A stretch of 38,967 nt of DNA from Salpingoeca rosetta (lineage: Eukaryota; Protista; Choanoflagellata), in contig JAWQFM010000002.1 of the NCBI GenBank assembly GCA_033442325.1, positions 1,492,714-1,531,680 on the forward strand, in the 5' to 3' direction. The first letter of the stretch is position 1; every line of letters starts with the position of its first letter. The notes under the pieces are model-generated. The model saw only the letters and a program-made list of their open reading frames with translations. It was not told the DNA's origin and did not search any database. Below, piece after piece: positions 1 through 38,967 of this stretch. The position numbers and the translations under genes were made by a program.

Positions 1-53
1 GTGGATGTTGTGGTTGCAGTGCCGGTTGTGCTGGGGATGGTGGTGTCCGCCAT
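1..53 (-). CDS. Possible first coding exon of a gene running off the left edge (MADTTIPSTTGTATTTS...)
   Basis: Minus-strand ATG at 53 in ATGGCG context, like the ATGGC starts of XRCC4, PSMG3, AOAH and SPO11 here; open to the window edge; no homology recognisable. Confidence 0.3.
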   Translation of the reverse strand, partial: MADTTIPSTTGTATTTS

Positions 54-785
54 AATTTCGTTTGTGTGTCACAGTCACAACAACAACGCAAACCAGGGTG
101 GGTGGTCCTTCCTGTGATGCGTGCGTCCCTTGCTTGCTTGCTTCCGCTTGCTTGCTTCTTGGTGGTTTGTTGTGGATAGTCACCCTCAATGCACAGTTTG
201 CCTCTTGCTTGCTTGCTTGGGGTTTGTGTGCGTGTGATATCCACCACGATGCGTTCCAACGCTTGCTGCTGCCTGGCTGCTGTTGCGTGTCAGGCGGCCC
301 GTTGGGTGTGCGGTGGTTCTCTTTTGTGGTTTTTGGCAAGAAAGCAACGGCTGGGGATAATTTTGTGTGGCGCGTGATCCCTGAAGTCAGGAAACGCTGC
401 ATTCGTGGTGTCGCTTGAAAGGCAGATGTGTTGCCAATTGCGGGCAGTGCAATTTGCACAGTGCGATGTGGGTTGAGGGGTGTTGTGGTCCTGCGAGCGA
501 GTGTGTTTTGTGTGTGTGGGTGTGGCGTGTGGTGTGAGGGTGAGGAGGTGTTGTGTTGTGAGCGGTCGTGGTCAGTGGTGGTGTGTTGTTCTGTGTGAGC
601 AAGTTGGTGTAGACAGCCGCACAACCACACAAGCACAGGGACAAGCACAACAAAGAAGAACAACACAGGCGCTCTCGCTATGCGCGTGTTTGCTACGGTG
701 TTCGTGCATGTGGAAAATGACTGACGTTTTGTGGTTGTTGATGCCGTGCTTTGTTGTTGTTGTTGTTGCTGCGATTGCTCCTTCA

Positions 786-786
<1 letters not shown>

Positions 787-862
<76 letters not shown>
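787..862. repeat. (CATCGT)n hexanucleotide microsatellite upstream of the adaptor ATG
   Basis: About 12 perfect copies seen directly; source of the poly-S, poly-D, poly-IV and poly-HR ORFs. Confidence 0.9.
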
Positions 863-863
<1 letters not shown>

Positions 864-910
864 CCATCAACAGCAACATTATCGTCGTTATTGCCATCAA
901 CATAATCATC

Positions 911-2257
911 ATGGGACAAGGGGGATCGAAGAAGGGCGCTGGCGGCAAGCTGCCCAAGACGGGGCCAGCCTCTCAAAAAGGTGTGTTTGGGTGCGTGCTT
1001 GTTGTATGTGAATGTGTGTGTGTGTTTGGTTGTTTGTGTTGCTTGTGTGAATGTGTGTGTTGTTTGTGTTGTTTGTGTTGTTTGTGTTGTTTGTGTTGTT
1101 TGTGTTGAAGATCGGGCAGAGATCAAGCCACGCGACCAGGAACATGTTGCTGTGGCGTGTCAAGTCATTTGCTCTTCAGCGCTCAACTGTGCATGGGCTG
1201 TGCCTGTGTTGGTGTTTGTGGTGGTATGCTGTGACATGATGTAGGGGCGTTGGTGTTTCGCGTGCGGGAGAGCGACTACAACCTGGAAGGCTTCTTGGTG
1301 GTGGCCAACGACACGATTCACTTCCAACCAAAGTAAGTATGGGAGGGAGAGAGTGTGTGTAGTTGTGTGTGTGTGTAGTTGTGTATGCGTGTGTGTGTGT
1401 GTGTGTCTGCTTGTGTGTGTGTGTGTCTGCTTGTGTGTGTGTGTGTGTGTGTGTGAATGTGTGTGAATGTAGTGAACGATAGTGACCCTCGTCTGTCAGA
1501 TATAATCTCGCTTGCATGAAACATCTGCTTTCCAATTTTCAGCCACACACTGATTCGTACTTGTGGTGCGCTTTCTTCTCAGGGCTTCGTCTGCCATCAA
1601 ATCGTTCAGTCTGAAGCATTTGCGATCATACGGACAGGTGCACTCAGCTGCTCTGTGTGTGTGTGTGTGCGCATGCGTGTACGTGCGTGCTTGCGCGCCA
1701 TGCGCGCCTTCCTTCCTCTCGCACATGTGGTCGCTTGATCATGGCAATGACAATTGTATGTGTGTGTATGTGTGTGTGTGTGTGTGTGCGTCGCTTGATT
1801 TCACCCCCAACACAACACACGCACACGCATACGTATGCGCGCGCAGCAAGACGGGGTGTTCTCGTTCAAGACGGGGCGGGCGGCCTCGGAGCCAGAGAAG
1901 CTGTTCCGATACACTGTCGTGGTGCGTTGCGTGCTGCGCTGTGATGTGATGTGACGTTGTGCTTTCAGTGTACTCTTTTGCTCGCTTTTTGCTGCCTTGC
2001 TCATTACGGCGCTGTGCTGTGCTGTGCTGTGCATGCTTGCGCGTGTTGTCTGATGTGTGTTGGTGGTGCTGGTGCTGGCGCTGCAGGATGGCTCGGACAT
2101 CCACGCCGCCTTGAAGCGGCACGTGACCCGCGTCAAGTCCACCCGCGACATGCAGGTGTGAGAGGGAGAGGGCATATGGGGACAAGGAAGACGTACCTTT
2201 GACTTGTGGCGGTGCACAGTGATTTTACGCAGCTTCTGCTTGCAACACACACACACC

Positions 2258-2288
<31 letters not shown>

Positions 2289-2982
2289 CACACACAGACA
2301 GACAGACAGACAGACACACACACACACACAGACACACACAGACAGACACACACACACACACACACAGACACACATTCCGCCATGCACGCGTTGACCCACG
2401 TTACTCTCTTCTCCCCTCCTCTCTCCCTCGTTTGCTGTGCAGAAGTCGACGAGCGGATCGTCACTGCCGCGCCCACTGCCGGCAACGCCGTCCTCAGCAT
2501 CGTCCGGGTATGAGCAGCCAGGGATGCACCCCGCCCCAGACTACGCGCAGCCAACAGACCTGCAGCAGCAGCCGCAGTATGTGCAGCCGGACCCGGCCAG
2601 GCAGCAGCCCGACGACTACTTTGACACAGACGGCGCCAACCACGCCGAGTACGCGCGTGCCAACTACAGCGCACAGGACACGACATACGACAGCCTGGAC
2701 CAGACCACGCGGACAACCGCGCCGGCTCGCCGCCACCAGCAACAGCAGCAGCAGCGGGGCGGTGGGCAGCCCGTGTACTCGCACCTGCAGCACGAGGGCG
2801 GACCGGAGCAGGTGTACAGCAGCCTGGACCACAGCACGCAGCAGACGACGTTCCACAGCACGGCGGGCGGCATCTACAAGGAGCTCAACAGGAGCGAGCA
2901 GACATACAACTCGCTCGAGGGCACACACATGCGCGCCCCCACGTCGGCAGAGAACCCGCACTTCTACGACCGCCTCAACTAG
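911..2982 (+). CDS. N-myristoylated IRS-type PTB domain docking protein (FRS2/DOK-like), ~298 aa
   Basis: Six GT-AG exons in consistent phase: 911-980, 1245-1332, 1583-1637, 1847-1921, 2087-2155, 2443-2982. N-terminus MGQGGS fits the myristoylation consensus. FSLKHLRSYGQQDGVFSFKTGR resembles the IRS-PTB signature LRRYG..FSFEsGR. The tail is rich in Tyr motifs. Confidence 0.75.
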
Positions 2983-3656
2983 CCCCGCTCCCACCACCAC
3001 CACCACCACCACCTCCTCCTCCCGTCAAGGAAAGTGTGTGTGTGTGAAGCATAGGTGTCAGTGCGTGATGATTGAGATGTTGATCCGTTATGAAGGCTCG
3101 TTCCCTTTCCTTCCCCTTGTAGCGAATGCCGTTGTTTTGACTTTAGTTTGTTCATTGCTGACTTCGGTTGTTGTACAACCATCTTCGTTGCACTCGTTAC
3201 ACGTTCGCTTGAATGATTGTTGTGTCTGGTGTTCACTCAACTTCCCTTCTCACAGATGGTGATGTGAGAGTGCAAGGTTGCGGCTGGCGTTGACGGTTTA
3301 GTTGTTCCCGGCTACAGCTCAGAATCGCCTACGCTCGATTGCTTGCTTGCTGTGGCATTGCGAGCCATTCCCCTGCTGCATCTTGCAACTGGTCTTGCCT
3401 TGTCCTTGCCGCTTGGTTGATCCAATAACTCGTGTAATCGTCATCACCACATGTTGTTGGCGCTGCTGCTGCTTGTAGAAATTGTATTTGACTGGTGTGT
3501 GTGTGTGTGTGTGACTTCTTCTGAGCTTTTATTTCACAACTAGAGAGGCTCGAAACTGAACTTGTGACGTGCTTGGGCAACTGGAAGCGCTGTTACAACA
3601 ACGCCAACGAAGCTCGCACGCACGTGATGATTGTCGCAAAGGTCAATTGACCTTTA

Positions 3657-3693
<37 letters not shown>

Positions 3694-3704
3694 CACGTTG
3701 CCCT

Positions 3705-4631
3705 TCACGATGAGGAGGAGGCGGTGGATGGTGTCGACTGCGCCCGCTGCTGCTCGTACTCGTGCAGGAGCTGTTCATCTGTCCACACAAGCAGCGCTTC
3801 AGGGGACCGGTACAACCGGAGTAGAAGTTGGAAGATGCTTTCTTCCGTCCATAGCTCGCCGTGCTCACGACTCAAGTACAGTGCGTCCAAGACACTTCGC
3901 ACAGCCAACACCTACACCCGCGCATGACAATCGAGAATGATGCAGTGTATCATGTGTTTTCGGTGAATTCTTGCGGGGGAGAGCACGTAGCATGCCGGGC
4001 ACCACAAACGCACACACGCAGACACAGACACAGACACACAAACACACACACACATACACACACACACACACAGCACAGACACACACATACCCCTCCCAAA
4101 CATCATCACGACCGTCAGGCGGACCTGTGGCATCTTTTCGAAGATGATCTTGTGGGAGACGTTGTCGACGCTGAGGCGGATAAATCGTCCAATCACTGAT
4201 GGAACACAAACAACATGTGCATTGCGCAATCACCAAAGTGCACGGATTAGCACAGCAGCGGCAGCGTGCAAAACAGCCGTGACATCTCCATTCTGCGCTG
4301 AAATGTACTTTTCACGGGCAAGCAGTCATACCACGACCAGGCCACATCACCAACACCCGCATGAGCAACATTACAGGTGTCATGCATTGGGACGCACCGA
4401 GCACCACGGAGACGTAGAGGCCAACGATGCCGTAACTGCTGATGAAGGATAGACTTTCCGGCACAACGCGGTCGTTGAAGGTGACGATTTCCAGCCACTG
4501 GGATGCGGGGTACTTGGAGTGCGAGATGTTGCGGTTGTCCGTGGCACTCGCCTGCAGGAGGGACAGAATGGAGCGCGCAAGAGGATGGCCCGAGTGAGTG
4601 CTCGATGGATTCGTCATCCTTTCATGCATGA

Positions 4632-4667
<36 letters not shown>

Positions 4668-4882
4668 GATTCGACACGGGCGCGCACCACGTGTGGTGAT
4701 GACTGGAGCATGGTCCACCATTCGTGCGTGCCGTCAATTTGACGGAAGAGAGTGCAGTTGACGAGCAGATCTCGTAGGGAATCAGGGAGAGCTGATTGTG
4801 GGCGTGGCATGTCTTCATGGCCTGGCAGGTCGTGCGAAAAGACACGCACACGCGTACACATCAAATGTCAATGTGGGCGTTG

Positions 4883-4931
<49 letters not shown>

Positions 4932-5281
4932 CCAGGTGAACTCGGACAGGTCGCCGCCTCCACAACGCACACATGCACACACACACAGACATACTGAGGT
5001 GGAATGTGGACGCGTAGACGAATGGGAGGTGCACGCGCGCGTTTGATGTGTTGAGTGCCTCCAAGAGCTGGAGTCTTGTTGGCTCTTCGGGCAAGATGGT
5101 CGTTGTGCGCGTCTCCGTTGACACTGACACATTGGCACGCAGGTGAAAATGGAACCAACAGCCACGTTGCAGCGTGTGAGCCAAGCAGGCCCTGCCACCA
5201 CCACACAATCGCGTCTACACACCAAGACGAATGTGCATCCACATGCGCGCGCACACACGCGCACACATACACAATCAAAGA

Positions 5282-5326
<45 letters not shown>

Positions 5327-7389
5327 CACTAACTTCACACCTTGTGCCACACCGTCGCGAACGTCACGCGTGAAGCGAACGGTAAACTCAAGTACGACAT
5401 CTGTTGTGTTGTCACGAAGCGTTGTCAGCAACCGTGCGCGCGACGAGGGAGAGATTGTCCACACGGACTTGGACTGTGGCGATAGAAGCACGCGCTGGAC
5501 GTCAGATTGCCTGAAGCTGTTGACAAAACCGGACGGATCGACGGACTCGAGTTCCGCATAGTCCTCCGCAGCGATGGAGGGAAGCGTGGGCACGGTGTCC
5601 ATTACGAAGATGGGCTCGAAGGAGTTGACACTGAGCGAAATCTCCACTCTGTTGGGCACGTTCGGCTCCGCGCGGTTGTTGATGAGGGACATGATGAGCA
5701 GCGGGAACCAGAGCACAATCACCAGCACGGCGACGAGAGACACACCGGTGGCCAACTTCTGCATGAGTGGCTGCTTCTCGCCCCATCTGCGGCCATCCTT
5801 CTTCTCAGACTTGATTGTGTACTGGTTGGAAAACAGCTGCCCGTTGATGTCCTCGACGCGATACCAGTCGTTGAGGTGGAGCGTGGTTGCAGTGCACGAC
5901 CAGTCCAACAGCATCCGAAGCTCGTGCATGAAGGGGATGGCACGGTACACTTGGAAGACAACAAACCCAAACAGCGTGGAGTGGCGGGTGAGCGAGTTGC
6001 GCTGTACGGAGAGCGGGAACGTTGCACGGATCTGCGCGGCGGAGAGGAAGAGGTAGACGACCTTGAGGATGTACAGAACAATGATGACGCTGTTCTCTCT
6101 GAAGGAGCGGCGGGTTGTGGACGGGATCCAATAGAACACGAGAAAGTGGACGAGGAGGGCCACGAGGCAGTGGAAGATGAGTTTTCCACGCACGTTGCGC
6201 GTCAGGTAGAGGGCACGGTCGACGATGATAAACAGGAACTGCATGAGCATGTACAGGAGGAGCCCGGATGGAATGTTGTTGTCTTGGATGATGGAGCTTG
6301 TGCTGACAGCAAACTGTTCCCGGCGCCGGAAGCCAGACCACCCGAAACAGATGACAATGAAGGACAAAAACTCCACCAGGAACGAGGGAATGTAGTAGTC
6401 GCGAGGCGCCGCCAGTGAATCATCGAGAATATCACGAAGACCCTTTGTGAACCGGTGCAGGAGCGATGTGCCACCCGAAGCGGCAGACCCACGACGATGA
6501 CGACGACGATGACGACGACGGTGGTGGTGGCGGTGGTGGTCGGTGTCGTCGCGGTCATGAGCCCAGCCATCGTCGTGTGTACTTGCACCAGAGAGGATGC
6601 TTGACGCACTTGCTGACCGCCGTGAGCGAAGCGACGACAAGGTGCTTGTTCGCGTTCGGCTGTGCTGCGACACGTCAGCATGCTCATGATGGAAATGTGG
6701 TTCGGTAGCTGTGGTGTCACCATCCATGTGAAGCACCTCAGCAGTTGTCACTGCCGTTGAGGGCGTGCGAGACCGCACGAGCGCATGTGCTTTGTGTTCG
6801 CTGCCGCCGCTGGCAATGGCATCTTGCGCCTGCTTGTCCTTCTTCCTCTGCTGCCTTGTTGTTGCTGGCTTCATGTCCATATCTGGCCACACTTTTGGTC
6901 TGCGATGAAGATGACGGGACAAGAGATACAAGTGACATATGAACACCGTCTGAGTGAGTGTTCATGTGCAAGTATGCGTGTGGGCGTCTGTTTGTGGTTG
7001 GTTGTCTATTTGTGGTTGGTTGTCTATTTGTGGTTGGTTGTCTATTTGTGGTTCCCTCTCTGTCTGTCTGTCTGTCTCTGTCGTATCAAAGAAGAGCAAC
7101 ATCGCACGTTCCAGCAGCAAGATGAAGTAGGTGCAAGCACGGAGGATGTGTGCAGCAGTTGCGCGCGTGTGTCTGACGTACTGCCACATGCCGAGGGAGC
7201 GCAGGTTGACGCGATGAACAAAGAGTGACAGCAACAGCAGCATGTCTGGCAGCAGATCCACAAGAAATTCCGGCGTGTCCGCATACCGCCAAATGCCTGA
7301 AGATGAAGAGTGTGTGGTGGGGTCGTTGCGTGTGTCGGTTATGTTCACAATGTGTGTGTGTGTGTGTGCGTGCGTGCGTTTGCGGGGGG

Positions 7390-7477
<88 letters not shown>

Positions 7478-9267
7478 AACAAGAGCCCTTGAACTGGTTT
7501 CACAACAGGCGTTTGAAACCCAACCATGTCTGACCCTGACACTGATCACGCACATTTGCACTTGCACACACGCACACACGCACACACACACACGCATGCA
7601 CACACACGACCACCAAGTTTGCGTTTCTGACTGACCGAGAAAGCGAGGGAAATCCATGCAGCCGTCGTTGAAGAACGACTGCCTGCATTCGCTGTGCGCG
7701 GGAGCGTTGAATTGTCCCCAAAACTCAAACTGGAACGCAAGCTTCAACACTGCAATTAATCACACGCGCGTGGGTGTGTGTGTTTGAAGAGAGCATGTGA
7801 GTGGTATTGAACTGGTGCACTTGTGTGCGTGTGCGTGTGCATGTGTGTGCGAAATGCGAGTGTGCCCGGTGTGCGAGTAGTATGCGCTGTGCTGTCTGAT
7901 GAGTTGACGTGTGTGCATGTGCAATGGACCAGTGACAACATCACAAGCGCAAAACGCAACGCCAACACGTGATCCCGCTGCTCCCGTACGTATTGTTCCG
8001 ATGGAGTAGAAGGTGAGCGCCTTCCAGAAGACGATGGAGGGGAACGGGCGAACAAGGCCGCCCCAGAGGAAGTAGAAGAGCGGCAGCAGCACTGCCAGGA
8101 ACGACGACTCCACCAGCACATTGATAATCAGCAGGAGGTAGCATGGCACGTGCGTGTGCGTGCTCCAGAAGCGATACAGCTCCGTGGAGAGGGATGGCGG
8201 TGGCTTGCTTGCTGACGGCGGTGGCTCATCTTCGTCAAAGCGCGCACATCCCGGACTCGAAGGCGACAGCGATGAGGAGGAGGTCCAGTCGTCTGATGGC
8301 CGTTGCGCGCACACATATGCACACGAACACATGTACACGAACGCATATGCACATACATGCGGCGTGGAGTTGGGACATTAAAAATCAGTGAGACCTTAGA
8401 ACACAATGGCAAAGCGGGGAACACAGTCGGTCACGCAACCGTGCAACTGCAATCGGCACACACAAGTACACCAACACACACACACACACAAGTATACCAA
8501 CGCACACACGCACAAGTACACCAACGCACATACCTCGCCACAGGGGTTCAAACACATGGTTTGCTTCGTGCAGTTGTGTTTGCAGGGCCTTCAGTCCACT
8601 CCTCCACGTCGTGATGATCCACACGCGCAAGCGGGACAGCAGGGGCGGTTTTGGCGCGTCCTTCTCTTTGCTTCCGTCCTCACTTTTCTGCTGCTGCTGC
8701 TGCCGTCGTGGTGCTGTGGTGTCGGGCTGCTGTGCCGCACTGGCTGCCCCGCCGTCTTGCTGCTCTGGTGGATGAGTCATCAGCACCACCTCTTCCTCAG
8801 GATCAGGCTGAAGGTCAACATCAAGATCACCATCACCACCATAAGCGTGAGCATCAATGGCGCCACTCGTGTCGTCGGTTGTCGTCGTTGCAACTGGTGT
8901 GGGAGGCAAGTCGTGTGTGGAGGCCACACGTGGTGCAGCTGCGCTAGTTGGAGCACTTGCGCCCTCGTGCTTCCCCTGGTCGCCAGCGACACCATCACCA
9001 CTGGCATCATCCTTTCCGCTTGTGTCTTCTGGATAGTCCTCGTCTGGTGCTGTGAGCGATTGTGACAGTAGTGTGCTTGCATCACGCCGTCGCAGAAACC
9101 ACAGTGCAAGCTCTCGCTCCCGATACGCGTGCGTTGAGTCCTTGCGCTTGTACTCACTCAGCTGCAGGTGTTGATTCGCGCAAACAAAGCCATCATGAGT
9201 GTTAGGCTCGGCAAAGCCAAGCGTCAATGGAAAATATGCAACTAAGCAACACACAGACGAAGGCATC

Positions 9268-9302
<35 letters not shown>

Positions 9303-9732
9303 GAGGGAGAGAGACAGAGAGAGAGAGAGAGAACGTGACCGTGACAAACACGCACACGCATACGCGCACACCATCTGTTTGGCACTGCCACGGTCTCTCC
9401 CTATCCCTGACTCTCATTGCTTTGATTTACATATGCACGCACGCACCCGCTGGATGAAGCGCTTGGCAAGCTCAACGCGGGTTGCAGTCCGCTGTTTGTG
9501 GCGAAGAATTTGCTCCTTCAGACGCGGCGCCAATGCCTGATAGATGGCAGGAAACAAAGTGTGGGCAAGTGTGACAGTGCAGGTGGAGGCGTGGGGGGGG
9601 AGTGAGGGAACACAGCTCAGGAACTGAGGCCAACGTGACGTTCAACGCTTGCAATTGAATGCGCATGCGCCATGTACCTTCATGCACGCACACAACAAAC
9701 AGCACAGAAACAGCACATACACGACCACACGA

Positions 9733-9779
<47 letters not shown>

Positions 9780-10348
9780 NNNNNNNNNNNNNNNNNNNNN
9801 NNNNNNNNNNNNNNNNNNNNNNNNNNNNNNNNNNNNNNNNNNNNNNNNNNNNNNNNNNNNNNNNNNNNNNNNNNNNNNNNNNNNNNNNNNNNNNNNNNNN
9901 NNNNNNNNNNNNNNNNNNNNNNNNNNNNNNNNNNNNNNNNNNNNNNNNNNNNNNNNNNNNNNNNNNNNNNNNNNNNNNNNNNNNNNNNNNNNNNNNNNNN
10001 NNNNNNNNNNNNNNNNNNNNNNNNNTGTGATTTGCAGCACGTCAGGCGGCCCGTTATACGAGCGATCAAGCAATGGCTTTGATCGTGTCTTCACTACTCC
10101 TCTACATATGCGGTACACACTAGACATACACACTAAGGTGTCTGTCATCGCTTCGTCTCCCTCTTGTGTCGGGGATGTGTCTGTGGCTGGCTGCTGCTGG
10201 GCATGTGCACAGGGTGGCACCGCACCGGAAGCCGGCAGCGGCGGCGTCAGCGAGGCCTCGCTGGACGAGCTGGAGTCGATGGTCTCCGATCTACTGAGGC
10301 AAACAGGGCTGTCGGTTTAGCAGCGACGAGGACGCCGACGCACACGAT

Positions 10349-10437
<89 letters not shown>

Positions 10438-13201
10438 GCACGCACACACACACACACACGTCTCGCGTGTTTCCTCTCACCTCTGGCGTGGACCAGCCAA
10501 GCGGAGCGCGAGGGATGATGCCGTTGTTTGGCTCGTGCGTGGACTCGTGACCAGGATGGTTTGGCGGCAGGTACACCCAGCGCAGCACCACCCGCAGCGC
10601 ATAATGACGCGAGGCAACACCGTCCCAGGGATACTCAACATTATCGGGAAGGCCTGTGATTCGTGAAGGGACACGCGTCAGCATTTGCATGACCACCGCC
10701 ACGGGAACCACACCAGTCACACACGCACTTGAGCACTTTCACGCACTTGGTCACTCACACAAAAGCATGCACATGCACACACACAACACTCACACACACA
10801 CTCTCTCACAGACACTCAGACACACACACACACAGCACAACACACACAACACAACACACACTCTCAGACACACACACACACACACAAACGCGTGAACATG
10901 TGTCATACCTAGGGCGGACGCGTACAGGTAGAGGAAAAGGATGGCTTGGACAATGAGGATGGTGCGCCAGGCGCCGTGCGTAATGGTGTTGCGGCGAACA
11001 GCAAGCACACCCACAACAACGAGATAGAACAGCGACACCACGTTCAGCCGCACTGGAATGGCACGCAAGGAAACGGCGCAAGACAAGTGTGTCGTATGGC
11101 AACAAGAATGCGGTTGGTTAGAAGGTGCCATGATCCCACGCATGCATGTGCATAGCAACCTGCACATGCACCCACGCACGCAAATACACACACACAGAAA
11201 CACACACAGAAACACACACACGCACGCGAATACACACACAGAAACACACACACGCATGCATGCGGTGGTACTTCTTACCCAGCGCGGCAACGAGGGCAAG
11301 TACCAGGACGAGGTACATGCCAAAGAGCTCAAAGTAGTGGTTGATGACAAACTTGAGACCCGTTGACACCGCATCCATCGTCCACACTCTCGGTTCCTCC
11401 GGCACAACGCCGCCACCAAATACTCCGCTCGTGTTCGTGCTCTCGACGAGGGGGACGCTCTCCACAGCGGCAGCATCATCGTCGCCATCACCATCGGACG
11501 TGCTGCCGGATGTGGATGTGCGCGACTCGGCCATCCGTTCGATAGACTCTGGTCGTGGTGGTGGCTCGTCGAAGAAACAGCGCTGGCCTCGTGTGTTGTC
11601 GTCACCCCACAACCGTCCCCGCACATCGCGCAGCACGCGGCGGCAGATGCTGCTCAGCATCACGTAGATCTCCCACTGCACAAGAGCGAGTGGTGTCTCC
11701 TTGGTTCCGTGGATGGGGTGCAGCCCAAACCACGCTGTGTGCGTGTGTGCGTGCGTGTGCGTGTGTGTGTGTGCGCGTGTGCGAGTGTTTGTTTGTGTTG
11801 AGAGTGTGTGTGTGTGTGCGTGTGTGTGCGTGTGTGTGCATGTGTGTGCATGTGTGTGCATGTGTGTGCATGTGGGGGTGTGGGTGACGGGCATGAGTTG
11901 TGCGCTAGAAGTCTGGAGGATGCACAAGCATTCATGAGCACGCGGATTGGGTGGGCTTGTGCGTTTGCATTACGCATGCATGTGTGTGGCTGACCCCAGA
12001 ATCAAGTGTCACGCCGGCTTAACACACGCGACACAACAGCAGATTAACGCCAAGAAACCATCCAACACTGCTCGTCCTCTCCCTCAGTGTGTGTTGTATG
12101 TGTGTGTGTTGTCTGCAAACGTACAGAGCTCAGTCTCGTTGATGTGCAGCTTGACTTCATGCAACTGATACGCCAGCTTGGCGAGCGCCATTGCCTGCAA
12201 GCACGAGAGGAAGCGACGATGTAATTACAGAAGTGAGGTTTGGCGTCCAAGGGTGAGTGCACAAGACAAGAGCCAAGCAAATCAGAGAGATGCAACCGCA
12301 CACACACACACACACACATTGGCCCGCGAACATGCACACATGCGCATACACATCGATCTGTGCATGTACACAAGAGCAAACAAAAACAAACACAAGAACA
12401 CACACATGCACACATGCACACATGCTGAGCGTACCGCCATCCAAGCAAGGAGGAGGAAGTGGAGCACGCGTTTTGACTTTGGGATGAGCATGACGAGGCC
12501 GATGAGGAGAATGGTGATGATGTCCATTCCTTCAGGTGTCGGGCGGAGTGCAGATGCAAGCGCCAGCCCAATCACAACTTGCTCAACATGCAACGCACAC
12601 ATGCGCAGAAACCCGACAGCAGCCTGTTTGCGTTTATGCGTGTGTATGTGTGTGCATGTGTGCGTGTGTGTAGATGCGAGCGGTGAGACTCACATCAAGA
12701 TATTTGTTGATCGGAAAGGCGTTGCATACCACAATACCTCCCTCCACCTTCCCCCCCCCCCAAGGAAAGCGCATCAAAGGGCTGTACTACACGGCATTGT
12801 AACGCCACAACAGTACCGACCTTCTGCAAGATAGTGCGAGAGGGAAACATTGGCCCTTCAAACAGAGAGCGTTCTGACGTTTGCACGCGCGTTTGAATCA
12901 CCGCAGCAACAAGCGTCAGCGTCGCCGGCAGCTGTGCACACACAGCACACATGAAAGCGAATGTGCACACATCACACATCAGCGGAGACAAAGCAATGGT
13001 GAGCTATTTCGAGTACAAACACAGTGGACGTGTATGGTGATGTGATAGACCGAGGTGCTCTGATCAAAGTTGCCCACACAACACAAGCGTAAACGCAAGG
13101 TTTGCGCTCGAATCACACCATTTATCGTTCGTGTGTGTGTATGCGTACACGTGTGTGTGTGCGTGTATGCGTACACGTGTGTGTGTGCGTGTATGCGTAC
13201 A

Positions 13202-13233
<32 letters not shown>

Positions 13234-16008
13234 CTAAAGTACCAAGTAGATGAACAGCCGTCGCTGTGAATTCATGACGCGGAACCCAGCATCCTCTGCA
13301 ACGCACGCCCACGTGACCGTGCACGTTTTGGCACATACAGAACGCAATGCGCGCGCGTGTGTGTTGTGTGTGTGTGGTATGTGTGAGTGATGCACCTCCA
13401 TCGTGCGCAGCTGACCATAGGCACAAATGAGAGCACATGATGCACACACGCAACGCAACACACAACCGACACAACATACACAGTACACGCAGCACACACA
13501 CACATGCAAACGCGAACTAAACGCAGCAGGACAAACACACAAACTCACCAAGCAGCTTCTCGCCAAAGGCGCGGTTGAGGCGTGGGCGCAGGTCCTCAAA
13601 TTGATACATGTACTTGGCAACGAGCACAACACCCGCATACAGCAGCACAATATACCACACCTTGCGCATGACAGCGTGCTGGCCCAGCTCAAAGAGCAGC
13701 AGCTGCACCGTCAGCAGCGCCAAGTATCCAAGACGCATGAACGTCACCGTGCCAAGAATGCCGCCAAGGAAGAGAGCAAGACACACCACAAACGCCCAAT
13801 AGCGCTTTGCCTGCAGCTCAAGCCATCGGTCGGTGTTCCGAAGCCATCGAATCACGCGCGGGCCATCGCCACCGCCACCGTCGCCGTTGGTATTCGTATG
13901 CTCACGGTCGCCCGTGCCAGTACCAACACGATGTGTCTTGGTGAAGCTTGGTGGCGCGTGTACACCCTCCTCATCACCACGCACAAGCGCTGCATGACTG
14001 GCATCATGTGCAAGCAGTGGTTCTGTTATTGACGCTGCTGCCGGTGCTGTTGGCGATGGTGGTGAAGGCAAGGCATGTGAGTATGGCTGAGGCGCCACTT
14101 TGCGCGTCGCCTGCGTGCGATGGTGTGCATCCATGTTGCCATCCGCACTGCTGGTGTCGTGGTCGCAAGGCGGCAGTGCTGGCGGCTGAGACACGCGCGT
14201 TGACGGGATGAGGCGGTAGGCGAGCAGCTGAATGAGGGAGAGCCCGAGAATGGCAATGTGCCAGCGGAGATCGCGCCATATGTGGTGGTGGATGGCCGGG
14301 TCCAGGCCAAGCAGCGACTCCACCGTGCTGTCTGACGTGCGGACAGAGGGGAAGCCCCACAGGTAGTTGACGAGAATGACTGCGGTGCAGTAGAGCAGCA
14401 GCCACACCCAGTACTCCTCGCGCAGGCGCGGAAAGCCGAGGAAGGCAATCAAGATGACGAGGTAGGCTGCGTTGAACACCGTCACCTCGTTCAGGCTTGC
14501 GACGTACACAATCAGGACCGTGAGAAGATAGGCGTAACGCAGACACAGGTCCCACACGAACAGCAGAGCATCCGCGCACGAGGACAGCGCGTGCTTGAGC
14601 TTCGCCTTCCACCACGACGACGATGATGGTGATGATGGTGATGGTGACACCATCGGAGTGACTGCTGTATGCTTTCCATCATCGCCCCCATCCATGTTGG
14701 CGTACGCCTGACTGCCACGACCACCAACACCATCACCATCACCAACGCCGCTGTAGCCATGGTAGCTGTAACCCCCACGACCACCATCGTCACCATTGTC
14801 ATCATCATCATCATCCTCGGCGTCATCGCTGTCATTGACGCGGCCACGGCGGCGCAACTGCTGGTCACGATGCGCGTGATGGTCGTCGCGAGCACCACCT
14901 GCTGCACGGGTTGTGGTTCTCCTGTCTGACAGGAGAGCAGTGGTGGCGGTGGTGCTGGTCGGGCTGCTGTCTCCGCCTGTGCTGCCACTGCTGCCGTGCG
15001 TGTGTGCCGTGGATCGAAGCTGCCGCTGAAACCAGGGTGTCTTCACGAACGCGCGTGCGGTGAGAGCAAAGACAAACATGAAGAGGAGCTTTGCAGCAAT
15101 GGTGCCTGTGATTCGCTCGAGTGACGCGTGCTCGTGCAGACCGAGCTGCTCGGCCACGTCCTGTTGCATGCAAGCAATGTGGCAGTGGTTGTTATGCGGC
15201 GGTGATGAAGGTGCCGTAACCATGGTGGTATGAGGGATACGGTTACGGTGTGATGCGATGGTGCAGGTGTGAGCGGGCGCGATGACAAATGGCAGGGAGG
15301 AATGGGCACAGAGATTGTGGTGGTTGCGTGTGCATCAGGGAAGAGCTCGAGAGACACGTGCGTGTGAGCAAGGCACACAACATGCGCCTGTTTACGAAAC
15401 TGCGACACCAGTCATGAAACGACCCCGCGTCGCAAACCCACATCGAAACATCGTCATGCCAACACACGTACACACGTACGCGGCGCGCGTGTCTGTGCAT
15501 GTGTGCGTGCGCTCACGTGCGCGCATGTGTGTGTGTGTGTGTGTGTGGTGGTGGTCGCACCTTGTCTGGGATGATGTCTGGATGGATGAAGAAGAGGAGG
15601 TTGAGGAGAGTGATGACACCTCCAAAGACAATGAGGACGAACGAGCTTCGAAAGAAGAGGGTTGGTGTCTCTGGGTAGACGGCAACGAGGGACCAAGCAA
15701 TCATGACAACGCCAAACCACGACGGAAACGCAAGCGCCCACGTGTACAGCGCAACCAGCGTCACAATCCAGCTCTGGTTCACGCACACCTGCCATTGGCG
15801 TGTACGCGCGCGTGTTTGTTTGGGAAGCGGAAGTTGAGGGAAGGGGAAGTTGAGAGAAGAGAAGGAGATTGTGATTACGAGTGTCTGTCGGTGTTTGCAT
15901 GCACGGCTACGTGTGTGGCACACAGTGCAAGCAGCAAGCAGCAAGAACACACACCCACACCCGCACCCGCACCCACACCCACACACACACCCACACACAC
16001 ACACCCAC

Positions 16009-16043
<35 letters not shown>

Positions 16044-16235
16044 CAATCTATCACACCTTGACCACTGGGCGCAGGAGGGTCGCGGCTGTTGTTGTGATAG
16101 AGGTCATGGCCTGTGTCCACAAGTGAGACATGAAGGACGGACCATTCTTGCTGTCGTCCCCAAGCGTATCACCATCAACAACAACATCATCATCGTCATA
16201 CTGCTCCACATCATCTCCTTCGTCTCCGAGCACAT

Positions 16236-16266
<31 letters not shown>

Positions 16267-16483
16267 AGCATCATCGTGGTAGCCAAACCCATCGTCATCA
16301 TCAACCTCATCAACCTCATCGACATGGCCGTGGCTGCGATGGGCAGACCTGCTGCGCTTGTGAACTGCAAAATCGTTGCGCATATCGCGACTGCCGAGAG
16401 GGTTGAAGTGCTGCTGCTCTTCGTCGCTGCCCCCAAGCAGCGGCTCCAGAAGACTGGGCCGGGTGGTGCTGGTGGGACCGAAC

Positions 16484-16520
<37 letters not shown>

Positions 16521-16976
16521 CGTGCGTGCGTGTGTGTATGTGTGCGTGTGTGTATGTGTGAATATGAGTGAGTCAGATACTGTGGAGGATACAACGTGCG
16601 ACACTGCAAGCATGGCGCAAGTGCTTGGCTGGTTGTTCTTGTACACGTACATGGTCTGCGCACGTCTGAAGCGACGGAAGGGCGCCGTCTGGTGTGGTTT
16701 GTCGTGGTGTGGCATGGCCAGACAGCAGTGGCAGTGGTGTGATGTGAGACAACACATGCAGGATGCACACACCAGCACAGCCACGCGTACACATAGGCGC
16801 TGTACAATGCCACGCAATCTTACCTTCACTCACACACTCTCTCTCACACACACATACATTTACACACACACTCACACACACACGCTCACACACACACACG
16901 CTCACACACACGCACAGGCACACACACACACACGCACAGGCACACACACACACGCACAAACGCTCACACACACACG

Positions 16977-17009
<33 letters not shown>

Positions 17010-17867
17010 GCAGGCGGTGCTGACCACGAGGTACAAGGTGAGGATCTGTGCAACAAGGAGAATCCAGAGGGGCCAAGCGAGGTCGTTGAGGCGGAGAACA
17101 GGGGAGGCGTGGTATGCTGGAGGCCGCTGCTCCACGTAGGAGATCAGACCAAGAACATCAGCGCTGGGCTCCATGGCCTGGTAGACAAAGGGGAGCTGGA
17201 ACACGTAGGTTGCGGCAAGGTAGAGGGTGAGGACCGCGGAGAGGAGGGGGCGACACCGCGCCACCCACTTCTTGAGCGACGCGAAGACAAAGGCTGCGAT
17301 GAGGGAGAGGTAGACGAGGTAGAAGAGGACGGCGGGGGCTGCGGCGTTGCAGCAGGTGAGCACAAACGTGCCGAGCAGCATCCAGATGCCCGTATCGCTG
17401 ATGGCCACCCAGAGCGCAGTCAGGCGGCCGGTGCCTTCCTCCGGGAAGAGGGTGAAGTACGCCTGCGGGTTGAGCGGGCGCGGCACAGCCAAGGCCACGA
17501 GGGCGACGACGATATCGGGCGCAAGGAACCGCAGCACCGTGTGCCAGATGACGTCGAAGCGCACGAAGCCAATCTGTGCCAGCGTGCTTGCGAGGACGGA
17601 GTCATGGTCGAGCTTGCGGGCATAGGGCTTCTGGCTGCCGAGGTAGATCTGGAAAGCGAGCTGCGCGAGGCACACGACAGGTGCAAACACGCGCAGGAAG
17701 AGCACGATGCGGTATGCCTGCTTTGAGAACTGCAGTGGCAGCAGGAGCAGGGAGAAGAGGGCCGCCAGGTACACCAGCGACAGTGCAGACACCCGCACCA
17801 ACGCAGCTGCCAGTAGCGACACATGCAGCAGCACAGCCGCAGCTGACCGCTGCAACACAGACACCAT
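3705..17867 (-). CDS. PIEZO: Piezo-family mechanosensitive ion channel (multi-exon, spans an assembly gap)
   Basis: N-terminus [17 protein letters not shown]; many multi-TM exons (e.g. ~17030-17867, ~13550-15160, ~5340-6900); family motif [16 protein letters not shown] (PFxxExxxxxxW); cap EWW; inner helix [20 protein letters not shown]; C-terminus [15 protein letters not shown]. Not all internal exon borders were resolved. Confidence 0.95.
9780..10025. other. Assembly gap (N run) inside Piezo
   Basis: N run directly following a (CA)n tract. Confidence 0.99.
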
Positions 17868-17917
17868 GCGCCCCTCTGTGTGTGTGTGTGAATGTGTGTG
17901 TGTGTGTGTGTGTGATC

Positions 17918-17962
<45 letters not shown>

Positions 17963-18102
17963 TCTGCGTGTGTCTGTGTGTGTGTGTGTGATCTGCGTAT
18001 GAGCGTGCAGTGTGCTTGTGATGTGCGACGATTGAATGGTCCTTGCTGTTCTGCTGTCTCGTGTGTGTGCACGATTTTGGCGCAACGACCAACGACAACA
18101 AC
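17868..18102. promoter_or_regulatory. Putative bidirectional promoter/5' UTR region between Piezo and XRCC4-like
   Basis: Divergent ATGs at 17867 and 18103; TTTTGGCGC (E2F-type) at 18075-18083. Confidence 0.55.
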
Positions 18103-18794
18103 ATGGCGCTGTTGGAAGTGGATGGTGGGGATGCAGGGACATGCTATGCGCTTGCACAGTGGACGGGCAAGGCGGGCGAGAGCAGCCTCAGCATTGCAGT
18201 CTCCAATGGCACCAACACCTTCAATGGCCAAAGTCAGAGAGAGAGTGTGTGTGTGTATGTGTGTGTGTCTGTGTGTCTGTGTGTGTGTGTGTGAGTGAGT
18301 GAGTGTCTGTGTGTGTGTCTGTGTGTGTCTGTGTGTGTCTGTGTGTGTCTGTGTGTGTCTGTGTGTGTACGTCTGTGTGTCTGTGTGTCTGTGCACGTCT
18401 GTGTACGTCTGTCTCTGTGTGTGTGGTGTCTGTGTATTCATATTGCGGTCTTTCCATCACCGCACTTCGTCCTTGCGCACCTCAGTTCAGCGCACTCCAC
18501 TTGATATCACCCAACTTTGAATCTCACTCCCACGGTGGTCATGTCACTTGTTGCACTGTGCAGTGACTAGGCGGGATATGCGCGCTTGGATTAAGACAAC
18601 GTCGCTGGAACATGCAGACTACACCAAACACCTCGCCCAAGCCTTCTCAGGTGTGCGTGAAGTCACACGATCGCCTGTCCACTATCACTTCCTGATGGTG
18701 GCCGAGCCCTGACCGCCACGCTCCCGTCCCCCCCCCCCCACTCTTCTGACGCAACACACACACACGCACGCACGCACAAAACACACATACACAT

Positions 18795-18835
<41 letters not shown>

Positions 18836-19628
18836 TTCGATCCCTTGTAGGCCACAACCATTTTTACGACTACGTATTGCATGAAGCCAAGGTAGGCAGG
18901 TCTTGGCAGCGACGCAGACATGTAAAGCAAACGTGCCTTGTGGTCTTGTCCTTGTGTGTCCATTGTATGCTGGAACGTGCTCACGGACGATCGCTGTTGC
19001 AGGAGCTGCGCGTCAAGTTCCAGGCTGCTGACGGCATCAAGGTGAAACAGCAGTGCGACAGCAATCACCTGACATGGACATACACATACACACGCACACA
19101 CACACACACATACTCACCGCCACGAGCCTCCTTTCCAGCATCCTTTGTCACTGCTTTTACCCCAAGCACACCTCTTCTCACAACTCTGTTCACACACACA
19201 CACGCACACATACACACACACGCACACATACACACACCAGGTTCTGCTGGCCAAGGTGCCGCTGAGGGACATCACATCGACTGAGGAGAGCTATCAGGTG
19301 CTGGCTGCCTTTGTGGCGCAGCATGTTGCTGCGAGGAGAAAAGTCAAGCAGTTGCGAGCGGATATCGACAGGCTGAGGGATGAGACGACGGAGATGCATG
19401 AACGCGCCCATCGCGTCAAAGCGCAGCTGGCAAAGCGCACCAAGGAAACAAAGCTGCAGGTCCGTATATGACGTCTGTGTGTGTCTGCGTGTCTGCGCGC
19501 GCGCGCGTGTGTGTGTGTGTCTGCGCATGTACATGCGTACGTGTCCATCATGTGGACGTCCATCATGAGTATGCCTGACCAGTTAATGCGTCTGCACGTG
19601 CGTGTGTGGGTTCTCCGCTGTGTCATTT

Positions 19629-19677
<49 letters not shown>

Positions 19678-20779
19678 ATGCGCTCACCCTCGCACTCACC
19701 CTTCCATCGTCATACATGCCGCTGCCCCACCCTCTTGCGCCCCCTGCTTGCTGCAGCTCATCTCAGCCGTCAACAAACGCAAGACGGAGATCTACAACCT
19801 GCACCATCCAAAGTCCCCGCGGCGGCAGTGGCCATCGCTGCGGCGGCAGGGATCCTGGACGCGGAGTCAGGAGCGAGCATGGCAGGACGGGCACTCGATC
19901 GAGGTGAGGGGCAAGGCTGGTGGTGGCTTGAACGGTGGCAGGACGTGTTTGACACATACCCGACCGCTGTTGGTGGCAGTGGCGGTGTGGTGGGCAATTG
20001 TGCCTGTCATGCGCCAACGTTGCTAAAGTGATGCACACAGCCCTCGCTCATGATCATCATTTCCCTTCATCCCACCTTCATCCACCTTCACACCTTTGTT
20101 TACACCCACGTTCACTCCCCCCCCCCTTCTTCTACCCCCCCCCCCCCCAACATCCTGCCACATCAGCCGAGCTGGGACGGGCCTGCATCAGCGTCAATGT
20201 CTCCCGACCGAATGACCACAGCTACCGGTGTCAGCCATCGCGGTGGTGATAGTGGTGGTGATCATCGTGGTCACCGTCGCAGTGCAAAGAGGGGCGGTGC
20301 CGCACGCTATCATGATGACGACGACAATTATGATGATGACGATGATGGTGACGGTGGCGCTGATGGTGGCAGGAGTGGTCGTGGTGGTAATGACGGTTAT
20401 GATGGCGTATCGAACGACAAGAGTGCATCATCATCATCATCATCATTGGTGTCGAGGGCGAATGCAGACACTGATGGAGACGGCGGTGCTGCTCGCAGCA
20501 GCACGCTCCTGCAGCTCGCTTCAAAGCAGGTCTGGCTGTGTGTGTGTGTGTGTGTGTGTGTGTTTGATGTGTGTGTGTGCGTTGGCTGCTGTTGGCTGTC
20601 GAAGTTTCCCCCTTGACATCATCACCACCACCATCAACAAACACCCCCTCCTCACACGTTTGCAGTCGTCAACAACGACTGGGCGGCGGCGGCGAAAGAA
20701 GCGTGCAGTCAGCTCAACATCTGCTCGACAGACCACCACCAACGACGATGACGATGAGGCCTTGCTGCTGGACCTGTGA
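18103..20779 (+). CDS. XRCC4: XRCC4-like NHEJ factor (DNA ligase IV partner), ~379 aa
   Basis: Eight phase-consistent exons: 18103-18232, 18564-18650, 18851-18891, 19003-19041, 19241-19459, 19757-19903, 20167-20529, 20666-20779. Head motif W...LSIAVSNGTNTFNG resembles FVITLTDGHSAWTG. A coiled coil is followed by LISAVNKRKTEIYNLH, resembling the ligase IV-binding FILVLNEKKTKIRSLH. Disordered tail with RRRRKKR NLS. Confidence 0.72.
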
Positions 20780-21445
20780 CCACCTTACCGTAATCAGTGT
20801 GCTTGGGGTATCATGTCACTACTGGTGCCATGGTGCTGGGGTGTCTTGCTGCGCCGCTGTTTCTGCAAGCTTGCTGTAGTGTTGATGTCGCTCTGGCCCC
20901 TGTACATATGCTGCTGTACTCTCGTTTTCATGCACACGCGTTCACCAAGCAGTACACTTCGCGCGCGGCTTCCTTCTTCGCTTGTACTGATTTGCATTGT
21001 TGCATTGGTGTGGGCTATCAACGTATCAATGGCAGAAACGAGGAATTGTCACGGCACGAGCAACCAGCAACCCACGAATGAATGATGAAAACACATTATT
21101 CGTGGAAGCGCAACAGCCATGGGTGCAGTAGTGATGAGGAGGAACAACGGAGTAACAACGGCTGAGCAAGGAAGGGGCTGTGGTGGTGGCGTGGTGCTGC
21201 GTGATGATTGACACACGGTGTGTGCACACAAGCGGACCAACAGCGCAAGCAGGACACAAAACAGAGGCAGTACGCACGCACACACACCACAACAACAACA
21301 ACGACGCGTACGTTGGCGCGTTGCTGTGGGCAGGCGTTGTTTGACAATTTGGTTGAATGTGTGTTTGTGTGTGTGTTTGTGTATGTGTGAGTGGAGTGAA
21401 AGAGAGCAAGTGGATGGATGAATGGCCTGTGGCGCACCACAAGTC

Positions 21446-24077
21446 TCAGTAGCCGCCCTGGTCGCCGAAGATGCGGGCAATATCGGCGTTATGCGGGTTG
21501 ACCTTTGGCACAACGTGTGGGTGCTCCTGCATCAGGTACTTCCAGAACTGCTCTGTGATGAGCGGCTGGGCGTTCTGGCTCGGGTGGAAGCCGTCCACGG
21601 GCTCAATCAGCTGCCACGCCTTCCCGCCGCGCGCCTCCCACTCCTTCAGGGCGGCCATGATCGGGTTGGGGAAGTAGTGCACGTCAAAGTTGTTGAACGT
21701 GTTGTCTTGCGTAATGTTCTTCAGCACGTTGCTGAGGAGGGCGGCGTGGGCGGAGGTGAGGTTGCGCAATGTCTCGTTGGAGTTCATCCACCCGCGGCAG
21801 GGCGAGATGGAGAGGCAGTTGAGAAAGTCGTACACCTGGCCCGTGGTGACGTCATGGTGGAGGGAGCCAATAGGGTGGATGCGCTTGGCCATGGTGTCGT
21901 ACAGGATGCGCCCGTCTGCCAGCCCCATCATGAACACGTGGCTCCCGTTCGGAAGCTTCGTGTCCTGTCGATGCACGGGCGCGCACATGTGTACATGCAA
22001 GACAGTGTGTGAGTGTAGGAGTGTGTGATGTGAGTGTGTGTAGAAGTGTGGTGGGAGAGAGATTGAGCACAGGTGTGCGTGCATGTGCTTGCGTGTGGAT
22101 ATGGGGAAGTCTGGAAAGGAGCACATCATCATCCATCCACGAAACACAGCGATGGTGGCGCGCACCAAGTAGCGGAGCGTGTCCAGGGCGTTGTCGTGCA
22201 TTTCCTTGGGCGTGGTCATGTGTGCAAGCGTGTCCGGGTGGCCGTTGCACACGTCGTTGCCAATGAGGGCGTACATCACCAGCGCCGGGTAGTCGCTCTT
22301 CTGCAGACGGCTCATCGACTGCACGATGGAGCTGTTCATGGACCCGGCCCGCGCCCCGTTGACAGCAATGTTCTGGAAGTCGCGGTGCACGCAGCGGTTG
22401 CGCCGCCACATCACCTGGTACGTCGAGTTCTGCTTGCCCGTCACGTCGGGTGCCCACTGCGTCGTGTTCTCAAAGCCGGTTGTCGCCGACAGCATGGGCC
22501 AGTCAAACTCATTCTCCAGCGTGGGCAGGATGTTTGCGAATGTCGTGTTGTCCCAGTCCACCACGCTCAGGTACTGGTAGGGGATGTGAAAGTGCGCCGA
22601 GGCAGAGTCGCCCAGCACAATGGTGCCCATTGGGTTGGTGTCTGCGCAGTACAGCTCCTCGTATGTCTTTCCAGACTTGGGCTCGATGCCGTAGATGCCG
22701 TTGCAGTTGCTGTCGACCTCACGATCGCCGTCAACGGGGCGCGCGCCAGGGTGCACCGCCGCGTTGGTGTCGCTGCAGTCCTTGCCGCGCCAGTCAGCGC
22801 CGCGCAGCGTGTGCCACGTGCTGAAGCCATCGCCGTCGTCGTCCTTGTACGGCGTGTGGTTGTCGAGGGCGACGATGAGGTCACAGATGGGCTTGAAGAT
22901 CTTGAACTTGCAGAAGGCGGGCGGGTCGTCACGCGGGAGACCGCGAAGGCCCACCGTCTTGCGCACGCGGGCAACAGCGTTGTCCACGCCTTCCTTGGGT
23001 GGCGGGAACAGCTGGCAGGGGCCCGTGCACACGTTGATCGCTTTGCACACCACATCGGGCGTCTCGTGATTGTCAATGTACTCAATGATGTCTGTAAGTC
23101 AGTGGGTGAGGAGCAGCGTAGAGAGGTGAAGGGGGGCAAGTTGGTGAGGCGCAGGCTGGTGGCATGCAGCAGGTCATCAAAAGCTCAACCATAGCACGAC
23201 AACACCAACTAACAACGGCCAACAACCAACAGACAACAACAAACGACAACAACAACCAACAGACAACAACAAACGACAACAACAACCAACAGACAACAAC
23301 AAACAACACCAACTCAAGTAGCACAGCGCAAATGCAAAGCTTCCACCGCCCATGCAGATCGAACAAGCAGTGGTGCGTGCGGGCTGGTGTTGACTCACAA
23401 GGGCCGACTTCGTCGATGAAGGTCTTGCATTCAGCGCGGATGCCCTTTGGGAGAAGGTTGCAGATCTGAGAGAGCGCCTCGCTGGCAGATGCGTTCTTGA
23501 GCTCAGCATACTGTTCAACCAAGGCAACAGAAAGGGTACACACAGCGCACTCCGTCCCGCCATTCACGCCTGCATTCGCACCAAATCAAAGGAGTGGCGT
23601 TGACATATCCATCATACACGACGAAATGATCAGTGACTTTGATTAAAGGTGTGTGGCACGGAGGAACGAAGCACACAGCTTTCATCAATGTCCTCATTGA
23701 ACAAACACATGAACACATGAACACATGGACACATGAACACATGTCCACATGACCACATGTCCACATGACCACATGACCACATGACCACATGACCACATGA
23801 CCACATGAACACATGGACACATGAATGAGCACCCAAACATAAACAAACACGAAACAGCAACAAAGGTGACGGCATGACACTGGGATCAACAGCCGAGTGT
23901 AGCGATTTGGCGAACAGCCCAAACAGAAACAAAAAGCTCACCACCACGAAGGCGTGGGTCACGATCAGTGTCAGCATTTGCGGCGGCCTGAGCTGGTGCA
24001 CACGCAGCCAGGAACAACACACCCAGCACGGCAGCAGCAGCAGCCACTGCCACGCCACGACAAACCACCACAGCCAT
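21446..24077 (-). CDS. AOAH: Acyloxyacyl hydrolase (saposin B + GDSL/SGNH lipase; LPS lipid A deacylase)
   Basis: Exons 24077-23942, 23569-23399, 23091-22166, 21964-21446. Signal peptide; saposin CAVC...C...C; LRGADWRGKDCSD; DSNCNGIYG; catalytic GDSASAHF, GNDVC and EPVDGFHP; C-terminus IFGDQGGY. Confidence 0.95.
23708..23823. repeat. (ACATGACC/ACATGAAC)n 8-bp tandem repeat in AOAH intron 1
   Basis: Degenerate octamer array seen directly. Confidence 0.8.
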
Positions 24078-24168
24078 CTTTGTTTTGGAGGAGGAGGTGC
24101 TTGTGGAAAAATGGTGATTATTGTACCTGATTTTCGGCGTCCGGTGGACGAGCGGGAAGCGAGAAGCG
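24078..24168. promoter_or_regulatory. Very short divergent intergenic region between AOAH and DARS2
   Basis: 91 bp between the predicted ATGs at 24077 (-) and 24169 (+). Confidence 0.5.
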
Positions 24169-27100
24169 ATGATGTGTGCGCATTGGCTGCACCGAGCAGT
24201 AGGTCGTGTGGGCCTGCGTGCTGGTGGTGTGGGTGCCGTGGCTGGACGGGGTTGCAGGTGTGCGTCGATAGCAGTAGGAGTAGTGCCAGGAAGAGAAAGA
24301 GCAGGAAGAAGGATTGCAGGGTATGGAACGCTGGCGTGTTGGACTCGCAACAATGCACGTGGTCTGTGCGTGCAGCAGTCGAAACTGCACACGGCAGCCA
24401 CTGACACGGCAGCAGAACACCCGGCCCCGGGGGCCACTGGAATGAGGACACACACCTGTGGCGACATGACTTTATCCCTGGCAGACACCAGCGTCTCACT
24501 CACAGGCTGGATGGCCTCAAAGCGGTGCGCTGCATGTGTGTATATGGGGGGATGTGTGTGCGAATGTGTGAGAACACGTGTGTGTGTGTGTGTGCGAATG
24601 TGAGTGAATGTATGTGTGTGTGTTTGTATGCGAATGTGAGTGAATGTGCGAATGTGTGAGAACACGTATGTGTGTGTGTGGTCAGTTTGTAACGATCCTC
24701 CTGCCGTGGGGTGGTTGAGTTGCTTGCTTGCAAGAGGTGTCATCTCCTGCTGCTGAGGGATGCTGAGGATGTTCACGACCCGTCCATCATGGTTGGTCTT
24801 CGTTGAGTTCACAGCATCATTGGAGACGACCTTGTATTTGCTGTCCTGCGCGATCACTACGGAGCCGTGCAGTTGAAACTGACAGGCGAAGGTAACCCAA
24901 AGCTCCAACCGTGCTACGCACACGCGTTCACGTGTGTAAAGATGAAGGCGTGTGCGTGCGTACGTGTGTGCGTAACTGCGTGAACATGTGTGTGCGTGTG
25001 CATGTTTCACTTATACTGATGCGTTCTGACTTGGACTCGTTCGTCTTGGTTGTTTTCAGACGCAATTGATCGCGTCACCAACCTCCCGCTGGAGAGCACA
25101 ATTCAAGTGCAAGGTAAGACACATCATTTGTGTGCGTGCGTGTGCGTGTGTGTGTGTGTGTTCGTGCGTGCGTACGTACATGTGTGTACATGTATGTGAG
25201 TGTGAGTGTGTGTACATGTATGTGAGTGTGAGTGTGTGTACATGTATGTGAGTGTGAGTGTGTGTACATGTGTGTGTGCGTGTTCTGGGGTGTATCGCTC
25301 TGCTGTGTATCTTCTTGTGGACGCCCTCATTTGCACACCCATGCACTACTCGGTTTTGCTGACATACACACCTCTGTGTTGCTGTGTCCGATGATGCTCA
25401 AGGGCGCGTCACCGCGAGACCTGCAGACATGGTCAACCCAAAGATGGCCAGTGGCGATGTTGAGGTGCTGGTCAGCTCGCTCGCCGTCCTTGGGACCGCC
25501 ACCAACCAGCCGTTTCAGATTGGCACAGAGGGCTCCACGACACACAAACTGGTAGCATGGCGTGCATGTGTGTATGTCTATGTTTGTTTGTGTGTGTGTG
25601 TGCGTGTGTGTCAACGTATGGATACATGCTTGGTCATCTACTCGTATTCAAATGTGCATGTATGTGCATGTATGTGCGACTAGTTTGTATCGTTGCAATT
25701 CACAACCCACACCCCCTGCCTTTGATAGCCAAAGGAGGATGTGCGACTGACACACCGCCCACTGGATCTACGCCGTCCTGCCCTCCACAATGCCATCGTC
25801 ACCCGCGCCCGCGTCGCCTCCGCCACGCGCCGCTTCCTCGAACACCACGGTTGGTCGTGTGCGTGTGTGTGTGTGTATGTGTCTGTGTCTGTGTCTGTGT
25901 GTGTGTGTGTGTGTGTGCGCGGTACAGCTCCCCTCTTGTGAACCCTTTGTTGGTCAGAGCGTTTTATGCCACGCTTCCCATCCGTCCAGCCCGCAAACTC
26001 ATTCACCCACATCAACCCCGCTCCCCCCCCAACACACACACATCGCGCACGTGTATCTGCTCCGGTTGCGACGCAAAGGGTTTCTTGACATTGAGACGCC
26101 AACGCTGTTCAAGCGGACGCCCGGTGGGGCTGCGGAGTTTCTTGTGCCGACGCAGAAGAAAGGCCTCTTCTATGCGCTGGTGCAGAGCCCACAGCAGTAC
26201 AAGCAGATGCTCATGGTTGGCGGTTTCGACAGGTGTGTGTGTGTATGTGTGTGTATGTGTGTCGTTGTTTGCTCGCGGGAGGAGTTGGGAGAATGAGTGG
26301 GCCCTTTTGGTGCAGTAGCGTGCGAGGTAGCTGCTGCTGTCTCAAGTTGTCATGCGGTACAGTCACGGAGTGAACACACGCGGTTCTCTGAAACATCGCA
26401 TCATCTGTCTTCGTGGCTCACTCCCAACAGGTACTACCAGTTTGCGCGCTGCTACCGCGACGAGGGAGGCCGTCTTGACCGCCAGCCAGAGTTTACCCAG
26501 GTCAGAGTCAGTGCCCATGCGATTGTGTGTGCTTGTATGTATGTATGTGTGTATGTGTGTGTGTGCGTGACGCACGGGCTTTGGTTGTGTGTTTGCGCAC
26601 GATGGTGTTTGATGCATGTGATGCACGAGTTTGCGCATGATGCACGTGCGTCCTTCTGACCCTTCATGACTTGTCGCGTCTTGTCTGTGTGCTGCTGGGC
26701 AGATTGATCTTGAAATGGCATTTGTGACGCAAGAAGACGTGCTGCAGCTGAGTGCGTGGCATCCACGTGTATGTGCGTGTGTGTGTGTGTGTGTATGTGC
26801 GTGTGCGTATCCATGTACGTGTGTCCTTGTTCGAATGTGTGTGTGTGTGTTTGTGCTTCTTGGCGACACCTGACACGACAGCGCTGCACCATGACGCGTC
26901 ACAACGAACCACCATCAGCCGAGGCGCTTGTTGCTTCCATGTGGAAAGAGGGCTGTGGCGTCGACATTCCCACACCATTCACTCGCATGTCATTCCACGA
27001 CGCGATGGCACAGGTCGGTTGTGTGGACTTCAGTGCAGAGTATTGTTGTGTTGTGGTGTGCAATTATAGTTGAGCCTGCTTCCGTGCATCTTGGCGTAAC

Positions 27101-27779
27101 GTGTGGCGGTGTATCCATTCTGCAACCCGCATCCAGGGATCCTTCCCCTCTTCCCCTTCACCTCTTCCCCTTCACCTCTTCTCCTGCACAAACCCTCCCC
27201 CTCAACTACAACAAACAGTATGGAAGCGACAAGCCGGACACGCGCTTCGACATGAAGATCACAGACGCCACCGACGTCTTCTCGCCGCATGCCGTGGTGA
27301 GTCAACCTTGGGGGTGGTGGTGGCATGCGCTGTTTGTGTGCTGGCATTCACTTAACGCATCCGTTGCTTGTTGTCGTTGCTGCCACTGCTGCTGGCTGTC
27401 ACTGCTGTTTGCAGCTGACACGTTGTCTGCTGTTGGTGCTTCCCGTTTGTTGTGTGCGCAGCGCGTGTGGGAGCAGGCAATGTCCCATGGAGGAGCGATT
27501 CGCGGCTTCAAGGCCGACAAGGCTGCGGTGCGTCACGCTGCTACACACCACCCTCGCATGCTGGTGGTGATTTGCGTGTTGTTCTCGGCTCGTTTGTGCT
27601 TACGTTTCTTCTTCTGTTTTCATTCTTCTGGCTCGTCCTTCTTCCTCTGTCGTGCCTTGTGGTGTTGTTACAGGCATTGTTCACCCGCAAGAACATGAAG
27701 TCGCTTGAAGATTACGCCCGTGGCATAGAGGGAGAGGTGGGGTCGCGCTCGCATGTTTGATTACACATGTACGTGTACA

Positions 27780-27852
<73 letters not shown>

Positions 27853-29424
27853 CGCACCGGTTGGCAGTGGCAGTGACAGTGTTGGTTACGCAAGTGAGCC
27901 GTCTTCCACCCATCCCTTCCATTTTCGATGCTCCACACCACGGCCATGGCGCGATGTGTGTGTGTGTGTGTGTGTGTGTGTGAGTAATTGTGATCGGGTG
28001 CGTAGTTCTCTGCTTCTCATGTGTGCATTGTTGCGTATCGCGCAGACGGTTGTGTTTGTGCACGTGGACGATGACGGTAGCGTGCGTTCTTCCATTTTCA
28101 AGGATATCGATGATGTTGACGTAAGCATGTGTATGTGGGTATCTGTGTGTGTGTGTGTGTGTGTCCGTGCTTGTGTGTCTGTTTCCATGTGTCGGTGTCT
28201 GTGCTCGTGTCTGTTTGTGTGTCTGTTGCGTCTGACGCGTTGGAAGACGTGTTTGCAGCAGCTGTGGCTTGCCTGTTGTGTTCACACTGCAAGCATCCTG
28301 CTCTCATTCTGTCGTCACGGCTTCGTGCCGATACAACAGGTCGCCTCCGTGAAGCGAGCGCTCGTTGATCGGTTTCAGGCAAAACCAGGCGACGCCATCC
28401 TCCTCTCCGCCGCACAGCAGTCCAACCTGGTGTGTGCCTGTGTGTGTGTGTGTGTGTGTGTGTGTCTGTGTCGGTGTGTGTGTGTCTGTATGCGCATGTG
28501 TGTGAGTGAGGGAGTGCTTGTGTCAGTGTATGTGTGTGATGCACTCGGTACATTGCGATGACTGCCATCATCATGTCCGCTCTGTCTACAACATGCTCCA
28601 TGTTTATACGTGTGTGTGTGTGCAGCTGCCATTTCTCGGCAAGTTGCGGACGAAGGCGGCGTCCATGCTCCAGGACGCGGGGCTGCAGCAGCTCGATCCA
28701 AAGTAAAGAAGGCGTTTTTCACGGTTTAAGTTGTTGCTGTTGCTGTTGTTGTTGCTGCTGCTGTGACTGCACGAGCCAGATCGCCGCTTGTCTCTTGCCA
28801 CCACTGCCCGTTCTTGTGTGCTCATAAGTGTTGCTGGCTGTCTCACGTACGTGTGATGCTATCATACCATGCGCCCTTCACAGGGACTTCCGGTTTCTGT
28901 GGGTGGTTGACTTCCCGCTCTTTGAGCCGCATGAACTGGAAAAAGGTGCGGACTCGTGCAACATCGACTCTGCTTGTTTTACTCTCGCTGACATCTCGGG
29001 CACCGACGTGTCCGTCACTCGGCCCCTCGTTCATAAGCACACACGCACACACGCCAGACACATGCCCACGCTACTTGCACTCACACCTAGCATGTCCCAC
29101 AACTTCACCATCCTTCCTTTTGTCTGCTTCTTTCTCGCCTTCCTTCTCTTCCTCTTCCTCCTCTTCCTCCTCTTCCTCTTTTCTCACCAATTGCAGGCCG
29201 GCTGCAGGCGTGCCACCATCCCTTCACTGCCCCGCACCCCGACGATGCCGACCTGGTCCGCGCTGGTGGCGGCGCCGCAACACGCGCGCGTGCGCAACAC
29301 TTTGATGTTGTTGTGAATGGCGTTGAGCTTGGTGGTGGCTCCATCCGCGTCCATGACCCGGACCTGCAGCTCCATATTCTCAAGGACATCTTGCACGTGC
29401 GTGCACAACGGGCTGCATCATGAC

Positions 29425-29468
<44 letters not shown>

Positions 29469-30171
29469 GTATACCTGTGTGTGTATACCTGTGTGTGTGT
29501 ATACCTGTGTGTGTATACCTGTGTGTGTATACCTGTGTGTGTATACCTGTGTGTGTGTGTATGCGTGTGTGTGTGTTTGCGTGTGTGTGTGTTTGCGTGT
29601 GCGTGCGCATATCTCTGTGTGTGTGCGTATACTTCAGCGACTAACACGTACGCGCACGTGCATATGCGCCGCCTGCGCTTCTTGGGTCGTACAGGAGGAC
29701 CCTGCTGTGTTTGAGCAGCTGCTTGGTGCACTGCGCTATGGCGCACCTCCGCACGGCGGCATCGCGTTGGGGTTTGACCGTGCCATGCTGTGCATGCTTG
29801 CTCAGACTGGCGCCGTCAGCCTGCGTGACACAATGGCCTTCCCGAAATCGTTTGCCGGCAAGGAGCTGATGGTCAGTCGTGGTGATGATGCGCGTGTGTC
29901 TACGTGTGTTTGTTTGTTTGTTTGTTTGTTTGTTTGTTTGTTTGTTTGTTTGTTTGTTTGTTTGTTTGTTTGCTTGCTTGCTTGTTTGTTCGCTTGCTTG
30001 CTTGCTTGCTTGCTTGTTTGTTCGCTTGCTTGTGTTTCGGTGCACGCAAGGATTATCATCTCGCTCATCCACCCCTCTCACCTGTGTGTCGTGTAGTCTG
30101 GCAGCCCATCGGAAGTACCAAGGGAGGATTTACTCACGTATCATGTTCAAACCGTAGATTCGCCACCGTGA
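24169..30171 (+). CDS. DARS2: Mitochondrial (bacterial-type) aspartyl-tRNA synthetase
   Basis: Arg-rich presequence then RTHTCG..SLTGW; FAVLRDHYG; [24 protein letters not shown]; [45 protein letters not shown]; [10 protein letters not shown]; WVVDFPLF; [13 protein letters not shown]; [14 protein letters not shown]; AFPKS. Last exon 30097-30171 (the GTGAGT at the stop could instead be a donor). Confidence 0.95.
29908..30030. repeat. (TTTG)n/(CTTG)n microsatellite in the last DARS2 intron
   Basis: Seen directly. Confidence 0.85.
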
Positions 30172-30296
30172 GTGTGTGTGTGTGTGTTCATGTGTGTGTT
30201 TGTATCTGTAATTGTGTTCGCAGTTCACATTAGACGTTTGAGCTCGATGAGTGCATGTGCCAAACAAGCACGGTCACAAGCAAGCAAGCACGGTAG

Positions 30297-31641
30297 CTAG
30301 TGTGAGTTCATTGGGATGGCTGCGTTTGTGTGCAACTTCCACGGGAGGTAGTGTTCGACAAGGAAGCGCGGCCGTTCTGGCGAGTTGAGGATTTCAATCT
30401 CAGCCTTGTGCTCCATCCTTTGCAACAGGAGCAGCTCTTCTCGCATCTGTTGTGGGAGATGCTCCCGTTCACTCAGCGCCTGCACGTGTGGTGACAAGCA
30501 GCGAGGCGTTTGTTGTGAGCACGTGTGTGGTGTCGGCGTGGGTGTGCACGTTGCTTTGGTTGATGTGAAGTGTGTGTTGCAGAAGGTGGTACCGTGCGTG
30601 TTTCCGACCATGTCAGCACGTGTCAAATGGCACAGAGTTCTCTTCACCTCGAGAAGGCGGTATTCCCTGTCAGACATTCGGCTCTGCGGGTGGAGGGCGA
30701 CGTTGAACCTGTGTGTTCGTGCGTGCGTGTGTGTGCGAGTGGTGTGTGTGTGTGTGTATGTGTGTGTGTATGTGTGCGAGTGGAACGTGTGTGTGTGTGA
30801 ATGGACATGTGATGTGATGTGGGTGATATGGCTTTTAAACCTTGTGGTCTGCTTGGTTGCTTGTGTGCAGCAAAGTACTGTGATTCATGATCAATGGTTG
30901 GTGTGCTGGTGCGTTTATCGTTTATGCCAGCGAGTGTTTGCTTACTCTGTGAGGTCTGACGGAAAGACGCCAAGCCAGCGAATGTGCGGGACGGCCAATT
31001 CGTGGTTCTGGAATGCGAGGGACTGGCTTCCGTACGCATACGTGCAGAGTATCTGCGTCGTGGCCGTGCCAATGTGACGGAGGACGGGGCAGCATGAGAA
31101 CACGGTGTGATATTTGGTTGCGTTATCGGGTTCAACACATTGCCTCGCATGGCATGTGTATGTGTGTGTGTGATCGATCACACTGCGTTGGCTCGGCACA
31201 CAGCACAAACGCCCGCTCTGGTTTGCGTGGAATACCTCGAGCCCGTGCGCATCGGCGTCGACCACGACATAGACAGGCACCTGCTCTGCCACCAGCCTCA
31301 CAAAGTATCGGGTGTCCACCCCAGGGAAGCCTTTGCCCTGGTGTAAACACGCGCGCGCGGGTGTGTGTTCAGAGGAGAAGTGCGTGGGTATACAAGTGTG
31401 TACAGCGAGGCGTGGTGGTGTGGTGCGTGCGACTTCGGTCAAGGAACCGAGGTATTGCAAGCAACTTGTGGTCACATGGACATTGGCTCACCGTGATAAG
31501 GAGACAGTTGTGGGTCTCGGCGAAGTTGCAATCCACAAGTTGCTGCGGGTGTTGTCAAGACAGGCACGTGAGAAGACAAATGATGCGCAGCAACATGGTA
31601 TGGTAATAACGAAACTTTCCCTCTGCATTCTGCCCTCCACA

Positions 31642-31711
<70 letters not shown>

Positions 31712-32549
31712 GCATTGCATCCACCTGCGCACTGACTCAACACACCTGAAGGATGGCATCCTTCTCAACGACGAGGGCACAGGTCGCTGTCACGTGGAGT
31801 CGAAGGTCATCTGTGATCGCAGGAATTGGCCGGGTGCCACCGTGATGCTGCTGCTGCTGCTGCTGCTGCTCCTCCTGTTCTTGCTGTGATTGGTGGGCTT
31901 GCTGTTGTTGCTGTTGCTGCTGTTGTTCGTCGTTGTTGTTGATGTGGTTGTTCGTCATGTCGTGTAGAGTCACCGGCGCTTCTCTGTGCTGGGGAAGGAA
32001 GACCTCGACGGGACCGTGGTACAGGCCACGGGAGCTGGTGCTGAGCAAGAGGGAACGCCTTGGCACACCAAGCATGCAGCTTACCAGAAAGATGGCACGA
32101 TCGGCGGAGTGCTGCGTTTGCCCGAACAGGTCGATGTTTGAGTAATACACGTCCCGGATGGATCTCGGGGCGATGGAGGTGACGCACACGTAGATCTCGC
32201 GCATGACGTCCAGTGCCCGCACAATGCGGGGCTCGAAGATGCTCTCGCGCCGAAACCTGACGCGGCATGCATAGTACATGCGGTGTGGGTCAAAGTGGGG
32301 CACGAGCACGGGCACTTTCACCGTGACGCCCGCACCAGCACTGCCACCGGCGCCGGTACTATCACCACTGCGATCACCATCATTGGTCATCGCGCCCAGC
32401 AGTTGCCGCAGGATGTCCTGGACCACCTGCTCGATCCGCCAGGCGATAACCTCTGGCGGTGCGGGCTGCACTTCAAACAGCATCAGCTCTGCATCCTCGT
32501 CGTCACCGTCGTGCAGGCGGCCAGTGCCGCGGCTGTTGAACAGGGCCAT
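30297..32549 (-). CDS. SPO11: Meiotic double-strand-break transesterase Spo11 (TopoVI-A family)
   Basis: Exons approx. 32549-31746, 31542-31492, 31337-31236, 31052-30946, 30708-30648, 30479-30297. Motifs: RDVYY (catalytic Tyr, 32142-32147), LGVPRRSL, SRGL, VVEKDA, ITGKGFP, VDAD.HG, YAYGSQSL, RWLGVFPSD, KAEIE, YLP.K. Confidence 0.95.
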
Positions 32550-32970
32550 GAGGGGGGGGGGGAAGTAACAGCAATGTGACGTTCGTGTACACTATAACAG
32601 CTACCGAGGAGGAGGAGGGAGTAGGAGGAGGAGGAGGAGGAGGAGGAGGAGGAGGAGGAGGAGGAGGAGGAGGAGGCAACAGAAAAGAAAAACGGCGGGA
32701 AGCGAAGGTCTGAAGGTGCACTCGTGCAGTGACCTCGCTCGCTTGCTTGCACGCACATTTGCTGAGGTTTGAGTTTGGCGGGAAACGGCCAGCCGTGTTT
32801 TGCGCGGGAAACATCCAAACAGGAAGGAAGCAGCAGTGTCGATGACAAAACATTTCCACACAACGCACACAACGCACACACGCATACACAACACACACAG
32901 CGCACACACGCACAACGCACACACACGCACACAACGCACACACAACGCACACAACGCACGCAGACACACG
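32550..32970. promoter_or_regulatory. Putative bidirectional promoter of SPO11 and PCH2 with clustered E2F-type motifs
   Basis: GGCGGGAAG at 32694-32702, TTTGGCGGGAAA at 32774-32785 and TTTTGCGCGGGAAA at 32798-32811, between divergent ATGs. Confidence 0.65.
32606..32676. repeat. (GAG)n polypurine tract
   Basis: Seen directly; one interruption near 32620. Confidence 0.9.
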
Positions 32971-33876
32971 ATGTTGACGATTGAGGTGTGCCTGGCAGAC
33001 GAGAGTCTGGTGCCAGAGCAAGAGATCGAGGGTGCGGTGGGCGAGGTGCTGGGACAGCTCCGCGACACGCAACAGGACAGCTGCGCTGATGGCTTTGACA
33101 AGAACAGCTTCGTGTCCATGTGCGGGCAACATCCAGTGCTGACACACAACGCCACATCGATTCGCTGCAGCGGTGAATGGGTATGAAAAGAGCGCGCGCG
33201 TAGATGCGAGACGGGCGTGCATGTGCGTGCTTCTGCGTGTGTGTTTATGTGTGTACATTGTGTGTTTGTGTGCTTGTGCGTGCATGTGTGCTTGTGCGTG
33301 CATGTGTGTGTGTGTGTGCGTGTGTGTGAATGGAGGAGTGACATGATCACGGGTGCAGAAGTTATGTGGCAAATTGCTCTCTGCACCACCACAAGCATGT
33401 ACGCACAAGCTCATGCCCAAGCACACGCACATATGAATGTATGCACACCACCCCTTCCCTCACCTCCTCACACTGACCGTGCAGGTGCCAGGTACGGAAC
33501 CTTCCGTGTGCGTGTACCGCCTGCATACGGACGGTGCAGTGGAGGAGCACGACGCAGAAGAAGAAGTCACCAGCGCGCTGCAATGGGTGCTTCCCGCGGC
33601 AGAGTTTGACAATCTGTGGGACACGCTCATCTACGACACCGACGTCAAGCAGAACCTGCTCTCCTTTGCCACCACCACGCTGCTCTTCTCCGATCACAAC
33701 GTGAACCCAGACATCATCAGTTGGAATAGAGTGGTTCTTCTTCACGGACCTCCAGGCACCGGCAAGGTCAGTGCATAAGCCCGTGAGGCTGCGTGTGAGG
33801 TTTGCGCCTGTATACGGGCGTGCGTCTGTGTCTGCGTGTGCGTTGTCTTGCGTGTGTGTGCGCTTTGCATGTCACC

Positions 33877-33941
<65 letters not shown>

Positions 33942-34878
33942 CGCCCACACAACGCACGGCTGTTGCAGACAACTTTGTGCAAGGCCCTGGCACAGAAGCT
34001 GACGATCCGCTTCTGCAAACGGTACGTCGCCTTCAACCAACACGGGCACCCGTGCTTACTCGCATCACCCGCGAACAAACACAAGTCTACCCCTTGCAAC
34101 CCTCACTGCAATCACAACTGTTGGTGTTCAGGTTTTCGCACGGACAGCTGATTGAAATCAACAGCCACAGCCTCTTCTCCAAGTGGTTCTCCGAGGTCTG
34201 TATGCGTGCTGGTGTGTGCGTGTGTGCGTGCTTGTGTGTGCGTGTGTGCGTGTTGCACGCGCCTGTGTGCGTTTGTAGTATGCCGGAGGTGGGTGCTCAA
34301 TTATTGTCACTCATGTTATGTGCCTCAACTCGCCCGCTCAACATCACTCCCCTTCCCCAATGTCATCCATGTGCAGAGTGGGAAGCTCGTTGGCAAGATG
34401 TTCCAATCGATTCGAGAGCTCATCGAGAACGAGGATTCGTTTGTTTGCGTGCTCATCGACGAGGTGAGGTGCTTGGCTCATATTCTACCAGACAGACAGA
34501 CAGGCAGACAGACAGACAGACAGACACACGGACGAAGACACATACACAGACACATACACAGACACAGACACATACACAGACACAGACACAGACACAGACA
34601 CAGACACAGACACGTACACACAATCGCAGACACATACACAGACACAGACACACAATCGCAGACGGATAGACAGACACCCACCCACCCCCACACCCCCTCC
34701 AAACACACACAGCGACGTCCAATGTACTCGTGCCTCACCCCAGCTGACGTGTGGACAGGTGGAGAGCCTTGCTGCTGCTCGACGCGCCGCAACCAGCGGC
34801 ACAGAGCCGTCTGATGCCATCCGCGTGGTCAATGCTCTCCTCACACAGATTGATCAACTCAAGACGTAATGCCTCAAG

Positions 34879-34917
<39 letters not shown>

Positions 34918-35941
34918 AGTGAAACAGATATCACTTCATATGCACCACTCACGCACACTGTGTTGTTGCTGCAGCCAATAACGCTTGTCGTGTGCACTGT
35001 TTGCAGGTACAAGAATGTCTTGATTCTGACAACATCCAACATCACAGAGGCCATTGACGTTGCCTTTGTCGACAGGTAAGCGAGACGCAATGCAACAGCA
35101 AACAGACAGATGCAATGCAACAGCAAACGCACACACACACGCACACGTAAACACACATACACAAATACATACACACATATGTTCCACGTGCGGCTCTGAC
35201 CCCCCCCCCTCAGCGCATCGTAACCACGCTCTGTTGCTGTCGTGTCATGATATGGCAGGGCGGACTTGAAGTTCTTTATTGGCCTGCCGGGCATAAACGC
35301 GCGGTACCAAATCCTGAGCTCGTGCGTGCGGGAGCTGATGCGCACGGGTCTCGTGCAAGAGGAGCTTCTTATGGACGTCAAGTCCCTCGAGGACATGGAG
35401 TACGCATCCAAACCGAGTCACGAGGGGTTGCGGCGCGCGCGCGCGCGTGTGTGTGTGCATATGTGTGTATGTAGGTGTGTGTATGTGCTGACGTGTGTGT
35501 GTAAGTGTGTGCGTGTGTACGACTGCGTATGCTTCCCTCTGTGTACATGCCCCCATGTCCGTGTGCGTATGAACACTTGTGTACCTTATATTTGCTGCAT
35601 TCATGTCATTGTTGTATGCAGATATGCTGCGACGGAAGCGACGAGGGAAAGCCTAAAGCTGCTTGAACTGGCTAGGTATTGCTCTCGCACGCACGACACA
35701 AATGCATGGCGGTGGTGGCGGTGTCATAGGGTACATGGTTCTCCTCTTCGCTCTCTCTGTCTCTCTGTCACTCTTTAAGACTTTGTGGTTCACGCCAGCG
35801 CCACTGACGCATGCTCTCAGGTTGTGCGAGGGTCTCAGCGGCCGGATGCTGCGCAAGCTCCCGTTTCTCGCCTTTGCTCGACTCCAGGTACGCACCATTC
35901 AACACAGACAGACAGACAGACAGACAGACACACAGACACAC

Positions 35942-35980
<39 letters not shown>

Positions 35981-36287
35981 CACACAGACAGACAGACAGA
36001 CAGACAGACACACAGACAGACAGACACACAGACAGACAGACAGACAGACACACACACAGACACACAGACACACAGACACACACACAGACACACACACACA
36101 CACACACACAAACAAACAAACACAAGACACGTAGCTCGCCCATGGCCGACTTGATCTCATGTGCATGGTGTTGGTGGGTCATGACGTGCAGGCTGCAGGG
36201 GAGGCGATGCCGCTCGCTGCCCTGCTGGAAGCGCTGCGTGTGGCCATCGAGCGTGAGCACCAGTCGCGCCAGAGCCTCATGGCATAG
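32971..36287 (+). CDS. PCH2: Pachytene checkpoint protein 2 / TRIP13 AAA+ ATPase (HORMA remodeller)
   Basis: [18 protein letters not shown]; [18 protein letters not shown] (Walker A); [21 protein letters not shown]; LIDEVESL (Walker B); [17 protein letters not shown]; LTTSN; AFVDRAD; [14 protein letters not shown]. Stop TAG at 36285-36287. The start may have a short upstream exon. Confidence 0.96.
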
Positions 36288-36567
36288 CATAACGCGAAAC
36301 AGCAGAAAGCCAGCAGAAGTCAGTGTATGTGCGTGTGTGTGTGCGTGTGCGCGCGTGTGTGCGTGTGTGTGCGCGTGTGTGACATGGTGGAATAGCATAG
36401 ACGGCAACCACAAGAAGACGACGGCCAAAGTTGTGACGAGTTCGGTTGCACGACGTGCCATGCCAACTCGTCATTCCCGAAACAACAACACACCATTCCA
36501 ACACAAAGCGACAAGAAGAAGAAGGAAGAACCAAACAAGAAGAAAGACAAGCAAGAAGCAAGCGGAA

Positions 36568-37630
36568 ATGGCGGATGCGAAGAGTGTTGTGCCAAAGGTG
36601 CAGGTGAGTGCATCCAATCCACCGAGGACACGATACGAGCGCGTCGGCTCCTATGTTGCCGGTTCAGTCAACGCCTCACATGCCTTGTGCTTTGTGTACC
36701 TTGTGTGCTTTGTATGTCGCGTGTGCCGTGTTTGTGTCAGGCGCGCGTGGAGGTGCAGGGTGTGCCGACGGATATCCTTGTTCTCCGCTTTGCCAATGCA
36801 ACCCAAGTCTGGATCACACAGCTCGATCGAGCTGGCACCGTGGTCAGTGACTTAGGCGCGTGCGCAAGGGGTGTGCGTGTGAGTTGTGTGTGCGTGTGAG
36901 TTGTGTCTGTCGTCTGTGTGAGTGTGTGTGAGTGAGTGAGTGAGTGAGTGAGTGAGTGAGTGAGTGAGTGAGTGAGTGAGTGAGTGAGTGAGTGAGTGAG
37001 TGAGTGAGTGAGTGAGTGAGTGAGTGAGTGAGTAAGTGTGTGTGNNNNNNNNNNNNNNNNNNNNNNNNNNNNNNNNNNNNNNNNNNNNNNNNNNNNNNNN
37101 NNNNNNNNNNNNNNNNNNNNNNNNNNNNNNNNNNNNNNNNNNNNNNNNNNNNNNNNNNNNNNNNNNNNNNNNNNNNNNNNNNNNNNNNNNNNNNNNNNNN
37201 NNNNNNNNNNNNNNNNNNNNNNNNNNNNNNNNNNNNNNNNNNNNNNNNNNNNNNNNNNNNNNNNNNNNNNNNNNNNNNNNNNNNNNNNNNNNNNNNNNNN
37301 NNNNNNNNNNNNNNNNNNNNNNNNNNNNNNNNNNNNNNNNNNNNNNNNNNNNNNNNNNNNNNNNNNNNNNNNNNNNNNNNNNNNNNNNNNNNNNNNNNNN
37401 NNNNNNNNNNNNNNNNNNNNNNNNNNNNNNNNNNNNNNNNNNNNNNNNNNNNNNNNNNNNNNNNNNNNNNNNNNNNNNNNNNNNNNNNNNNNNNNNNNNN
37501 NNNNNNNNNNNNNNNNNNNNNNNNNNNNNNNNNNNNNNNNNNNNNNNNNNNNNNNNNNNNNNNNNNNNNNNNNCACACACACACAGACACCGCACACGCA
37601 CACAGACACGCACACACACACAGACACACA

Positions 37631-37721
<91 letters not shown>

Positions 37722-37950
37722 GCTAGGAATCCTCTCACGTCGACGCTGCTCTTTGCTCTCCCCCACATGCATGTATTTGCAGGTCGGGTTGGACGTGTTG
37801 GCGAAACAGGTTGCCACGCTCTTGCACAAGCGTGACATGGTCGGGGCAAAGAAGCCGCTCTGCTTCACGTGCTCCCTCAAGTCCTACGACCAAGCCACCG
37901 TCAAGGATATCCTCAGCCATGTCGACACGCTGGCAGGAAACCTCAAATGA
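36568..37950 (+). CDS. PSMG3: Proteasome assembly chaperone 3 (PAC3)-like; a middle exon is probably inside the gap
   Basis: Exons 36568-36603, 36741-36842, [gap], 37783-37950. VQGVPTDILVLRFANATQVWITQLDRAGTV resembles PAC3 VCGVPTQVVCTAFSSHILVVVTQFGKMGTL. C-terminal LDVLAKQV...KPLCFTCSLK. Confidence 0.75.
36928..37033. repeat. (TGAG)n tetranucleotide microsatellite
   Basis: Perfect array seen directly before the gap. Confidence 0.9.
37045..37573. other. Assembly gap (N run) inside PSMG3
   Basis: N run flanked by (TG)n on the left and (CA)n on the right. Confidence 0.99.
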
Positions 37951-38470
37951 CACCCTCCGCACGTCGCATGGCGCTCTTGGTTCCGTTACATGACACCGGC
38001 TTTGCGTGGTGACCTTTGTACATAGTTGCTTCGTGTGTGATCATCGCATCGCATCGTATTGCACCCTACGAGGCCCAGGCCACAGGAAGATAAAGGCAGC
38101 ATTCTCTTTACTTGACACGGGGCGACAAGTCGGCACGAAAGCACACAATAAGGAAGAGACAACAAGGAGGCGTCAACCACAACAACAACAGACATAACGT
38201 GCCAGGGGCAAGAGGGGCAAGAGGGGCAAGAGGGTGGCCGGTATGATACCACGCAAAGGATGCCACCACAAACCGTGCACAGATGTAGACAAACATGCAC
38301 ACGCAGAGACACAGACGGACAGACACAGGCACACAGACAGACAGGCACACAGACAGACAGACAGACAGACAGACCCACATATACACACATTCAGGTGATC
38401 ATGGAGGGCTGTCATTTGACGTGCAGGAAAGATATTGGGGGTTGCAGTTGTGGCGCTTCGTGTTGAAGAG

Positions 38471-38580
38471 TTAGCCAAGCTTGACAAACTGGGCTGGGAA
38501 CACGCCTTCCTTTCCGTTCTTCTCACCGCGCCACCACGTGTCGTTTTCCTTCTCAATCAGCCTGGTGTGCGCGCGTGAGC

Positions 38581-38611
<31 letters not shown>

Positions 38612-38810
38612 TGTGTGTGTGAGCAGAGAGGGGAACAGAAGCACGCTGATGGCGAGCACAGCATGGTGAGTCAAGGTTCCGAGCAACAAAGCAAACATCA
38701 TGCACATGTGTGCATGTGTGTTGTGTCTCACTTGAGCTTCTCGCCGGCCTTGAGGGAGAGCTCCAGTTCGCCCTGTGCTTTGTAGTCGTACAGCACAGTC
38801 ACATACGTCT
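38471..38810 (-). CDS. 3' end of a gene encoding a C-terminal SH3 domain (partial)
   Basis: Exons 38810-38732 and 38561-38471 give TYVTVLYDYKAQGELELSLKAGEKLKLIEKENDTWWRGEKNGKEGVFPAQFVKLG*, with the SH3 motifs LYDY, ELSL, WW and G.FP. Confidence 0.9.
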
Positions 38811-38967
38811 CTGTTGTGCGCGCGAATCAGGAGGGAGGGAGGGCGATTGAGTGTCGTGAGGGGCAGACAAGTAATGAACAATGAACACAGATGCTGGTGC
38901 GTTTGTGTGTGTCAGCATCTGCTGCTGTCCCTTTGCGTATCGCTCCATGTTCACAGAGAGAGAGAGA

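What the first reader, a model, noticed from the sequence alone, without database searches (positions are those of the whole stretch)
32690..32815. Cluster of E2F/DP-type sites at the centre of the SPO11-PCH2 promoter
Seen: three same-orientation GCGGGAA cores in ~120 bp (32694-32702, 32774-32785, 32798-32811). TTTGGCGGGAAA is a two-way overlapping site. Known: TTTSSCGS is the E2F consensus, and in mammals E2F6/PRC1.6 and DREAM repress meiotic genes in somatic cells. Inference: E2F-type control of meiotic genes may predate animals. Isolated matches occur elsewhere in the window by chance; the density and position are what stand out.
Basis: partly seen in the sequence, partly recalled or inferred. 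Interest (0 to 1): 0.75.

Follow-up and report, generated by a model that had tools for sequence, protein, structure and literature searches.

The report
Conserved E2F sites between SPO11 and PCH2
Three binding sites for the cell-cycle regulator E2F sit in the short promoter shared by two meiosis genes (SPO11 and PCH2) of the choanoflagellate Salpingoeca rosetta and are kept in a wild marine relative, so they are very probably functional; this extends a control already known in mammals and plants (with a fission-yeast analogue) rather than revealing a new one.

Summary
GGCGGGAAG (32694-32702), TTTGGCGGGAAA (32774-32785) and TTTTGCGCGGGAAA (32798-32811) lie on one strand in the 421-bp spacer between SPO11 (PTSG_01304, minus) and PCH2/TRIP13 (plus) of Salpingoeca rosetta.

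This is not chance. The exact 12-mer occurs 72 times in the genome against 2 for its reversed control, and the class TTTSSCGSSAAA 155 times against 12. Copies have unrelated flanks. They sit upstream of PCNA, MCM5, RAD21, a histone pair, an E2F gene, DMC1 and, less certainly, a HORMAD-like gene.

A wild marine relative keeps the head-to-head layout (SPO11 36% identical, PCH2 exon 83%). Its spacer is unalignable except at the E2F sites. Site 3 and its flank match at 22 of 23 bases.

The genome encodes E2F, DP, E2F7/8-like, pocket, LIN54-like and LIN9-like proteins.

The best reading is a G1/S-type E2F/DP promoter core for PCH2, and probably for SPO11. It belongs to the general E2F regulon and is not an E2F6/PRC1.6-style silencer: there is no E-box or CHR, and E2F6 is vertebrate-only. 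Direction of control and start sites remain untested because the reads call was lost.

The scan had already noted the same theme on other DNA of this genome (ZIP4/DMC1, TERB1-like).

Verdict: new member of a known kind; interest 0.5.

The parts
32694..32702 (+). Site 1: GGCGGGAAG, a near-consensus E2F4-type site (8 of 9; CTTCCCGCC on the other strand)
   Evidence: No aligned counterpart in the wild relative, which instead has a TTTGGCGGCAAA 12-mer 29 bp upstream of its second site.
32774..32785 (+). Site 2: TTTGGCGGGAAA, the optimal two-way E2F/DP 12-mer
   Evidence: 72 exact copies genome-wide against 2 for the control. Aligned to TTTGGCGGCAGAAA in the relative, at similar spacing to site 3 (28 against 25 bp).
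32798..32811 (+). Site 3: TTTTGCGCGGGAAA, with a perfect TTTCCCGC octamer on the reverse strand
   Evidence: The core is identical in the wild relative.
32799..32821 (.). Conserved 23-bp block TTTGCGCGGGAAA-C-ATCCAAACA: site 3 plus a 9-bp flank of unknown role
   Evidence: 22 of 23 bases identical to L120:1233-1255; best block in 1,000 shuffles is 16; the E2F + ATCCAAA combination occurs once in the genome.
32550..32970 (.). 421-bp head-to-head spacer (shared promoter region) between the SPO11 and PCH2 start codons
   Evidence: No CHR, E-box, CCAAT, TATA or MYB match.
30297..32549 (-). SPO11 gene (PTSG_01304, 435 aa; TP6A_N + Toprim)
32971..36287 (+). PCH2/TRIP13 gene (409 aa; AAA + AAA_lid_TRIP13_C)
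   Evidence: P0056, named thyroid receptor-interacting protein 13 by NCBI.
32607..32676 (.). (GGA)n microsatellite next to the SPO11 start codon; bounds the unique promoter core on the left
32857..32969 (.). CA-rich (CACAACG-like) repeat next to the PCH2 start codon; bounds the unique promoter core on the right

Best explanation
The three sites form the E2F/DP-binding core of a bidirectional promoter shared by PCH2/TRIP13 and SPO11.

Mechanism (inferred): an S. rosetta E2F-DP heterodimer binds the optimal palindromic site 2 and the flanking sites 1 and 3. Pocket-protein or DREAM-type partners would hold the promoter off outside the G1/S window, and release at S-phase entry, mitotic or pre-meiotic, would switch it on.

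The locus is one member of an E2F regulon of roughly 150 sites. That regulon covers replication and chromosome genes (PCNA, MCM5, RAD21, histones, E2F itself) and also early meiotic genes (DMC1 and probably a HORMAD-like gene).

Shown: the sites exist, the motif class is strongly selected genome-wide, it sits at canonical targets, the factors are encoded, and the sites are conserved in a diverged relative.

Inferred: binding by E2F/DP, the direction and timing of control, and that SPO11 as well as PCH2 is driven.
For: Sequence.

Genome-wide excess: TTTSSCGSSAAA 155 against 12; TTTGGCGGGAAA 72 against 2; TTTSGCGCSAAA 44 against 4. Flanks of 11 copies are unrelated, so this is not a repeat family.

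12-mers within about 0.5 kb upstream of canonical targets:
- PCNA, 195 bp.
- MCM5, about 200 bp.
- A RAD21-type kleisin, 387 bp.
- An E2F gene, about 412 bp.
- A divergent histone pair.
- DMC1, 400-500 bp, as a twin inverted pair.
Six of about 20 genes with usable 5' ends carry one, against 0.04 expected (P about 3e-12).

Factors encoded: E2F with the RRIYD motif, DP with RRRVYD and a DP domain, a two-domain E2F7/8-like gene, RB_B pocket hits, a LIN54-like protein with two CXC domains, and LIN9/DIRP.

Conservation: contigs L120-L125 from several marine samples keep SPO11 and PCH2 head to head. Their spacer has three same-strand E2F-type sites and aligns to S. rosetta only there. A third, more distant PCH2 gene (L126) has TTTGGCGGGAAAC about 105 bp before its ATG.

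Literature: mouse Trip13 has a validated DREAM site (PMC10581385).
Against: - No binding, expression or start-site data.
- Same-strand perfect-octamer pairs are no commoner than a reversed control (6 against 7).
- RNR small subunit, three or four B-family polymerase loci and six of eight MCM loci have no listed 12-mer nearby, so the 12-mer marks only part of the expected regulon.
- No E2F-octamer excess upstream of PCH2 in 53 distant metagenomic loci.
- Two stand-alone SPO11 genes from other organisms have no nearby site, so SPO11's share in the control is the weakest link.
- Site 1 has no aligned counterpart in the relative.
Confidence: 0.7

Rival explanations
1. PCH2-only element. The cluster is the ordinary cell-cycle promoter of PCH2/TRIP13, which also works in mitosis on MAD2-type HORMA proteins. 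SPO11 merely abuts it and is controlled by something else.
For: - Mouse Trip13 is a validated DREAM target (PMC10581385).
- L126 has the same 12-mer about 105 bp before a PCH2 gene whose neighbour is not SPO11.
- Two stand-alone SPO11 genes have no nearby E2F site.
- In both S. rosetta and the relative, the conserved site 3 lies nearer the PCH2 ATG.
Against: - The spacer is only 421 bp (336 bp in the relative) and its unique core about 180 bp, leaving little room for a separate SPO11 promoter.
- The head-to-head layout is kept despite SPO11 diverging to 36% identity.
- Other early meiotic genes (DMC1, and probably a HORMAD-like gene) carry the same motif.
Confidence: 0.3
2. Dedicated silencer of meiotic genes. 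The sites chiefly recruit a repressive E2F complex (E2F6/PRC1.6-like or DREAM) that keeps SPO11 and PCH2 off in vegetative cells.
For: - The TCCCGC core is the E2F6 site at mouse germline genes (PMC8195999).
- Arabidopsis DREAM factors repress SPO11-1/2 and DMC1 in somatic cells (PMC13674478).
- S. rosetta encodes pocket, LIN54-like and LIN9-like proteins.
- Ectopic Spo11 is harmful in fission yeast, where the RB analogue Whi5 restrains rec12 and hop1 (PMC12828573).
Against: - E2F6 is a vertebrate-only subgroup (PMC3224931).
- The spacer has no E-box and no CHR.
- The identical motif sits at PCNA, MCM5, RAD21 and histone genes, which must be active in every cycle.
- A unicellular organism has no soma to protect.
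Confidence: 0.15
3. Chance cluster, or sites for a different GC-box factor rather than E2F/DP.
For: - Genome-wide, same-strand octamer pairs match the control count.
- GCGGGAA as a 7-mer is generally over-represented in the window, including in coding exons.
- No binding data.
Against: - A 36-fold excess of the exact 12-mer.
- Its presence at textbook E2F targets.
- A conserved footprint in a diverged relative.
- E2F and DP with intact DNA-contact motifs.
Confidence: 0.05

Closest known systems
E2F-class (G1/S) targets of E2F/RB and DREAM in animals, including the mouse Trip13 promoter
   Same: Same consensus (TTTSSCGC; GGCGGGAAA). Promoter-proximal position. Same kinds of target genes (PCNA, MCM, cohesin, histones, E2F itself, TRIP13). 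The same factor families are encoded.
   Different: Nothing has been measured in S. rosetta. The mouse Trip13 element was scored as a DREAM binding site in reporter assays (PMC10581385), whereas this spacer has E2F sites only and no CHR. The promoter is shared with SPO11.
Mammalian E2F6/PRC1.6 silencing of germline and meiotic genes
   Same: TCCCGC-core sites in promoters of meiosis genes (PMC8195999).
   Different: E2F6 is a vertebrate-only subgroup (PMC3224931). There is no MGA/MAX E-box here. No evidence of Polycomb or DNA-methylation follow-up. The same motif serves housekeeping S-phase genes here.
Arabidopsis DREAM (TCX5/6, ALY, E2FB) control of SPO11-1/2, DMC1 and MER3
   Same: The same gene set (SPO11, DMC1) is tied to the RB-E2F-MuvB system outside animals (PMC13674478, PMC13674485).
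   Different: In plants the shown contact is the LIN54-type TCX protein on TTCAAA-like motifs, with MYB3R motifs nearby. Here the sites are E2F-type and no CHR/TCX motif is present.
Fission-yeast MBF (MCB box) with Whi5 at early meiotic genes
   Same: The G1/S transcription factor also drives rec12 (SPO11), hop1 and meu13, and an RB-like repressor holds them down in quiescence (PMC12828573). The logic matches what is proposed here.
   Different: MBF is not homologous to E2F, and the DNA motif differs. This is an analogy only.

Membership tests
E2F/DP response element of the RB-E2F regulon | Match to the consensus TTTSSCGC / GGCGGGAAA | tested here: met
   Two perfect octamers, one of them in a two-way 12-mer, plus one 8-of-9 site.
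E2F/DP response element of the RB-E2F regulon | Lies close to the transcription start | tested here: inconclusive
   146-276 bp upstream of both start codons, the same range as at PCNA, MCM5, RAD21 and DMC1.
E2F/DP response element of the RB-E2F regulon | Organism encodes E2F and DP with the DNA-contact motif | tested here: met
   E2F_TDP loci on six contigs. The C21 E2F has RRIYD. The C23 gene has RRRVYD plus a DP domain. The C8 gene has two DNA-binding domains.
E2F/DP response element of the RB-E2F regulon | Motif over-represented and found at canonical S-phase targets in the same genome | tested here: met
   155 against 12, 72 against 2 and 44 against 4. Found at PCNA, MCM5, another MCM, RAD21, histones and an E2F gene. 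P about 3e-12.
E2F/DP response element of the RB-E2F regulon | Kept in the orthologous promoter of a diverged relative | tested here: met
   L120-L125: three same-strand E2F-type sites in an otherwise unalignable spacer. A 22-of-23 block, against a best of 16 in 1,000 shuffles.
E2F/DP response element of the RB-E2F regulon | Bound by E2F/DP; flanking genes expressed periodically | not testable with these tools
   No ChIP or gel-shift data.
E2F6/PRC1.6 germline-gene silencer | An E2F6 paralogue exists | not tested
   Literature only: E2F6 forms a vertebrate subgroup, and Monosiga has a single outgroup E2F (PMC3224931). The S. rosetta E2Fs were not placed on a tree here.
E2F6/PRC1.6 germline-gene silencer | Partner MGA/MAX E-box CACGTG in the promoter (present at part of the mouse targets) | tested here: not met
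   None in the 421-bp spacer.
DREAM target promoter | CHR (TTYGAA), alone or as CDE/CHR | tested here: not met
   No TTTGAA, TTCAAA or TTTAAA in the spacer. The conserved flank ATCCAAACA is not a canonical CHR.
DREAM target promoter | Pocket protein and MuvB core encoded | tested here: met
   RB_B hits on C32 and C26, a LIN54-like protein with two CXC domains on C11, and LIN9/DIRP on C26. RB_A was not detected, probably because of short exons.

The most novel reading that the evidence does not exclude
In the closest unicellular relatives of animals, the early meiotic recombination toolkit (SPO11, PCH2, DMC1, a HORMAD-like axis gene and their head-to-head partners) is wired as a branch of the E2F/RB G1/S regulon, so that meiotic competence is licensed at entry into (pre-meiotic) S phase. 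Animal soma-versus-germline silencing by DREAM and E2F6 would then be a later re-use of these ancestral sites. A corollary is that 'meiotic gene up-regulation' in unicellular holozoans may simply track proliferation.
Probability: 0.3. Interest if true: 0.7.

Novelty: new member of a known kind. Interest (0 to 1): 0.5.

Why it matters
Together with the plant and mammalian data, a conserved E2F element at SPO11-PCH2 (and at DMC1) in a choanoflagellate supports an old, possibly ancestral, link between the G1/S switch and early meiotic genes.

[quoted passage not shown] The prediction can therefore be tested directly by mutating two short sites and reading two divergent transcripts.

It also carries a practical warning. 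In Ministeria, PCH2, SPO11 and other toolkit genes rise together with replication and mitosis genes (PMC13366479). If these genes sit in the E2F regulon, their up-regulation alone is weak evidence for sex.

Tried and rejected
(1) RNA evidence. Start sites and expression are therefore unknown.

(2) The SPO11 protein against metagenome contigs gave no relative.

(3) 80 PCH2 loci from metagenomes were all distant, and none has SPO11 next to it. A start-codon-anchored count showed no E2F-octamer excess upstream (5 lineages against about 6 for the control). My first impression of sites at -100 to -230 was wrong: those lie in coding sequence.

(4) Family searches for HOP2, MND1 and RB_A found nothing, and only one kleisin turned up. 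Short exons are the likely cause, so this is not evidence of absence. MSH4 and MSH5 could not be told apart among five MutS loci. The one MutS locus with a 12-mer is MSH3/6-like or bacterial-like.

Of 20 open frames tested near ten sites, only histones and a thioredoxin-fold protein were named. The DMC1 neighbour gave only a weak TPR hit, so its 'ZIP4' label is unverified here.

(6) Same-strand octamer pairs show no excess.

(7) E2F + ATCCAAA as a composite motif occurs only at this locus.

(8) Stand-alone SPO11 genes of two other organisms have no proximal E2F site.

(9) The rest of the E2F-family and cell-cycle literature search turned up no paper on E2F sites in choanoflagellate promoters.

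I never joined exons into a spliced model. Full-length SPO11 and PCH2 were taken as the database proteins P0001 and P0056.

Full report
WHAT IS THERE

The window comes from Salpingoeca rosetta. The 270-residue open frame at 31737-32549 (minus) is 100% identical to PTSG_01304, a 435-aa protein with TP6A_N and Toprim domains, that is SPO11. The public annotation of the same locus places a 409-aa AAA protein with the TRIP13 lid domain head to head with it, at window 32971-36287 on the plus strand. This protein was later recovered as P0056, named thyroid receptor-interacting protein 13.

The start codons are 421 bp apart.
- GGCGGGAAG at 32694-32702.
- TTTGGCGGGAAA at 32774-32785.
- TTTTGCGCGGGAAA at 32798-32811.

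A (GGA)n run borders the SPO11 ATG and a CA-rich repeat borders the PCH2 ATG. The three sites therefore occupy the only 180 bp or so of unique sequence. The spacer has no CHR, E-box, CCAAT, TATA or MYB match.

IS IT MORE THAN CHANCE?

In the window, GCGGGAA is five-fold over expectation (10 against 1.94). The seven other copies are bare 7-mers, some of them in exons. The strict octamer TTTSSCGC is at expectation in the window (4 against 3.18), with two of the four here.

Genome-wide, the octamer shows a modest excess over its reversed control (7,579 against 5,366). The two-way 12-mer class shows a very large one:
- TTTSSCGSSAAA: 155 against 12.
- Exact TTTGGCGGGAAA: 72 against 2.
- TTTSGCGCSAAA: 44 against 4.

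So roughly 97% of copies of site 2's sequence are there for a reason. Eleven copies that I could read have unrelated flanks, so this is not a dispersed repeat.

One honest negative: same-strand pairs of the perfect octamer are no commoner than the control (6 against 7).

IS THE MOTIF THE E2F SITE OF THIS ORGANISM?

The factors are encoded:
- E2F_TDP domains at seven places.
- One gene on C21 with a complete domain and the RRIYD contact motif.
- One gene on C23 with RRRVYD and a DP domain.
- One gene on C8 with two DNA-binding domains, the E2F7/8 architecture.
- RB_B pocket hits, a LIN54-like protein with two CXC domains, and a LIN9/DIRP protein.

This matches what is published for Monosiga, which has E2F, E2F7/8, DP and RB, with E2F6 confined to vertebrates (PMC3224931).

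The 12-mers sit where E2F sites sit in animals:

| Gene | Site and position |
|---|---|
| PCNA | TTTGGCGCCAAA, 195 bp before codon 1 |
| MCM5 (first exon opens MSGWDEGQLFYSD) | TTTCGCGC plus TTTGGCGCCAAA, about 200 bp upstream |
| A second MCM | a similar cluster |
| RAD21-type kleisin | TTTGGCGGGAAA, 387 bp before residue 1 |
| E2F gene on C21 | about 412 bp before the ATG |
| Divergent core-histone pair | two copies between the genes |

Six of about twenty genes with usable 5' ends carry a listed 12-mer within 1 kb, against 0.04 expected. The marking is not universal. RNR small subunit, the B-family polymerases and most MCM loci show at most single octamers.

OTHER MEIOTIC GENES

The two RAD51-family loci were told apart with NCBIfam models, giving C14 as RAD51 and C11 as DMC1. 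DMC1 has TTTGGCGGGAAA and an inverted TTCCCGCCAAAA 89 bp apart. They lie 400-500 bp before its ATG and 360-460 bp before a divergent gene.

The only HORMA hit in the genome resembles HORMAD1 rather than MAD2, but weakly (E 0.46). It has GGCGGGAAA about 225 bp and 975 bp upstream of its N-terminal exon, and the exact 12-mer about 1.9 kb upstream.

HOP2, MND1, REC8, MSH4 and MSH5 could not be located or identified.

CONSERVATION, THE DECISIVE RESULT

A full-library search with PCH2 exon 2 found a fragment 82% identical (P0057). It lies on about 2-kb contigs from several marine samples (L120-L125). These contigs carry SPO11 on the opposite strand (36% identity over about 300 residues) and PCH2 exon 2 (83%). 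The head-to-head layout is therefore kept in a clearly different species. Its spacer is 336 bp.

Aligned to S. rosetta, the spacer is noise except at the E2F sites:
- TTTGCGCGGGAAA-N-ATCCAAACA is identical at 22 of 23 positions (window 32799-32821). The best block in 1,000 shuffles is 16.
- Site 2 aligns with TTTGGCGGCAGAAA at nearly the same distance from site 3 (28 against 25 bp).
- A further 12-mer, TTTGGCGGCAAA, lies 29 bp upstream.
- All are in the same orientation.

A third PCH2 gene, from an unidentified organism (L126, 55-60% identical), has TTTGGCGGGAAAC about 105 bp before its ATG, and its neighbour is not SPO11. Two other PCH2 contigs (L127, L130) and 53 distant metagenomic PCH2 loci show nothing special. 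Two stand-alone SPO11 genes have no proximal site.

HOW IT MOST LIKELY WORKS

I take the cluster to be the E2F/DP core of a shared promoter.

Shown:
- The motif is selected genome-wide.
- It sits at canonical targets.
- The factors are encoded.
- The footprint is conserved.

Inferred:
- An E2F-DP dimer binds.
- Pocket or DREAM-type partners gate the promoter to the G1/S window.
- Both genes are driven.

PCH2 is the safer target. Its animal orthologue TRIP13 is a cell-cycle gene with a validated DREAM site (PMC10581385), and L126 shows the motif at PCH2 without SPO11. For SPO11, the argument rests on the tiny shared spacer and its retention in the relative. It also rests on the parallel with DMC1 here, with fission-yeast MBF/Whi5 at rec12 and hop1 (PMC12828573), and with E2F motifs topping the STRA8-activated set at mouse meiotic entry (PMC6392498).

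Whether the net effect in vegetative cells is repression or a low S-phase pulse cannot be told from sequence.

COMPARISON WITH WHAT IS KNOWN

The E2F6/PRC1.6 analogy (PMC8195999) fails on the paralogue and on the missing E-box. The CDE/CHR type of DREAM element fails on the missing CHR. What fits is the E2F class of G1/S promoters.

The evolutionary claim is reasonable but no longer new in kind. Two October 2026 papers show Arabidopsis DREAM components binding SPO11-1/2, DMC1 and MER3 promoters, with SPO11-1/2 and DMC1 derepressed in somatic tissue of the mutants (PMC13674478, PMC13674485). No paper that I could find treats choanoflagellate promoters.

The scan itself had already reported the theme on other DNA of this genome (s1-433400, s1-432451).

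LIMITS

- No reads could be laid. Places 33275-33338 were left out of every later search.
- Exons were never joined.

VERDICT

This is a real, conserved E2F cluster and a new member of a known kind. Interest 0.5.

Noticed in passing
window 32813-32821 (and L120:1247-1255): The nine bases after site 3, ATCCAAACA, are as conserved in the wild relative as the E2F core. This is not a canonical CHR or CCAAT box. The reverse strand reads TGTTTGGAT, which is forkhead-like. The E2F + ATCCAAA combination is unique in the genome. It may be a partner-factor site or the PCH2 initiator.
   Followed up: partly
L119:3001-3037 (G000:C34:150656): Another locus repeats the local arrangement: TTTGGCGGGAAA, then 15 nt, then GCGCGGGAA (16 nt here). 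The neighbouring gene could not be named.
   Followed up: partly
L118:2984-3507 (G000:C32:368178 and 368669): A divergent core-histone gene pair has two copies of a TTTCGCGC + TTTGGCGGGAAA module 491 bp apart, so histone genes appear to be E2F-wired in this organism.
   Followed up: partly
G000:C21:1049844 (L001:1023): The best E2F gene of the genome has the optimal 12-mer, followed by an inverted CCGCCAAA, about 412 bp before its own ATG. This suggests autoregulation, as in animals.
   Followed up: partly
window 31737-32084 (SPO11 exon 1, minus strand): The annotated SPO11 keeps a glutamine-rich low-complexity stretch (NNNDEQQQ...QQEQEEQQ) between the TP6A_N and Toprim domains. A GTAAGC donor-like site lies at about 32084, so part of this stretch could be an unrecognised intron.
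   Followed up: no
window 24077-24169: A saposin/GDSL-lipase gene and an aspartyl-tRNA-synthetase-like gene are head to head with only 92 bp between coding starts. A bare GCGGGAAG lies 17 bp before the synthetase ATG.
   Followed up: no
L126:371-383: An unidentified eukaryote (Logan run SRR24908316, GC 44%) has TTTGGCGGGAAAC about 105 bp before the ATG of its PCH2 gene (MDTIFVEALQ...). The upstream divergent open frame is not SPO11.
   Followed up: partly
window 33275-33338 and about 37040-37560: A TG microsatellite in PCH2 intron 1 tripped the reads filter. A run of N (an assembly gap) lies downstream of PCH2.
   Followed up: no
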